Below, in pieces: positions 1-64,000 of a stretch of 64,000 nt of DNA (its first letter is position 1; every line of letters begins with the position of its first letter). Both the position numbers and the translations under genes were made by a program. Under the pieces are notes generated by a model. That model did not search any database. It was given only the letters and a program-made list of their open reading frames with translations, and was not told the DNA's origin. Source of the DNA: Bacteroidia bacterium (GTDB lineage Bacteria; Bacteroidota; Bacteroidia; Bacteroidales; GCA-2748055); NCBI GenBank assembly GCA_030639005.1, contig DAOWDN010000057.1:847-64846 (forward strand), given 5' to 3'.

Positions 1-342
1 AGTGACGGCGAATGGAATGAGATGATCAGCTGGATCACTGACCATTGCAGCACCCATACTGTACTTCATGTGAGCAGGTACTATCCTTACTTTAAAATCA
101 ACAAGCCCCCTACTCCACTGGCTACCATTCAACGCTTCCTGGAGATGGCCCGCGAGCAGATAGATTATGTCTACCCCGGAAATACCCATCAGCTTGAAAG
201 TCACACATCTTGTCCCGCATGCGGGAACATGCTTATTGAACGGTTTCTTTACGATACCTCAGTGACCGGCATCGGAGCAGACGGAAATTGCAAGCAGTGC
301 AATCTGAAATTTAAGGGAGTTATAAACGAAACTACACCATGA
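1..342 (+). CDS. amrS: AmmeMemoRadiSam system radical SAM enzyme, C-terminal fragment (5' end outside window)
   Basis: Frame 1 is open from nt 1, with no stop before the listed ORF 22..342. The tail is Cys-rich (CPACG ... CKQC). A 4-nt ATGA overlap joins it to the following Memo-like gene. Assignment rests mainly on the conserved triad context. Confidence 0.6.
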   Translation, partial: SDGEWNEMISWITDHCSTHTVLHVSRYYPYFKINKPPTPLATIQRFLEMAREQIDYVYPGNTHQLESHTSCPACGNMLIERFLYDTSVTGIGADGNCKQCNLKFKGVINETTP

Positions 343-1169
343 GCATACGGAACGCAGCAGTGGAAGGCAGGTTCTATCCTTCCACGAAAAACAGGATCTT
401 TGATCAGATTATGGAGATTGAACAATCAGGAAGGTATCCTGAGCCGGAAGTATCACCCGGCAAGGTATATGGAGCGGTGCTGCCACATGCAGGACATCTG
501 TACTCCGGGTACCAGACCATCCCGTTTTTTCAACTGATCCGAAGGCACAGGATCTTTCCGGATACATTTGTTATTGTACATCCCAACCATTCCGGATTTG
601 GAAAGCCCCTGGCCATTGATGAAGCAACATTGTGGTCCAACTCCATTGGCGAAGTGCCTGTCGATCGGGAACTGGCTGATGCCATGGATCTTCCATTCGA
701 CCTAAAGGCACATGCCCGGGAGCATTCAGCAGAAGTGATCATACCCTTTATGCAGTATTTTCTTGCCGATCATGCTTTTTCTATTGTCCCGGTATGCATG
801 ATGGACCAGAGTTTTAAAAACGCTGCACTGGTCGCAGAGAGAATCAAAAGGGGAGTTGCAAAGACAGGTAGAAAGATCATGCTTATTGCTTCCTGTGATT
901 TTTCACATTTCCTCCCTCCTGCGAAAGGTGCAGCACTTGACCAGACAGTGTTGGACAACATTCTCGACCGGAACGCATCAGGGGTAGAGCAAGCCGTTAT
1001 CAAAAATCGCATCTCTGTATGTGGCTATGGTCCTATCATGTCGCTGATGGAGTATGCCCGATCCAGGGAAAAGAAGTACAAAATTGAGATCCTGGCGCGG
1101 GGACACTCCGGGGAGGTGGTCAGTTCACAGGAAGTAGTTGATTATATTTCCATAATGGCTTATAAATGA
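339..1169 (+). CDS. amrB: AmmeMemoRadiSam system protein B (Memo/MEMO1-like)
   Basis: 276-aa ORF with the Memo-type motifs LPHAGHLYSG and CDFSHF. It overlaps both neighbours by 4 nt, suggesting translational coupling. Confidence 0.85.
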   Translation: MSIRNAAVEGRFYPSTKNRIFDQIMEIEQSGRYPEPEVSPGKVYGAVLPHAGHLYSGYQTIPFFQLIRRHRIFPDTFVIVHPNHSGFGKPLAIDEATLWSNSIGEVPVDRELADAMDLPFDLKAHAREHSAEVIIPFMQYFLADHAFSIVPVCMMDQSFKNAALVAERIKRGVAKTGRKIMLIASCDFSHFLPPAKGAALDQTVLDNILDRNASGVEQAVIKNRISVCGYGPIMSLMEYARSREKKYKIEILARGHSGEVVSSQEVVDYISIMAYK

Positions 1170-1732
1170 TCTTGAGAGAATCAGAGAGGGAAGATTTGCT
1201 TCTGATTGCCAGGGAGGCTATTGCGGCATCCATTGATCCCCGGTTGCATTCATTTTCATCTGCAGCACCTGTTGCAGATGTATTACAGACCAGGTGTGGA
1301 GCTTTTGTATCGCTTTATGTGGACGATAAGCTCAGAGGATGTATAGGAACATTCTCCGAAGAGGAACCCATTTACAGAAATGTAAAAAATATGGCTGTTT
1401 CCGCAGCCACCACCGACACCAGGTTTTCCTCCATTCTTCCTGAAGAGCTGGAGACTCTTGTAATCGAAATCAGTGTGCTTACCCCCCGCTTCCGCATTTA
1501 TGACATCTCAGAAATAGTCATAGGCAAGCACGGCATCTATATGAAACAGGGTATAAACAGAGGTACTCTGCTGCCACAGGTTGCTGTCAGTCAGAACTGG
1601 ACCATAGAAGAACTGCTTGGCAATTGCTCCAGATACAAGGCCGGGATTGGTTGGGAAGGATGGAAAACTGCAGAGTTATATACCTATGAAGCGGTAATTT
1701 TCAGTTCTGCCCCTACTTTTGAAAACTGTTAA
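1166..1732 (+). CDS. amrA: AmmeMemoRadiSam system protein A (AMMECR1 domain)
   Basis: 188-aa ORF with the AMMECR1 hallmark GAFVSLY...LRGCIGT and a later GTLLPQV segment. Confidence 0.85.
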   Translation: MILRESEREDLLLIAREAIAASIDPRLHSFSSAAPVADVLQTRCGAFVSLYVDDKLRGCIGTFSEEEPIYRNVKNMAVSAATTDTRFSSILPEELETLVIEISVLTPRFRIYDISEIVIGKHGIYMKQGINRGTLLPQVAVSQNWTIEELLGNCSRYKAGIGWEGWKTAELYTYEAVIFSSAPTFENC

Positions 1733-1774
1733 TAAATATTAAATTGATAATTTTTTAGTTAATCTATTTGTTAT

Positions 1775-1815
1775 TACGAAAGGCTTCGTATATATTTGCT
1801 ACGAAACACTTCGTA
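1775..1815. promoter_or_regulatory. Double BlaI-type operator flanking a -7 promoter motif
   Basis: Two copies of the dyad TACGAA-N4-TTCGTA lie at 1775-1790 and 1800-1815. They bracket a perfect TAnnTTTG motif (TATATTTG, 1791-1798). The second dyad ends 1 nt before the ATG at 1817. Confidence 0.7.
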
Positions 1816-1816
1816 C

Positions 1817-2188
1817 ATGATAAGTAAACCTACAGATTCTGAGCTTGAAATCCTCCAGCTCCTCTGGGAATTCGGATCGCTGACAGTTCGTGAGCTGAAT
1901 GACAAACTAAATGAAGAGCGAAAGGTGGGTTATACCACCTCTCTGAAAATGATGCAGATCATGACAGAAAAAGGGCTGCTCTCCAGAGATACAGGTGCAC
2001 GTTCACATGTCTACTCTCCTCTCCTTAAGTCCGAGGAGGTGCAATCTACCATGCTGGACCATGTTCTTAAAACTGTTTTCAAAGGGAACAGGTCCAGGCT
2101 CGTACTTCAGGCACTGGGTAACCGGGACGCCTCTCCGGAGGAGATTTTCGAGATTAAATCATTGATCCAAAAGCTGGAGGAGGAGTAG
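1817..2188 (+). CDS. BlaI/MecI/CopY family transcriptional repressor
   Basis: Winged-helix N-terminus (SELEILQLLWEFGSLTVRELNDKL...GYTTSLKMMQIMTEKGLL), about 124 aa. I prefer the ATG at 1817 over the listed TTG at 1796, which lies inside the operator. The stop is 1 nt before the M56 gene. Confidence 0.85.
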   Translation: MISKPTDSELEILQLLWEFGSLTVRELNDKLNEERKVGYTTSLKMMQIMTEKGLLSRDTGARSHVYSPLLKSEEVQSTMLDHVLKTVFKGNRSRLVLQALGNRDASPEEIFEIKSLIQKLEEE

Positions 2189-2189
2189 C

Positions 2190-3788
2190 ATGGATTTATT
2201 TGAGACCACCGGCAGCTTAATAGTCGCGCTTGGAAAGACAATTATACACAGTGTCTGGATCGGGCTGTTGATCCTGGCCATGCTCAGAATGGCTTTACTT
2301 GCCATACCGGGACGACTTTCAAATCTGCGCTATCTTGTTTCTGTTACTTCATTGGTTTTACTGGCAGGAACTGTATTTACCGCCTTTCTCCTGCTCTTCT
2401 CGTCGGGAAGTCCTGCAGGTGGTGATCTCATGATGTTTGAAGCGGTACGATTTGTCCCGCAGATTCTGGTGAAGGAGTCTTCTGCCGGATCACGATTGCA
2501 TCCCAATCTGCTATTCACCCTCTGCAGCTACCTCTATTTTGCCGGAATGGCATTTATGGTGTTCCGCTCCGTGTTCTCCTTTCGATACATCAGGAGCTTG
2601 CGAAACAGCAGTCAGGCAGTTACCAGTGATTGGCAGGAGAAATTGGAGCGTATCTCAAAATCGCTGGGTATCAGAAAAGAAGTAACCTTGCTGCAGTCTA
2701 TTCACCTCACCGGGCCGCTCCTGGTAGGTTTTCTTAAACCAGCCGTGATTGTTCCTGTGGGAATGTTCACACATCTCTCTGTCAGCCAGGTTGAAACCAT
2801 CCTGATACATGAGTTGTATCATCTTAAAAGACTGGATTACCTGGTAAATATCATGCAACTTTTCATGGAAGGAGTTCTCTTTTATAATCCGGCTGCATGG
2901 TACATCTCTGATATAATACGTCAGGAGAGGGAGCATTGCTGTGATGACGGAGTGGTGCAGACAAGCAATGATCCGGTCGACTATGCAAAGGCACTTGTAC
3001 AGCTGGCCGAACAACAGCATTATATCCGTCTGGCACCGGGAGCAGGCGGAAGCAGTAAGGATCACTTTGTTACACGGATTAAAAGAATAATAAACAGAAG
3101 CAACATGAAAAAGAATATGCAAGAAAGGGTGATGTCACTCCTGCTGTTTGTGGGAGCCATCATGGTGGTACTGGTAATTACCGGCTTTAGCTCAGGATTT
3201 TCCATAGTAAAACAATCTGACAGGATCACAGAGATATTGGTTCAACCGGTCGACCCGCTCCCACTGCTCCCTGTGGTTAGTACCACTCCTATACAAGATA
3301 CCATACGCAGTCCTAAAAAACCGGAACCAGCCTCGGATGAGGAGATTGACTGGGACCAGATGAAAGAAGATATTGAGTCTGCCAAGCTGGAGGCCTTGGA
3401 AGAAATTGATTGGGATCAGATCAAAGAAGATATTGAGTCTGCCAAGCAGGATGCATTTGCCGATATTGACTGGGAGGAGATGAAGGCTGAGATGGACTCT
3501 GCCATCCAGGAAATTGATTTTGACTTTGATATGGATTTTGATGTGGATATTGACCTGGAAGCGATCAGAGAAAACATGGAAGAAGCCAGGAGGGAGATGG
3601 AGGAGATTGACTGGGAGAAGATGAAACAAGACATAGAGCTTAGTATTTCAGAGATGCAGATAAATGTGGAGGAGATGAAACGGGAGATTGAAGAATCGAT
3701 CAATGAAATTGACTGGGATGAGATCAGGGAAGATATGAAGAATTCCAGGCGTGAGCTGGATTCCCAGTACATCGAAAAGGATATTTAA
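2190..3788 (+). CDS. M56 family (BlaR1-like) membrane metalloprotease/signal transducer with an acidic C-terminal repeat domain
   Basis: N-terminal TM segments and a zinc motif HELYHLKRLD (HExxH). A further TM (LLLFVGAIMVVLVITGF) is followed by a Pro-rich linker, then 6-7 copies of an (E/D)IDW(D/E)xxKxDxE motif. No penicillin-binding-type sensor domain is recognisable. Confidence 0.85.
   Translation: MDLFETTGSLIVALGKTIIHSVWIGLLILAMLRMALLAIPGRLSNLRYLVSVTSLVLLAGTVFTAFLLLFSSGSPAGGDLMMFEAVRFVPQILVKESSAGSRLHPNLLFTLCSYLYFAGMAFMVFRSVFSFRYIRSLRNSSQAVTSDWQEKLERISKSLGIRKEVTLLQSIHLTGPLLVGFLKPAVIVPVGMFTHLSVSQVETILIHELYHLKRLDYLVNIMQLFMEGVLFYNPAAWYISDIIRQEREHCCDDGVVQTSNDPVDYAKALVQLAEQQHYIRLAPGAGGSSKDHFVTRIKRIINRSNMKKNMQERVMSLLLFVGAIMVVLVITGFSSGFSIVKQSDRITEILVQPVDPLPLLPVVSTTPIQDTIRSPKKPEPASDEEIDWDQMKEDIESAKLEALEEIDWDQIKEDIESAKQDAFADIDWEEMKAEMDSAIQEIDFDFDMDFDVDIDLEAIRENMEEARREMEEIDWEKMKQDIELSISEMQINVEEMKREIEESINEIDWDEIREDMKNSRRELDSQYIEKDI
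3342..3509 (+). repeat. 60-bp (20-aa) in-frame tandem repeats encoding EIDWDQxKEDIESAK...
   Basis: Units at 3342-3401 and 3402-3461 are nearly identical over gattgaYtggga...aaagaagatattgagtctgccaagc. A third shorter unit lies at 3462-3509. More degenerate protein-level copies continue to about 3770. Confidence 0.85.
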
Positions 3789-3792
3789 AGAA

Positions 3793-3823
3793 TTTGGTAT
3801 TTAAAATATATCCTCTATATTTG
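3793..3823 (+). promoter_or_regulatory. Candidate Bacteroidota sigma-A promoter (-33 TTTG / -7 TAnnTTTG)
   Basis: TTTG at 3793-3796 and TATATTTG at 3816-3823 are separated by 19 nt. The site lies just after the blaR1-like stop codon. Motif match only. Confidence 0.35.
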
Positions 3824-3891
3824 CTTGCACAGTATTGTAACAGACTACCACAAGATAGTCACTTACCCTAAGACTAAATCTGTGATGGAGG

Positions 3892-3926
3892 ATCCCGGTT
3901 CATAAAAGAGCCGGGATTTTCTTTTA
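3892..3926 (+). terminator. Rho-independent terminator
   Basis: The stem atcccgg (3892-3898) / ccgggat (3911-3917) has a 12-nt loop and is followed by ttttctttt. Confidence 0.65.
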
Positions 3927-4056
3927 TAGTATAATGTATTGTAATTCAAATTATTACAATCAATCCCCCCCTGGCGTATATTTTACACTTACCTTTTTTG
4001 GCATCGATTTTGAATTTACATAAGCAAAGATGTAAAACTTTAAACACCGGGAAATC

Positions 4057-5082
4057 ATGAAAACCAAGCAATACACTATCGCAATGCTGATAGCCCTGGT
4101 TTTTGCAACAGCATCCATCCAGGCACAGACAGCACGACGTCCGAATACACAGGAAAAGAAGGAACGGGCGAAAACAACAAGAACCCACGTAAGAGAGAAC
4201 TCCTCCAAGAAGGCAAGGTCCACACAACCTGCCCGCAAGGTGAATACCCAGCAGGCCAGCAAGCAGAGGGCTACCGCTCCTGCCCGCAAGGTGAATACCC
4301 AGCAGGCCAGCAAGCAGAGGGCTACCGCTCCTGCCCGCAAAGTGAATACCCAGCAGGCCAACAAGCAGAGGGCTACCGCTCCTGCCCGCAAAGTGAATAC
4401 CCAGCAGGCCAGCAAGCAGAGGGCTACCGCTCCTGCCCGAAAGGTATCCACTCCGGCACGTAGACCTGCGAGCATGACCACGGCGAACAACACACGCAGT
4501 AGCTATCGCAAACCTACAAACAAGGTATATGCTGAACCGCGTTACTCTGCACCTGCAAATACCAGGAAGTACCACAACAGGCACTACTACGGAGGGCATT
4601 ACTATCACTATGCATACCCTACCAGGAAGGTGAAATTTCATTACCACCACGATACCTATATCCACCACTACAATGTGCTCTACTATCCTTCATACACCAA
4701 TATTTACTGGACCAGGAGCATGTACCGCAACTATCACAGGTGGTATCCCGAGTTTCGCTGGAACTACAACTACGGACACAGGATCCAGACCATCTCTGTC
4801 TTTGATGCACAATACAACCTGGGTGAGGTAGCCATGGTATACGGAAGGGTTTACGCCACCTGGCACAACAAGGAGACTGATGACTACCTGCTCTTCTTCG
4901 GCGGAGACTTCCCCTACCAGCAGTTCACAGTAGTTTTACCAGGATATGTGGCTCGGAAATTCAGCTGGAGACCGGAAAGATACTTTCTTGGAGAGCACAT
5001 CACCACCACAGGTTTGATCACCACCTTCGACGGATCCCCTGAGATAGTAGTGAAGAACAAACGCCAGGTTGGAATCTACTAA
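4057..5082 (+). CDS. Secreted repeat protein: basic Q/K/R/A repeats, a Tyr/His-rich segment and a C-terminal globular domain (family not recognised)
   Basis: Signal peptide MKTKQYTIAMLIALVFATASIQAQ. Then 4.3 copies of PARKVNTQQASKQRATA. Then a Y/H-rich stretch (HYYGGHYYHYAYP...HYHHDTYIHHY). The last ~90 aa are non-repetitive (GEVAMVYGRVYATWH...ITTTGLITTFDGSPEIVVKN). Confidence 0.8.
   Translation: MKTKQYTIAMLIALVFATASIQAQTARRPNTQEKKERAKTTRTHVRENSSKKARSTQPARKVNTQQASKQRATAPARKVNTQQASKQRATAPARKVNTQQANKQRATAPARKVNTQQASKQRATAPARKVSTPARRPASMTTANNTRSSYRKPTNKVYAEPRYSAPANTRKYHNRHYYGGHYYHYAYPTRKVKFHYHHDTYIHHYNVLYYPSYTNIYWTRSMYRNYHRWYPEFRWNYNYGHRIQTISVFDAQYNLGEVAMVYGRVYATWHNKETDDYLLFFGGDFPYQQFTVVLPGYVARKFSWRPERYFLGEHITTTGLITTFDGSPEIVVKNKRQVGIY
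4228..4445 (+). repeat. 51-bp near-perfect in-frame tandem repeat, about 4.3 copies
   Basis: The unit is cctgcccgcaaRgtgaatacccagcaggccaRcaagcagagggctaccgct. Copies lie at 4228, 4279, 4330 and 4381, with a partial copy at 4432. Only 1-2 substitutions separate copies. Confidence 0.95.
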
Positions 5083-5103
5083 CAAAACCCGCTGCAGCGC
5101 AGC
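5083..5103 (-). terminator. Candidate terminator for the minus-strand DUF4249/TonB receptor operon
   Basis: On the minus strand, GCTGC-GCT-GCAGC is followed by GGGTTTTGTT. The stem is short. Confidence 0.35.
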
Positions 5104-5105
5104 AC

Positions 5106-5134
5106 AAGGCCATCCAAATCGGGTGGCCTTTTTC
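5106..5134 (+). terminator. Rho-independent terminator after the repeat-protein gene
   Basis: The stem aaggcca (5106-5112) / tggcctt (5124-5130) is followed by a T run (ttttt). Confidence 0.65.
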
Positions 5135-6000
5135 TATGGTTCGTGGATGGTGGAGGCCCTTAGAATGGAATAGGCTGCGAAAATGCCCATGCCACCGTTG
5201 CTTATGTTGGACCTGATATTGGCCGAAGGGCCTGAAAACAGGGGAATGTTTCCCACCATTTCCAGCTGTGCATCGATCACAAAATCGTAGTAAGCCTGGT
5301 CGATGCTCTCCAGTTCAAAGGTGATAGTATCGCCTGGATGCACTGCCTGACTCGGAACATCATCACTCAGGAAACCGACGGGAAAACCAGGCAGATCGCC
5401 GCTGTCGAAAAGATCATCGGAAAATACAGTGTAACTCGAAAGTGAATCGGTGAGCAACACCTTGTTCTTCCAGATTCTGAAACCGAACCGGTCTCTCTGG
5501 TCCACAGGATGGCTGGCATACATCAGCACCTGGTAGCCGGAGATAATGGGTGTTGTGAAGTATCTCAGGGCAATGCTGTGCAGTTCGGCCCCTCCGGGCA
5601 TGGTACTCTCCGCATGGTAGTCATCGTAAAGTCCATCTTCATCCAGATCCACATTGCTAATATCAAGTTCATAGCTGGTCCCCGGTACCCCTCTGAATGC
5701 TTCTGCTGTTTCGTAGAGACCCGGGATGGTCATGTTTTCTGCAAGTGTAAGGGTCTGATCATTGAAGGAGAGTTCCACCACTGCTCCGGAGACCCTGGGA
5801 GAGGGCATATTTGCAAAATAGTCGCTGGACGTGGTGAGGATGATCCGGTGCCTGATCGAATCGGTGGTCACAGCTCCCTGCACCACCAGCCTCTGATAGG
5901 TGGAATCCAGCTCAATATCGATCCTTTCGGTACACGACGCGATCAGCAGTGTGAACAGCAGGATCAAAGTGTAATTGCGATATGTTTTAAACCAAGCCAT
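5134..6000 (-). CDS. DUF4249-like lipoprotein (usual partner of the upstream TonB-dependent receptor)
   Basis: Signal peptide with a lipobox-like LLIASC. It overlaps the upstream receptor gene by 1 nt. The family name is inferred from size and context. Confidence 0.6.
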   Translation of the reverse strand: MAWFKTYRNYTLILLFTLLIASCTERIDIELDSTYQRLVVQGAVTTDSIRHRIILTTSSDYFANMPSPRVSGAVVELSFNDQTLTLAENMTIPGLYETAEAFRGVPGTSYELDISNVDLDEDGLYDDYHAESTMPGGAELHSIALRYFTTPIISGYQVLMYASHPVDQRDRFGFRIWKNKVLLTDSLSSYTVFSDDLFDSGDLPGFPVGFLSDDVPSQAVHPGDTITFELESIDQAYYDFVIDAQLEMVGNIPLFSGPSANIRSNISNGGMGIFAAYSILRASTIHEP

Positions 6001-8333
6001 CAGAACTTGAAATTGTAAGTGATGGCCGGAACTATTGAAAACAGGTAAGTCATCTCTGCGTAAGTTACATCAGGATTGGCCTCGTCCTGAACAAAATTAA
6101 GGGTCCAGATATTTTTGCGGGCGTAAGCATTGTAAGCCGAAAAATTCCACTCCCCTCTCCAGCGTTTTCCTGGTTTTTGTTTGCCCCTGATGGTGAATGA
6201 AAGATCGAGCCGGTGATAATCGGGTAGTCTGTACTCATTTCTCCCGGTGTAAACGGGAAGGATGTTCCCCATCACCTCGTACCTCCCTGCAGGCATTGTG
6301 TACGGAATTCCTGTACTGTAAATCCAGTTTGCTGCCACACTGATTCTGGGACTTACATCATAGGTCAGAACCAGGGCAAGGTCATGTGGTTTATCGTAGG
6401 GAGCGGGATACGGGTTTCCCTCATTGATATCGGGGAATTCCCTGATGGTCCTTGAGAGGGTGTAACTGATCCATCCTGAGAACCCCTCCTTTTCGTATTT
6501 TATATAGATCTCGGCTCCGTAGGAAGTGGCCTCACCAATTCTGATCTCTCCCTCCAGCCTGGGATTCAGCAACAGCTGGGCATGATCCCTGAAGTCGATG
6601 GAGTTGCTCATCATCTTATAATAGAGTTCGACCGAGGTTTCCAGAGAATGATCCATAAAATTCCGAAAATACCCCACCGATACCTGGTCGGAGATCTGTG
6701 GTTTTATGTTCGGAGAGGATGGGTACCAGATCTCAAGGGGGGTACCCGCACTGGAGTTACTTGCCAGCTGAATGTACTGCCTGGTCCTTGCGTAACTGGC
6801 CTTAAGCGATTGCTGATCGTTCAGAATGTAGTTGGCCGCAAATCTAGGTTCAAGCCCGTGGTAACTATTGAAAAAATCACCCTTTTCATAGAGGATCGAA
6901 TCAGTGACCTGGTATTCATCATCATATTCATATACGGTGGCCAGTCCCACATTGTGAAACATGGAATATCTGAGTCCGTACCGGATCGAGAACTTCTCTC
7001 CCAGGTCAGATTCTCCTGAAAAGTAGATACCATTGTCCAGGGAGTGGTTGTGAGGAAGTACCGATGTCATGGTAATATCGCCCTGTTCTGCTTCGATGGT
7101 ACCCGGCTTGATTCCGTGATAGGTGGCCCAACCACCAAAACGGAAGGTGTGTTCGGGTGAAGGATACCAGATGAAATCCCCTTTTACCCCGTAGTCGTTC
7201 AGCACGGACATCCAGTTGAAATATTGGGAGGAGCCCTCCGGTGTCCCCAGATCGTAGAAATAATGGGAATTAATCAGAGTGAAATTGCTGAATAATTTCT
7301 TGGTGAATAGATGGTTCCAGCGCATTGTAAAGGTGCGGTTCCCAAAAAACATCCCGGCAAAGTCGTTGGCAAACACATCTTTTCCGTAATAGCTGGAGAA
7401 ATAGATCCGGTTCCGGTCGTTAATGATGTAATTCACCTTTCCGTTCAGGTCAAAAAAATAGAGTCTGTTCTGATTGATTGCATCGTTTCCGGAAAATTTC
7501 AGGAACAGATCGGCATAGGTTCTCCGGGCTGACAGGAGAAACGAGACTTTTTCAGATACAATGGGACCTTCGAGGGTAAGGCGGCTGGCGATGGTACCTA
7601 TACCACCGCTTGCTGAGAACTGCTTCCGGTTCCCCTCTTTCATCCTCACATCCAGCAAGGATGCCAGTCTTCCACCCGCACTGGCTGGGATGTCTCCTTT
7701 ATAGAGCTTGACATCCTTGATTGCATCGTTGTTGAACACAGAGAAGAACCCGATCAGGTGACTGGCATTATAAACCGTGGCCTCGTCCAGCAGAATCAGA
7801 TTCTGATCCCGACCTCCTCCCCTCACACTGAATCCCGACGATCCTTCACTGGTTACCTGAACCCCCGGTAGCAGCTGAATCGCTTTAATGATATCCACCT
7901 CACCCAGAAATGCTGGAATTTTCCGGATGGTCTGGATGGCCAGCCTGTTGGATCCGGTCTCTAACTTGGTAATATTGGCATTGTCTCTATCAGCCCTTAT
8001 GGTAACCTCCTCCAGCTCAAGGGTCGACTCCGTTAATTCAACATTGAAAACCATGTCATTGTTCAGCTGAATGGGCCTGGAAACGCTTCCATACCCCAAA
8101 TAGGCATAGACCAGGGTATAGAAATCGGATTTCATTGAAAGAGAATAGTAACCGTATTCATTGGAAGTGGTCCCGGCACCACTGTTCATTATGGCCACAG
8201 TGGCCCCAATTAACTCCTCTCCCGTGGCAGCATCACGAACATATCCGCTCACAGTAAAATTTACTTGTGCTTCAACAACAATGGAGACAAAAAGAGAAAC
8301 CAGAATCAAACCGGTTTTTAGCATCCTCAGCAT
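6000..8333 (-). CDS. TonB-dependent receptor with N-terminal carboxypeptidase-regulatory-like domain
   Basis: After the signal peptide comes VSGYVRDAATGEELIGATV (CarbopepD_reg-like). A plug region follows (LLPGVQVTSEGSSGFSVRGG), then a long beta-barrel ending in the aromatic terminus ...TYNFKF. The start is placed at Met13 of the listed ORF; 8369 and 8324 are alternatives. Confidence 0.9.
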   Translation of the reverse strand: MLRMLKTGLILVSLFVSIVVEAQVNFTVSGYVRDAATGEELIGATVAIMNSGAGTTSNEYGYYSLSMKSDFYTLVYAYLGYGSVSRPIQLNNDMVFNVELTESTLELEEVTIRADRDNANITKLETGSNRLAIQTIRKIPAFLGEVDIIKAIQLLPGVQVTSEGSSGFSVRGGGRDQNLILLDEATVYNASHLIGFFSVFNNDAIKDVKLYKGDIPASAGGRLASLLDVRMKEGNRKQFSASGGIGTIASRLTLEGPIVSEKVSFLLSARRTYADLFLKFSGNDAINQNRLYFFDLNGKVNYIINDRNRIYFSSYYGKDVFANDFAGMFFGNRTFTMRWNHLFTKKLFSNFTLINSHYFYDLGTPEGSSQYFNWMSVLNDYGVKGDFIWYPSPEHTFRFGGWATYHGIKPGTIEAEQGDITMTSVLPHNHSLDNGIYFSGESDLGEKFSIRYGLRYSMFHNVGLATVYEYDDEYQVTDSILYEKGDFFNSYHGLEPRFAANYILNDQQSLKASYARTRQYIQLASNSSAGTPLEIWYPSSPNIKPQISDQVSVGYFRNFMDHSLETSVELYYKMMSNSIDFRDHAQLLLNPRLEGEIRIGEATSYGAEIYIKYEKEGFSGWISYTLSRTIREFPDINEGNPYPAPYDKPHDLALVLTYDVSPRISVAANWIYSTGIPYTMPAGRYEVMGNILPVYTGRNEYRLPDYHRLDLSFTIRGKQKPGKRWRGEWNFSAYNAYARKNIWTLNFVQDEANPDVTYAEMTYLFSIVPAITYNFKF

Positions 8334-8442
8334 CCTGGAATGATCATTATTTGATGCAACTATTATCAAATATCAGATGCAAATTGGACTGATCTGATAT
8401 CAGAATTAAAGATAATATAAATATATTGGAGTGAGCGCCTCG

Positions 8443-9942
8443 CTATACAATCTGGCTCATGGCGTCAATGAAGGCTTCCACAGAGGCGGTGATAATATCG
8501 GTGGAGGCTGAGAACCCGTAGTAGACCACATTCTTGTGTTCCACCTGCATATGGACTTTCCCCATGTCATCGCTGCCACGGGTAATGGCCTGGATCAGGA
8601 ACTCCTCGATTCTCACTTTCTTCTTCAGGATATCTTTTACTGCATTGATCGCAGCATCGACCGGACCATTTCCTTCTGCAGTGGCAGAGTGACACACATC
8701 GTCCCAAACCAAGGAGACTGTTGCTACCGGGGTGGTACCTTTGCCACATAGAACCTGTAGCTTGCTGAGATGAAGGTTTCTCTTAATATCCCTTGAGCTT
8801 ACACCGGTAAGCATTTTCAGGTCCTCATCGTTAATCTCCTTCTTGGAATCGGCCAGTTTCACAAATTCCTCATAAATGGCGTCCAGGGCTTTCTTGCTGA
8901 AAGTGTATCCCAGCTTTTCCAGCCTGTGCCTCAGGGCTGCTCTGCCACTTCTTGCAGTAAGCAAGATGGAGGATTCATTGATACCTACCGATTTGGGATT
9001 TATGATCTCATAGTTTTCACGGCGTTTCAATACGCCGTCCTGATGTATACCGGAAGAGTGTGCGAAAGCATTTCTTCCCACAATGGCCTTGTTCGCCTGT
9101 ACCGGCATACGCATCAGTGTGGATACCAGCCTGCTGGTCCGGTAAATTTTTCGTGAATTGATGTTGGAGACCAGGTTCAGGTGCTTCCGGCTCTTGAGTA
9201 TCATTGCAATCTCTTCCAGGGAGGTATTTCCGGCCCTCTCCCCGATTCCGTTCACGGTGACTTCCACCTGGCGGGCACCATTAATTAAACCGCTCATGGT
9301 ATTGGCTGTGGCCATTCCAAGGTCGTTGTGACAGTGAGTGGACAGGATCGCTTTGTGGATGTTGGGTACATGGTCGACCAGGTACTTAATTTTACTGCCA
9401 TATTCATCTGGAAGGGTGTACCCGGTGGTGTCGGGAATATTGATCACCGTGGCCCCGGCATCAATCATAGCTTCCACCACCCGTGCCAGATACTTGTTCT
9501 CCGAACGGCCTGCATCTTCCGCATAAAACTCCACATCTTCCACAAATGATTTAGCATATTTCACTGCATCGGCACCCCGCTGTATGATCTCATCCGGATT
9601 ACTGTTCAGTTTGTGATAAATATGGTAATAGGAGGTTCCAATACCTGTATGGATCCTGGGACGTTTTGCAAATTTCAGCGATTCTGCTGCCACTTCAATA
9701 TCCTTCTTTACCGCCCGGGTAAGTCCACAGATCACCGGTTCGGTGACAGCCTTGCTAATCTCCACCACGGAATTGAAATCTCCGGGACTGGATATTGGGA
9801 AGCCAGCTTCAATCACATCGACACCCAGTTCTTCGAGGGCTTTTGCCACTTCTATCTTCTCAATGGTATTCAGCTGACAACCGGGAACCTGTTCCCCGTC
9901 GCGCAATGTGGTATCAAAGATATATACACGATCTTTTGCCAT
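8443..9942 (-). CDS. leuA: 2-isopropylmalate synthase
   Basis: The N-terminus is [16 protein letters not shown], with [12 protein letters not shown] and a C-terminal LeuA dimerisation-type region. 499 aa. Confidence 0.92.
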
Positions 9943-10024
9943 GGCATTGTAGTTTAACTGTTAGTAACACTAAACCACAAAAGAAATAAATAAAATGCTA
10001 AATATGCTATTCAACATACATTTT

Positions 10025-10531
10025 TCACGAAAACTCTTTCTTCAGCTGCCTGACCCAGGCTGCCACCCGCTCCTTATTCATGGAACCCTGGTTTTCGTAA
10101 TCGATGGCCAGACCGGCGAAATGTTCACCCCTGACAGCTCTGGAATTTTCAAACTCATACCCATCTGTAGATGTGAATCCCACCAGAGTGGCATCCTGCA
10201 TCTCCAGGATCTCTGCCATGATGCCTACACCATCCAGGAAGTTTTCAGGGTATCCTTTCTGGTCGCCCAGACCAAATAAAGCGATCTTTTTACCTTTCAG
10301 ATCCATCTCCTCAAGAGCGGGGACAAATTCATCCCAGTAGTTGGGAAGTTCCCCGTCAAACCATGTGGGAACTCCCATTATTAACTGTTCGAAAGAGAGA
10401 AAAAGCTCTTCCGTGATCTCTTCTGCATTTACAGGTTCAAGCTTTTCGTCGTCGAATTCCACTTTGATTAGCTCAGCGATTTTGCCTGTTTTCTTTGTAT
10501 TGAAACTGTATATGATTGCGGTTTTATTCAT
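10025..10531 (-). CDS. Flavodoxin (long-chain type)
   Basis: 168 aa with an FMN-loop-like N-terminus (IIYSFNTKKTGKIAE) and the segment ALFGLGDQKGYPENF typical of flavodoxins. Confidence 0.8.
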   Translation of the reverse strand: MNKTAIIYSFNTKKTGKIAELIKVEFDDEKLEPVNAEEITEELFLSFEQLIMGVPTWFDGELPNYWDEFVPALEEMDLKGKKIALFGLGDQKGYPENFLDGVGIMAEILEMQDATLVGFTSTDGYEFENSRAVRGEHFAGLAIDYENQGSMNKERVAAWVRQLKKEFS

Positions 10532-10547
10532 TGCTCTGCTGTTTGTG

Positions 10548-12590
10548 TTAATAATTCAACAGTTCTTTGGCTGCCACCTCTATCCTCTTCAGATCCGGCA
10601 GGATAGCTGCTTCGAGGATCCGGTTGAACCCGACCGGTGTGAAGGTGGATCCCACTCTTTTTACCGGTCCGTCAAGGAATTCAAAGGCCAGATCATTGAT
10701 CAGGGCTGCCACCTCTCCCCCGAATCCGCCAAAAACCTTGTCCTCGTGAACCACAAGGACTTTTCCTGTTTTCTTTGCGGTAGCCAGGATCGCATCTGTA
10801 TCGAGCGGACTAAGCGATCTGAGGTCGAGTACTTCGAGGCTTGCGGTGCCATCCTTGTTGAACTGTTCGGCCAGTTCCACACACATGGGTGTAGTATTTC
10901 CGTAGGTAATGATGCTCAAGTCAGTTCCCTCTTTTCTTAACCTTGCTTTTCCAAATGGTACTTCAAAATCGTCCGGAATGGGAGCTGCCACTTTGGGAGA
11001 ATTGTAGAGTGCTTTGGGCTCCAGGAATAGGGTTACTCCCCTTGAACGGATGCTGGTTCGAAGCAAACCTGCCGCATCATCTGCATAGGTGGGGTATACA
11101 ATCCGGATACCCGGCAAAGGGGCAATGGAGCTCTCTATGTTTTGCGAGTGGTAGAGCCCGCCTCCGATATAACCACCCGAGGCCAGGCGAACCGTGATGT
11201 TGGGCGAATACTGACCTTTGGATCGCCAATAGTCATGGGAGGTTTCCACAAACTGCTCCATGGCGGGCCAGAAATAGTCCGCAAATTCGGCCCCTTCCAC
11301 CACGATCCGGAGTTTATCGTTGAACCTGCTCATCCCGTTGGCGGTTCCCATGATAAAGTCTTCGGCAATGGGTCCGTTAAAGACACGCTCCTTTCCAAAC
11401 TCCTGCTGCATACCTTTGGTCACGTTGAAAATGCCACCCTTCTCCTTGTTGGCTACATCCTGTCCCCAGATATAGGTGTCAGGATTGTGCCGGAATTCTG
11501 CCTTCAGGGTTTCGTTCAGCCCTTCGATCAGTTTCTTAGACTCACCCTTATGATTGTGCAGGCCGTCCGGATACTTCTCACTGACATAGGGTTCAGGAAT
11601 CACAAAATCATGGATCGATTCAGGGACAGGATTTGGAGAGTTTATTCCCACTTTATGGGCCGCTTTTACAATCTCTTTAGCCTCATTCTCAAGTGTCTCA
11701 ATTTCAGTAAGCGTGAAGCGATCATACCTGAGCAGAAGTCTTCTGAATTTGGCCAGCGGATCATAGGCGTGCACATAAGTCAGTTCATAATCGTCGCGGT
11801 ACAGGTCGTGCCTGTCAGAATTGGAGTGGGAATGGATTCTGACACAATTGGCCTGCACAATCACGGGGTGTTCATGTTTGGCCACATACTCTTTGGCTTC
11901 AACCATGGTATTCATGCTGTCGAATACATCTTTCCCGTTGCAATGGAAAATTTTCAGGTTCTTAAATCCTGAAAAGTTGTTGGCCACTTTCCTGTTAGCC
12001 GTCTGGTCGCCTTTGGGTACTGAAATGCCATAGCCATTGTCCTGGAATACAAATATTACAGGCAGTTTCTCATTGCTGGCCCCGTTAATTGCTTCATAAA
12101 CGTACCCTTCTGAAACAGAGGACTCCCCCTGGGAGCTGATGGCCACTCCCGGAACTTTATACTTTTTAATTGCCCTGGCCACCCCTACTGCGTGCAGGGT
12201 ATGGTTCCCGGTACATGAGGAGACATTGTGAATGTTCCACTCCGGTTTGGCGAAGTGGTTGGACATGTGTCTGCCTCCACCTGCTACATCAGCTTCTCTG
12301 GATATTCCATTGAGGATCAGCTCTTCTGCCGACAAACCTGCCGAATGGGTGGTAAGCATGTCACGGTAGTATGGAAACAGGTGGTCGTGATTGCGGTCAA
12401 AAACCTGGCCGATGGCCAGCTGAATGCCATCATGTCCTGCATAAGGGGCATGGTAGGACCATCCAATGGCCTGCTTCAGGTAGTTGGGTGCCCTGTCATC
12501 AATGGCCCTTCCCACCAGCATCAGTTTAAACCATTTTGCCAGAGTCTCCTTGTCTGTCTTTTTTATGCTGTATCTTTTCTCTTTAGACAT
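10548..12590 (-). CDS. 2-oxoacid dehydrogenase E1 component, fused alpha/beta subunits (TPP-dependent)
   Basis: 680-aa ORF. The N-half resembles E1-alpha and the C-half E1-beta (transketolase-like, ...IVYPTYADDAAGLL...). It lies directly downstream of the E2 gene. Confidence 0.85.
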   Translation of the reverse strand: MSKEKRYSIKKTDKETLAKWFKLMLVGRAIDDRAPNYLKQAIGWSYHAPYAGHDGIQLAIGQVFDRNHDHLFPYYRDMLTTHSAGLSAEELILNGISREADVAGGGRHMSNHFAKPEWNIHNVSSCTGNHTLHAVGVARAIKKYKVPGVAISSQGESSVSEGYVYEAINGASNEKLPVIFVFQDNGYGISVPKGDQTANRKVANNFSGFKNLKIFHCNGKDVFDSMNTMVEAKEYVAKHEHPVIVQANCVRIHSHSNSDRHDLYRDDYELTYVHAYDPLAKFRRLLLRYDRFTLTEIETLENEAKEIVKAAHKVGINSPNPVPESIHDFVIPEPYVSEKYPDGLHNHKGESKKLIEGLNETLKAEFRHNPDTYIWGQDVANKEKGGIFNVTKGMQQEFGKERVFNGPIAEDFIMGTANGMSRFNDKLRIVVEGAEFADYFWPAMEQFVETSHDYWRSKGQYSPNITVRLASGGYIGGGLYHSQNIESSIAPLPGIRIVYPTYADDAAGLLRTSIRSRGVTLFLEPKALYNSPKVAAPIPDDFEVPFGKARLRKEGTDLSIITYGNTTPMCVELAEQFNKDGTASLEVLDLRSLSPLDTDAILATAKKTGKVLVVHEDKVFGGFGGEVAALINDLAFEFLDGPVKRVGSTFTPVGFNRILEAAILPDLKRIEVAAKELLNY

Positions 12591-12596
12591 TTCTTG

Positions 12597-13925
12597 CTAA
12601 ATTTTAAAATTTCCGGACTCCGGATCGAATGATTCAATATAATCTCCAAGGCGCTTCAGAAATGCTCCACCCAGTGCACCGTCGATAATCCTGTGGTCAT
12701 AGGTCAGCGATAACCACATCTTCTGCCTGATGGCAATCACATCTCCCATTTCAGTCTCAATCACTGCAGGCTTCTTTTTGATCGCCCCTATTGCGAGAAT
12801 TGCCACTTCGGGCTGGTTGATAATTGGGGTGCCGATATCGTTTTTAAACGATCCGAAATTGGTCACCGTAAAGGTCCCGCCGCTGATATCGTCGGGCCCC
12901 AGTTTGTTGCTCCGGGCAGCAGCAGCTAGTTCGTTCATCCTCTTTGTGATCCCGGTAAGATTCAGTGAATCAGCATTCTTAATGTTAGGTACGATCAGGT
13001 TATAGTCTGGCAGAGAGACCGCCACCCCCAGGTTGATCTTCTTTTTGATAATGATCCTCTCTCCGTCTACCGAAGCGTTGATCTGGGGATATTCCCGAAG
13101 AGTTTTAACAGTAGCTTCCAGGAAGACAGGGAGAAATGTCAGTTTTACTCCTTCTTTCTTAAGGAATTCATCTTTCACCCGGTTTCTCCAGTTTACCACT
13201 GCTGTCACATCCACTTCAATCATATTGGTAACATGGGCCGAGGTCTGCTTTGATTTGATCATATGAGCGGCAATAAGCTTCCTGAGCCTGCTCATCTCAA
13301 TGACTTCATCTTCCCCACTCAGCACTGGCGCAGAAACAGCCTGGACAGCCGGAGGAGCTTCTTTTGCAGGTTGTGAAACAGGTGCAGGTGCCTTAGCAGC
13401 TTCAACGGCAGGTTGTCCGGAACTCCTGTTTTCAATAAACTTCAACAGGTCCTTTTTCTGAACCCTTTCGTTGATACCGCTTCCCTCTATAGTGTCGAGC
13501 TCTGCCTGTGAGATACTCTCTTTGCTTGCGATGGTTTTTACCAGGGGTGAGTAAAAGCGGCCCGAGGACGAAACAACAGCTTCCAGGTTGCCTGGATCAG
13601 AAGAGACTTCCTGCTCAGGCAATAAATTTTCCGGCTCTGCGGGGGCGGATTCCTCTTCGTTGATTTGTGGAGATTCGTCCCCACCATCCAGACCGATCAC
13701 TGCAATCACTGTTCCTACTGCAACAACCTCGTCCTGCCTGAATAATATTTTTTTAACAAGGCCTTCCACAGGTGATGGTATTTCCGAATCAACTTTATCA
13801 GTGGCGATCTCAAGGAGCACATCATCCTCCTCAACCTTATCGCCCTCTTTTACAAACCAGTTTGTAATGGTTGCTTCTTCAATACTTTCACCCATTTTTG
13901 GCATGATAATATCAAAACTTGCCAT
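12597..13925 (-). CDS. 2-oxoacid dehydrogenase E2 dihydrolipoamide acyltransferase
   Basis: Lipoyl domain with EIATDKVDSEIPSP. An Ala/Pro-rich linker follows. The catalytic motif is SLTYDHRIIDGA. Confidence 0.92.
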   Translation of the reverse strand: MASFDIIMPKMGESIEEATITNWFVKEGDKVEEDDVLLEIATDKVDSEIPSPVEGLVKKILFRQDEVVAVGTVIAVIGLDGGDESPQINEEESAPAEPENLLPEQEVSSDPGNLEAVVSSSGRFYSPLVKTIASKESISQAELDTIEGSGINERVQKKDLLKFIENRSSGQPAVEAAKAPAPVSQPAKEAPPAVQAVSAPVLSGEDEVIEMSRLRKLIAAHMIKSKQTSAHVTNMIEVDVTAVVNWRNRVKDEFLKKEGVKLTFLPVFLEATVKTLREYPQINASVDGERIIIKKKINLGVAVSLPDYNLIVPNIKNADSLNLTGITKRMNELAAAARSNKLGPDDISGGTFTVTNFGSFKNDIGTPIINQPEVAILAIGAIKKKPAVIETEMGDVIAIRQKMWLSLTYDHRIIDGALGGAFLKRLGDYIESFDPESGNFKI

Positions 13926-13995
13926 AGTTATTCTTAATGAAAATGTGTGGTATTAGAAATTTCGATGATATAACAATGATACCATCAAATTGTTT

Positions 13996-14931
13996 TTATT
14001 CTTCGCCCTCAAAAAGGATATCCAGGACAACCGGCTCGCCACTCGGGGAACGGTCTGCAGCCGGTGGCTTTTTAAATGCAGGGTAGCTGATTCTGACATC
14101 TGGGTAACCCAGGTGGATCAGCATGGCCACGACAGAAAATATTTTCGGGCCGTGAGGTATTATAACAATTGAATAGTCATTGCGCAGTGGCAGAATGGTA
14201 TTGATCAGACTCTGGTAGATGGCCTGTCCGTTCCTTATGGGATAGGAGATCAGGTTCCTGATGGGAGTGGCATTAATCAGAGCATGGTTGTTGATAAAGG
14301 TAAGCTCTACAAACTTTTTGGCAACCGGAGGATCTGCATAATAGAGATAGAGCAAATCGGGCTCAACTAACTTATAGATGGAATCAGAGATGTTTTTTTC
14401 ATGACTCAGACCCAGTACCAGCGCCTTTTTTTTCTCCACTGAAGTTTTAATATCAGCCTGCAGAAAATGGGTTAATTCTTTTACTTTCCGGGAGCTATCC
14501 AGGCTTACATAATTGGCCATGATATATACTATACGCATCCGAACCACACCCTGAAAATCCTGCTTCTCATCAAACCATTTAAAAAACTGATAATACCAGC
14601 TGGGAGGCATGCTGGTGCAATCGATCATCACACCAATATCCTCCCCGGTCAATGAACTGAGGATTGCCTCAAGATCAGGAACATCGGAGTCTATCGGAAA
14701 AAATTCGAACTCCTTGCTTAAAAAATACTCCCTGTTTTCATCATAGGAGAAATCTTTTAAGCAAGAGTTGGAATCAAGGACCACTTTTCTGCAGGATTGA
14801 TGTTCAAGCAGCCTGGCAACATGGGTGCACCTGTTCTCATAACCGAGAGTGGTAATAAAGACTTCAGCCTTGAAATCAGAAAGTTGAGACGGATCTATAT
14901 GTTCAATAGATGATAGTTCCATAAGGTGCAA
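13996..14931 (-). CDS. Hypothetical protein, family not recognised (AT-rich orphan gene)
   Basis: 311-aa ORF with no signal peptide or TM segment. Two halves look similar: VFITTLGYENR...GVMIDCTSMPP and ALVLGLSHEKN...SIVIIPHGPKIF. Hand counts of two 60-nt lines give about 35-38% GC, against 45-57% in the flanking genes. Confidence 0.7.
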   Translation of the reverse strand: MHLMELSSIEHIDPSQLSDFKAEVFITTLGYENRCTHVARLLEHQSCRKVVLDSNSCLKDFSYDENREYFLSKEFEFFPIDSDVPDLEAILSSLTGEDIGVMIDCTSMPPSWYYQFFKWFDEKQDFQGVVRMRIVYIMANYVSLDSSRKVKELTHFLQADIKTSVEKKKALVLGLSHEKNISDSIYKLVEPDLLYLYYADPPVAKKFVELTFINNHALINATPIRNLISYPIRNGQAIYQSLINTILPLRNDYSIVIIPHGPKIFSVVAMLIHLGYPDVRISYPAFKKPPAADRSPSGEPVVLDILFEGEE

Positions 14932-14982
14932 TTCCTGCTCCTAAAGATAAAAGGAAATTTGGAAGGGAATAAACCTCTTCGA

Positions 14983-16311
14983 CTAAAGTTTCGGGTTTGT
15001 TGCCGGGATCTCGGTGATGGGATTGCGACTCGCCTCTTCAATGGTGAAAAGATCAATCATGGGCCACTGGTGTACCCTGTTTACTACTCCAAACATCATA
15101 CTGGATACATACCTGTGGATCCTGGAGTGTTTATAAGTACTCGTATTTGTCATTACCACCCAGTTGATTCCGTCGTTCTGCCTGACCATTAGCGCCGATG
15201 AACCGGTCAGATATCCAGTGCGCCACCAGGTACCATACCTGTCACTTCCTCTCCAGCCATAGAGCCCTTTCCCGGCAATTCCGGGATTCGACATATCGGC
15301 AATGGACTTCGCAGAAAGAATGTCAGGTTGTTCAACGAACCCATCAACAGCCGTAAGGAATTTAACAAGTTCAGGAGCGGATGCTACCCATCCTCCGGCA
15401 GGTCCCAGCAGTTCCATGTGGTTGCCCCCATAATAAATAGGAACCTTCTCCCCTGATCCATCCATGGAATACGTAGTCACCTTTCCCGCACTGCTGTGAT
15501 ACCTAACCTCGTTTGGATATTTCTCATGATAGTAGCTTTTCCCAATATGCATATCATGAATGTCGAGGGGCTTCAGGAGATTCATCACCACATAGTCCTG
15601 GTACGGCATACCACTTTTTCTCGCAATGACTGCACCAAGGATTCCATAACCCAGGTTGGAATAACTATATCGGATGCCAGGTCTGTAATTGAGTTTTCGG
15701 GATAAAGTAAACTGCAAAATCTGCTCAAAAGAGGCGGGGGCAGGCACATCCAGTTTCCGGGCAATATAGAGAGGACTGAACATCGGATCGCCAGAATATC
15801 TTGACCAGCCAGCCGTGTGATTCAGCAGGTGTCGAATAGTTATATCTTCAACTCTTTCATCCTTATACAACAGAAAGGTGGAGTCATTAAGGATTCCCCG
15901 GGGTCCGAACACCTGTTCATCCAGATCCAGGATCCCCTCCTCATGCAGCTTCATCACAGCCACCGCCGTAATCAGCTTGGAGACTGAGGCTATGCGGAAC
16001 AGGTGACCTGGTTTTACCTCTTCTCCGGTTTCACTGTTGGCTGTGCCAAATCCTTTGGCATACACCAGGCGCTCATCTTTGGTAACCGCCAGACTTGCAC
16101 CCTGGATCTTCCACCGCTTAATAAATGATTGAACCTGTTTGTCGATATTTTCAGTTCCATCATAGTCCGAATAGTGGTTATCCAGCAAAAGTGAAAAGGG
16201 TACCTCCTCATCATTCAAAAGAGACGGGTATCCCTTATCGGAGAATGTCATGGCAATTTCCCCGAAGAAAAAGAGCAGGACCAGTGTTACAAAAAACATT
16301 ATTCTTTTCAC
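14983..16311 (-). CDS. Serine hydrolase, beta-lactamase class C/esterase family
   Basis: N-terminal signal/anchor, the SxxK motif (ASVSKLITAV) and a YSN motif (YSYSNLGYG). 442 aa. Confidence 0.88.
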   Translation of the reverse strand: MKRIMFFVTLVLLFFFGEIAMTFSDKGYPSLLNDEEVPFSLLLDNHYSDYDGTENIDKQVQSFIKRWKIQGASLAVTKDERLVYAKGFGTANSETGEEVKPGHLFRIASVSKLITAVAVMKLHEEGILDLDEQVFGPRGILNDSTFLLYKDERVEDITIRHLLNHTAGWSRYSGDPMFSPLYIARKLDVPAPASFEQILQFTLSRKLNYRPGIRYSYSNLGYGILGAVIARKSGMPYQDYVVMNLLKPLDIHDMHIGKSYYHEKYPNEVRYHSSAGKVTTYSMDGSGEKVPIYYGGNHMELLGPAGGWVASAPELVKFLTAVDGFVEQPDILSAKSIADMSNPGIAGKGLYGWRGSDRYGTWWRTGYLTGSSALMVRQNDGINWVVMTNTSTYKHSRIHRYVSSMMFGVVNRVHQWPMIDLFTIEEASRNPITEIPATNPKL

Positions 16312-16651
16312 AGATGGATTATTGGTGAAATCAGGATACTTTATTCTATATCTAATTTACAGTAAAAACACGTGTGACAGAAAATGTTCATTATCCGGAT
16401 TTTCGTCCTGATTGTCTCATGAATATATAAACCTGTAAATCAGTTTATTATTTAAGTATTGTCTTGATTGCGAATAGAGCCTAATATTAACATTATCAAA
16501 CCTCTTCGCACAGAATATAATACTTTGATAGAGAGAATTAAGACCATTGATAATTCATTCGATGCAATTGGTCAAAAGAAAATAGCAGTGAAGGGCATTT
16601 TTAGTCAGAAGTCGGAAGAATACAACATATTCTGGCTTAATGAGGGGGTAT

Positions 16652-17075
16652 AAAACACGAATGGGAGCCAAATTTGCATCTGGTTCCCATTCCACTTGTT
16701 AGCTACCGTAGTTGCTAATTCGCGCCAAGCTACGGTTATTATGACTGGTAAACGAGGCCGAAGCCTTGTTAACCCCTTTGCTGACCGACGAATCGATCAA
16801 CTTGCATAATCCTTATCCGAAGACATATCATATGCTCAACTGATTGCAACTTTCACCGCGTTTTCAGGTACTCTACGGTTTCCGTTTTGAATCTCCGTTC
16901 TTGCCTTTGACAGCATTCCCGGTATTCTAGCTCACAGCCCGGTCCGAAAACCGGGAAAACAGCATCAATACCTGTTTAGCTGTTCCCGTGACTCATATTC
17001 ACGCTACCGAGTTGCCCCGGCTGCTAATGATTAAACATTTAAAGAACTGAGTGGCCTTTTATCGCTCACTTGGTA
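16652..17075 (-). ncRNA. Candidate structured ncRNA of about 420 nt, class not recognised
   Basis: There is no ORF >=60 aa on either strand between 16654 and 17282. The minus strand carries TACTTTTG (TAnnTTTG match, 17081-17088) and then many hairpins. One is GCAA-capped (17004-17025), one is C(UUCG)G (16756-16767), and others lie at 16939-16956 and 16954-16988. The 3' end is a 10-bp stem (16660-16691) followed by GUGUUUUA. Confidence 0.4.
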
Positions 17076-17282
17076 ATACCAAAAGTATACGCTTTGTGGC
17101 TTCACTCCAAGAAAAATCTATCGAAGAATTGAACATTGAATCAACATGATTTATTAACAATGAGTTAATACGATGTTAATTGAAATCTACATCTGATTGC
17201 GCATCAAAATTATACAGCCAATAATGAGATAACAGAATTGTTGATATCCCTCCATGAAAACTCTAAACAAGCCTCGGAATAT

Positions 17283-18008
17283 TTAAAATAAACTTCCGGG
17301 AATTTCAAAATTGTATGGTAAGATGATGCCAGGATCGGATGGATCTGCCCCTGCACTCATCAGATTTGGAGCAACAGTATGAGCTTCAAGACCGGAATCA
17401 TCTATAGGAAGAAGGATATGTTTTCGTTTTAATAGTGATATATCTCCGGAGATCCATCCCTGTTCCCTCTCCCTTCTTAAAATTACCGGCATCCTTAGCT
17501 TTGTATTGTGGATAAGCTCCATCATTGGACTTGCATCGGTAGTGATGATGGTAAATGTCTGTGTAATCTCCCCGGTCTCTGAATCCCTCCAGCTGTCGCA
17601 CAGGCCTGCAAAAACAAACGGCTCGCCGCTTTTCAGTCTTATGTACCAGGGTATCTTTCTGCCATTGACCAGCTGCCACTCGAAAAAACCACCAGCAATG
17701 ACCAGGCAGCGTCCCGTGCCCAGAGGTTCTTTGAAAGAGGGCTTTTCGTGCAATGTTTCAGCCCTGGCATTGTAAGTGCCTTTTCTGATCTGCTCGGCCT
17801 GTAACCTGTTGTTCACCCAGGCAGGAATGAGTCCCCACTGTTTCAGTTGCACCCTTGCCGGATCCTCCATGGCTATTACCGGGATCATTGGATTGCTGAA
17901 CGCCCTGTAGAAATAATTGAAATCAAAATCATACAGAGCGGAGGTATTCACCGGAAACCGGGTCTCAATGGCCTTTCTGGTCAGATGTATCTCAATGGTA
18001 AAACACAT
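17283..18008 (-). CDS. SOS response-associated peptidase (SRAP/YedK family, abasic-site sensor)
   Basis: Starts with MC (Cys2 is the nucleophile position). Also has ...YNARAETL... and HNTKLRMPVIL (the HxRMPVIL-type motif). 241 aa. Confidence 0.85.
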   Translation of the reverse strand: MCFTIEIHLTRKAIETRFPVNTSALYDFDFNYFYRAFSNPMIPVIAMEDPARVQLKQWGLIPAWVNNRLQAEQIRKGTYNARAETLHEKPSFKEPLGTGRCLVIAGGFFEWQLVNGRKIPWYIRLKSGEPFVFAGLCDSWRDSETGEITQTFTIITTDASPMMELIHNTKLRMPVILRREREQGWISGDISLLKRKHILLPIDDSGLEAHTVAPNLMSAGADPSDPGIILPYNFEIPGSLF

Positions 18009-18012
18009 GTTA

Positions 18013-18060
18013 GTCGAAAGTCAAAAGTCTAAAGTCGAAAGTTAAAAGTTAAAAGTTAAA
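18013..18060 (+). repeat. Tandem heptamer array (GTCNAAA/GTTAAAA), 7 units
   Basis: The units are GTCGAAA GTCAAAA GTCTAAA GTCGAAA GTTAAAA GTTAAAA GTTAAA. The array starts 4 nt after the SRAP start codon and occupies most of the short divergent SRAP / Lon-N spacer. Confidence 0.9.
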
Positions 18061-18101
18061 CAATATTGAAATATGAGTTGTTAAGAACTTATATCCCTGA
18101 T

Positions 18102-18704
18102 ATGGAACAGCCACCTGTCATATTACCCTATTTTCCACTGAGTATCTTTCTCTTTCCCGGAGAGGACATCCCTTTGCATATTTTTGAGCCTCGTTACAAG
18201 CAGCTTATTGAAGATGCACGTACACAGGGGATCTCCTTTGCCATCCCGTTTGTGATAGACCAGGATATACAGGAGTTTGGTTGTGAAGTCAGGTTGAAAG
18301 AGGTGGTGGCCGAGAAACCCGGTGGCAGGATGGTGATTGTTGTGGAGTCCATGTCTGTTGTTCAGATCATCAATTATAACAAAAAGCTTGAAGGCAAACT
18401 GTATGCTGGCGGGACCATACGCCGCATGCCCTGCTCTGATCCTGTGGAGAGCGAGGAGCTTCTGGGCCTTATAGAGAACTATATTGATCAGTTTGATAAA
18501 GAATTTCTAACCATGGGTGCAGAGAGTGTGATTACTCGTCAGGAAGTGATGATTGCCCTGAACCTGACTTCCGATGATAAGTACAAGTTTATCTGCATGC
18601 CCGATGCAGTACAGAAAGAGGGTTACCTGGCAGGACAGCTTCGTTACCTGGGAATGATCAGGAAACAGGAGACTTTGCTGGGTAATGACTTCGGGTTAAA
18701 TTAA
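18102..18704 (+). CDS. LON peptidase substrate-binding (Lon N-terminal) domain protein
   Basis: LPYFPLSIFLFPGEDIPLHIFEPRYKQLIED is the classical Lon-N start. ATG 18102 is preferred over the listed TTG 18066. There is no ATPase or protease domain. Confidence 0.8.
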   Translation: MEQPPVILPYFPLSIFLFPGEDIPLHIFEPRYKQLIEDARTQGISFAIPFVIDQDIQEFGCEVRLKEVVAEKPGGRMVIVVESMSVVQIINYNKKLEGKLYAGGTIRRMPCSDPVESEELLGLIENYIDQFDKEFLTMGAESVITRQEVMIALNLTSDDKYKFICMPDAVQKEGYLAGQLRYLGMIRKQETLLGNDFGLN

Positions 18705-19516
18705 GACCCGCTTCCCTTCCCGGTCATATTCAGTTTGATACGGTCCAGGTCCTGCTTAAGCCCTGCTACAGTCCGGACAAGCTGGTTTTCCGGAATTACC
18801 GGTTCGGGAATTTCGTGACTGATAAAATGTACAAACTTCCAGATCTCCCTGATCTCATTTACATTAATCTCATAAGGTTCATATATCGGATTCAGGGAGT
18901 AAAGGATCACCTTCCCCTCCTTTTCAATCTGATTTTCAATGATCTTGAAAACAATGCCATTGTCGAGGGTCAGAACCACGCATGCCTCCCCGGTCTTCAA
19001 CTCTTTCCAGTCCAGTACATATTCACCTGTAACCCATGCTTTTTCCGGGATTGGGAGCATAGAGTCACCCTGTAGCTGGAAGGTCCTGTATTTCTTCTCT
19101 TCTGAAAGAAAAGGGAGCCGGAACACCTGCAATTCACTGATGTATTCAGGATCAGAGAACCCATTGGTATAACCCGCCTGGGCTTTTACAGGAACCAGCT
19201 CTATATTTTCCTGGTTGTCGGTATTTACTGTGGAAGCGAGCACCCTGAGGTTACCACCCCTGAGGAACACATCCTCCCCGTGTTCCAGCTGTCTCAGCTG
19301 GGTTTCACTCAACTTCCCGAGGTCCACTTTCAGGATCGTATCCACCGAAATCTTATAATAGGCCGAAAAGAGGAGGAGAATGTCCAGTCCGGGCTGCGCT
19401 ACCCTGTTTTCATAACCACTCAATGTGGAGCGCTTCATTTTGAGCTGTTCTGCCACTTCATCCTGCGTGAGGTTTTTACGCTTTCTCAGCAGTTTAATGT
19501 TTGAATCAAAATACAT
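18701..19516 (-). CDS. XRE-family HTH + S24 peptidase repressor (LexA-like / CI-like)
   Basis: N-terminal HTH (LTQDEVAEQLKMKRSTLSGYENR). A candidate Ala-Gly cleavage site lies in VKAQAGY. The S24 Ser motif is GDSMLP, with a downstream Lys (IVFKII). It is divergent from dinB-dnaE2. Confidence 0.85.
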   Translation of the reverse strand: MYFDSNIKLLRKRKNLTQDEVAEQLKMKRSTLSGYENRVAQPGLDILLLFSAYYKISVDTILKVDLGKLSETQLRQLEHGEDVFLRGGNLRVLASTVNTDNQENIELVPVKAQAGYTNGFSDPEYISELQVFRLPFLSEEKKYRTFQLQGDSMLPIPEKAWVTGEYVLDWKELKTGEACVVLTLDNGIVFKIIENQIEKEGKVILYSLNPIYEPYEINVNEIREIWKFVHFISHEIPEPVIPENQLVRTVAGLKQDLDRIKLNMTGKGSGS

Positions 19517-19553
19517 GTTAAAACATCTTTTTTTTATTGCATGGGAAGACTTA

Positions 19554-19584
19554 TATGATTATATTGTAATCATAATAATGATTA
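19554..19584. promoter_or_regulatory. Candidate operator: three ATGATTA half-sites in alternating orientation
   Basis: TATGATTA (19554-19561) and TAATCATA (19567-19574) form a perfect 8-bp inverted repeat with a 5-nt spacer. A third ATGATTA lies at 19578-19584. The site is 38-68 nt upstream of the repressor start codon. Confidence 0.4.
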
Positions 19585-19653
19585 ATATCTAATCAAAGAT
19601 AAAAAAAGTTAATAAGCTGGCAAGTTAATGGGTTATTTTTTTCACTAACACAT

Positions 19654-19699
19654 TAACGCGAGCGAAGTGAGCATACTAACGCGAATGAAATGAGCATCA
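19654..19699 (+). repeat. 23-bp tandem direct repeat overlapping the dinB start codon
   Basis: TAACGCGAGCGAAGTGAGCATAC (19654-19676) and TAACGCGAATGAAATGAGCATCA (19677-19699) match at 18 of 23 positions. A further TAACA lies at 19646. Confidence 0.8.
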
Positions 19700-20955
19700 C
19701 ACGAAGTGTCGTACATATGGACCTGGATACATTTTTTGTATCTGTGGAGCGGTTGATGAACAGCAGCCTTGAAGGAAAGCCCGTGATCATTGGTGGTATG
19801 TCGGACCGGGGCGTGGTTTCAAGCTGCAGTTATGAAGCCAGGCAGTTCGGCGTGCATTCGGCCATGCCCATGAAGATGGCGCGTAATCTCTGCAGCGAGG
19901 CCATTGTGATCCGGGGGGATATGGATGCGTACAGCCGGCATTCGAGGATGGTTACCGATATCATTGCTGAGCAGGCCCCCATGTATGAAAAGGCCTCCAT
20001 CGATGAACACTATATGGATATTACCGGGATGGATCGCTTTTTCGGGTGCATGCAGTGGACCCGTGAACTGCGGCAGCGCATCATCAGGGAGACAGGTCTG
20101 CCCATCTCCTATGGCCTCTCGGTGAATAAGACGGTTTCAAAGATTGCCACCGGGGAGGCCAAACCTAATGGTGAGATTGAGGTCCCCGGTGGGCAGGAGA
20201 AGGATTTCCTCTCTCCCCTCTCCATCCGGAAGATGCCCATGATCGGGAACAAGACTTTTCACCTGCTGCGCTCCATGGGCATTGGCACCATCGGTACCCT
20301 GGGCCAGATCCCCGTGGAGATGATGGACAGCCTGCTGGGAAAGAATGGGATTGTGATCTGGAAAAAGGCCAACGGCATCGATCCCACGCCTGTGGTTCAG
20401 TACTCCGAAAGGAAATCCATCAGTAGCGAAAGAACCTTTCAGCGGGATACCATGGATGTGGCGGGATTGCATGACCTGCTCACTTCCATGGTGGAAAAGC
20501 TGGCTTTCCAGCTGCGCAAAGAGGAGAAACTCACCTCCATTGTCACGGTCAAGATCCGTTATTCAAATTTCGATACCCACACCCTCCAGAAACGGGTTCC
20601 CTATACCTCTTTCGATCATGTGCTGATGCCCATAGCCAGGGAGCTGTTCGACCGTCTTTACCAGCGGCGCATGCTGATCAGGCTGGTGGGGGTTCGCTTC
20701 TCCGGGCTGATCCGGGGCGTTCAGCAGCTGAACCTGTTTGAAGATACCTCAGCTTTGGTTCACCTCTACCTGGCAGTGGACAAACTGCGCAGACGCTACG
20801 GTTCCGATGCGGTTAAAAGGGCCAGCGGCATACAGCTTCACGACCTGGAGGAGCGGATCGCGCAATCGCAGCAACAGAAGACCACCTTCTCCCCGGAAGA
20901 GCGCCAGCAGATCGATAATCTTAAAAACCGGAGGTACCGCTACTGGCATCGTTAG
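19690..20955 (+). CDS. dinB: Y-family DNA polymerase IV
   Basis: VVHMDLDTFFVSVE and SIDEHYMDIT retain the catalytic Asp/Asp-Glu residues. 421 aa with a C-terminal extension of about 60 aa. Confidence 0.9.
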   Translation: MSITRSVVHMDLDTFFVSVERLMNSSLEGKPVIIGGMSDRGVVSSCSYEARQFGVHSAMPMKMARNLCSEAIVIRGDMDAYSRHSRMVTDIIAEQAPMYEKASIDEHYMDITGMDRFFGCMQWTRELRQRIIRETGLPISYGLSVNKTVSKIATGEAKPNGEIEVPGGQEKDFLSPLSIRKMPMIGNKTFHLLRSMGIGTIGTLGQIPVEMMDSLLGKNGIVIWKKANGIDPTPVVQYSERKSISSERTFQRDTMDVAGLHDLLTSMVEKLAFQLRKEEKLTSIVTVKIRYSNFDTHTLQKRVPYTSFDHVLMPIARELFDRLYQRRMLIRLVGVRFSGLIRGVQQLNLFEDTSALVHLYLAVDKLRRRYGSDAVKRASGIQLHDLEERIAQSQQQKTTFSPEERQQIDNLKNRRYRYWHR

Positions 20956-20966
20956 CGATGCCAGTA
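20941..20966 (+). other. Perfect 11-bp stem hairpin with the dinB stop codon in its 4-nt loop
   Basis: The left arm is tactggcatcg (20941-20951), the loop is ttag (20952-20955) and the right arm is cgatgccagta (20956-20966). No T tract follows. Confidence 0.85.
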
Positions 20967-20970
20967 GCGA

Positions 20971-21003
20971 GTCTAAAGTCTGTAAAGTTGAAAGTCTAAA
21001 GTG
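20971..21003 (+). repeat. Tandem heptamer array (GTCTAAA type), about 4.5 units
   Basis: The units are GTCTAAA GTCTGTAAA GTTGAAA GTCTAAA GTG. The final GTG is the listed dnaE2 start codon. Confidence 0.85.
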
Positions 21004-23961
21004 TATTTAAACTGTCATTCATATTATAGTTTGCGGTATGGGACCATGGCGGTGGAGACGCTGGTGGAAAAAGCAGCCGGACTGGGCATAGATGCCCTGG
21101 CCCTTACCGATATTAATAACTCCACCGGCATGATCGATTTTGTGAAGGCCTGTCACCAATACGGGGTTCATCCCATGGCCGGGATCGAATTCCGGAACGG
21201 GGACAGATACCTCTATACGGGGATTGCAAGGAACCCCGACGGATTCAGGGTACTGAACGATTTTCTCTCCTACCATAACGAGTCGGGGCTTCCGCTACCG
21301 GAAAGGGCACCCCCCCTGGAGGATGTGTGGTTCATCTATGATTTCAGCGACAATCCCTGGCAGATGAAAAAGAAGGGTGGTCGCAAATTGCGTGACCAGG
21401 AGCTGATTGGTGTACGTCCGGGCGAGGTAAACAGGATTCTTAGCTCCCGGTGGAGCCGGGACTATTCAAGGCTGGTGATCCGGCACCCTGTGACCTTTCT
21501 CAAAAAAAATGACCATGCACTGCATCGGCACCTGAGGGCCATCGACCACAACATCCTGCTAAGCCAGTTAAAAAGCGAACAGGTGGCAAATGAGAGCGAC
21601 CTGCTCCTTTCGCCCGATTTGCTTCGATGTGCTTACGATGAGATCCCCGAGATCAGGAGGAATACGGAGCGAATACTGAAGGATTGCTGGATCGATTTTG
21701 ATTTTACCACGGTGAAGAATAAGAAGACCTTTACCGGGAGCAGCCAGGATGACAAAATCCTGCTTGAGAAGCTGGCCCTGGATGGGATGGAGTATCGTTA
21801 CGGGCGCCGGAACAGGGAAGCAGTGAAACGGATCAGGCATGAACTGGAGATCATCGACCGGCTGGGTTTCTCTTCCTATTTCTTAATCACCTGGGATGTG
21901 ATCAGGTACTCCATGTCGAGGGGCTTCTACCATGTGGGGAGAGGCAGCGGAGCCAACTCCATTGTGGCCTATTGCCTGCGGATCACCGATGTGGATCCCA
22001 TCGATCTGGACCTTTACTTTGAGCGCTTTATCAACCCCAAAAGAACCAGCCCCCCCGATTTTGACATTGATTTTTCCTGGAAGGAACGGGATGAGGTACT
22101 TGACTATATATTTAAAAGGTACGGGCGAAAACATACGGCCTTTATCGGGACCATCTCCACGTTCAGGGACCGATCCATATTCCGGGAGCTGGGTAAGGTG
22201 TACGGACTTCCCAAAGAGGAGATTGACCTTCTTGTAAAGGAGCCCGAGAGCAAACAGAATGAAAACCACATTACACGAAACATCTATGAAGCTGGCAGCC
22301 AGTTGATGGATTTTCCCAACCTGAGGAGCATTCATGCAGGCGGAGTACTGATCTCGGAGGAACCCCTGACCGCCTATACGGCACTGGATATGCCTCCAAA
22401 GGGTTTCCCCACCACCCAGTGGGACATGTATGTGGCCGAAACCCTGGGCTTCGAAAAGCTCGACATCCTCAGTCAGCGGGGCATTGGTCACATTAAAGAG
22501 TGTGCTGATATTGTCCAGCGCAACCAGGGCATCCGGGTGGATGTGCATCGTGTGGATGAATTCAAAAAGGATGAAAAGGTACTGGAACAGTTAAAGTCGG
22601 GCGAGACCAATGGCTGCTTCTACATTGAGAGTCCGGCCATGCGCGGACTGCTTACCAAACTCCGGTGCGATAACTACCGTACCCTGGTGGCAGCCAGTTC
22701 CATTATCCGGCCGGGTGTGGCACAGTCCGGAATGATGCGGGAATATATCCACAGGTTTCATCACCCCGGCGATTTCGAATACCTCCACCCCATTATGGAA
22801 GAGCAGTTGAAGGAGACCTTCGGGGTGATGGTATACCAGGAGGATGTAATCAAGATCTGTCATCACTTTGCCGGGCTGGACCTGGCTGATGCCGATGTGC
22901 TGCGTAGAGCCATGAGTGGCAAATACAGATCCCGCACGGAGTTTGACCGGATTGCACAACGTTTCTTCGACAATTGCCGCGACCGGGGCTATCCCGACAC
23001 ATTGACTCATGAAGTGTGGCGGCAGATCAGCTCCTTTGCCGGCTATTCCTTCTCCAAGGCCCACTCGGCATCTTTTGCCGTGGAGAGTTTCCAGTCGCTC
23101 TACCTGAAGACCCACTATCCCCTGGAGTTTATGACTGCTGTAATAAACAATTTCGGGGGGTACTATCGTACCTGGGTCTATTTCAATGAAGCCCGCCGCT
23201 GGGGAGGTTCCATTCATCTGCCCTGTGTGAACCGGAGTGAGTACATGACTTCCATCACGGGAAAGGACATAAGCATTGGATTCATCCACCTTCAGAACCT
23301 GGAACAGCAGGCGGCACGGATGATTATTGAGGAGCGGCAGCACCATGGAGATTACGGGAGCCTGGAGGATTTTCTTGAGCGGGTACCTGTGGGACTGGAG
23401 CAGGTGATCATTCTGATCAGGATCAATGCCCTCCGATTCACAGGGAAAAGTAAAAAGGAGCTGTTGTGGGATGCCCACCTGGCGCTGGGAAACCAGAAAA
23501 AGAAGGATCCCATGAGGGAGCTTTTTCCGGTGAAACAACGAAAATTTGTCCTGCCCGAACTGGAACAGACTGCCCTGGAGAACAGCTATGATGAACTGGA
23601 GATCCTTGGTTTTGCAGTAAGCATTCCCACCTTCGAACTGCTTCAGACCACCTTCCGGGGTGAGATCCTCTCCCGCCAGATGATCGGTCACGTGGGAAAA
23701 AAGGTACGCATGCTTGGGAACCTGGTTACTGTAAAACATGTGCGTACCAAGCAGAAACAGTGGATGAACTTTGGCACTTTCCTGGATGTTGAAGGGGAAT
23801 TTTTCGATGTGGTGAACTTTCCCGACTCACTCAGGCGCTATCCTTACAAAGGCAAGGGAATATACCTGATCTATGGGGAGATTACTGAGGAGTTCGGCTA
23901 TCCGGGAATGACGGCAGCGAAGATGGCCAGGCTGCCTTACAAAGCCGACCCCCGGTATTAG
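21001..23961 (+). CDS. dnaE2: Error-prone DNA polymerase III alpha-subunit paralogue
   Basis: 986 aa with an N-terminal PHP domain (LNCHSYYSLRYGT...ALTDINN). The Pol III alpha core includes FDIDF and FSKAHSASFA. It sits directly after a Y-family polymerase gene. The start codon is GTG. Confidence 0.9.
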   Translation: MYLNCHSYYSLRYGTMAVETLVEKAAGLGIDALALTDINNSTGMIDFVKACHQYGVHPMAGIEFRNGDRYLYTGIARNPDGFRVLNDFLSYHNESGLPLPERAPPLEDVWFIYDFSDNPWQMKKKGGRKLRDQELIGVRPGEVNRILSSRWSRDYSRLVIRHPVTFLKKNDHALHRHLRAIDHNILLSQLKSEQVANESDLLLSPDLLRCAYDEIPEIRRNTERILKDCWIDFDFTTVKNKKTFTGSSQDDKILLEKLALDGMEYRYGRRNREAVKRIRHELEIIDRLGFSSYFLITWDVIRYSMSRGFYHVGRGSGANSIVAYCLRITDVDPIDLDLYFERFINPKRTSPPDFDIDFSWKERDEVLDYIFKRYGRKHTAFIGTISTFRDRSIFRELGKVYGLPKEEIDLLVKEPESKQNENHITRNIYEAGSQLMDFPNLRSIHAGGVLISEEPLTAYTALDMPPKGFPTTQWDMYVAETLGFEKLDILSQRGIGHIKECADIVQRNQGIRVDVHRVDEFKKDEKVLEQLKSGETNGCFYIESPAMRGLLTKLRCDNYRTLVAASSIIRPGVAQSGMMREYIHRFHHPGDFEYLHPIMEEQLKETFGVMVYQEDVIKICHHFAGLDLADADVLRRAMSGKYRSRTEFDRIAQRFFDNCRDRGYPDTLTHEVWRQISSFAGYSFSKAHSASFAVESFQSLYLKTHYPLEFMTAVINNFGGYYRTWVYFNEARRWGGSIHLPCVNRSEYMTSITGKDISIGFIHLQNLEQQAARMIIEERQHHGDYGSLEDFLERVPVGLEQVIILIRINALRFTGKSKKELLWDAHLALGNQKKKDPMRELFPVKQRKFVLPELEQTALENSYDELEILGFAVSIPTFELLQTTFRGEILSRQMIGHVGKKVRMLGNLVTVKHVRTKQKQWMNFGTFLDVEGEFFDVVNFPDSLRRYPYKGKGIYLIYGEITEEFGYPGMTAAKMARLPYKADPRY

Positions 23962-23993
23962 TCGAAAGACAAAAGTCGAAAGCTGAAAGTTAG
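23961..23993 (+). repeat. Tandem heptamer array, about 4.5 units
   Basis: The units are GTCGAAA GACAAAA GTCGAAA GCTGAAA GTTAG. The array fills the whole gap between the convergent dnaE2 and relA/spoT stops. Confidence 0.85.
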
Positions 23994-26218
23994 TTTTCGA
24001 ATCTTTTGATGTTCATCACTCCTTTTACCTTCTTCAGCTTGCGGATCATTGCTTCAAGGTGCTGGGTATCCTTAACAAAAAGGGTAATGCTTCCTTCAAA
24101 CATCCCGTCGTTGGAGTCGATGGAGATAGAACGCATATTCACTTGAAGGTCTTTGGATATCACATCGGAAATATTGCTTACAATGCCCAGGTCGTCCATC
24201 CCGGTGATCCGGAGGGTGACAGGAAAGAAAGCATTCTTATCCTTGTTGTTCCAGCGAGCCTTGACCACCCTGTATCCGTACCGGGAGAGCAACTGTTGTG
24301 CATTGGGACAATTCATCCGGTGAATGCTAATCCCGGAACTTATAGTCACGAATCCGAAGATGGAATCACCCAGGATGGGATTGCAGCAGGGAGATAGCTT
24401 ATAGTCAATGTTGGCCAGCTTTTCATCAATCACCAGGAAGTCGCCCGATTCCGCCGAAGCCGAACTCACCAGCCTGTCCACCGCCTTCTCTTCGATCTTT
24501 TCCGGCCTGGTTTCAGCGGGTTTCTCACTGCTGGTGAGTAATTCTTTGATCTGGAGGAGGTCCACCTTATCGGTAGCCACATCAAAATACAGGTCGATGG
24601 CATCCCTGTATTTAAAGTGTTGTATCACTCTCCGGATGCTACTGTCATCAAAATCAATTTTCCAGTTTCTGAACCTCCTTTTAAGAATCTCTTTCCCCTG
24701 TTCCGACTCTTTTAGTTTGGCTTCCTTCAGCGCCAGCTTGATTTTCGTTTTGGCCTTTGAGGTAACCACCACATTCAGCCAGTCCATTTTGGGTTTCTGG
24801 TTTTTGGAACGCAGGATCTCCACCTTATCACCATTCTTCAGGATGTAGCGGATGGGAACATTTTTTCCATTGACTCTGGCTCCTGCACAGGAGGCTCCCA
24901 CATCTGTATGGATGTCGAAGGCAAAATCGAGCACGGTGGCGTTATCAGGAAATTTTTTCAGATCCCCGTTGGGTGTGAATACAAAGATCTCTTTGCTGAA
25001 CTGGCTCAGCTTCAGATCTTCCATCAGATTGGAAATCTCAAGCTCTGAATTCTCCAGGGTCTCCCTCACCCGCTCGATCCACTGGTCTATGCCGGCTTGC
25101 CCCTTGAGCCCTTTGTATTTCCAGTGTGCTGCCAGCCCTTTCTCTGCAATCTCGTTCATGCGGGTGGTCCTGATCTGCACCTCCACCCATTCACCCCCGG
25201 GAATTACCACCGTGGTGTGAAGCGACTCATACCCGTTGGATTTCGGCATGGAGATCCAGTCCCGCAAACGTTCCGGATTGGGTTGATAGTGGTCAGTGAT
25301 GATGCTGTAGGCCCGCCAGCAGTCTGCCTTCTCCTTTTTTAACGGTGTATCGATGATGATCCGGATGGCAAATTTGTCATATACCTCTTCAAACTCCACC
25401 TTCTGCTTGCGCATCTTCCGCCAGATGGAAGAGATGGCTTTTGGTCTCCCTTTGATCTCTACACGGAACTTCTCCTTTTCCAGATCCTCCTGCAGGGGTT
25501 TGATAAAGTCCCGGATAAACTTATTCCTGCGCTGAGTCGATGCTGTTAACTTCTCTGCAATAGACTGATATGCCTCCTTCTCCAGGACACTCATGGAGAG
25601 GTCTTCCATCTCCAGCATGATGTTGTACAGTCCCAGTCTGTGGGCGAGTGGGGAATAGATAAACCTCGACTCACAGGAGAGAGCGATCTGCTCCTTCTCA
25701 TTCAGGATCTCCAGCTGCCTCATCAGGTAGAGTCGCTCTGCAATTTTCAGCAGGATCACACGGAAATCTGTGGCCAGTGTTAGCACCAGGTTCCTCATGT
25801 TCTCGGCCTGTCCCTGTATCGTGGAAGTATCCAGACTGCTTATTTTCAATAGCTCTTCTACCACATTGGCCGTGCGCTCCCCAATTTCGGACCTGATCTC
25901 CTCCAGTGGAATGTTCTTCTGCTCCACACAATGTATCAGAAGTGCAGCAGATACTCCGATGGCATCCAGTCCAAGTTCTTTGACGGTCATCCGGGCCAGG
26001 CCGGCAGCGTATTCCACAAGATGGATCCCCTTGAAACCGGTGGTCTCCTCTGAGCGTGACAACAGGAACTCAAAAGATTTTCTTACCAGTCCAAGCTCCG
26101 ATTTGTCAAACTCACCGCCACAAATGCGTATCAAGCCCCTGAATTGAGAGAGAATCTGTTTTTGCATTGCTTCGGGATATCGTTCAATGAGTTCCATGCC
26201 CAATGTATCGCATGGCAA
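23990..26218 (-). CDS. Bifunctional RelA/SpoT family (p)ppGpp synthetase/hydrolase
   Basis: 742 aa. It has an HD-type region, a synthetase region (RPKAISSIWRKM...YESLHTTV), a TGS-like segment and a C-terminal ACT-like region. The true start may be Met8 (26197). Confidence 0.9.
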   Translation of the reverse strand: MPCDTLGMELIERYPEAMQKQILSQFRGLIRICGGEFDKSELGLVRKSFEFLLSRSEETTGFKGIHLVEYAAGLARMTVKELGLDAIGVSAALLIHCVEQKNIPLEEIRSEIGERTANVVEELLKISSLDTSTIQGQAENMRNLVLTLATDFRVILLKIAERLYLMRQLEILNEKEQIALSCESRFIYSPLAHRLGLYNIMLEMEDLSMSVLEKEAYQSIAEKLTASTQRRNKFIRDFIKPLQEDLEKEKFRVEIKGRPKAISSIWRKMRKQKVEFEEVYDKFAIRIIIDTPLKKEKADCWRAYSIITDHYQPNPERLRDWISMPKSNGYESLHTTVVIPGGEWVEVQIRTTRMNEIAEKGLAAHWKYKGLKGQAGIDQWIERVRETLENSELEISNLMEDLKLSQFSKEIFVFTPNGDLKKFPDNATVLDFAFDIHTDVGASCAGARVNGKNVPIRYILKNGDKVEILRSKNQKPKMDWLNVVVTSKAKTKIKLALKEAKLKESEQGKEILKRRFRNWKIDFDDSSIRRVIQHFKYRDAIDLYFDVATDKVDLLQIKELLTSSEKPAETRPEKIEEKAVDRLVSSASAESGDFLVIDEKLANIDYKLSPCCNPILGDSIFGFVTISSGISIHRMNCPNAQQLLSRYGYRVVKARWNNKDKNAFFPVTLRITGMDDLGIVSNISDVISKDLQVNMRSISIDSNDGMFEGSITLFVKDTQHLEAMIRKLKKVKGVMNIKRFEN

Positions 26219-26232
26219 AAGTAGTTATTTTA

Positions 26233-28518
26233 TCACAGGGAGGATGTTAAACAGGGAAATGCAACTTCAAAGGTGGATCCCTGGCCCGGCTCGCTGCGGA
26301 TGGACAGTTCTCCTTTGTGCACATTGGTGAATTCGCGGACCAGGGTCAGCCCCATACCAGCCCCTTTTTCATTGGCAGTGCCCCGTCTGGTAAACCCTCC
26401 GTTGAATTGAATCTGATGAACCTGTTCGGGGGTCATTCCGATACCCTGATCCGATACACTGAACCGGATTACTTCATTCTCTTCTTTCACCGATATGGTA
26501 ATGGTTCCGCCAGGATTGGAGAATTTGATGGCGTTGGAAATCAGGTTCCTGAAGATGGTCTCCATCATAATCCGGTCTGCTGTACAGATCACGGTTCCAT
26601 TGATCTCTTTCTTAATGACAAGCCCTTTATTTACCGCGGCTTCCCCAAAAAGCGAGAGGCAGTTGGTCACCAGGGTATTCAACCTGACCTCCTCAGGGTG
26701 AAAGTTTGAAACACCCTCTTCCAGGCGTGACCAGTGCAGCAGGTTTTCAAGCAGCTCCAGGGAGTAGGAAGCGGAGTTTTTCAGGTTGCCCAGCAGACGC
26801 TTCCGGTCAATCTCCACCTTGTCATCACCTTCGATCCGGTGTAACACTTCCACGGCCGTTAACTGGTTCCCAATGGTCCCCCTCAGGTCATGGGCAATGA
26901 TCGACATGATTCGGTCCTGGGTCTTGTTTACCTGGTCAAGCTTCAGGTTTTGCCTGGTGATTACCAGGTTCTTCTCCTCCAGTTTCAGTGATGTTTTTCT
27001 GTGTCTTCTCATGAAGTAAAGCACCAGGATAAGGCCCACTGCCAATATTGCTGCAATCACCAGGCTGAAGCGGAAAATCACAGATCTCTTGCGCATTACC
27101 AGCCGGTCGAGGTTGGCCTGGATCCGAAGGTTTTCATTCTCCTGCTGCAATGCCCTGGAATGGTTGCGGAACTCCATCTCCATGGCCAGTTTGGAGGTGG
27201 CATCGTCCAGCAGGCTGTCCTTGTACAGGTGATATTGTGAATTGTAATGGTGGGCCGACCTGTAGTCTCCAAGTTTAACAGCTATCTTCCCTTTTATCCG
27301 GTAAGCTGAAGCAATGTACTCCTTGGCCCTGATCTTCCTGGCAATATCCAGCGCCATATCTGTTGTTCGCCCGGCTTCCTGGTAACGCCCCTGATCGAAT
27401 TGGATCGATCCCAGCCCCAGGTAGCATCTGATGATTCCGTCCGGTTCGTCAAGTCGTTCCTTTTGAAGGATGGCGGTATTAAACAGTTCGGTGGCTTCTT
27501 CATACTCTTCCATCATATAGTATATGTCGGCCAGGTGTATGTTGCAATTTGAGATGGTCCTTTCATCTCCCAGCTTAATTTTAATCTCCATCCCCCTCTC
27601 CACATAATCGATCCCTTTTTCGGGCTCTCCCATATCCGCGTAGTTGGTTCCTATATTGATCAGGCAGTTTGATACCTGTATGGGATCGTTGAGAGACTGG
27701 CAGACCTTTAAAGATCTCTGGTAGAGATTCAGGGCCTCATCATAATTATGAATTTTATTATGCACCACCCCGGCATTGGAAAGACAGAGTGAGATGTTAA
27801 GCTGGTTATTCTTTCTTTCTGAAATGGAGAGCGCCATGCCGTAATACTCAAGTGCCCTGTCGTAGGTGCCCAGGTACACAAAAACATTGCCCATATTAAC
27901 ATAGGCCTGGGCAATGTCGTTGGCATCGGCCACACTATCAAGATATAAAACAGATTCCTGGTAAACAGAAAGGGCTTCCACATAGCGTCCCCTGTTCTTA
28001 TGGATAATTCCTATGTTGTTCAGACATCGGCTGATTCCGATGACCATGTTGTTTCTTTTGTAAAAGTCGAGGGCTGTCTGGTAGTGGTTCATGGCCTGGT
28101 CAAAGTCGGCCTGGTACAGGTAGACATTTCCCTTCTCCTTAATACTTTCAAAGAAACTTACATGGTCGTCCGCCTCATTGAAACAGGCCAGGGCCCGGTC
28201 GTAATGAAGGATCGCCTTTTCATAGGAACCGGTATGAGTAAGCACCTTCCCAAAGATCTTGTGATACCGGCCCAGTGCCCTTTTATCGTCCTGGAGTTCG
28301 GCAATCTGCTTTCCTTGCTCCAGGTAGGAGAAGGCAAGGAGTGTGTCGGAGGCCCCCACCTCCTCTGCTATTTCAAACAGCAGTCGCGAACGGGTTGAAT
28401 CAAGAATATCGGTATTGAGTTGTGCCTTCAGGCTGTCATACTTCTGTTGATCCAGCGCCGGAGTGGAAGTGGAAAAAAGAACCAGGAAGAGTATGCAGAG
28501 AGTTAGGTTCAGAGACAT
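26233..28518 (-). CDS. TPR-repeat sensor histidine kinase
   Basis: Signal peptide, about 9 TPR-like repeats and one TM (VIAAILAVGLILVLYF). The H-box is IIAHDLRGT and the ATPase motifs are DQGIGM and GAGMGLTLV. Confidence 0.88.
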   Translation of the reverse strand: MSLNLTLCILFLVLFSTSTPALDQQKYDSLKAQLNTDILDSTRSRLLFEIAEEVGASDTLLAFSYLEQGKQIAELQDDKRALGRYHKIFGKVLTHTGSYEKAILHYDRALACFNEADDHVSFFESIKEKGNVYLYQADFDQAMNHYQTALDFYKRNNMVIGISRCLNNIGIIHKNRGRYVEALSVYQESVLYLDSVADANDIAQAYVNMGNVFVYLGTYDRALEYYGMALSISERKNNQLNISLCLSNAGVVHNKIHNYDEALNLYQRSLKVCQSLNDPIQVSNCLINIGTNYADMGEPEKGIDYVERGMEIKIKLGDERTISNCNIHLADIYYMMEEYEEATELFNTAILQKERLDEPDGIIRCYLGLGSIQFDQGRYQEAGRTTDMALDIARKIRAKEYIASAYRIKGKIAVKLGDYRSAHHYNSQYHLYKDSLLDDATSKLAMEMEFRNHSRALQQENENLRIQANLDRLVMRKRSVIFRFSLVIAAILAVGLILVLYFMRRHRKTSLKLEEKNLVITRQNLKLDQVNKTQDRIMSIIAHDLRGTIGNQLTAVEVLHRIEGDDKVEIDRKRLLGNLKNSASYSLELLENLLHWSRLEEGVSNFHPEEVRLNTLVTNCLSLFGEAAVNKGLVIKKEINGTVICTADRIMMETIFRNLISNAIKFSNPGGTITISVKEENEVIRFSVSDQGIGMTPEQVHQIQFNGGFTRRGTANEKGAGMGLTLVREFTNVHKGELSIRSEPGQGSTFEVAFPCLTSSL

Positions 28519-28605
28519 ACAGGGCCGGTTTGTTGGGATAAATTTAAGAATTTTTATTCCGTTTAAAATTTTCAGGCATATTTGTATCTATAAACATCCT
28601 TATTT

Positions 28606-30207
28606 ATGGCGAAAAAAAATGCAATTCCCCACACCTATGTGATTGTATTCTCCTTTATTGCTGCTGCAGCACTGCTCACCTGGATCCTGCCGGGAGGAGA
28701 GTTCGACAGGGAAACCGTAGATGTGAACGGCACACTCAGGGAGGTGATCGTGGAGGGATCCTTTCACGATGCAGATAAACATCCACAGACATGGCAGATA
28801 TTCAGTGCCCTGTTTGACGGCTTTGCCGGGAAAGCAGACATCATTGTATTTATCCTGATCATCGGGGGAGCTTTCTGGATCATGAACGACAGCAAAGCCA
28901 TTGATGTGGGGATTCAGTCGTTTCTCACCAGGGTCAGAAAGCTTGAAAGGTTCAGCTTGTTCCGGCACATGGGAGTGGATAACATGATAATTACCATGAT
29001 TATGCTGATATTCAGTGTGTTTGGTGCAACATTTGGAATGAGTGAAGAGACCATAGCCTTTATCATCATCTTTGTTCCTCTCTCCATATCTATGGGCTAT
29101 GATTCCATCACAGGCCTCAGTATGTGTTTTGTGGGAGCAGCGCTTGGATTTGCCGGGGCACTTCTCAATCCATTTACCATTGGAATCGCACAGGGACTTT
29201 CCAGCCTTCCCCTCTTTTCTGGAATAGAATACCGCCTGTTTGTCTGGTTGGTGATCAATGTGGTTGGAATCGGCTGGGTGCTGAGGTATGTTGCCAGGAT
29301 CCGGAAGAATCCCAAAGCCTCCCCGGTGCATGATTCAGACAGTTACTGGAGGAGCAGGGAGAGTGTGGACCTGGAGAAGTTGGAGTACCATACACCTGTT
29401 ATTGCCTGGGTGACCTTTTTTATATTGCTGACGGGAATGACAGTTTTTGCAGTCCTGGAACCTTTCTCCACCCTTCGGATCGGGAACAGCGAATACAGCT
29501 TCTGTTTTCTGCCGGTGATCAGCGGACTGTTTGCTGTGACAGGATTTCTTTCACTTCGAAAATCGGTTCATTTCTTCATACTGAACATGCTGGTCTTTAC
29601 CATTATCTACCTGATTGTAGGAGTGATGGGTTACGGCTGGTTCGTGAAGGAGATTGCCACGCTCTTTTTTGTGATGGGTATCTTTTCAGGCATGGCAATG
29701 AACCGTAGTGCCAATGAGATCACCAAGCTCTTTATCGAAGGGATGCGGGATATACTCTCAGCTGCCGTGGTGGTGGGCCTGGCCGGGGGTATCCTGGTGA
29801 TTCTGGAGGATGGAAGAGTCATCGACTCACTGCTTTTCAGCATTGCCCAATCGATGCAGGAGTTTGGAAAACTTGCCTCGGTAAGCATGATGTATCTGAT
29901 TCAGACCCTGATCAATATTGTGATTCCGAGCGGTTCGGCCAAGGCGGCCCTCACCATGCCCATTATGTCGCAGTTTTCCGATCTGATTGGTGTATCGCGG
30001 CAGGCCACGGTCATGGCATTCCAGCTTGGGGATGGATTTACCAACATGATCACACCCACATCTCCTGTCCTGATCGGGGTGCTGGGAGTGGCAAAAATAC
30101 CTTACGAAAAGTGGCTCAAATGGGTATTGCCCTTTATGGCAATCCTGATATTCCTGGGATGGCTGCTGCTGATCCCAACTGTCACCATGAGCCTGAATGG
30201 TTTCTGA
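28606..30207 (+). CDS. YfcC family membrane transporter (C4-dicarboxylate anaerobic carrier superfamily)
   Basis: 533 aa and polytopic. The N-terminus PHTYVIVFSFIAAAALLTWILPGGEFDRE resembles YfcC proteins. Confidence 0.75.
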   Translation: MAKKNAIPHTYVIVFSFIAAAALLTWILPGGEFDRETVDVNGTLREVIVEGSFHDADKHPQTWQIFSALFDGFAGKADIIVFILIIGGAFWIMNDSKAIDVGIQSFLTRVRKLERFSLFRHMGVDNMIITMIMLIFSVFGATFGMSEETIAFIIIFVPLSISMGYDSITGLSMCFVGAALGFAGALLNPFTIGIAQGLSSLPLFSGIEYRLFVWLVINVVGIGWVLRYVARIRKNPKASPVHDSDSYWRSRESVDLEKLEYHTPVIAWVTFFILLTGMTVFAVLEPFSTLRIGNSEYSFCFLPVISGLFAVTGFLSLRKSVHFFILNMLVFTIIYLIVGVMGYGWFVKEIATLFFVMGIFSGMAMNRSANEITKLFIEGMRDILSAAVVVGLAGGILVILEDGRVIDSLLFSIAQSMQEFGKLASVSMMYLIQTLINIVIPSGSAKAALTMPIMSQFSDLIGVSRQATVMAFQLGDGFTNMITPTSPVLIGVLGVAKIPYEKWLKWVLPFMAILIFLGWLLLIPTVTMSLNGF

Positions 30208-30208
30208 C

Positions 30209-31339
30209 CTATCTGAAGCTTATGCCCAATCCTACAGAATGGGTTGAGTAGAGGGTGTGTGTAAAGTCGTAATGGAGGGTAAGAACTCCCAGTTTGATTC
30301 TGGCGCCCACATTGATTCTCAGGTTATTGAAGTTCTTATAATTCATATTGATGGGATTCTCCATGATCTCGTAGGTGGTTAAGCCAAAATCGGCACTGGT
30401 TTCATCCAGGATCACAGTATGGATGGGGTAATGTCCCTCCAGCAACAACTCCACCATGGAGCTGGCATACCCGATCCCCTGGTAAAAGGTGATTACAGGG
30501 AGGGTTTGAGAGGCGATGAGATTCAGGGTCCATCCTTCTACTTTCTGGGTTACAAACTGGTCATCCCAGTTGTAACCAGGATGGTTGTCGACCTCCACAA
30601 GAGACTGTGGTTCAACAAGCACATGCACCATGGAGGAGACCTTGGTATAACCACCCTGTACACTGATATCGAGAATCTTCACATTTTTAAGAAACGGGAG
30701 CCACTGCGATACCGAATGCTTTCCACCCACTCCCCAGAGCCCGATTTCCCCGTAATCCTTGTATCCCACAGAGGGTATGAAACGGGCCGACACATCGGTA
30801 CCGAAAGGCAGACCCACCGTAAGTTGTGCCATGGGGAGGGGAAAGAAGTCCACCCCGGTTCCATTGGGAGCCGTGAAATTGGAGTACTCCACCTCCTGCA
30901 AATTGCCCCCGCCCAGATCCACCGTTTCGGTGTAAGAGACTTCGGGCCGGGCCTCCTGGTCGCCCGCAATGGTGGGCGCCACACTTGTAATACCCTGGTC
31001 CACTGTCCCGTAGAGTCCCAGGTTGGCCATATCGTAGGAGAGGGCCGTAGATGGTGCTTTGGCCCAGCTTACCGTGGCAGTTACATCCAGTCCGCCCAGC
31101 TGATGCGGCCTGGCCGTATTGTACCACCCTGCATTCAGGTCTGATCCAAGGATGTTGGCATAGGGTTTCAGGTACTCCTGCAAAATTATCTCAGCATCCT
31201 CTATTCCTCCATAGATAAAATCCATGGAAAGGGTTTGTGAAAACGCAGGAACAGTGATGCCCGTTACTGCAATCAAAAGAATTATCCGGGCCCTCTTTGC
31301 AATTCGTCTCATTTTAATGTGCTTTACTTTCAACTCCAA
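30209..31339 (-). CDS. Hypothetical secreted / outer-membrane-like protein
   Basis: Signal peptide (RIILLIAVTGITVPAFSQ), alternating beta-strand-like composition and an aromatic C-terminus (GLGISFR). The start may be Met10 (31312). Confidence 0.7.
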   Translation of the reverse strand: MELKVKHIKMRRIAKRARIILLIAVTGITVPAFSQTLSMDFIYGGIEDAEIILQEYLKPYANILGSDLNAGWYNTARPHQLGGLDVTATVSWAKAPSTALSYDMANLGLYGTVDQGITSVAPTIAGDQEARPEVSYTETVDLGGGNLQEVEYSNFTAPNGTGVDFFPLPMAQLTVGLPFGTDVSARFIPSVGYKDYGEIGLWGVGGKHSVSQWLPFLKNVKILDISVQGGYTKVSSMVHVLVEPQSLVEVDNHPGYNWDDQFVTQKVEGWTLNLIASQTLPVITFYQGIGYASSMVELLLEGHYPIHTVILDETSADFGLTTYEIMENPINMNYKNFNNLRINVGARIKLGVLTLHYDFTHTLYSTHSVGLGISFR

Positions 31340-31365
31340 AATTAAAAAAAACTAAATTTGCCACT

Positions 31366-32691
31366 ATGTCATCCGCCATCCAGTTTCCCAACCAGCCTCT
31401 TGCCGACCGCATGCGTCCGGTCACCCTGGATGACTATATCGGGCAGGAGCACCTGGTGGGCCCCAATGCGGTTATACGCAAAATGGTGCAATCGGGTTCC
31501 CTTAGTTCATTTATTTTATGGGGACCACCTGGTGTGGGCAAGACCACACTGGCCACCATTATCTCCAAACAGCTGGATCGTCCCTTCTACGGCCTGAGCG
31601 CTGTGCAGTCGGGAGTGAAGGATGTGCGAGAGACCATCGATAAGGCAAAAAAGAACCAATTTTTTAACAAACCCAATCCCGTTCTTTTTATTGATGAGAT
31701 ACACCGTTTTTCCAAATCGCAGCAAGATTCCCTGCTGGGGGCAGTGGAACAGGGCATAGTGACGCTGATCGGGGCTACCACCGAAAACCCATCCTTTGAG
31801 GTGATCTCTCCCCTCCTCTCACGCTGCCAGGTCTACATACTGAATTCCCTTTCCCAGGAGAACCTGGTGGGTCTGCTCGATCGGGCGCTTAGAAGCGATC
31901 CCTACCTGAAGAAACTTAAGATCGAAATCAGTGAGAACAAAGCCATGTTGCAGTATTCCGGGGGCGATGCCCGCAAACTGCTTAACACCCTGGAGGTGGT
32001 GGTTAAGTCTGAAACCTCCGATACCGGCTTCAGTGAAGAGAGTGTCATCGAGATCACCGACGAGATGGTTAAGGACAGGTTGCAGGAAAACATGGTCCTC
32101 TATGATAAGAACGGGGAGATGCATTACGACATTATCTCTGCATTCATCAAGTCGGTCAGGGGAAGTGATCCGGATGCAGCTGTCTACTGGCTCGCCAGGA
32201 TGCTTGAGGGTGGTGAGGATATCAAATTTATTGCAAGGAGGCTGGTGATCCTGGCTTCGGAAGACATCGGACTGGCCAATCCAAACGCCCTGCTAATGGC
32301 CACTAACTGCTTCCAGGCGGTGCATATGATCGGGATGCCGGAAGCGAGGATTATACTTTCTGAAACAGCTATCTACCTGGCGGCCTCACCAAAGAGCAAC
32401 TCAGCCTATGCAGCCATCGACAGGGCCATTGGCACAGTGCGTAAAACCGGGAATCTGCCCGTACCGCTTCATTTGAGAAATGCTCCCACCTCGCTGATGA
32501 AGGAGCTGGGTTATGGCGAGAAATACCAGTACGCACACAGCTACGATGAGAATTTTGTGCAGGAAAACTATCTTCCTGAAGAGCTGGAAGTTCCACGGTT
32601 TTATGACCCCGGCGAGAATCCCAGGGAGGAGGAGATGCGCAAGAGACTGGATCATTTATGGAAAGAGATGAAGCAATATGGAAAGAAGTAA
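31366..32691 (+). CDS. rarA: Replication-associated recombination protein A (AAA+ ATPase)
   Basis: Walker A motif GPPGVGKTTLA, Walker B motif LFIDEIHRF, and the MgsA C-terminal region (HYDIISAFIKSVRGSDPDAAVYWLARML). Confidence 0.92.
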   Translation: MSSAIQFPNQPLADRMRPVTLDDYIGQEHLVGPNAVIRKMVQSGSLSSFILWGPPGVGKTTLATIISKQLDRPFYGLSAVQSGVKDVRETIDKAKKNQFFNKPNPVLFIDEIHRFSKSQQDSLLGAVEQGIVTLIGATTENPSFEVISPLLSRCQVYILNSLSQENLVGLLDRALRSDPYLKKLKIEISENKAMLQYSGGDARKLLNTLEVVVKSETSDTGFSEESVIEITDEMVKDRLQENMVLYDKNGEMHYDIISAFIKSVRGSDPDAAVYWLARMLEGGEDIKFIARRLVILASEDIGLANPNALLMATNCFQAVHMIGMPEARIILSETAIYLAASPKSNSAYAAIDRAIGTVRKTGNLPVPLHLRNAPTSLMKELGYGEKYQYAHSYDENFVQENYLPEELEVPRFYDPGENPREEEMRKRLDHLWKEMKQYGKK

Positions 32692-33514
32692 CAGTTTAAT
32701 CAGTGTACTCCCCTCCATAAAATATGGGGATGGAGACGGTTTTCTCCTGGTGGCCGGACCCTGCGTGGTGGAAGGAAGGGAGATGGTCATGGAAATTGCT
32801 GAACAGATCAACCGACTCAGTGAGAAATACAAGATTCCCTTTATATTCAAGGCGTCCTACAGGAAAGCCAACCGTTCCCGCCTCGACTCCTTTACCGGGA
32901 TCGGTGATGAGAAAGCACTGCTTATCCTTCAGGAAGTTGGCTTACAGTTTTCAGTACCTGTAATTACAGATGTGCACTCCCCCCAGGAGGCTGCTTTGGC
33001 AGCCGGGTATGTGGATGTACTTCAGATCCCCGCATTCCTCTGCAGGCAGACTGACCTGCTGGTGGCTTGTGCCAATACCGGCAGAACGGTTTCCATCAAA
33101 AAGGGGCAGTTCCTCTCCCCGGCATCCATGAAATTCGCCCTTGATAAAGTGACTGAGTCGGGAAACAGGAAGGTGATGATCACCGAACGGGGTACCACCT
33201 TTGGGTACCACGACCTGGTGGTGGATTACAGGGGCATTCCCGAAATGCAACAATTTGGTTATCCGGTGATCCTGGACATCACCCATTCGCTTCAGAAGCC
33301 TAATCAGTCGGATGGTGTAACGGGGGGCGATCCGGCCATGATAGAAACCATCGCCCGGGCAGGGATTGCAGTGGGGGCTGACGGACTTTTTATAGAGACC
33401 CATCCCGATCCGGCAAACGCTAAATCGGACGGAGCCAATATGCTTCAGCTTCAAGAGCTGGACGGATTATTGAGAAAGCTTACCCTGCTTAGAGAAGTCG
33501 TAATTAATATGTAA
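32678..33514 (+). CDS. kdsA: 3-deoxy-8-phosphooctulonate (KDO-8-P) synthase
   Basis: 278 aa with FIFKASYRKANRS, QIPAFLCRQTDLL and DITHSLQ. Confidence 0.92.
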   Translation: MERSNSLISVLPSIKYGDGDGFLLVAGPCVVEGREMVMEIAEQINRLSEKYKIPFIFKASYRKANRSRLDSFTGIGDEKALLILQEVGLQFSVPVITDVHSPQEAALAAGYVDVLQIPAFLCRQTDLLVACANTGRTVSIKKGQFLSPASMKFALDKVTESGNRKVMITERGTTFGYHDLVVDYRGIPEMQQFGYPVILDITHSLQKPNQSDGVTGGDPAMIETIARAGIAVGADGLFIETHPDPANAKSDGANMLQLQELDGLLRKLTLLREVVINM

Positions 33515-33541
33515 TTTTGATAGAAACTTAAACTTAATACC

Positions 33542-34261
33542 ATGCGTAAACTGTTTATTTTCATCTCAATCACAGCCTTTGCACTCTCCTCAGTGCAGGC
33601 GCAGAACCTCGATCAAATTCTGAAAGACCACTATAAAGCATCCGGTCAGGAGAAGATGAGCAAAGTGAAAACCATTATCACCAAAGGTATAAGCACTTAT
33701 GCCATGGCAGGAATTGAAGCTCCTTTCTCCCTGTACCAGGCCAGGCCAAACATGGTCAGGATGCAGGCAGAGTTCCAGGGATCGAAGATAATTACCACCT
33801 TTAACGGTACTACCGGTTGGATGTATGCACCGGCTATGGGAATCAGCCAGCCCCAGGAGCTGGGTGGAGAAGAGCTAAAATCGGTATTGGACCAGGCTAA
33901 TTTTGAGAGTCCGCTCTGGAACTACAAAGAGAAAGAAAATACCGTGGAGCTGGCAGGGTCAAGCGATGACGGATCGGCACACAAGGTTAAATTAACCAAA
34001 AAGGATGGTGAATCGATGACCATTCTTATCAACAAGAAGTCACATCTGATGACCGGAATGACATCGGTGCAGGTGATGGGTGGTGCCGAAGCTGAAGTAG
34101 AGATGACAATGAAGGATTACAAATCTGTCAAAGGAATCCAGACCCCATATTATATGGCGACCAAAATGGATGGTGAGATTATGTCCACAATAGTCATTGA
34201 ATCGGTCGAATACGACAAAGCAATCGATCCGGCCCTCTTTGAGAAGCCTGCTGTAGAATAG
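33542..34261 (+). CDS. Hypothetical secreted protein (possibly a LolA-like lipoprotein-sorting fold)
   Basis: Signal peptide MRKLFIFISITAFALSSVQAQ. 239 aa. The fold suggestion is a weak impression only. Confidence 0.65.
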   Translation: MRKLFIFISITAFALSSVQAQNLDQILKDHYKASGQEKMSKVKTIITKGISTYAMAGIEAPFSLYQARPNMVRMQAEFQGSKIITTFNGTTGWMYAPAMGISQPQELGGEELKSVLDQANFESPLWNYKEKENTVELAGSSDDGSAHKVKLTKKDGESMTILINKKSHLMTGMTSVQVMGGAEAEVEMTMKDYKSVKGIQTPYYMATKMDGEIMSTIVIESVEYDKAIDPALFEKPAVE

Positions 34262-34267
34262 AAAAAA

Positions 34268-34596
34268 TGCAGTAGTTGTTAAGCCAGGTTCTGTATCCTG
34301 AAAAACAGGATTCCTGTCATTTTTCTGAGCGGCCTACCCCCCGGCAGAAGCGGGTAACTTTTATTGTACCGGTATACATGGCCTTTCAGCCCGCAGGACA
34401 AACAGCTGTAGCGATCACCCGCCACACTGGTGGGCTCTTACCCCACCTTCTCACCCTTACCCCCGAAAGGAGGCGGTTGTTTTCTTCTTTGTACCCATGC
34501 CTTCACAGACATCTGTTTTTCAACAGTGCGGCACCCTTTGCTGCCCGGACTTTCCTCCACAGGCCAAAGCCTGCAGCGACAGAATCAACTACTGCA
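34268..34596 (-). ncRNA. rnpB: RNase P RNA, bacterial type A
   Basis: The minus strand reads ...GGAGGAAAGTCCGGGC... near the 5' end and ...ACAGAACCTGGCTTAACAACTACTGCA at the 3' end. P1 pairs TGCAGTAGTTG with CAACTACTGCA. The listed ORF 34276..34623 is an antisense artefact. Confidence 0.92.
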
Positions 34597-34651
34597 AAAT
34601 TTCATAGAACCATACAAAAATAGTTAATTTTGCGGACTCTCTGATTTCATC

Positions 34652-35869
34652 ATGAACGACGCGAACTCCATCGATCTCAAAAAATACAGGTATACCCTCC
34701 CTGAATCGTGCATTGCAAAATATCCGCTGTCCGACCGGTCGGACTCTAATTTGCTGGTATATAGTGGGGGCAGCATCGCTCATCTTAGGTTTTCTGACCT
34801 CTCCGGTTTACTGCCCACCGGTTCCTGGCTTGTTTTCAATAATACGCGGGTGATACAGGCCCGTCTCAGGTTCAGAAAAGCTACAGGTGCCAGGATCGAG
34901 ATCTTCTGCCTTGAGCCGGTCGATCCGCCCGATTATGAGCAGTCGTTTCAATCAGAAGCCAACGCCACCTGGCTCTGCCTGGTGGGGAATGCCAAAAAAT
35001 GGAAATCCGGTCCGGTCTCCCTGGAAATTGACATAAACGGGATAGCGGTAAAGCTGGAAGCTAAGCTGAAGCAGAGAAGCGGCGAAGGATTCGTGGTTAC
35101 CTTTCAATGGCAGCAGTCCGGGATCACATTCGGGGAGATCATCGAGCAATCGGGGAGCACCCCCATCCCACCCTATCTGAACAGGGAGGCGGAACAGAGC
35201 GACAAAGAGCGTTACCAGACCATCTACAGTCGGAACAACGGTTCTGTGGCGGCACCCACGGCCGGATTGCACTTTACCCGGGAGATGATGGATAAACTGG
35301 AGAAATCCGGAGTGGAGCTGGCCAACATCACTCTACACGTGGGAGCAGGTACTTTTGTTCCGGTTAAGGAGCAGAACGCAAGGGACCACTCCATGCATTC
35401 GGAACTGGTGGTGGTCAGAAGGAGCTTTCTGGAACAGTGGATAGAAAAAACTGAGGGGCTGATTGCTGTGGGGACCACCAGCACCCGTAGTCTTGAATCG
35501 CTCTACTGGCTGGGTGTGAAACTGATCACCGGATCAATTGATGATCCTTCTGAACTGGAAATGGACCAGTGGGATCATGAATCGCTACCGCAGGAGATCT
35601 CCCTTGCCGATAGCCTGGATGCACTCCTCGGGTTTTGTACAAGGCACCACCTGGACCAGTTCCATTTTGCCACCAGGCTGATGATAGTTCCGGGCTACCG
35701 GTTCAGGACCATCAGTGGACTGCTGACCAATTTTCATATGCCCGGGAGTACCTTATTGCTGCTGATTGCAGCGTGGATCGGTGAGGACTGGAAAAAAGTT
35801 TATGATTACGCCCTGAAAGAGAACTTCAGGTTCCTCAGTTACGGGGACAGTTCCCTGCTAATTCCTTAA
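34652..35869 (+). CDS. queA: S-adenosylmethionine:tRNA ribosyltransferase-isomerase
   Basis: The N-terminus is YTLPESCIAKYPLSDRSDSNLLV. Also has VAAPTAGLHFT and HVGAGTF. This is the long (405 aa) Bacteroidota-type QueA. Confidence 0.9.
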   Translation: MNDANSIDLKKYRYTLPESCIAKYPLSDRSDSNLLVYSGGSIAHLRFSDLSGLLPTGSWLVFNNTRVIQARLRFRKATGARIEIFCLEPVDPPDYEQSFQSEANATWLCLVGNAKKWKSGPVSLEIDINGIAVKLEAKLKQRSGEGFVVTFQWQQSGITFGEIIEQSGSTPIPPYLNREAEQSDKERYQTIYSRNNGSVAAPTAGLHFTREMMDKLEKSGVELANITLHVGAGTFVPVKEQNARDHSMHSELVVVRRSFLEQWIEKTEGLIAVGTTSTRSLESLYWLGVKLITGSIDDPSELEMDQWDHESLPQEISLADSLDALLGFCTRHHLDQFHFATRLMIVPGYRFRTISGLLTNFHMPGSTLLLLIAAWIGEDWKKVYDYALKENFRFLSYGDSSLLIP

Positions 35870-36898
35870 TTTCCGGAGCAGCGAAGCGAAAGCTTCAATG
35901 TCCTCCTCAGCCGTATCAAAAGAGCACATCCATCGTACTTCTGAGCTCTCTTCGTCCCATACGTAGAAAAAGAACTGTTCCTGCAGTTCCGGAATGATCT
36001 GCGGTGGGATGATGGCAAATACGGCATTGGATTCCACCCTTCTGGTGACTTTCACTCCAGGAATATCTTTGACCGCATCGTGCAGTTTTTTTGCCATGAA
36101 GTTCGCATGCTGTGCATTAGCTTTCCAGAGATCGTTCTCGAGGAAAGCACTGAACTGGGCTGCAATGTACCTCATTTTTGAAGCCAGCTGCATGCCCTGT
36201 TTCCTGCGGTATTTGAAATCGCTGCACAGATCCTTATTCAAGAAAACCACTGCCTCTCCATACATCATCCCGTTCTTGGTCCCCCCGAAAGAGAGTACAT
36301 CTACTCCAGCCCCGACGGTCATTTCATAGAAGCCGCAGCTGAGAGCGACAGCTGCATTGCTGATCCGGGCTCCGTCCATATGCAGAAGCATGCCATGGGC
36401 ATGGGTGTATTCAGCAATCTTCCTGATCTCGTCGATGCTGTAAACTGTTCCAAGTTCAGTGGCCTGGGTGATGGAGACCACCCTGGGCTGTACATGGTGC
36501 TCAAAACCGATCCCATGCATGTGCCCGGCTATCATGTCGACAGTCAGTTTTCCATCGGGTGTATCACAGGTGAGCAGTTTGCAACCGGAGAACTTCTCTG
36601 GTGCACCGCATTCATCCACATTGATATGAGCTGTTTCCGGACAGATTACAGCGTGGTAAGGCTGCGTTACGGATGAGAGTCCCAGCACATTGGCTGCCGT
36701 GCCAATAAATACAAAAAAGACTCCGGCCTCTTCCCCAAAGATCTTATGGATTGCGGCAACTGCCTTTTCGGTATAGGGATCATCGCCGTAAGCGATCACA
36801 TGTCCCCCGTTCACAGCTGCCATAGCCTTCAGGATGTCAGGATGTACTCCCGCATTGTTGTCACTGGCAAAGCCACGGGGATTCATAGGTGCGGTCAT
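35858..36898 (-). CDS. Low-specificity threonine aldolase (beta-eliminating lyase family, PLP)
   Basis: FASDNNAGVHPDIL at the N-terminus. FGGTKNG contains the PLP-lysine context. 346 aa. Confidence 0.85.
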   Translation of the reverse strand: MTAPMNPRGFASDNNAGVHPDILKAMAAVNGGHVIAYGDDPYTEKAVAAIHKIFGEEAGVFFVFIGTAANVLGLSSVTQPYHAVICPETAHINVDECGAPEKFSGCKLLTCDTPDGKLTVDMIAGHMHGIGFEHHVQPRVVSITQATELGTVYSIDEIRKIAEYTHAHGMLLHMDGARISNAAVALSCGFYEMTVGAGVDVLSFGGTKNGMMYGEAVVFLNKDLCSDFKYRRKQGMQLASKMRYIAAQFSAFLENDLWKANAQHANFMAKKLHDAVKDIPGVKVTRRVESNAVFAIIPPQIIPELQEQFFFYVWDEESSEVRWMCSFDTAEEDIEAFASLLRKLRN

Positions 36899-36901
36899 AT
36901 C

Positions 36902-38488
36902 TTAAAACTTTTCATCATACCTGGTCCATAACAGATCGCCAAGCTCCCATGCCTTCTCCACCACTATCTCCCCCCACTCCATGGTATATCCGGTAAGGTA
37001 GCTGTTAAGCTCATCCTTCTTGCCTCTTTTGTATAGCTCTACGGCTTTCTCTTCGAATGCCTCCTGACCGGAAAAGAGCTCCTCCTGCCAGGGATCCCAA
37101 ACTTCATTTACATCGTAGCGCATCTCACCCCATCGCTGGGCAGTAAGAGTCCCCAGCCGGTTAAAGGCCCACCAGGCCGATTCGCGGTTGAAGCCATCGG
37201 GACGTCCCGGTGTTTTATAGGAAACAGGCAGGTCGCTCCCTGAACAGTAAACCGGCACATAGATGGAAGTGGATACATTGTCCTGGGCCAGCCAGACCAC
37301 TCCCCCGATCTCATCGGGCAGCCACTCTCTGCACTGGATGATGGTGGCATACATGGTATACCATCGGGCAATGGTCCGCTCTCCTCGCCATCCCCATCCC
37401 CCGTTGATACGCATGAGTTTGTTCATATCGTACGGCAGATGTGGATTGGCCAGTGGCGAAATCACGCTCTTTCCCTCCTCATTGGTAACCAACATATCCT
37501 TGGTCATATCAAACGGTGTTCCCTCGTAGTAATCCGAAAACACCCTCCTGAGGTCGGTGAGTGTGACGGGCCGGTCAGGCTTTACCGAAAAGGGGTGGTT
37601 CTCTGCATTCGGATCCAGCTTAAGCGAAGGAGCCAACAGATCAAATACCCGCCATTCACGTCTTCTGGCTGCCAGGGAGGTTCGGCTTTGGGGCGCGTAA
37701 GCGTAACAGAAACTGAAAGGTACCTCTTCGTTCCACCAACCCGCATCCCTGGCAACGCTGTAAATGTTATCACTGGCCATAAAATGATCGGGGTCCGCCA
37801 GGTTGATCTCCCTGATGGTACTGGCATTGGCATTGACTGCAATGTGGCCGTCGGGTACCCGCTGTGCCACCCATACAGAACCGGTTTTCCCTTTGCCCGG
37901 ACCCACAATTTCAAAATGCCATACTTCGTGTTTATCTGCAATGGTCAAACATTCACCGTAATCGTTCCAGCCATACTCGGCCGTTAACTCACCGGCAAGT
38001 TCAATGGCTTCCCGTGCCGTTTTACAGCGTTCCAGCATCAGGCGGCAGAGCCTCTGACAATCGATGAACCCCGAGTCGGACTGAAGTTCCTCCCGTCCCC
38101 CGAAAGTGGATTCGCCAATGCCAAGCTGGAACTGGTTCATGGAGGGGTAGGCCGTATTGAGATACTGGTGGGTCTGTTTCACCTGCGGAATCTCACCAAT
38201 GGGGATGTGGCTATAGGTGGGCATGGCAAAAGAGTCGCTTGCCACCCTAAGGTACATGGTGGTGGTGGCTCCCCTTGCATGCTTTTTTGCAGGGATTACA
38301 TCCATCCAGGAGCGGGTCCGGTGACTGTCGTCAGTATGCGATGTAATTACCGAACCATCGGCTGTGGCCTTTTTGCCGGCGGTAACGCTTGTACATCCGT
38401 CGGCATAGCCCCCCTCCCAGTCAGGATGCTGGGCCTGAATCGGGATGCACATCAATAAGATTCCTGTAAATAGCAGAAGCATTTTCAT
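36902..38488 (-). CDS. C69 family dipeptidase
   Basis: Signal peptide, then DGCTSVTAGKKATADGSVITSHTDD (N-terminal nucleophile Cys context). The start is placed at Met14 of the listed ORF. Confidence 0.85.
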   Translation of the reverse strand: MKMLLLFTGILLMCIPIQAQHPDWEGGYADGCTSVTAGKKATADGSVITSHTDDSHRTRSWMDVIPAKKHARGATTTMYLRVASDSFAMPTYSHIPIGEIPQVKQTHQYLNTAYPSMNQFQLGIGESTFGGREELQSDSGFIDCQRLCRLMLERCKTAREAIELAGELTAEYGWNDYGECLTIADKHEVWHFEIVGPGKGKTGSVWVAQRVPDGHIAVNANASTIREINLADPDHFMASDNIYSVARDAGWWNEEVPFSFCYAYAPQSRTSLAARRREWRVFDLLAPSLKLDPNAENHPFSVKPDRPVTLTDLRRVFSDYYEGTPFDMTKDMLVTNEEGKSVISPLANPHLPYDMNKLMRINGGWGWRGERTIARWYTMYATIIQCREWLPDEIGGVVWLAQDNVSTSIYVPVYCSGSDLPVSYKTPGRPDGFNRESAWWAFNRLGTLTAQRWGEMRYDVNEVWDPWQEELFSGQEAFEEKAVELYKRGKKDELNSYLTGYTMEWGEIVVEKAWELGDLLWTRYDEKF

Positions 38489-38589
38489 AGGTGATACGTT
38501 TGAATTGAGGATTACGAATATAATCATATCCCCTTACAGAACCGTATCCCGGGTTTCATTTTTGCGAACTCTGACCGAGTAAAGTGCGA

Positions 38590-40167
38590 TCAGAACTCCG
38601 AACTGAAGTGAAAGGTAATTTCGGGGAAGTTGTCGCGGGCCATCTGAAGGGCGTAGGGCGACTCAGCCATATAAACCTCCCTCCCCTCCTTGTCTGTGGC
38701 AAGCTGCTGGTACTTCCTGAGTCTGAAATCCTTCAGTTTTTCACTATCATCACTTTCGATCCAGCACGCCTTGTGCATGGGAAGCTGCTCATATCTGCAC
38801 CTGGCGCCATACTCATGCTGCAGCCTGTATTGAATCACATCAAACTGCAGGGCCCCTACGGTCCCTATTATTTTTCGTCCGTTGGCCACGCTTACAAAAA
38901 GCTGAGCCACCCCTTCATCCATCAGCTGATCAAGTCCTTTTGAAAGCTGTTTGAATTTCATAGGATCGTCATTCTCCACATAACGGAACATCTCGGGTGA
39001 AAAACTGGGCATTCCCTGGAACTGTAGCTTCTCCCCTTCGGTAACGGCATCACCGATCTTGAAGTTGCCGGTATCGTGCACCCCGACAATATCGCCCGGA
39101 TATGCAAGATCGATGACCGATTTCTTTTCTGCCATGAAAGAGGTGGGACTGGAAAACTTCAGCTTGCGGCCTGTTCTTACATGGACATACCCTTTGTTGC
39201 GTTCGAATTTCCCTGAGGCTATTTTAATAAAGGCAATTCTGTCGCGGTGATTGGGATCCATATTGGCATGTATCTTAAACACAAAACCGGAGAACTTCTC
39301 CTCCTCCGGCTCCACCTTCCGGTTTTCCGTCTCGATGGTACCGGGCGGAGGTGCCAACTGGATGAAACAGTCCAGGATGTCCCGAACTCCGAAGTTGTTC
39401 AGAGCACTTCCAAAGAAGAGGGGTGCAACTCTTCCCTCCAGGTAATCTTCCCTGTTGAACTCGGGATAAACGCCTCCGATGAGCTCCAGTTCTTCGTCGA
39501 GACTGTCGGCATGTGGATCAATGAGCTTTCTGAACTTCGGATCCTCCAGGTTATCAAATTCCACCAGTTCCCCGATGGTCTGCTTGCTTTCGCTCTGGAA
39601 TGAACGGAAAGTCAGGTCAAAACGGTTGTATACTCCCCGGAAATCGGGACCCATGCTCACCGGCCAGCTTAAGGGGTGTACATGAATCTTCAGCTCCTGT
39701 TCAATCTCGTCCAGCAAATCAAAAGGGTCCCTGGCAGGACGATCCAGTTTGTTGATAAATACCATCACCGGAGTTTTGCGCATGCGGCACACGTTCATCA
39801 GTTTCCGGGTCTGAGCTTCTACTCCTTTGGCCGCATCAATCACAATGATTACGCTGTCGGCAGCTGTAAGGGTCCTGAATGTATCCTCCGCAAAGTCCTG
39901 GTGACCCGGTGTATCCAGGATATTGATCTTTTTTCCGCCATATTCAAATCCCATGACTGAAGTGGCCACCGAGATACCCCGCTGTTTTTCAATCTCCATG
40001 AAATCGGAGGTGGCTGTCTTCTTGATCTTGTTGGATTTAACGGCCCCGGCCACATTGATAGCTCCGCCAAACAAAAGGAACTTCTCGGTCAGCGTGGTTT
40101 TTCCCGCATCGGGGTGGCTAACGATGGCAAATGTTCTCCGCCTCTCTATCTCTTCTTTTAACTTCAT
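38590..40167 (-). CDS. prfC: Peptide chain release factor 3
   Basis: The motifs are RRTFAIVSHPDAGKTTLTEKFLLFGGAI, DTPGHQDF and NKLD. 525 aa. Confidence 0.95.
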   Translation of the reverse strand: MKLKEEIERRRTFAIVSHPDAGKTTLTEKFLLFGGAINVAGAVKSNKIKKTATSDFMEIEKQRGISVATSVMGFEYGGKKINILDTPGHQDFAEDTFRTLTAADSVIIVIDAAKGVEAQTRKLMNVCRMRKTPVMVFINKLDRPARDPFDLLDEIEQELKIHVHPLSWPVSMGPDFRGVYNRFDLTFRSFQSESKQTIGELVEFDNLEDPKFRKLIDPHADSLDEELELIGGVYPEFNREDYLEGRVAPLFFGSALNNFGVRDILDCFIQLAPPPGTIETENRKVEPEEEKFSGFVFKIHANMDPNHRDRIAFIKIASGKFERNKGYVHVRTGRKLKFSSPTSFMAEKKSVIDLAYPGDIVGVHDTGNFKIGDAVTEGEKLQFQGMPSFSPEMFRYVENDDPMKFKQLSKGLDQLMDEGVAQLFVSVANGRKIIGTVGALQFDVIQYRLQHEYGARCRYEQLPMHKACWIESDDSEKLKDFRLRKYQQLATDKEGREVYMAESPYALQMARDNFPEITFHFSSEF

Positions 40168-40233
40168 CCTTGAAAATGAGCGGCAAAGATAATAATAATC
40201 CTATTTTTGGGAGACTCTAAGGATCATTATAAG

Positions 40234-40701
40234 ATGGAAAACAAAAAGAAAGAGGGACGCTACTTCCGGATATACACCCAGCTGAAGGAGTTGCTGAATA
40301 AAACTGATGATCCGCTGGCCCGGATGTCTTCTGTTTGTGCAGTGCTGCACCATAAGATGGATTACTACTTCTGGACCGGATTTTATCTGCTTAAAGAGGG
40401 GAAACTGATCGTCGGTCCCTACCAGGGTCCGGTGGCCTGTCAGGAGCTTGAGAAGGACAAAGGGGTGTGCTGGGCAGCTGTGAACAGCAAGGCGCCGATG
40501 CTGGTTGCGGATGTTCACGCTTTTCCCGGGCATATTTCATGCGACTCCAGGTCAAAATCAGAAATTACTCTGCCGGTGTTCGATGGCAAGGGAGATGTTG
40601 TGGCTGTCTTTGATGTGGATTCGGATCAAACCGGTTCATTCACCAGCGTCGATCAGGAGGAACTTTCCAGGATCATGGCCCTGATCTTCTCTACCGAGTA
40701 A
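40234..40701 (+). CDS. GAF domain protein, free methionine-(R)-sulfoxide reductase (MsrC/YebR-like)
   Basis: WTGFYLLKEG..VGPYQGPVACQEL...GVCWAAV...FPGHISCDSRSKSEITLPV matches the YebR pattern. ATG 40234 is preceded by TATTTTTG (40202-40209, a TAnnTTTG match). Confidence 0.85.
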   Translation: MENKKKEGRYFRIYTQLKELLNKTDDPLARMSSVCAVLHHKMDYYFWTGFYLLKEGKLIVGPYQGPVACQELEKDKGVCWAAVNSKAPMLVADVHAFPGHISCDSRSKSEITLPVFDGKGDVVAVFDVDSDQTGSFTSVDQEELSRIMALIFSTE

Positions 40702-41033
40702 GGCTTGGTAATTAGCTCATCAAATCCAACATCCGAATAGTCCTCAAAGAAGAGCTCCGGATTATGTGCTGTAAGGGCGATCACCGGGATTGCATTTAAA
40801 GGGAAAGGCAGTTCATTACGGATGTATTGTATGGTCTCAATACCATTCATCACAGGCATCTCAATATCCATAAATACCAAATGAATCTTCTCAGTTCTAA
40901 GAATCTCAATTGCCTCCTGGCCACTTTCAGCAACTAGGGCTATATTTCCCGTTAATCTTACCAATTCGGATAGCAGGTAACGGTTGGTATATATATCGTC
41001 CACCACCAGGATCTTCTTCATTGCTCTGTTCAT
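40653..41033 (-). CDS. Stand-alone response regulator receiver domain
   Basis: 126 aa. The motifs are VVDD, a phospho-acceptor context (LVFMDIEMPVMNG) and ITKP. Its 3' end overlaps the convergent GAF gene by 49 nt. Confidence 0.85.
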   Translation of the reverse strand: MNRAMKKILVVDDIYTNRYLLSELVRLTGNIALVAESGQEAIEILRTEKIHLVFMDIEMPVMNGIETIQYIRNELPFPLNAIPVIALTAHNPELFFEDYSDVGFDELITKPYSVEKIRAMILESSS

Positions 41034-41094
41034 TTTTCTCGGGACAATAAAAATAGAAAATATTAACTAAATTTAGTGCTCACAGTAGTCGTGG

Positions 41095-43350
41095 ATGTTT
41101 GAACTGGACAAAAAGGAGATGGTCATCCGTTACAGTGCAATTGGATTTGTACTGGGGATTGTACTCACAGTCGTAGAATATGCCCTTCTTCTTTTCTCCA
41201 GGGAGACACCGTTTTCATTCAGCGCAATCGCACTGCTACACCATACACATGCTGCCGTATATCTCATAGATTTTCTGGCCATTCCAGGATTTCTATTTGG
41301 TGCCTTAATTGGAAACTGGCGACACAAGCAACTCGACTCGCTTTCTGAAAAGATCCGCCAGGAGACCGGTAAGAACGAGGAGATCAAAAGATTTACACAT
41401 GCGCTCATCGCCGGTGATCTCAATACGGATGTTTCGCTGAAACGCACAGAACAGAGCCTTTCTGACAAGCTGCATGAGCTCAAGGATACCCTATCCAGGA
41501 ACCGGGAGATGGAGCGGCAGCGACGCCTGGATGAACGCCAGAGAAATTGGATTTCAGAAGGGTTGGCCGAGTTTGGAGACCTCCTGCGCAAAAACTCAAT
41601 GGAGATAGAGACCATGACCTATTCCGTCATATCCGGACTGGTCAGGTACCTTGATGCCAACCAGGGGGCTATATTTCTTACTGTGGAACAGGAGGGCGAC
41701 CCTTACCTGGAGATGGTGTCGTGTTACGCCTACAACAGGAAGAAATTTCCGGACAGGCGGATTGCCTGGGGGGATGGACTCATTGGTGCTGCCGCTATGG
41801 AGAAAAAGGGCTATTATACAGACAAGATCGAGGATGGATACCTGACCATTACTTCGGGACTTGGCAAGGCAAATCCCGGCTACCTCCTGATCGAACCGCT
41901 GGTCTGGAACGACGAGGTATTCGGGATTGTGGAGATCGCATCGTTCAACCAGATTGAGGAACATAAGATCCAGTTTGTGAGTCGTGTGGCAGAGAATATT
42001 GCCACCACAATCAACAACTTGGAGAGCAACCTCAGGACTGAACAGCTGCTGAAGGAGACACGGGCACAGGCTGATCAACTGTTAGTTCAGGAAGAACAAG
42101 TGCGTCAGAACATGGATGCACTGAAACTGGTCCAGGAGGAGGGTGCCAGGCAGGCTGAGATCTTCATTAGCTTTACCAATACGGTGAACCATACACTGAT
42201 GAGGGCGGAGTATGACCCGGAAGGAGTTTTGCTCTATGCCAATACCAGATTCCTGAAGAAGCTGGGATATTCGGGGAACAGGGAGGTGGAAGGGAAACAC
42301 ATCTCTATGTTTATCAATGAAAAGGACCAGCCATGGTTTAATGCACTGTGGGAGAAGCTTGCCAAGGGAGGCAGACACTTTGAGGGGTATATGAAGCATG
42401 AAACCAAGCTGGGACAGGACCTCTGGACCATGGCCACCTACACCGGTGTCAGGAACGATGAAGGCAATGTGGAGAAGATCCTTTTCCTGGCCATCGACTC
42501 CACTGAGCAGAAGAAACAGAGTATCGATTTTGAAGGGCAGGTCGAAGCCATTGACCAGCTTAATGCCAAAGCAGTTTTCTCCCCCGACGGGAAACTCCAG
42601 ATTAGCAACTCTCTGTTCTCCAAGTCTTTCAAATATACAGGAATGGAGCTGGAACAGATGAATGTATTTGATTTCTTTGGAACCCGTGAGCAGGAGAGAT
42701 TTAACGAGATCTGGGAGAATGTTATCCAGGGTGAGGCGTTCCAGGGGCAATTAAAGATGCAGTCCAAATTCGAAGAGCCATTGTGGTTCAGGGCCACTTT
42801 TCTCTCGGTCAATGATATGTACGGAGAGGTCGAGAAGGTGATCTTCCTGGCCAATGAGATCACCAAGGAAAAGGAGATGGAACTGGCCTCCAGGAAACAG
42901 TATGAAAAGCTGATCCGCAAAGAAGAGGAACTCCGCCTGGCCAGCCTCGATCTGAAGAAGAAGCTTGAAGGCACCAATTCGCTGAGGGAGCAGGAGAGAG
43001 TGAAGTTTCAAAAGGATATACAACAGTACATCCATGTGCTGGAAGAATTGCCTTTCAGTGTAATTACCATCAACAACCTTGGTAAGGTGCTCTTCTTCAA
43101 CAGGCATGCAGAGAAAAGATGGAAAAAGAAGCAGAAAGAGGTGATCGGTTCCAGCGTGGAGATACTTTTCCCGGGTAAAAACCGGTCGGATGTGATTTCC
43201 GGTTTTATCGATCCTGCCAGGTCAAAAACGGCTGGTATTTACAAAGACCAGGAGCTTGAAATTGCCGGTCAATTTTCAGAAAAACAGACACTAATGGTCA
43301 TTCGCACCGACCTGAAAGAGGAGCTTCTTTATACGCTGGTTATTCTGTAA
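41095..43350 (+). CDS. Membrane-anchored HAMP-like/GAF/multi-PAS sensor protein without a recognisable output domain
   Basis: Two N-terminal TM segments are followed by a coiled coil and a GAF-like block (GAIFLTVEQEGDPYLEMVSCYAY...). At least three PAS-like blocks follow (DPEGVLLYANTRFLKKLGY; SPDGKLQISNSLFSKSF; NNLGKVLFFNRHAEKRW). No H-box, ATPase, GGDEF or EAL motif was seen. Confidence 0.75.
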   Translation: MFELDKKEMVIRYSAIGFVLGIVLTVVEYALLLFSRETPFSFSAIALLHHTHAAVYLIDFLAIPGFLFGALIGNWRHKQLDSLSEKIRQETGKNEEIKRFTHALIAGDLNTDVSLKRTEQSLSDKLHELKDTLSRNREMERQRRLDERQRNWISEGLAEFGDLLRKNSMEIETMTYSVISGLVRYLDANQGAIFLTVEQEGDPYLEMVSCYAYNRKKFPDRRIAWGDGLIGAAAMEKKGYYTDKIEDGYLTITSGLGKANPGYLLIEPLVWNDEVFGIVEIASFNQIEEHKIQFVSRVAENIATTINNLESNLRTEQLLKETRAQADQLLVQEEQVRQNMDALKLVQEEGARQAEIFISFTNTVNHTLMRAEYDPEGVLLYANTRFLKKLGYSGNREVEGKHISMFINEKDQPWFNALWEKLAKGGRHFEGYMKHETKLGQDLWTMATYTGVRNDEGNVEKILFLAIDSTEQKKQSIDFEGQVEAIDQLNAKAVFSPDGKLQISNSLFSKSFKYTGMELEQMNVFDFFGTREQERFNEIWENVIQGEAFQGQLKMQSKFEEPLWFRATFLSVNDMYGEVEKVIFLANEITKEKEMELASRKQYEKLIRKEEELRLASLDLKKKLEGTNSLREQERVKFQKDIQQYIHVLEELPFSVITINNLGKVLFFNRHAEKRWKKKQKEVIGSSVEILFPGKNRSDVISGFIDPARSKTAGIYKDQELEIAGQFSEKQTLMVIRTDLKEELLYTLVIL

Positions 43351-43900
43351 GCCAGTCAGAAATCACTTTGCACTCTGGCTTTTTCCTGGGAGGTACATGG
43401 CCCACCAGCATTCCACCCTCATCAATCATGTATTTCTGGAAGTTCCAGGTTACCTTGCTGTCCTCCAGCCCATTTTCCCCGGCTTCTGTAAGCCATTTGT
43501 AGAGAGGGTGAATCTGCTCTCCCTTCACTGCAATCTTGGCCATCATGGGAAAGCTTACCTCAAATTTGGTGGTACAGAATGTGGCAATCTCCTCATTGGT
43601 ACCCGGCTCCTGTCCCGCAAAATCGTTGCTGGGAAATCCAAGAATGACGAAATTGTCACCGCCATATTTCTTGTAGAGCCTCTCCAGCCCTTTATACTGC
43701 GGGGTGAATGCACACTTGGAGGCAGTGTTCACCACCAGCACCTTTTTCCCCTGCAACTGTGCAAGGTCATATTCCATTCCGTGAATGTCTTCCACGGTGA
43801 AATCGTAAAAACTATTCTGTCCTATCACCGGCAAGCACATTGAAAATGCCAGCAGGGCCAGCATTGGAGTGAAAAAACTTCTCATATTGTATAATATCAA
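43340..43900 (-). CDS. Glutathione peroxidase family protein (secreted)
   Basis: Signal peptide, VNTASKCAFTPQY (peroxidatic Cys), FPSNDFAGQEPG and WNFQKYMI. Confidence 0.9.
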   Translation of the reverse strand: MILYNMRSFFTPMLALLAFSMCLPVIGQNSFYDFTVEDIHGMEYDLAQLQGKKVLVVNTASKCAFTPQYKGLERLYKKYGGDNFVILGFPSNDFAGQEPGTNEEIATFCTTKFEVSFPMMAKIAVKGEQIHPLYKWLTEAGENGLEDSKVTWNFQKYMIDEGGMLVGHVPPRKKPECKVISDWLTE

Positions 43901-43975
43901 TACTTATCCGATGAAACAAAACAACCAGGCGCTTGTTCACACTTTTTCCATTAAATTTGAGTATACCTTTGCTTC

Positions 43976-44248
43976 ATGCCTGTTCAGTATGACATAATCG
44001 TTTACGGCCGTGTACAGGGTGTAGGATTCAGGGCTGCTGCCAGGAACCAGGCCAGGTCCATGAACCTGAAAGGATGGGTGGAAAACAATAAGGATGGTTC
44101 CGTACACATAGTGGTCAGCGGGAACCAGGAGCAGTGTGGTCAGTTAATTCAGTGGTGCAGGAACGGAAGCGGTTACAGCTGGGTGGAACGACTGGAAATC
44201 AAAGAGATGAGTCAGGGCCAATTGAGTGCTTTCTTTATTAAATATTAG
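43976..44248 (+). CDS. Acylphosphatase
   Basis: 90 aa with the VYGRVQGVGFR signature. Confidence 0.9.
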   Translation: MPVQYDIIVYGRVQGVGFRAAARNQARSMNLKGWVENNKDGSVHIVVSGNQEQCGQLIQWCRNGSGYSWVERLEIKEMSQGQLSAFFIKY

Positions 44249-44263
44249 CAGATCTTCAGTTAT

Positions 44264-45979
44264 TCAGCTCTTTGGGGACCTTTTTCGCCTGAGTAATGCG
44301 CCCATGCTGCTGAGGGTCAACCAGCCGGTAAGCACCAGGATCACCGCCGAAATTGCCACCAGCAGATATTCACCGTTTCTCAGGAAACCAGCCAGGTTTT
44401 CTACCATGGCCCAGAGTGTCAGTGTCAGGATCAGCAACATGGGTAGCAGGGTATAAATCACGGAAATTTTCCTGGAAGAGAGATAGACTGTAACCACTCC
44501 CAGCGCCAGCGCAGCCATTAACTGGTTCAGCGATCCAAAGAGCGGCCACAACACCATGGCACCCTGTCCCCCCGGCTTAAAAAAAGTCATCCCGCCTGCT
44601 GCAATCACAATAAGCAACGTGGCCACGTAGCGATTGTTCATGGGTTTCCGGATCTCACCTCTGCTGTTGGTAAAGATCTCCTGTAGCGAAATCCGCTGGA
44701 TCCTGGCTGCAGAATCGAGGGTGGTATTGGCAAACGATACGATAAAGACCACCACAAAAGCGGCCCCATATCTGACTGGCACTCCCAGTGAAGAGAAGAG
44801 GTTGGCCGATCCGATGATAAATGCATCAAGTTTAGCAGAAAGTCCGCTGGCAGAGGACCACGAGGCGTAGTGATGCCGGTATGCATCCACCCCGGTGAAA
44901 AATTCACCATCGGCTTCAAGTCCCATTCCAAGTCCCGCTCCTGCAGCCACAATAACAAGTACTGCCAGAAAGCTTTCGGTAATCATGGCTCCGAAACCTA
45001 TGGGAAGAGCATCCTGCTCACGGTCTACCTGCTTGACTGTGGTCCCGGAACTGGCCAGGGAGTGAAACCCGGAGATGGCACCACAGGCAATCACAATAAA
45101 CATGAGCGGTGCAAGGTCCGGAACATCTGATCCTGGTGCAAATGCACTTTCATTGATGGCCGGAGCTGAAAAATCGGGATGGGCCACAAAGATCCCTAAG
45201 ATCAGGAATGCCATGGCCACCAGTAGCTGGTGTGAATTGATGTAATCGCGTGGCTGAAGCAGTTTCTGAACAGGAAGGGTAGAGGCAAAAAAGACATAGA
45301 TAAAAAGGAGAATGCACCACACCACCACAGAGACCTCAGTGCTCCACGGCAGCGAGACGGGGAACCTCACCCCTACCAGTACAAAAGCATAGAGCAACAA
45401 CAGGGCCAGGATGGAATAGAGCAGGTCGTTTTTTCCCTTCCGGATCTCTCTTCCCAGCCAGATGGCCACAGGAATTTGCGCCCATACCGGGATCACAGCT
45501 TCAGGATACATTACAAAGAGAGAACTCACGATCATGGCAAATACGGCCAGCACAATAAAGAGCAGCAACTGCATGATAAATTGCAGCGCGTAACGGGTGG
45601 AGGGACTGATGATATCTGCCGTGAGTTCCCCAATGGATCTTCCCCGGTTCCTGGCCGAAACCACCAGGGTGGAGAAATCGTGTACAGCTCCCATGAAAAT
45701 ACTTCCCAGAAAAACCCACAGAAATGCAGGGAGCCAACCCCAGATGATCCCGATGGCCGGCCCCACAATGGGTCCCAGTCCCGCGATGGTAGTAAAGTGG
45801 TGACCAAAAATAATGTGGGGTTTGGTGGGCACATAATCGATGCCATCCCTGAACTCATGGGCCGGCATCAGCCGTTCGGATGACAAGCGGAACAACTTGT
45901 TCCCCAGGAACCTGCCGTAAAAGCGGTATGCAAGCAGGTATCCCGCTAATGCCAGTATGACAAGGATAAGACTGTTCAT
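44264..45979 (-). CDS. cstA: Carbon starvation protein A (CstA family transporter)
   Basis: 571 aa and polytopic. It has HHFTTIAGLGPIVGPAIG and GAVHDFSTLV, typical of CstA. Confidence 0.88.
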   Translation of the reverse strand: MNSLILVILALAGYLLAYRFYGRFLGNKLFRLSSERLMPAHEFRDGIDYVPTKPHIIFGHHFTTIAGLGPIVGPAIGIIWGWLPAFLWVFLGSIFMGAVHDFSTLVVSARNRGRSIGELTADIISPSTRYALQFIMQLLLFIVLAVFAMIVSSLFVMYPEAVIPVWAQIPVAIWLGREIRKGKNDLLYSILALLLLYAFVLVGVRFPVSLPWSTEVSVVVWCILLFIYVFFASTLPVQKLLQPRDYINSHQLLVAMAFLILGIFVAHPDFSAPAINESAFAPGSDVPDLAPLMFIVIACGAISGFHSLASSGTTVKQVDREQDALPIGFGAMITESFLAVLVIVAAGAGLGMGLEADGEFFTGVDAYRHHYASWSSASGLSAKLDAFIIGSANLFSSLGVPVRYGAAFVVVFIVSFANTTLDSAARIQRISLQEIFTNSRGEIRKPMNNRYVATLLIVIAAGGMTFFKPGGQGAMVLWPLFGSLNQLMAALALGVVTVYLSSRKISVIYTLLPMLLILTLTLWAMVENLAGFLRNGEYLLVAISAVILVLTGWLTLSSMGALLRRKRSPKS

Positions 45980-46732
45980 CTACTCCGAAGATAGTAGTTT
46001 TACCTGAAACGATCCCCGTACACCGATCTGGTCCCCTGCAATCACAGCGCATCCCCCGATTTCGGGGATTCCCTCCACGATTTCAAGAAGCGGTTCAATA
46101 TCGCCGGGCCCATGGACTTTATTGGCCAGTGCAGTGGCCCATGCATCGGCCAGTGGAGCTGAGCTTGAAATGATGGTAACGGCATCTGCCTTCCCTTTGC
46201 TGAAGGAGTGGCCCAGGGTACCGGAAGAAGTGCATATCCCCCACTCTCCCGGAGGGACCACAAATGCCATCTTATCTGATAGTGGTGATCTGCCCGCATG
46301 GATCACCGAGACCAGGTTGGTTAAGTTTCTCAGGAAAAGATCCCCACCGTTCTCCACCACTACCTCATCGGTCTGGTACTTGTCCGCAAGCCTACGGCCC
46401 ACTCGTTCGGCAAATAAACCTGCCACAGCTGCCATGGGGCCGGTTCCAGCTTTCATTCCGCATTCAAGCATGGTGATTATCTCATCTGGATTTTCACCCG
46501 GCTGAGAGAGGGGTAAGGGTTCAAGGGAGTTGAGAAAACGGGGATCTAAGCTATCATGCTCAAGCAGGATCAGGCGCAGTCTGACCAGCTCTTCCAGGGC
46601 CACCTCCTTCATTTCCTGGCGATAGGATCCGGGAGGCACCCCGATCAGAAGGTCTGATTCGTGATGCACTGCACGGAAGAAGTGGAACCGGTCCTGGTTC
46701 ATGCCTTCCCTGTATAACCTGGGCTGGTACAA
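45980..46732 (-). CDS. UPF0280 / ApbE-like family protein (COG2122-type)
   Basis: 250 aa, abutting its neighbours with 0-nt gaps. The family call comes from size, the GTGPMAAVAG segment and the conserved partnership with COG1900/NIL-ferredoxin genes. Confidence 0.55.
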   Translation of the reverse strand: MYQPRLYREGMNQDRFHFFRAVHHESDLLIGVPPGSYRQEMKEVALEELVRLRLILLEHDSLDPRFLNSLEPLPLSQPGENPDEIITMLECGMKAGTGPMAAVAGLFAERVGRRLADKYQTDEVVVENGGDLFLRNLTNLVSVIHAGRSPLSDKMAFVVPPGEWGICTSSGTLGHSFSKGKADAVTIISSSAPLADAWATALANKVHGPGDIEPLLEIVEGIPEIGGCAVIAGDQIGVRGSFQVKLLSSE

Positions 46733-47155
46733 TCAGTTTACTCCAAAATTAAGTTCAAAAAGCCCGAAGGGGCAAGCCTTGATGCATAGTTCACAGGCCA
46801 CACATTTCTCCGGGGAGAATTGCAGTTCCCTGCTTGCCGGATCCATCATCAGTGCTTCTGGAAAACAGACAGATGAACAAGCTCCGCAGTGGATACATTC
46901 TGATTCGTTAAACAGGATGGTCTTTACCACCGGTGAGATCACCACCTTTTTGCTTTCCAGGTAGGCCAGTGCCTTCTGCACTTTCCCTTTCTCCCCGGCC
47001 ATTTCGATGAGCAGGTTTCCCTCCCTGCCATGGGTAATATCGGCATTCAGGATATTGATCAGTACATCGAACTCCCTGATCAGATTATAGGTAATGGGTT
47101 CGTCCACTGTCTCGACTGGAAACTTCAACACCATTCTTCTTTTTGTCCGGGCCAT
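46733..47155 (-). CDS. NIL domain + 2x[4Fe-4S] ferredoxin domain protein
   Basis: The N-terminal part is NIL-like (PITYNLIREFDVLINILNADI). The C-terminal part has CIHCGACSSVC and CVACELCIKACP. Confidence 0.85.
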   Translation of the reverse strand: MARTKRRMVLKFPVETVDEPITYNLIREFDVLINILNADITHGREGNLLIEMAGEKGKVQKALAYLESKKVVISPVVKTILFNESECIHCGACSSVCFPEALMMDPASRELQFSPEKCVACELCIKACPFGLFELNFGVN

Positions 47156-47162
47156 ATGATTC

Positions 47163-48317
47163 TTATTGTGATCTGATTTCCAGTGAATTTAATCCTTTTC
47201 CCATGGGGAAGTGTTCCAGGGGCTCGGTAAGCAGGAAGCTGCCTTCACTGATCTGTATCTTTAAAATATCTGCAATCTTCCTGGCTTTGTAAATGCTTGA
47301 AAGAGAACCAGTCTTGATTTTTTTCTGCCTGAATTCAATCTCTCCGGTCATCAGCTCCCTGTAGTTGGTGCGACCCAACTCGGGATGGTCGGGATCGCTG
47401 TAATCAATGATCCTGGTGGTGATCTGCTCATTCCGGATCATCACCCTGGAAGCCATCTCTTCATCCAGTACCGGGATGGGGACTCCAATGCCCACAAACA
47501 TCGACACTCCGTATTTCTCATAGTAGGCTGCCTTGATATATTCAGGGCTCATGGCCGATGCATCACCAATTACAGCCAGGGTGGCCGCATTGGAGACCGG
47601 AACCCCGTGTTCGTTCACCTCCGCATCGGTTTTGAATTGTGTGCCATACCAGCTGATGTATCCGGTGGTCCCACCCAGGAAAATGCGGGTTCCTATCCCG
47701 ATGGTCCGCATCTCAGGATCGTTAAGCAAGGGACTCAGTTCTCCTGAGGTGCTGTAATTGGCATTCCCAAGCCTGGGCAGCAAGCTGCCCATATAGGTAT
47801 ACTTGATCCGGTCTGAAGTATTCACCGCCACCGGGTAGTTCTGGTATGCATTGCGCGGATTAAACATAAGCATCTCGTTGATGTTGCTTCGGTTGATGCT
47901 TGTTTTGATGTTCTTCAATGGATAGCAGTCCGTCCCCTTGGCATGTGCCACCAGTTCCACATCCTTTCCGGCAATCAGTTCTTCGATCACATGGGCTCCG
48001 CCGTAGGCCGGATCTTCCGGGTGGTTCTCTGTGGCCCCGATATAGAGGTCCACTGCCGCAATTCCGGAAAATACCGGAACCCCGTTCAGGCTTGCTTTCT
48101 CCATCCTGATAGGTGGCGTGGCGTGACCAGTATTGATAAACATCCCGGAGGAGCACATGGGTCCAAAGGTAGCGGTGGTGACCACATCCACTTTTTCGGC
48201 TACCTCTGCCGGAGAGTGGTCTCTCCCCATGGCCGCCACCTCCTCGGCAGTCAGCACCACTGCCTTCCCCTTTTTGATCTTTTCGTTGATCTCCTGGAAA
48301 CTCTTTTTAACAGGCAT
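47163..48317 (-). CDS. Homocysteine biosynthesis protein (COG1900 / DUF39 family)
   Basis: 384 aa. The start (KSFQEINEKIKKGKAVVLTAEE) and VDVVTTATFGPMCSSG are typical of the COG1900 family. Confidence 0.75.
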   Translation of the reverse strand: MPVKKSFQEINEKIKKGKAVVLTAEEVAAMGRDHSPAEVAEKVDVVTTATFGPMCSSGMFINTGHATPPIRMEKASLNGVPVFSGIAAVDLYIGATENHPEDPAYGGAHVIEELIAGKDVELVAHAKGTDCYPLKNIKTSINRSNINEMLMFNPRNAYQNYPVAVNTSDRIKYTYMGSLLPRLGNANYSTSGELSPLLNDPEMRTIGIGTRIFLGGTTGYISWYGTQFKTDAEVNEHGVPVSNAATLAVIGDASAMSPEYIKAAYYEKYGVSMFVGIGVPIPVLDEEMASRVMIRNEQITTRIIDYSDPDHPELGRTNYRELMTGEIEFRQKKIKTGSLSSIYKARKIADILKIQISEGSFLLTEPLEHFPMGKGLNSLEIRSQ

Positions 48318-48335
48318 ATATACAGTAGTTTATTT

Positions 48336-49097
48336 TTAGATAGATTCAAAATGGCCGGCCATGATCCATCCCTCACGCCCGTCAATAACCTTAATGTTCT
48401 GCCATCCTGACACCTCTTCACTTAGCTCTATCTTTGTCCCTTCGTGCAGGATAAACAGTTCAGTTCCGCTCTCACTGGGAGAACTCCTTACCACCACCGA
48501 AGGCACCAGAATGATGCCTGTATCCGGGTTGACAATTTCCCTGTGCCTCGATGCAGCCGAAGAGAAAGCAATTACAAACAGCAGCAATGTAGCCACGGCG
48601 CCCACAAAACCAGTTTTCTTTATAGCGATACGGCTGGCGAACAGATAGACCACAATGCCTGTCAGCAAGGAAATGAAGAACAGCATGGCCAGGATGCTCC
48701 ATGTATGCTCCGGCAGCAGATGTACAAACCCCCGGATCCAGGAACCCAGGAAAAGCTGTGGCACTTCGTCAAATGTATCAAGGCGGTACCGGGAGACAAA
48801 CTCCAGGTTGTTGGCAGCATCCTCGTGAGAGGGTTCCAGTTTAAGCGCTTTCTCATAGTATAGTATAGCGTAACCGATGCTGTTGGACCGGTAGGCGGCA
48901 TTTCCCATGTTGTAGTAGAGGCCGGCAGATTCAAACCCATCCTGTATCACCTGGTGGTAGATCCCCAGTGCCTCTTCATAGTCACCCTCCTCGTAGAGTG
49001 CATTGCCCTTATGGAATAGCGAATCGGTGCCGCTGGCCATCATAAAGCCCCCTGCCACTGGCATCCCGAGGATGATGATTATGATTATGCGTTTCAT
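48336..49097 (-). CDS. batE: BatE-like protein (TPR + TM + C-terminal SH3b)
   Basis: TPR region, two TM segments and an SH3-like tail (VSGWQNIKVIDGREGWIMAGHF). It is the last gene of the Bat series. Confidence 0.75.
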   Translation of the reverse strand: MKRIIIIIILGMPVAGGFMMASGTDSLFHKGNALYEEGDYEEALGIYHQVIQDGFESAGLYYNMGNAAYRSNSIGYAILYYEKALKLEPSHEDAANNLEFVSRYRLDTFDEVPQLFLGSWIRGFVHLLPEHTWSILAMLFFISLLTGIVVYLFASRIAIKKTGFVGAVATLLLFVIAFSSAASRHREIVNPDTGIILVPSVVVRSSPSESGTELFILHEGTKIELSEEVSGWQNIKVIDGREGWIMAGHFESI

Positions 49098-50929
49098 TTC
49101 AGGCTGTTTTCAAGTAAGCTGATCAGCTTGGCCGCATCGCGGTAGAGCAGGTTCATATCGGTTCTTTCGGAGGTGGGTGCAAACCTGGAGAACTCGCTAT
49201 CCTCAAGGATTCGCAGCAATTCAGTACGCTCCTTCTCAGGAACTTCCTGCTGATCCAGTTGTTCAATCACCACCTCCCGCGAAAGCTCCGAGGTTTCTAA
49301 ATTCATTTTATGTGACAGGTATCCCCAGATGGCTTTTCCGATCTCTTCATAGAATCTGTCAGCATCACCAGCCTTCCTGAGACGGTCGGCTTTCTTCAGA
49401 CGGGAACGTGCAGCCCGGCCTGCTTTCCTGTTTCGGACCAGAGACAGATCGGCATTGCGACGTGTCACCATCCGTATCAGGATCACCAGTATCAGCGCCA
49501 CGAATATAGCGACCGGATAAAGCCAGCGGTACCAACCGGTGCCGAAGATTGAAGCGGCCACTGCGGTGAAGACAGGAGGTCTCCGGGTGATGTCCCTGAT
49601 ATCGGTTCCAAGGTTCCTGACACTTTCGTGTGCCACCCCGGGAACATATACACTCACGGTGGTCTCTTCGTTCTCACCTTTCAATACAGTAAAGGAGAAC
49701 TCACCGGTGGTGGCCGTACGATAGCTCGCCGCTTTCGGATCGAACCAGGCAAACTGCACCGGAGCGATCCTGTATCGTCCCGCATGCCTTGCCACAATGG
49801 GGTATTCAAAGGTAACCGATCCTGTGATCCGGTTTCCCGATGTGGAACTTTTCAGAGACCTGGAGACATCGTACAGGTCGTGATCTGGAGGCAGGTTCAC
49901 CTCGGGTTCGCCCAGCAGAGGCAGGTTGCCGGTACCACTGATGGTGATCTTCAGACTGAGTGCTTCATTTACCTCCATCTCTGAGGCCGATAACGAAGCG
50001 CTCATGGTGAATTCTCCCACCGCTCCGGTAAATCCAGCCGGAGCTCCTGATGGCAACGGTTTCACAAGAATGGATACTGGCAATGTGGAGAGTTTGACCG
50101 GCACATCCTGGTAACCGTTGAAGAATGGATCGTCGAAAAAACTATCAAATGCACTCCTGCCACCCTGGCGCTCTACCCTCTGGGGCACCATCCATTCCGA
50201 TTCGTAGGGCGGGATCATCAGTTTGCCCGATTTCTGGGGAATCAGAATGTGGCGCTGGATCACCTGCGTCACATAAGCTTGTCCTCCGATCTCCTGTTGC
50301 TGTGCGGTTTCGTCTGGATCAACACTGTTTTTAAAGAAGCCTTCATATGGAATATCGCGGGACGATGAAGCCGGCCTGGTGTTCACACGTGTGTAAACCT
50401 TGAGTCCGGATACAAATTGTTCCCCCATGTAAACCTCTTTCTTAGAAGGAATCACCCTCAGGAAAACAGGATCGCTACCTGCAGAACTACCGGTCACACC
50501 CTCGTCCTGAGAACCGGGAGAGGAAGGTGCAGCCTGGCCCGGGGAACTGCCTGCAGAGACCACCACCACCACTTCATTGGTCAGATACTCCTTCCTGCCC
50601 ACTTTGACGGTGGCAGCGCGAATGGTATAATCACCCTCCTTCACGGCCCTGAAAACATAGGTATAGCTGACCAGCGTTTTTTGGTTCATCTTTCCATTCA
50701 CCCATTGAGAATGGGAAGAGAAGGATGAGTATGGTCCGCCGAGCAATTGAAAATCCTGCATGGAGGGAAGCCTCATGTCGCCTCTTTCAGAACCTTCCAC
50801 CACATATTGGAACTGTTCGCCAACTCTTACCACCGAAGGCGCAGTAGCGGTATACACCAGCTCCTGGCCATTCAAAAGAACAGCGAAGAGGAAGTACCCA
50901 AATACCGATGCTGTGAGTTTTCTACCCAT
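49094..50929 (-). CDS. batD: BatD-like oxygen-tolerance protein
   Basis: 611 aa with a signal peptide, a large extracytoplasmic region, one late TM (YPVAIFVALILVILI) and a 4-nt overlap with batE. Confidence 0.75.
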   Translation of the reverse strand: MGRKLTASVFGYFLFAVLLNGQELVYTATAPSVVRVGEQFQYVVEGSERGDMRLPSMQDFQLLGGPYSSFSSHSQWVNGKMNQKTLVSYTYVFRAVKEGDYTIRAATVKVGRKEYLTNEVVVVVSAGSSPGQAAPSSPGSQDEGVTGSSAGSDPVFLRVIPSKKEVYMGEQFVSGLKVYTRVNTRPASSSRDIPYEGFFKNSVDPDETAQQQEIGGQAYVTQVIQRHILIPQKSGKLMIPPYESEWMVPQRVERQGGRSAFDSFFDDPFFNGYQDVPVKLSTLPVSILVKPLPSGAPAGFTGAVGEFTMSASLSASEMEVNEALSLKITISGTGNLPLLGEPEVNLPPDHDLYDVSRSLKSSTSGNRITGSVTFEYPIVARHAGRYRIAPVQFAWFDPKAASYRTATTGEFSFTVLKGENEETTVSVYVPGVAHESVRNLGTDIRDITRRPPVFTAVAASIFGTGWYRWLYPVAIFVALILVILIRMVTRRNADLSLVRNRKAGRAARSRLKKADRLRKAGDADRFYEEIGKAIWGYLSHKMNLETSELSREVVIEQLDQQEVPEKERTELLRILEDSEFSRFAPTSERTDMNLLYRDAAKLISLLENSLK

Positions 50930-50938
50930 GGTCCGAAA

Positions 50939-51664
50939 TTACCAATCCTTTTCTGTTTTCACTTTAGCTGCTGCTGCTTTTTTCTTGTCCACCTTCTCCT
51001 TCACATCCTTCTCCTGCTGCTGGATTGCCTTGAGCATCCGTTCAGCATCCTCTTTGGATATCTCCCGTGGGACCGGCTGCTGCTGCTGAGCCTGATCATT
51101 CTGGTCCTGCTGATCCTTTTGATCCTGGTCCTGTGGCTGATCATTCTGGTCCTGCTGATCCTTTTGATCCTGCTCCTGTTGCTGATCATCCTGGTCCTGC
51201 TGATCCTGGCTCTGTTGCTCTTGCTCCTTCAGCTTCTGTTTTGCATAAGCCAGATTGTACTTTGTATCCTGATCATCCGGATTCAGCCTCAAACTGTTCT
51301 TATAAGCTTCAATGCTGGGACCGTACTGCTGAGCTTCCAGAAGGCTGTTTCCCATGTTGTGCCAGATGTGCGACACCGATTCGGGATCCCCTTCCGCTGC
51401 ACCCTGTGACTGTTCCACCAGCGACTCATATTGTTTCACGGTCTCCTCATATTTCTCCTGTCCATAGAGGGCAGTGCCGGTATTGAATTCCGCCTCAAAC
51501 GACTCCTGGTTGATGTCCCCTGCTTTCCGGAATTGCACCTCAGCTTCGCTGAACTCACCGTCGTTGTAAGCCCGCAGGCCCTGACGGATCACCTTTCGTT
51601 CATTTTGTCCCCATGCCACCACCGCGGTCAACAGAAACAGATATATAAGACCCACTCTTTTCAT
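50939..51664 (-). CDS. batC: BatC-like TPR protein with Q/D-rich low-complexity tail
   Basis: Signal peptide, TPR repeats, then QDQQDQDDQQQEQDQKDQQDQNDQPQDQDQKDQQDQNDQ. Confidence 0.75.
   Translation of the reverse strand: MKRVGLIYLFLLTAVVAWGQNERKVIRQGLRAYNDGEFSEAEVQFRKAGDINQESFEAEFNTGTALYGQEKYEETVKQYESLVEQSQGAAEGDPESVSHIWHNMGNSLLEAQQYGPSIEAYKNSLRLNPDDQDTKYNLAYAKQKLKEQEQQSQDQQDQDDQQQEQDQKDQQDQNDQPQDQDQKDQQDQNDQAQQQQPVPREISKEDAERMLKAIQQQEKDVKEKVDKKKAAAAKVKTEKDW
51092..51226. repeat. 45-bp tandem repeat (about 2.9 copies) inside batC
   Basis: The unit is ctgatcattctggtcctgctgatccttttgatcctgGtcctgtgg. Copies lie at 51092-51136 and 51137-51181, with a degenerate third copy. The repeat encodes the Q/D-rich tail on the minus strand. 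Confidence 0.85.
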
Positions 51665-51676
51665 CCTTCCACTTGT

Positions 51677-52729
51677 TTATTTTCCATCCTCACCGGTTTT
51701 AAAAAGATTCATACGCTCCAGTAGCCTGTTTTTCCTGGACCGTATAAAAAACTCCAGCACCAGGAAAAGAAGTGCAAATCCGGCAAAATACTGGAACCTC
51801 TCAGCAAATTCAGAGAAGACACGGGTAAGGACCTCTGCCCGCTCCAGTTTGTCCAGTTCATCCACCAGGCTATTGATCCGGTCGCCTGCAATGTAGGCCC
51901 CCTTTCCTTCTCTGGCAACATCTATAAGTAGTTTTTCGTTTAGTTTGCTTACCACCACCTGGCCTTCTTTATCTCTACGCTTGGAACTACTGCCCGGACT
52001 CAGCGGCAGAGGAACCCCATTGGGATCGCCAAGACCGACCGTATAGACTTTGATCCCCTTCTCGGCGGCTCTGGCGGCTTCACCCACCGCATCATCTTCG
52101 TGGTTCTCCCCGTCGGTGATCACCACAATGGCCTGGCTGGGAACACTTCTGCCCTGGGTGCCCTCACCTTCCTGGGAAGAGAATGACCTGGCAGCCAGTT
52201 TAATAGCCGATCCAATGGCAGTACCCTGTTTGGATACCATATCGGGCCCTGCACCGGAAAGGAACATTTTTACACTGGGATAGTCATCGGTAATGGGTAT
52301 CTGGGTGTAGGCATCCCCTGCAAATACAATCAACCCGATCTTATCGTTGCTCATTCTGTCCACCATCCGGTTGATCATCTGCTTGGAACGTTCCAGGCGG
52401 GAAGGCTTTATGTCCTCCGCCAGCATACTGTTGGATACATCCAGTGCGATAATGATCTCCCTCCCCTTCTGTTCCACCTCCTGAAGCCGGGAACCGATCC
52501 TGGGTCCGGAAACTGCTATAATCAACAGGACGGTTCCGGTGATCAACAACAGAAATTTCCAGTGAAGTGCATTGCCCGAAGCTTCAGGCATTAGTTCCTC
52601 GAGCAGTTCGCTGTCGCCCAGCCTGGCAAGGGAGCGCTTCCGGTGCTGCCAGTATAGTATATATCCCAGCAGCATGGCTCCTGCCGCCAGCAGAAACCAT
52701 AGTATCTCTTTATGTGCAAACTGGATCAT
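51677..52729 (-). CDS. batB: VWA domain protein BatB
   Basis: N-terminal TM segments and a VWA MIDAS motif (ALDVSNSM). 350 aa. Confidence 0.85.
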   Translation of the reverse strand: MIQFAHKEILWFLLAAGAMLLGYILYWQHRKRSLARLGDSELLEELMPEASGNALHWKFLLLITGTVLLIIAVSGPRIGSRLQEVEQKGREIIIALDVSNSMLAEDIKPSRLERSKQMINRMVDRMSNDKIGLIVFAGDAYTQIPITDDYPSVKMFLSGAGPDMVSKQGTAIGSAIKLAARSFSSQEGEGTQGRSVPSQAIVVITDGENHEDDAVGEAARAAEKGIKVYTVGLGDPNGVPLPLSPGSSSKRRDKEGQVVVSKLNEKLLIDVAREGKGAYIAGDRINSLVDELDKLERAEVLTRVFSEFAERFQYFAGFALLFLVLEFFIRSRKNRLLERMNLFKTGEDGK

Positions 52730-52730
52730 C

Positions 52731-53726
52731 TTACGGTATGGTTCGAAACAGTGTATATCTGAGGAACACTTCGGCCAGCAGGATCAGCATGGCAGCAAGC
52801 AGAAACGGGAAATACTCCTCCTTTTTCTTGCTGAATTGTTTAACATCGAGCCTGGTCTTCTCCAGCTGGTCGATCTCCTGGTATATCTCTCTCAACTTAT
52901 TGTTGTTTATAGCCCTGAAATAGGCCCCGTCTGTAGTTTCAGCTATTTTCCGCAGTACCTCTTCGTCAATCTCCACCGGCATACTCTGAGTGACGGTCCT
53001 GCCAAACATATCCTGTAAGGGAATGGGGGCATTCCCCTGTGAACCCACCCCGATGGTATAGACCCTGATCCCGAAACCTGCAGCCAGCTCCGCCGCGGTC
53101 ACCGGTCCCACATCTCCCCTGTTGTTCACCCCGTCGGTAAGCAGGATAATTACCTTGCTTTTCGCTCTGCTCTCCTTGATCCTGTTCACCGCGGTGGCCA
53201 GTCCCATCCCAATGGCAGTGCCATCTTCAATCACTCCAAAATCGATCTCTTTCAGGAAGTTGATCACCACGGCACGATCGGTGGTCATGGGACACTGGGT
53301 AAAACTCTCCCCTGCAAAAACCACCAGTCCAAACCGGTCGTTCTGTCTGGCATTTACAAATTCGATCCCCACGTTCTTTGATGCTTCAAGCCTGTTGGGT
53401 TTAAAATCCATGGCACGCATACTGCCTGAGACATCCATGCACATCACAATATCTATACCTTCGGTGGTTACCTGCTCCCACTGGTTGGACGACTGGGGCC
53501 TGGCAAGAACCACCACAATCAGTAAAACTACAGTCATTCTCAACAATGCCAGCAGATGCCTCAGCCAGACTCGTGCAGAACCCATGCGTTCGTCGAGGTT
53601 CTCAAAACCGGACAACCTCAAGGGTGCTGTACCCTTTCTACCCCTCCATAGGTACCATGCTGCCATCAGCGGTACCAGGATCAGGAGATAGAAAAAGGCC
53701 GGGTAGGTAAACTCAATGTTACTCAT
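52731..53726 (-). CDS. batA: VWA domain protein BatA
   Basis: N-terminal TM segments, a MIDAS motif (CMDVSGSM) and a C-terminal TM. 331 aa. Confidence 0.85.
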   Translation of the reverse strand: MSNIEFTYPAFFYLLILVPLMAAWYLWRGRKGTAPLRLSGFENLDERMGSARVWLRHLLALLRMTVVLLIVVVLARPQSSNQWEQVTTEGIDIVMCMDVSGSMRAMDFKPNRLEASKNVGIEFVNARQNDRFGLVVFAGESFTQCPMTTDRAVVINFLKEIDFGVIEDGTAIGMGLATAVNRIKESRAKSKVIILLTDGVNNRGDVGPVTAAELAAGFGIRVYTIGVGSQGNAPIPLQDMFGRTVTQSMPVEIDEEVLRKIAETTDGAYFRAINNNKLREIYQEIDQLEKTRLDVKQFSKKKEEYFPFLLAAMLILLAEVFLRYTLFRTIP

Positions 53727-54678
53727 CGGTCACCTCCTCCCTGTAAAATTGCGGATATGTTTTTTGCACAAAAATATAGGCGTTATTCAGGTTGGTCTGA
53801 TTATTTACCGGGAGGGGATCCTCTTTGGCAAATTTGACAAGGTCGGCCAGTTCAAGCAGCTCTTTCAGGATCTCATCCAGGATGCTATCCTCGGGATTGG
53901 ATTTCCTGAATGCATGCAAAATATCTTCCGTGGTGCGCTCCATGGCAGGAATTCCATACTGCCTTTCAATATAAGTTCTTGTAATTTCGGTCAGGCTGGT
54001 ATAAAACTGTTTCACTTCGCCTTTTTCCCATATCTTATCCTCTTTCAATCTGTCCAGTTCCCGGAACGCAATTATATGTGCAGGTTCTCTGGGTCTGGCT
54101 ACAAATTCTTCCGGGTGCCGCTTTCGAAGAAGGTGTCGCCGCAACAGCACAACCACCAGTGCCACCACCATCAATCCTCCCAGTCCCACCGCCACCCATG
54201 GCAATACTTCCCTGAAGGTAACGGGTGTATTGAGGGGAGGTTTGATGGGCTTTATCTGCTGTGTGGTATCCACTACAGGTTCATAAACCCGGATCATAAG
54301 TGGCATACTGCGGGCTGTATCGACCAGGTTGCCACTTCGATAGACCACCTCCTGTGCAGGCACCATCTGCATTCCTGCATCAAAACCAGTGATTATATAG
54401 CTCTGGTTCACCACCCTCCTGCCATCGGAATGTGTGGTGTCGGATGAAGCCGGAGAGAGCAGTTCCAGGTTCCTTCCCAGGGTATCGTGAAGTACCGGCA
54501 GTATAAATTCCACCTGATCTGCAGCCTCCACACTCAAGGTGTAGATCACCTGGTCGCCAATCATCATGGAGTCGCTGCTAAGCTCCGATTTTACACTGAT
54601 AAGCTGAGCCTTCAGCGGTGGCAGCACCACCAGCATGAAGAAAAGGATAATATGTGACAGGAATTTCAGCCTTCTCAT
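53719..54678 (-). CDS. Hypothetical membrane protein of the Bat operon (DUF4381-like position)
   Basis: Signal peptide and a central TM (VAVGLGGLMVVALVVVLL). It sits in the conserved slot between DUF58 and batA. Confidence 0.7.
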   Translation of the reverse strand: MRRLKFLSHIILFFMLVVLPPLKAQLISVKSELSSDSMMIGDQVIYTLSVEAADQVEFILPVLHDTLGRNLELLSPASSDTTHSDGRRVVNQSYIITGFDAGMQMVPAQEVVYRSGNLVDTARSMPLMIRVYEPVVDTTQQIKPIKPPLNTPVTFREVLPWVAVGLGGLMVVALVVVLLRRHLLRKRHPEEFVARPREPAHIIAFRELDRLKEDKIWEKGEVKQFYTSLTEITRTYIERQYGIPAMERTTEDILHAFRKSNPEDSILDEILKELLELADLVKFAKEDPLPVNNQTNLNNAYIFVQKTYPQFYREEVTDE

Positions 54679-54679
54679 C

Positions 54680-55543
54680 TTACCTCTGCTTGAACAGCCT
54701 CATTAAAGGTAAGACATAATCCTCGCCTGTACGAAGCGAAACATTGTCCACCCCTGCCCTGGAGAAGATCTCTTTCATAATCTCCTGGTGGCTCTCCCAT
54801 TTCATGGTGTAGTTCTCCCTGACCCGGTTCCGGGAGGTATCGATCCACATTTCACGGTTTGTCTCTGCATCAAGCACCCTTAACAGTCCAACCGATGGAA
54901 GGGAGGTTTCCCTAATATCATATACATGGAGCGCAGCCACGTCGTGTTTGTTGTTGGCCACCTGGAGCGAACGGGCATACCCTTTGTCCCTGAAATCGGA
55001 AATCAAAAAGGCGGTACACCGTTTCTTAATGGCATTGGTCAGGAACCTGAGACTCTCAGATATATCTGTACCACTGCTCTGCGGATGGCATTCCAAGAGT
55101 TCGCGGATGATCCTGAGAATATGTTTACGTCCTTTCTTGGGCGGTATGAATTTCTCGATGCGGTCGCTGAACATGATCACTCCTATCTTATCGTTGTTCT
55201 CTATGGCTGAAAAGGAGAGCACCGCGGCAATTTCGGTGATCAGGGTCCGCTTCAGCTGCTCCCGTGTGCCAAAATCGCCCGATCCGCTCACATCGATCAG
55301 CAACATGACAGTAAGTTCCCGCTCCTCCTCAAAGACCTTCACATAGGGATGGTTGAAGCGTGCAGTCACGTTCCAGTCGATGTTTCTGATGTCGTCGCCG
55401 TACTGGTACTCCCTCACCTCTGAGAAAGTCATGCCACGACCTTTGAAGGCACTGAGGTATTCACCAGCAAAGATCTGCCGGGTGAGTCCCCGGGTCTTGA
55501 TCTCTATCTTCCGTACCTTTTTAAGGAGCTCTTTTGTTTCCAC
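54680..55543 (-). CDS. DUF58 domain protein (MoxR-associated, VWA-like)
   Basis: 287 aa. FKGRGMTFSEVREYQYGDDIRNIDW is the typical DUF58 signature. Confidence 0.88.
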   Translation of the reverse strand: METKELLKKVRKIEIKTRGLTRQIFAGEYLSAFKGRGMTFSEVREYQYGDDIRNIDWNVTARFNHPYVKVFEEERELTVMLLIDVSGSGDFGTREQLKRTLITEIAAVLSFSAIENNDKIGVIMFSDRIEKFIPPKKGRKHILRIIRELLECHPQSSGTDISESLRFLTNAIKKRCTAFLISDFRDKGYARSLQVANNKHDVAALHVYDIRETSLPSVGLLRVLDAETNREMWIDTSRNRVRENYTMKWESHQEIMKEIFSRAGVDNVSLRTGEDYVLPLMRLFKQR

Positions 55544-55966
55544 TTACTTCTTTCTTGCTTCTCTCACTGTAAAATACCACTCCTGTTTGGTGAGGGTTAC
55601 CCGGATGGTATCTTTCTTCAGCATATATTCCCATTGGGACTCCCCCACTGGCTCATAGGAGCCGTTTAATTCAGCCAGTATTTTGTCAAATTCACCATAT
55701 TCACACACCTGTTTCGAAGTTTTGCAGATATCCTTCTCGGTGAAATAGAAGATCCAGGTGCGCGTTCTGAGTCCGTTTACATACTTCAGATAGTTGAATC
55801 GCTGCTTCACCACCGAATTGTCCAGCCTGAATCCCCTGTGTTTCTCTTTCATAAATACTTTCACTTCCTCCTTGGGCATACCGATTACAGATTGCCCTTT
55901 CAACACGCCGCTCAGAGAGAACAACAGTGCTGCAGTGATCAGAAAGTATGGTGTAAAGAGTCTCAT
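55544..55966 (-). CDS. Small secreted hypothetical protein inserted between moxR and DUF58
   Basis: The start is placed at Met32 of the listed ORF, giving the signal peptide MRLFTPYFLITAALLFSLSGVLKGQ and removing the overlap with moxR. About 38% GC in one hand-counted 60-nt line. Confidence 0.6.
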   Translation of the reverse strand: MRLFTPYFLITAALLFSLSGVLKGQSVIGMPKEEVKVFMKEKHRGFRLDNSVVKQRFNYLKYVNGLRTRTWIFYFTEKDICKTSKQVCEYGEFDKILAELNGSYEPVGESQWEYMLKKDTIRVTLTKQEWYFTVREARKK

Positions 55967-55985
55967 TTCCAGGGATCCTTTTAAT

Positions 55986-56981
55986 TTAAGGCACTTCCAC
56001 GTGATTGAGTATCTCCGAAACAATATGCTCTGTGGTGATATTTTCAGCTTCGGCTTCATAGGTCAATCCGATCCGGTGTCGTAATACATCGTGACAGATG
56101 GCCCTCACATCTTCGGGCACTACATATCCCCTGCGCCTGATAAATGCATACGCTTTGGCAGCTCTGGCCAGGTTAATGCTTGCGCGGGGCGATCCGCCAT
56201 ACTGTATCAAAGGCACAAACTGTGCCAGACCTGCATTCCGTGGATCGCGGGTGGCAAAGACAATATCGAGGATGTAGTTCTCAATTTTTTCGTCCAGGTA
56301 GACCTCTTTCACCACCTCTCGTGCCTTCATGATGTCGGCAGGTTTCAGGATCCGGTTGGGGACCGGGAACTCACTGGCCAGGTTCTCCCTGACAATCATT
56401 CGCTCCTCATCCCTGCTGGGATAGTTTACCACCACTTTCATCATAAAACGGTCGACCTGAGCTTCGGGTAGCGGATAGGTACCCTCCTGCTCAATTGGAT
56501 TCTGGGTGGCCAGCACCAGGAAAGGACGCTCCAGCTTATAGGTCTCTGCCCCAATGGTTACCTGCTTCTCCTGCATCGCCTCCAGCAGGGCACTCTGTAC
56601 CTTGGCGGGAGAACGGTTGATTTCATCGGCAAGGATCAGGTTGGCAAAAACAGGTCCCTTCTTCACAATGAATTCCTCCTTCTTCTGGCTGTATATCATG
56701 GTCCCAATCAGGTCGGCCGGAAGAAGATCGGGAGTAAACTGGATCCTGCTGAACGAGGCATCGATAGTCTGTGACAGGGTGCTGATTGCCAGCGTCTTGG
56801 CCAATCCTGGCACCCCCTCAAGAAGTATATGACCATCAGACAACAAACCGATTAGCAACCTTTCCACCAGTCCTTTCTGTCCCACAATCACCTTCCGGAT
56901 CTCAAGGGTGATCAGATCCACAAATTCACTCTCCTTCTTAATCCTTTCGTTGAGCTCTTTGATGTTTACGTCCTGACTCAT
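55986..56981 (-). CDS. MoxR family AAA+ ATPase
   Basis: Walker A motif GVPGLAKT and Walker B motif ILADEINR. 331 aa. First gene of the Bat operon. Confidence 0.92.
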   Translation of the reverse strand: MSQDVNIKELNERIKKESEFVDLITLEIRKVIVGQKGLVERLLIGLLSDGHILLEGVPGLAKTLAISTLSQTIDASFSRIQFTPDLLPADLIGTMIYSQKKEEFIVKKGPVFANLILADEINRSPAKVQSALLEAMQEKQVTIGAETYKLERPFLVLATQNPIEQEGTYPLPEAQVDRFMMKVVVNYPSRDEERMIVRENLASEFPVPNRILKPADIMKAREVVKEVYLDEKIENYILDIVFATRDPRNAGLAQFVPLIQYGGSPRASINLARAAKAYAFIRRRGYVVPEDVRAICHDVLRHRIGLTYEAEAENITTEHIVSEILNHVEVP

Positions 56982-57128
56982 ATTTGGATTCTTTTATATT
57001 TAATAATCATTTTGTTAATCGCACTTTAACATTCGGAGAACAAAAATAAGTGTGAAAATGGGCAATCAAAAGAAATGGGGGGTTAAAAAATGTTAATAAA
57101 AGGGTAAATTACCAGTCCATTAAACATT

Positions 57129-57908
57129 GTGTCGAGGTATTTTATCCATATGGCCTACGATGGTACCGATTATTGCGGCTGGCAGATCCAGCCCAATGAG
57201 AAGAGTGTTCAGCAGGTGGTGGAGCACGCCCTCACAACGATTCTTCGTCAGGAGATCTCCGTCACAGGGGCCGGACGAACCGATACAGGTGTGCATGCTT
57301 CTTACTTTATCGCCCATTTTGATGTGGAGGAGACTCCTGGCTCAGCTTCTGCCTCTGTCGCCGATCCCGCGTCCGGACAGCTGGTTTTTAAGATAAACCG
57401 ACTCCTCCCCCCCGACATTGTAGTCTATAAGATACACCCTGTTTCGGCAGATATGCACGCCAGGTTCTCGGCCACCTGGAGAACCTATAACTACCACATC
57501 TCCACCATCAAACCACTCTTTAAAAGGAATTACAGTCACCATGTCTATGGTCCGCTCGACGTAGATGCCATCCATGAGTGCTGTAAAGTTATTCTGGAAA
57601 CCACCGACTTTACAAGCTTTGCCAAACTGCATACCGATGTAAAAACAAACGTTTGCAGGGTGATGCATGCCCATTGGAAAGAGGTGGACCAGGGATATAT
57701 GTTCGAGATAAAAGCGGACCGGTTCCTCCGGAACATGGTGCGTTCGCTCACAGGTACCCTGCTGGATGTGGGCCAGGGAAAGCTCGATGTACAGAGCTTT
57801 AAGGAAATAGTGGAAGCCAAGGACCGCAGAAGAGCTGGTCAGTCAGCCCCGGCCAAAGGACTCTTCCTGGTCCATATCGGGTATGCAAACCTGCCATGGC
57901 AGGACTAA
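57129..57908 (+). CDS. truA: tRNA pseudouridine(38-40) synthase
   Basis: YFIHMAYDGTDYCGWQIQPN and GAGRTDTGVHA (catalytic Asp). The start codon is GTG. Confidence 0.92.
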   Translation: MSRYFIHMAYDGTDYCGWQIQPNEKSVQQVVEHALTTILRQEISVTGAGRTDTGVHASYFIAHFDVEETPGSASASVADPASGQLVFKINRLLPPDIVVYKIHPVSADMHARFSATWRTYNYHISTIKPLFKRNYSHHVYGPLDVDAIHECCKVILETTDFTSFAKLHTDVKTNVCRVMHAHWKEVDQGYMFEIKADRFLRNMVRSLTGTLLDVGQGKLDVQSFKEIVEAKDRRRAGQSAPAKGLFLVHIGYANLPWQD

Positions 57909-58639
57909 TCCCTTACCATCCTGGCCCTGATGATCTCCTTCCCATCTCCCTTCCTGGTAGCCAGGAACCGGGTTTCCTCCCCAGAAAGATCGTGTCCCCT
58001 GATCTCTACCTTGTCACCAAACAGCGCCTCATGATTGAAGTTGATCTCAAATTCCCGGATCTCCCGCTCGGGATTGCTGCTTGCAATTACTGAATCGATG
58101 CACCACTCCATGTACTTGACATTGTTCACATGACCGATGATGTCCAGGTCCGAAAAAACCACAGAATGGTGACTCAATACCCTGGTTTCATCAGGCACAT
58201 CGATCTTGTCCAGGGGATAAGCAAACACCTGTTCGGGATGAACAATCAGTTTGAAATGTTCCAGCGCCTCTTTGGGGCGGATTAGCCGGTGGGTTTCGAT
58301 ATTGAGGATCAGCCAGGCAGTGGAGGCCATACCAATCACTTTACCCTCGCTGTTTCTAATCCTGAAATCCCTTAGGGCAAAAAGCTTATCCACCCCGCTT
58401 GGCCATGTCTCCATGGCGATCCGGTCGTCCCAAACCGGGTAGCTATCCATCCGTATACGCATCCTTGAAAGCACCCAGGTAGTCTGCCTGGCCTTCATAT
58501 CGTCGTACCCGAAACCAAGTTTACTGGCATGGTGATAGGCCAGTTCCTGGAAGAAATTGGCCATGGTGGTCAGCCTGGCCTTCCCCTTTGGATTCAGATC
58601 ATAGGATGAGATAGAAAACTCCTTCGAAAAAAGATTCAT
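57905..58639 (-). CDS. Acyl-ACP thioesterase
   Basis: 244 aa double hot-dog pattern. The start (FSISSYDLNPKGKARLTTMANFFQELA) and the later DLDIIGHVNNVKY are typical of FatA/B-like thioesterases. Confidence 0.8.
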   Translation of the reverse strand: MNLFSKEFSISSYDLNPKGKARLTTMANFFQELAYHHASKLGFGYDDMKARQTTWVLSRMRIRMDSYPVWDDRIAMETWPSGVDKLFALRDFRIRNSEGKVIGMASTAWLILNIETHRLIRPKEALEHFKLIVHPEQVFAYPLDKIDVPDETRVLSHHSVVFSDLDIIGHVNNVKYMEWCIDSVIASSNPEREIREFEINFNHEALFGDKVEIRGHDLSGEETRFLATRKGDGKEIIRARMVRD

Positions 58640-58644
58640 AATGA

Positions 58645-59373
58645 TTATCTGATTATCTGATAGTTAAACGCGGAAAGAAGTTCTTTGTCAAGCAGATGTT
58701 GAATCACGCTTTTCTCCTGATCACTTATTAAATCGAGGTAATTTTTTTCTTTATAGAAAGCCGCTCTGACTGCAGTAAATTTTTTACTCATCAGAACTTT
58801 TTCAGGCTGAATAATTACCTCTGAAGATCTTTCAAGATTGAATTTGTCTCCTATTCTGTTTAATGATAAGTTAAGATCACCAATTAAATCTTCATATTTT
58901 ACCATGATTACCTCACCGGGTGCCTCCAAAGAAAAATCAAACCACTTTCGATAAAACAGATTATAGTCAAAAATATAATGGGAGTTCAAAGATTTCTTTA
59001 AGTAGATGTACTTGTTCTTTTTTGCATGCTTCTTATAACTTACATACCAGCAGTACGGATCTTTGATGGTGACAATAAAAACTCCTATTTCCCGACCCGC
59101 AATCTGCTCAACATGCTTCTTGAAATCTCTAAAACCTTTGTAAGTAAAACTGTTCAAGTATCTGACATCCGGAATAAGTGATTTTTCATCATATAACCTG
59201 AAATGTTTATGTGTGGGCAGACACCTGAAATGGTGGTTGTAACAAAATCGAATATTTTGAAAATTCTGAAGTAGTACCTGTTGAGTAAAATTGCTTCCTG
59301 TTCTTTGCATGCCATATAGAAGGGCAGCCTTCTCTTCTTCAACGGCATTTGTAATCGGTTTCTTCATATTCAC
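58645..59373 (-). CDS. Sulfotransferase-like protein (AT-rich gene)
   Basis: The N-terminal segment LLYGMQRTGSNF resembles the PAPS 5'-phosphosulfate-binding loop. Hand counts give about 30-37% GC, against about 50% in the neighbouring thioesterase gene. Confidence 0.5.
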   Translation of the reverse strand: MNMKKPITNAVEEEKAALLYGMQRTGSNFTQQVLLQNFQNIRFCYNHHFRCLPTHKHFRLYDEKSLIPDVRYLNSFTYKGFRDFKKHVEQIAGREIGVFIVTIKDPYCWYVSYKKHAKKNKYIYLKKSLNSHYIFDYNLFYRKWFDFSLEAPGEVIMVKYEDLIGDLNLSLNRIGDKFNLERSSEVIIQPEKVLMSKKFTAVRAAFYKEKNYLDLISDQEKSVIQHLLDKELLSAFNYQIIR

Positions 59374-59382
59374 TGTTTGCGA

Positions 59383-60147
59383 TTAATAAGCATTCCAAAT
59401 CTCCCACGATGCCTCGGCCTGGTAAATCAACATATCATATCCATTGATAATTTCAGCCCCCCGCTCCTCTCCCATGGCCAGGAACCGTGTTTTTCCCGGA
59501 TTGTATACCAGGTCAAACAACAGGTGACCGGAAGTCAGCTCTCCATAAGGAATCGCAGGAAAGGTATCTTCATGCGGATGCATCCCCAATGGCGTGGTGT
59601 TGATGATCAGGGAATTTCCGGCAACCATCCCCTCATCAAGATCCTCATACAATATCCTGCCCTCTCCGGCAGACCGGCTTACCATGGTATATTCGATTCC
59701 AAGCTGCTCCAGCACAAAGGTCACAGCTTTTGAAGATCCGCCCGTTCCCAGAACCAGGGCAGATGAATGTTGTTTCTTCAGATGTTCCTCCAGGGATCGC
59801 CGGAAACCAGTTACATCGGTATTATCACCTTTTAGCTCCAGCTGATGGCCTCCTCTCAGGAAGGAGATAGTATTGACTGCCTCTATCTTTCCAGCGGTTT
59901 CACTCAGGGTATCGAGGTATGGAATGACCTTCTGTTTGTAAGGAACAGTCACATTCAGACCCGCAAGCTTCTCTTCCTTTTTCACCAATACCTCAAACCC
60001 GGAAATATTCTCCAGTGGAAAATTCCTGTATTCTGCTTCAATTCTCTCCCTGGCAAACTTTTCAGTGAAGTAGGGAACCGAAAAACTGTGTCCCAGGGGA
60101 AACCCGATAAGTCCATAAAGTCTAAAGCCAGTTAAGTCGAAAGTCAA
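59383..60147 (-). CDS. aroE: Shikimate dehydrogenase
   Basis: The motifs are YGLIGFPLGHSFSVPYF, LNVTVPYK and GTGGSSKAV. The listed TTG start lies inside the heptamer array, so the exact start is uncertain. Confidence 0.88.
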   Translation of the reverse strand: MTFDLTGFRLYGLIGFPLGHSFSVPYFTEKFARERIEAEYRNFPLENISGFEVLVKKEEKLAGLNVTVPYKQKVIPYLDTLSETAGKIEAVNTISFLRGGHQLELKGDNTDVTGFRRSLEEHLKKQHSSALVLGTGGSSKAVTFVLEQLGIEYTMVSRSAGEGRILYEDLDEGMVAGNSLIINTTPLGMHPHEDTFPAIPYGELTSGHLLFDLVYNPGKTRFLAMGEERGAEIINGYDMLIYQAEASWEIWNAY

Positions 60148-60217
60148 AAGTCAAAAGTTAAAAGCGAAGATAAGTCTAAAGTCTAAAGTCGAAAGTAAAA
60201 GTCTGTTAAGTGGAAAG
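60111..60217 (+). repeat. Largest tandem heptamer array (GTCNAAA family), about 14 units with a few interrupted units
   Basis: The sequence is ...GTCTAAA GCCAGTTAA GTCGAAA GTCAAAA GTCAAAA GTTAAAA GCGAAGATAA GTCTAAA GTCTAAA GTCGAAA GTAAAA GTCTGTTAA GTGGAAAG. It is the same unit family as at 18013, 20971 and 23961. Confidence 0.9.
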
Positions 60218-60232
60218 GTAATACTTCTGATT

Positions 60233-61216
60233 TTAATGCTCACGGTTTTTTGTAAGGATGAGCTCGATAAGCAGGATCATACCGATACCTGCAGCCATCA
60301 TCAGTAGTGCCATCCAGAAATGGTCATCAACCGCGCCCGGTACCGGTAGTATATTATTTTCCACCAGGGGTTTAATCTCACCTTCAACCACAATAGTTTG
60401 AAGGGTCTCCTTCCATGGCCATATCTTGTTCAGTGAGCCAATCATAAACCCCACAAGCACAGCAATGGTTATATCGTGGTATTTCTTAAGCAGCCAGGAG
60501 AGCAGGTTGGCAAACAGGATCAGTCCGGCCACCGCTCCCACCCCAAGCAGCAACAGGTCCAGAATTATTCTCTCGTTCACAGCATGTAGAGCAAAGGAGT
60601 ATTTTCCCAGGAGCAGCAGAATAAAACTACCTGATATCCCCGGCAGGATCATGGCACAACTTGCAAGTCCCCCCGAGAGAATCACAAACCAGGATGCATC
60701 GGTGGTGGTTGTGGGAGTAACACTGGTAATGTAGAATGCGATACCAATCCCACCGACCAGTGCCACAACTTTTGGATACTTCCAATGGGTAATTTTGCGT
60801 GAAACCACATAGGATGAGGCCAGAACCAGTCCGAAAAAAAAGGACCAGATCATCACCGGCTGATGCTCCAGCAGATACTCAAGTGCTCTGGCCAGGGATA
60901 ATACCGAAATAAAGATTCCTGAAAATACAGCCAGCAGGAAATTACCGTTGATCTTTTTCCAGAAAGATTTCCACCGGCCTGTGAAAAACAGCCTGGCAGC
61001 ATCCAGGTCGATGCTTTTGATTGAGTTAATCAGCTCTTCGTAGATCCCGGTAATAAATGCGATGGTGCCTCCCGATACACCCGGCACCACATCTGCTGCA
61101 CCCATCCCCATGCCTCTCAGAGCAACGAACAAGTATCTTTTCAGAGTTCCTTTCAAACCGTTACTGTTTCCTTGAATGAAACTCTTCGGGAAGCACATCG
61201 AAAAATGTATCTCCAC
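60233..61216 (-). CDS. DUF368 family membrane protein
   Basis: GMGAADVVPGVSGGTIAFITGIYEEL is the DUF368 signature, and there are multiple TM segments. The real start is probably downstream of 61216, because the listed ORF overlaps comA by 56 nt. Confidence 0.85.
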   Translation of the reverse strand: MEIHFSMCFPKSFIQGNSNGLKGTLKRYLFVALRGMGMGAADVVPGVSGGTIAFITGIYEELINSIKSIDLDAARLFFTGRWKSFWKKINGNFLLAVFSGIFISVLSLARALEYLLEHQPVMIWSFFFGLVLASSYVVSRKITHWKYPKVVALVGGIGIAFYITSVTPTTTTDASWFVILSGGLASCAMILPGISGSFILLLLGKYSFALHAVNERIILDLLLLGVGAVAGLILFANLLSWLLKKYHDITIAVLVGFMIGSLNKIWPWKETLQTIVVEGEIKPLVENNILPVPGAVDDHFWMALLMMAAGIGMILLIELILTKNREH

Positions 61217-61943
61217 GCATGCCGCATCGGGGGGCCTCCAGTGAAACTACCTCGTGGGGGGCAATGTTCCCAAGATTAACATTGGCTCCCAGCAGTTTAA
61301 TAAACATGGTTTGCTGAGCCTTGTTGGGAGCCTCCCACAATACATCATCTACAGAGATTGCCTTCACAATATCGTCGATCAGTTCCTGGTTGGCCGAGCC
61401 GTCTGAATCGTAGATCCCGATGGTGCCGCTCTCTCTGGCCTCTGCGATTACCTTCCAGGATCCTGTTTCAAGTTCGGTTTTCATCTGAGTCACCCAGACC
61501 TCGTTGGACATTTCAACTCCTTTCACCTTGCTTCCTATCTCTGAAAGCACCTGAAAATCCTTAGCAAGAGTTGCTATACACTCCAGCTTCTCGTTGTGAT
61601 CCATCCTGATGGTTCCGTCGGAGACCTCTACATTGTGCAGTCCCGATTCATCCACAAACCGCCTGAAGGCATCAAATTCGCCTCTTACATAGAACATCTC
61701 AAAAAGTGTTCCCCCGAAATAGGGTTTCAGTCCGGCAGATTTATACAACTTCACTTTCTCTTTCAGGTCCCTGGTGATGAGTGCGGTTCCGAATCCAAAC
61801 TTCACCAGATCGGTGTAGGGAGCACTGGATTCAATAAAGTGTCCGGCCTCTTTCAGGCTTAGCCCTTTGTCCATCATCATGGTCAGACCGACCTCCCGTT
61901 CACCCGAAGTTCTTTCAGGAATATGGCTCAATGGAAAATTCAT
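61161..61943 (-). CDS. comA: Phosphosulfolactate synthase (ComA family)
   Basis: 260 aa. The segment REVGLTMMMDKGLSLKEAGHFIESSAPYTDLVKFGFGTALI is typical of (2R)-phospho-3-sulfolactate synthases. Confidence 0.8.
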   Translation of the reverse strand: MNFPLSHIPERTSGEREVGLTMMMDKGLSLKEAGHFIESSAPYTDLVKFGFGTALITRDLKEKVKLYKSAGLKPYFGGTLFEMFYVRGEFDAFRRFVDESGLHNVEVSDGTIRMDHNEKLECIATLAKDFQVLSEIGSKVKGVEMSNEVWVTQMKTELETGSWKVIAEARESGTIGIYDSDGSANQELIDDIVKAISVDDVLWEAPNKAQQTMFIKLLGANVNLGNIAPHEVVSLEAPRCGMRGDTFFDVLPEEFHSRKQ

Positions 61944-61949
61944 ATGGAG

Positions 61950-63359
61950 TTATTTTTTAAACTGTTGTATAATGCTTTCAATATCAGCGTCTCGTTTGCC
62001 TTCGGGAAAATAGTACCCGAATTCGGAATCCAGGTCGCTGTTCGCTGCAAGCGCCTCCTCAAGAAACTTCACTGATAGCTCCTTCTTCCCCATTTTCAGA
62101 TGGCAGACGGCCATCTTAATTTTGATACCCGCATCAGCAGCGTGGTGTATAAATGCTTCCCGCAGGAAATCAATCGCCTTCTCATAATGGCCCTCTTTCA
62201 TCAGCAGACCGGTAAGGGCAAGCCATCCATCCAGGTCATTTGCATCTGCACGGGTCACATACCCGTAACATTTAACAGCCTCCTCAATGAGTCCTGCATC
62301 TTCGTTTGCATAACCCAGGTTGAGCCAGTAATCGAGGTTGTTGTTATCAAATTCAATGGCTTTCAGGATATAGGTAATTGCTTCCTGCTGGCTTCCCAGG
62401 CGGTGGTAAATCATTCCTGCCCCAAACCACCCTTCGGGATCTGAGTTATCCAGCTCAATCACTTTCTTAAATGCATCCAGTGCATCATCGAGCCGGTTCA
62501 TCTGCTCATAGCAGTCACCCATGTAGCAATAAGCCTGTGTGCTTTCAGACTCAACCTCCAGAAACTCCTTATAAGTGTCAATAGCCCTGTCAAAGTTCCC
62601 GGCATTCACCCAGACACTTGCCTTGTTGAAATATGCCGATGCGTAGTCGGGATTTATGACTATTGAGAAGTCGTAAGCTTCCACAGCTTTTTCGAACTGT
62701 TCAAGCTTGTGATATACAATCCCCATGTTGTACCATACATTGTCTGAATAGGGATCGAGATCGAGGTACAACTGGTAATATTTCAAACTCTCGTCGAAGC
62801 GGTGGAGCCGGTCGTAAAAATAGCCCAAATCATATAAAACAGACAGATTTTCGGGATACTGCCGGTATGCCTGAATCAGATATTTGATGGCCTGCTCGAA
62901 ATGGCGGACGTTCTCAAAAGCAATGGAAATATTAATCAGCGCCTCAAAAGTGTCATCACCGGAGAGCTCCAGTCCCCTGTCGAATTGTGCCTCCGCCTCC
63001 TTCAGTTTCCCGGTAAGACAGAGTGCCGTTCCCTTTAAGAAGTAGCGCTCAGGATTGTTCTCTTCCCACACCGGGATATCCTCCAGAAGGGCGAGCGCTT
63101 TTTTCGGTTGTCCCTGTTCAATATAAATATGAATAAACTTGTATTTGATCTCCACCGAGGCCGGATGCTGCTTCTTTCCAATATCAGCTGCTTCCCTGGC
63201 CTCATCATACTGAAAATCATCCAGGTAGTAATCAATGATCTGCTCAAACTCCTCCACATCAAAGAAAATGGACTGAGAACCGCTCCTCATATCCTCATAT
63301 TTCCTCAAAAGTACCTGGAACTCTTCATTTTCAAATACTTGTTCCCTGTTCTCACTCAT
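61950..63359 (-). CDS. Tetratricopeptide repeat protein
   Basis: 469 aa with about 10 TPR-like units (for example AYFNKASVWVNAGNFDRAIDTYKEFLEVE). No signal peptide. Confidence 0.85.
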   Translation of the reverse strand: MSENREQVFENEEFQVLLRKYEDMRSGSQSIFFDVEEFEQIIDYYLDDFQYDEAREAADIGKKQHPASVEIKYKFIHIYIEQGQPKKALALLEDIPVWEENNPERYFLKGTALCLTGKLKEAEAQFDRGLELSGDDTFEALINISIAFENVRHFEQAIKYLIQAYRQYPENLSVLYDLGYFYDRLHRFDESLKYYQLYLDLDPYSDNVWYNMGIVYHKLEQFEKAVEAYDFSIVINPDYASAYFNKASVWVNAGNFDRAIDTYKEFLEVESESTQAYCYMGDCYEQMNRLDDALDAFKKVIELDNSDPEGWFGAGMIYHRLGSQQEAITYILKAIEFDNNNLDYWLNLGYANEDAGLIEEAVKCYGYVTRADANDLDGWLALTGLLMKEGHYEKAIDFLREAFIHHAADAGIKIKMAVCHLKMGKKELSVKFLEEALAANSDLDSEFGYYFPEGKRDADIESIIQQFKK

Positions 63360-63574
63360 CTATTTCCACAATTTGAAGATGTAAAGATAATTGATATTTG
63401 TAAGATATATAAATATGCCCCCACCGGTCCGATCCACTCTCTTATAGATATCAACTTTATATTAAGATTTTCGCCCGCTGTGACCTATCTGCAGCCAGCT
63501 TACCACATCAATGAATAGGAACAAAAGTAATAGATCATATAAAACAGAGGGGTTCCAGAAACCTGTCCCGGGCC

Positions 63575-64000
63575 ATGATGAATGCCATATCCATACAGCT
63601 TCCTTCCGGATATCTTGAATTGCTGCGTCGAAAAAGATACAGTCAGAGCACAATAACCACCTATACTATCTACTTTCTCGAATTCATGAAATATCATAGA
63701 ACTGAGGATCTTGATGCCATCACTTATCAACAAATAAATGACTATATACTTGAATTGATCCAACACAAAAAAATTTCGATAAGTCAGCAAAACCAGCGGA
63801 TCAATGCTATCAAATTCTACTACGAGAAGGTACTGGGCCGCAGAAAGCAATACATCAGAATCAGCAGGCCAAGGAAAGAATCAAAACTTCCAACTGTGCT
63901 CACCCTTGAGGAGGTGGAAAAGATTCTTCAACTCACAAAGAATCTTAAACACAAATGCATACTGATGACCATCTATTCAGGCGGACTCCGCAGAAGTGAG
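63575..64000 (+). CDS. Tyrosine-type site-specific recombinase/integrase, N-terminal part (3' end outside window)
   Basis: My own translation from ATG 63575 is open to the window edge (142 codons). It reads MMNAISIQLPSGYLELLRRKRYSQSTITTYTIYFLEFMKYH...INAIKFYYEKVLGRRK...LPTVLTLEEVEKIL...KCILMTIYSGGLRRSE. It shows a SAM-like N-domain and then the first catalytic Arg box. It is absent from the ORF track because no stop is reached. Confidence 0.8.
   Translation, partial: MMNAISIQLPSGYLELLRRKRYSQSTITTYTIYFLEFMKYHRTEDLDAITYQQINDYILELIQHKKISISQQNQRINAIKFYYEKVLGRRKQYIRISRPRKESKLPTVLTLEEVEKILQLTKNLKHKCILMTIYSGGLRRSE

Follow-up and report, generated by a model that had tools for sequence, protein, structure and literature searches.

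Downstream of the SRAP gene, the 64,000-nt stretch of DNA analysed here (the window) has a gap that raises the question of what kind of gene, if any, is represented by a sequence that holds no protein-coding frame. The earlier note had found no ORF of at least 60 aa in 16654-17282, which was confirmed (the ORF-free gap in fact extends over 16312-17282), and had proposed that a folded RNA of ~0.4 kb is encoded there on the minus strand. This proposal was borne out by a conserved block, by compensatory covariation and by the relative counts of G·U and A·C oppositions. The existence of the RNA, its strand, its fold and the selective constraint on it are all demonstrated by comparative evidence, and the segment from ~17074 to ~16651 (minus strand) is, as judged from its sequence, a stand-alone structured non-coding RNA gene of ~423 nt that lies outside all Rfam 15 families. 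The 5' and 3' ends are putative positions (Table 1). The GC content was 0.41-0.50 within the element compared to 0.27-0.34 for the flanks, in agreement with the GC-richer centre and AT-rich flanks noticed before, and the conserved unit exceeded the span given earlier by ~100 nt that contain the promoter and upstream sites, reaching out to 17182.

A search for homologues in related Bacteroidota had been suggested, and conservation was found well outside this strain: the RNA was present at 29/30 related genome loci and at 47/47 metagenome loci fetched, and the genome and metagenome loci yielded 64 distinct full-length sequences. The mean nucleotide identity of the RNA to the window sequence was 84.2%, equal to that of dinB (84.2%), the best-conserved neighbouring gene, with the other neighbouring genes at 69-79%. 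In the 29 related loci the conserved block spans 17182-16645 and is sharply bounded, the conservation profile giving an identity of 0.6-1.0 inside and 0.14-0.44 outside, and the flanking spacers could not be aligned between loci. Mean column identity in an alignment of 28 sequences (A1) was 87%, with indels of 1-2 nt located in loops. Two divergent copies (L052 and L078), whose identity to the window is only 60-61%, nevertheless retain the fold with 16-17 compensatory pairs. The RNA is confined to one group of uncultured sediment Bacteroidales, a distribution that was mapped via close relatives of SRAP and exact matches to a 20-mer and from which more divergent homologues could have escaped. 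SRAP protein searches were saturated by this clade's own sequences and wider sampling was obtained with an outgroup SRAP query; the RNA was absent at 4/4 outgroup SRAP loci (L027, and L082-L084 from the outgroup search).

A structure model with 110 pairs was evaluated on the 28 sequences of A1, in which 98.5% of the cells were paired compared to 27-42% in slid controls. Compensatory double changes, a check that the earlier note had named, were found at 30/110 pairs in these 28 sequences, compared to 12.8±2.0 in shuffles (0/500) and only 5-10 pairs in the slid controls, and at 51/110 pairs when all 64 sequences were included. Given that G·U cells far outnumbered A·C cells in the model (316 versus 18), the RNA must be a minus-strand transcript, and the fraction of paired cells was likewise higher when the alignment was read as minus strand (98.5%) than as plus strand (88.9%). 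The fold of the single minus-strand sequence was more stable than shuffles (z = -3.5), but this alone says little, since the plus strand gave a similar score (z = -3.9). A search for further helices by pairing frequency was too noisy, with hundreds of 4-bp runs arising from G·U tolerance, and a second pseudoknot (ACCGUAG/CUACGGU) was rejected since column 356 changes from C to A in 10/28 sequences while the proposed partner G is unchanged.

The body of the RNA consists of about a dozen helices, four with UUCG-type caps and two with GCAA, and is closed by the long-range helix P1, which ties the 5' end to position ~350; the 3' domain that follows comprises two hairpins, a small one and the presumed terminator. 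P1 was 100% paired, its outer pair changing from C-G to U-G and U-A and its inner pair from U·G to U-A. The invariant 5' segment CAAGUGAGCGAUAAAAGGCCACUCAGUUCUUU is partly paired, in P1 and in the ACUCAGUUC helix, and partly single-stranded (GAGCGAUAAAAGGCC). A 7-bp kissing interaction joins two hairpin loops. It was 100% paired in the 28 sequences, and among the 64 sequences its pairs changed from G-C to A-U in four and from A-U to G-C in one (L078), L052 showing a G·U intermediate. In the CCCGGU/ACCGGG hairpin, to which an insertion in L052 and L078 adds 12 nt, one pair switches from G-C to A-U in 12/28 sequences and a second pair does so in 3. The lower stem of the extended UUCG hairpin pairs in the single-sequence fold and its tip is GGC(UUCG)GCC at 16765-16756. 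In the 3'-domain hairpin UUAGC...GCUAA the loop CUACGGU is nearly invariant (one CUUCGGU in A1), and L052 and L078 carry compensatory changes at 4 or 5 of its 7 pairs. All hairpins and promoter features described in the earlier note were located in the sequence with several coordinates off by 1-2 nt; for the hairpins the positions were corrected to 17024-17003, 16955-16938, 16985-16957 and 16765-16756.

Table 1. Features of the RNA gene and its upstream region (positions in the window).
Feature	Position	Strand	Remarks
Conserved upstream block, ~70-80 nt	17112-17182	minus	~-38 to -108 from the putative start; identity 0.69-0.88
Palindrome TTAACA-N14-TGTTAA	17179-17154	minus	contains ATTAAC-N5-GTTAAT (17169-17153)
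Direct repeat TGTTGA-N5-TGTTCA	17146-17130	minus	in upstream block
Predicted Bacteroidetes-type promoter CTTG-N20-TACTTTTG	17080-17111	minus	two boxes kept across loci, spacer varies
RNA proper, ~423 nt	16651-17074	minus	5' end placed from promoter; 3' end from hairpin, U-run and sharp end of conservation
P1, 5' strand CCAAGU	17068-17073	minus	pairs with GCUUGG, ~340 nt enclosed
Invariant 5' segment CAAGUGAGCGAUAAAAGGCCACUCAGUUCUUU	17041-17072	minus	A1 columns 7-38 invariant (28 sequences); unchanged in L052 and L078
GCAA-tetraloop hairpin	17003-17024	minus	one pair G-C to A-U in 9/28 sequences; more double changes in helix
GAACAGC/GCUGUUU stem hairpin	16985-16957	minus	loop bears kissing segment
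Kissing loop CAGGUAU (in 16985-16957 hairpin)	16968-16974	minus	7 bp with GUACCUG
Hairpin CCCGGU-UUUCGG-ACCGGG	16938-16955	minus	UUCG-type cap in most relatives
Kissing partner loop GUACCUG	16865-16871	minus	7 bp with CAGGUAU
9-bp hairpin GUUGAUCGA-UUCG-UCGGUCAGC	16780-16801	minus	3 pairs double-changed; helix 99.6% paired
Extended hairpin, C(UUCG)G cap	16744-16776	minus	apical stem A-U to G-C in 10/28 sequences
P1, 3' strand GCUUGG	16725-16730	minus	partner of CCAAGU
3'-domain hairpin UUAGC...GCUAA	16699-16718	minus	C-G to A-U in 7/28 sequences
Two-tier GCAA-capped hairpin (16692-16659) and GUGUUUUA (16658-16651)	16651-16692	minus	presumed intrinsic terminator, 3' end

We infer that the RNA is transcribed independently from a promoter of the Bacteroidetes sigma-A type. 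Its -7 box TACTTTTG (TAnnTTTG) is at 17087-17080, rather than at 17081-17088 where the earlier note had put it, and a -33 box, CTTG in the window and TTTG in most relatives, was also found (17111-17108). Across the promoter only these two boxes are conserved in the alignment of loci and the 20-nt spacer is variable. With the criterion of a -33 TTTG and a -7 TAnnTTTG at 19-21 nt spacing, the promoter pattern was matched 8 times in the window compared to 1.4±1.3 times in shuffles, and another of the matches lies immediately upstream of the lexA-like gene. Variation in the conserved upstream block is limited to the spacers between its motifs, and the palindrome and the direct repeat are presumed to be regulator-binding sites.

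At the other end, the terminal hairpin hardly varies among the 28 sequences, loop included, and conservation drops from 0.84 to 0.16 directly past it. In L052 and L078 two upper-stem pairs score as broken and the closing pair shows a compensatory change from G-C to A-U. The earlier note had described a clean intrinsic terminator here. The conserved stem is two-tier and bulged, the U-run GUGUUUUA is short and interrupted, and a generic terminator scan passed over the hairpin at 16692-16659. No strong hairpin was evident between SRAP and the RNA and SRAP transcripts may therefore run into the RNA.

The view that the RNA belongs to an unrecognised class was upheld by Rfam 15 (4227 models, including OLE, GOLLD, ROOL, HEARO, raiA, 6S, SRP, tmRNA, RNase P, group I/II introns and riboswitches), which at gathering threshold gave no match at the RNA, the only match in the window being the RNase P RNA at 34265-34595 (186 bits). 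At E≤10 the segment 16350-17350 gave three matches at chance level (14-16 bits versus cut-offs of 46-382), one of which is merely a UUCG hairpin. ARAGORN, run on the whole window, detected neither tRNA nor tmRNA, and together with the Rfam results at the RNA this agrees with the earlier statement that it is not RNase P RNA, tmRNA, SRP RNA or 6S RNA. A full-text literature search returned no description of such an RNA.

The RNA resembles OLE, ROOL, GOLLD and raiA, whose functions are unsolved and which are active research targets, in its length of hundreds of nucleotides, many helices, strong nucleotide conservation with covariation and narrow host group, and in that the neighbouring genes do not reveal a function. 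Unlike these RNAs, it is found in Bacteroidales and not in Bacillota or their phages, it has no match to their Rfam models even at E≤10, it lies outside any tRNA, phage or membrane-protein gene context, and its 423 nt fall below the lengths of OLE, ROOL and GOLLD. Class A RNase P RNA is similar in size, closing helix, UUCG- and GNRA-capped hairpins and a long-range loop contact, but RF00010 gave no match and the universally conserved P4 sequences were not recognised in the RNA. Bacteroidetes tmRNAs are ~400 nt long, and tmRNA is alike in length, in being a single-copy stand-alone gene and in strong conservation, but the RNA has no tRNA-like acceptor, T-arm, CCA end or tag frame conserved at the protein level, and RF00023 was negative. 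Bacteroidales-1 and the other Bacteroidetes motifs in Rfam share the phylum, discovery by comparative genomics and the lack of a known function, but none of them matched the region at E≤10 in Rfam 15. These motifs are smaller and found in other contexts, with Bacteroidales-1 downstream of rplT.

Given these results, we consider it reasonably probable that the locus is a previously uncatalogued large minus-strand RNA gene whose product acts in trans through its fold, probably together with a protein. The transcript would start at its own promoter, under the control of one or more regulators binding to the palindrome and the direct repeat upstream, and would be ended by the conserved hairpin with its short U-run. 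The RNA would then act in trans via its three-dimensional fold, most likely as the core or scaffold of a ribonucleoprotein, with the invariant unpaired segments GAGCGAUAAAAGGCC and GUCAUAAUAAC and the CUACGGU loop as possible contact surfaces.

The fold could itself be the working part without a protein partner, i.e. the RNA could be a ribozyme or a self-assembling RNA-only particle like OLE, ROOL and GOLLD. Its size, number of helices, unpaired positions that never vary, caps (two GNRA, four UUCG) and loop-loop contact are traits of large ribozymes and ornate RNAs, and homo-oligomeric complexes have been reported for GOLLD, ROOL and OLE (PMC12286853). However, no candidate substrate or cleavage site was found, no similarity to ribozyme or ornate-RNA models was seen in Rfam 15, and a self-complementary loop that might hint at dimerisation was not noticed. 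We regard this explanation as unlikely, if worth keeping in mind.

A functional tie to SRAP or to the DNA-damage response, with the RNA made from or together with the SRAP transcript, or being a damage-induced regulatory RNA under common control with SRAP and the LON-domain gene, appears improbable. The RNA lies 100-255 nt downstream of SRAP at every locus, next to lexA-like, dinB, 986-aa (dnaE2-like) and LON-domain genes, and the gene order is identical throughout; given that all copies represent one lineage, the context gives no functional clue and the adjacency may simply be inherited. In favour of such a tie, only two palindromes of the type TTAACA-N14-16-TGTT(T)AA are present in the 64 kb, one upstream of the RNA, the other in the intergenic region between the LON-domain gene and SRAP (18084-18056), and both copies are conserved, but their spacings differ. 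A member of the SOS regulon of Bacteroidetes, with its non-canonical LexA (PMC8565304), would be expected to have a LexA-type dyad-N5-dyad operator in the promoter region, a layout that the ATTAAC-N5-GTTAAT of the RNA, at ~-79 to -95, shares with a different sequence. The LexA-type box of this clade is TGATTA-N5-TAATCA, which is invariant and occurs twice in the lexA-dinB spacer in the spacer alignment, and within 2 mismatches it was found nowhere near the RNA or SRAP. SOS control of the RNA was rejected on this ground; it also counts against the tie to the damage response that the RNA has its own promoter and that the outgroup SRAP genes are without such an RNA.

The RNA might also act in cis, as a long leader of the gene for a beta-lactamase-family serine hydrolase (14983-16311, minus strand), with the 3' hairpin as a conditional terminator. 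At every locus it precedes this gene in the same orientation, the stretch that separates hairpin and gene yielded no canonical TTTG/TAnnTTTG promoter, and with the weak U-run termination may be partial, so that read-through from the RNA into the gene is possible. However, the hydrolase start codon lies ~340 nt past the RNA in the window (276-462 nt in relatives) and the first ~65 nt of the spacer beyond the terminal hairpin are unconserved and rich in indels, which together argue against a leader. At these distances the RNA does not have the position directly in the 5' UTR that a riboswitch or leader would take. By inspection, no segment able to compete with the terminator arms was seen, and none upstream in the RNA resembled the 3' arm of the hairpin (e.g. 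CCCAUU), leaving an anti-terminator pairing not apparent. The near invariance of the terminal hairpin, loop included, and the length of 423 nt, which far exceeds that of known riboswitch aptamers, point in the same direction, as does the spacer upstream of the outgroup Bacteroidales hydrolase orthologues, in which nothing resembling the RNA was seen. We give this explanation only a small chance.

The RNA could be a trans-acting base-pairing sRNA, in which a conserved loop would pair with target mRNAs. Its own predicted promoter and terminator and its several invariant unpaired stretches speak for this, but the RNA is much larger and structurally far more constrained than known sRNAs of this kind, and the whole molecule rather than one seed is conserved, which makes such a role very unlikely. 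Either of these two roles, sRNA or leader of the next gene, is less likely than action in trans through the fold. That there is no RNA at all, and that the block is the remains of a protein gene or an element conserved as DNA, has next to no probability: the single sequence folds almost equally well on either strand, but the helices are kept intact by compensatory changes, the excess of G·U over A·C only fits a minus-strand transcript, and ORF, Pfam match and frame-preserving indels are all absent.

The coding tests on which this rests were the following. None of the five short ORFs in the region matched Pfam at E≤1, and the indels in the RNA alignment did not follow a frame-preserving pattern. 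The Pfam-negative ORFs and the covariation pattern rule out a decayed protein gene, as the earlier note had argued in favour of a folded RNA. A 61-aa ORF (16468-16653, plus strand) was rejected as a gene, being without codon periodicity and with frame and ends inconsistent across loci; the conserved block within it gave no consensus RNA fold on either strand. A mobile or phage origin was likewise rejected, given that blastn searches of phage and plasmid collections were negative and the invariant 20-mer had no match in viral contigs.

To our knowledge, large, intricately folded and strongly conserved bacterial RNAs are rare, with about a dozen classes known to us, and those with a solved function are almost all ribozymes or cores of important ribonucleoproteins. 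No Bacteroidota RNA of this kind and size is described according to Rfam 15 and the full-text literature search. The RNA biology of this phylum is poorly charted and, as far as we know, its members lack Hfq and ProQ. It is conceivable, though we would not expect it, that the RNA is the founding member of a new class of large Bacteroidota RNAs, a ribozyme or the core of a ribonucleoprotein, and that the SRAP/SOS neighbourhood and the shared palindrome reflect a role in DNA damage or stalled replication. The 64 distinct sequences, the covariation-supported structure with its tertiary contact and the promoter elements are now defined, and together they suffice for building a covariance model, for synthesis of the RNA for probing or cryo-EM and for a search of sediment metatranscriptomes. 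The column-based count scores 5/9 pairs of the helix at 16780-16801 as broken in L052 and L078, in which the counterpart reads GCGCACCGG...CCGGUGUC and, by eye, could form an equivalent helix.

Comparative sequence data indicate with high confidence that the segment downstream of the SRAP gene is a genuine structured RNA gene with boundaries of its own, belonging to a family absent from Rfam 15. The sole real match in an Rfam 15 scan of the window was RNase P RNA at 34265-34595 (minus strand; RF00010, bacterial class A, 186 bits, full length), which the earlier note had correctly placed outside the segment, and a permissive scan of 16350-17350 returned only chance-level matches and no Rfam 15 family. 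ARAGORN found nothing in the window, plasmid and phage collections gave no match, and no description of such an RNA was found in a full-text literature search. The gap between the SRAP and beta-lactamase-family genes is 971 nt and contains one ORF of at least 60 aa (61 aa, plus strand). The coding-like centre and AT-rich flanks reported before were recovered (G+C 41-50% versus 27-34%).

Homologous loci were collected with the SRAP protein as query, using one genome per species. This gave 30 loci with SRAP identities of 44-85%, every one of them in a metagenome-assembled genome of uncultured Bacteroidia, Bacteroidales or Bacteroidota. The segment was matched in 29 of them, the DNA 3' of SRAP showing 77-87% nucleotide identity to the window across ~540 nt. 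An exact search of metagenome contigs for the invariant 20-mer AGCGATAAAAGGCCACTCAG gave 47 further loci, all with the whole element, and the same exact search in viral contigs gave no match. After duplicate removal 63 distinct full-length copies were obtained, or 64 with L078, a locus reached through a protein look-up. At the nucleotide level the copies of the RNA are on average 84.2% identical to the window, the same value as for dinB, the best-conserved neighbour (other neighbouring genes 69-79%), and the spacers flanking the RNA were alignable in just 1-2 loci. In a MAFFT alignment the conserved block has sharp edges at 17182 and 16645 (identity 0.6-1.0 within, 0.14-0.44 on either side), and the window holds one copy of the element. 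The RNA was not found by nhmmer (E≤10) in four outgroup Bacteroidales loci, namely L027, whose SRAP is 44% identical to that of the window, and three loci found through the SRAP of L027 and 55-64% identical to it. Sampling relied on close relatives of SRAP and on exact matches to the 20-mer, so the RNA may have a wider phylogenetic range than these loci show.

The covariation expected of the hairpin-rich RNA proposed in the earlier note was also present. RNAalifold on an alignment of 28 copies (444 columns) gave 103 pairs, and compensatory double changes were seen at 30 of these. The structure model consists of the RNAalifold pairs and an added loop-loop helix, with 110 pairs counted. In this model 30 pairs had double changes, compared with 12.8±2.0 when the 3' partners were shuffled (0/500 reached 30) and 5-10 when they were slid by 1-3 columns; the shuffle leaves phylogenetic signal in, which is offset in part only by the slid controls and by L052 and L078, two copies from a divergent subgroup. 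Paired cells amounted to 98.5%, against 95.2% in the shuffled and 27-42% in the slid controls. When the model was projected onto 64 sequences, 97.8% of cells were paired and 51 of the 110 pairs had at least one double change. In L052 and L078, which are 60-61% identical to the window, 55-56 pairs were unchanged and 16-17 were kept via two-sided changes, the "broken" pairs lying mostly in segments where insertions or many substitutions make the column alignment unreliable. Single-sequence fold stability was about equal on the two strands (z = -3.5 versus shuffles on the minus strand, -3.9 on the opposite strand) and therefore decides nothing. G·U cells far outnumbered A·C cells (316 vs 18), which indicated that the minus strand is the transcript.

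Elements of the RNA and its surroundings (RNA position 1 = 17078; window coordinate = 17079 minus position)
Feature	Location	Strand	Description
Closing helix	RNA 6-11 with 349-354	minus	CCAAGU with GCUUGG
Helix within closing helix			ACUCAGUUC with GAAU-A-UGAGU; encloses GCAA-capped hairpin
Hairpin	after GCAA-capped hairpin		15-nt loop, almost invariant
UUCG-type hairpin	next after 15-nt-loop hairpin
Multi-branched domain	after UUCG-type hairpin		GUACCUG in one of its loops
Three further UUCG-capped hairpins	after multi-branched domain
Conserved single strand	after the three UUCG-capped hairpins		GUCAUAAUAAC
Short helix and hairpin	3' of closing helix		hairpin loop with nearly invariant CUACGGU
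Terminal hairpin	3'-most element		two-tier, GCAA cap
Loop-loop helix	RNA 105-111 with 208-214		CAGGUAU with GUACCUG; 100% paired in 28 sequences
Upstream palindrome	17179-17154		TTAACA-N14-TGTTAA; contains ATTAAC-N5-GTTAAT
Upstream direct repeat	17146-17130		TGTTGA-N5-TGTTCA; 11-bp periodicity
Upstream tail			AATTCTTC; third motif group of upstream block
Second palindrome	18056-18084		TTAACA-N15/16-TGTTTAA; conserved; overlaps annotated start of LON-domain ORF
Operator-like sites	19556-19572, 19579-19595		TGATTA-N5-TAATCA, two perfect copies; lexA-like/dinB intergenic region
SRAP gene	17283-18008	minus	Pfam SRAP, 5.8e-48
Beta-lactamase-family gene	14983-16311	minus	downstream neighbour of RNA

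All hairpins listed in the earlier note were found in the sequence, several of them displaced by 1-2 nt. The loop-loop pairing can be regarded as a supported tertiary contact; among the 64 sequences one of its pairs changed from G-C to A-U four times and another from A-U via G·U (L052) to G-C (L078). The 32 nt at 17072-17041 were invariant in all 28 aligned sequences and in L052 and L078.

Bacteroidetes sigma-A promoters consist of a -33 TTTG and a -7 TAnnTTTG separated by ~19-21 nt, and the predicted promoter boxes of the RNA match this layout. Only CTTG/TTTG (17111-17108) and TAnnTTTG are fixed in the promoter alignment and the intervening 20 nt vary freely; the -7 box TACTTTTG previously noticed on the minus strand is present, its true position being 17087-17080. 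Counting both strands, the window has 8 occurrences of this pattern versus 1.4±1.3 in shuffles, another match lying just upstream of the lexA-like gene. The predicted boxes of the RNA place its start near 17074, one base ahead of the closing helix. We infer the 3' end from the hairpin, from the short U-run behind it and from the abrupt loss of conservation past 16645. Of the intrinsic terminator claimed there, the hairpin (16692-16659) followed by GUGUUUUA was found, and a generic terminator scan did not flag this site. In the conserved upstream block (17182-17112) variation is limited to the gaps separating three motif groups, which look like protein-binding sites.

The size, whole-molecule constraint, stable tetraloop caps, loop-loop contact and invariant unpaired stretches suggest that the RNA acts through its fold. 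Most likely it would do so together with protein; that it is a ribozyme or assembles with itself is a serious alternative.

The RNA may have a role in the DNA-damage response, for which only its position beside the SRAP/lexA-like/dinB cluster speaks. Wherever a locus was long enough to tell, the gene order was the same: a 986-aa (dnaE2-like) ORF and dinB on one strand, the lexA-like gene, a LON-domain gene (opposite strand), SRAP, the RNA, the beta-lactamase-family gene, a 311-aa ORF and an E2 acyltransferase. This indicated that all copies come from one lineage, so that SRAP adjacency is inseparable from inherited synteny. In the outgroup loci L083 (3830-5723) and L084 (3730-5726) and at a fifth outgroup place (gene order only), the beta-lactamase-family gene is the immediate upstream neighbour of SRAP, co-oriented with it and 2-46 nt away. 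The pairing of these genes thus predates the placement of the RNA between the two. Near SRAP in the four outgroup loci, neither a LexA nor a DinB gene was called. The TGATTA-N5-TAATCA sites were invariant in a spacer alignment of 27 loci, with an overlap between one site and the -7 box of the lexA-like promoter (19624-19594, minus). They are probably the operator of the clade's non-canonical LexA (HTH_3 + Peptidase_S24, 18701-19516) and share the dyad-N5-dyad layout of the LexA motif CTAA-N5-TTAG (PMC8565304). Allowing up to 2 mismatches, no other copy was found at a relevant place in the window; given that none lies at the RNA or SRAP, there is no visible sign of this repressor acting on either. 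Palindromes of the type TTAACA-N14-16-TGTT(T)AA have just two sites in the 64 kb, one ahead of the RNA and one, differently spaced, in the conserved spacer between the LON-domain gene and SRAP, which is a weaker hint of co-regulation.

That the RNA is instead a leader of the downstream hydrolase (beta-lactamase-family) gene is unlikely: the weak U-run at its 3' hairpin would suit read-through, but a long unconserved spacer precedes the hydrolase gene and no alternative pairing was apparent on inspection. A decayed gene was rejected, since the short ORFs have no Pfam match and the indels are of 1-2 nt and located in loops.

Apart from the RNA gene, a conserved block of ~85 nt (16500-16585) lies 65-150 nt 3' of the terminal hairpin, within the spurious 61-aa plus-strand ORF. 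It has the invariant plus-strand words CTCTTCGCA, ACTTTG and TCAAAAG, showed neither codon periodicity nor, on either strand, a consensus RNA fold, and may be a regulatory region of the beta-lactamase-family gene. The 311-aa ORF (13996-14931, minus) keeps its place in all loci at an identity of only 33-80%, and matched no Pfam family save DUF4916 below threshold (E = 0.017). Short tandem repeats of ~6-9 nt directly precede the SRAP start codon (18010-18060), with units AAAGTC/AAAAGTT in the window and CAAACTTTA in the homologous locus L030. Similar repeats occur in some lexA-dinB spacers, and unit sequence and copy number vary among genomes (alignments including L030 and L025).
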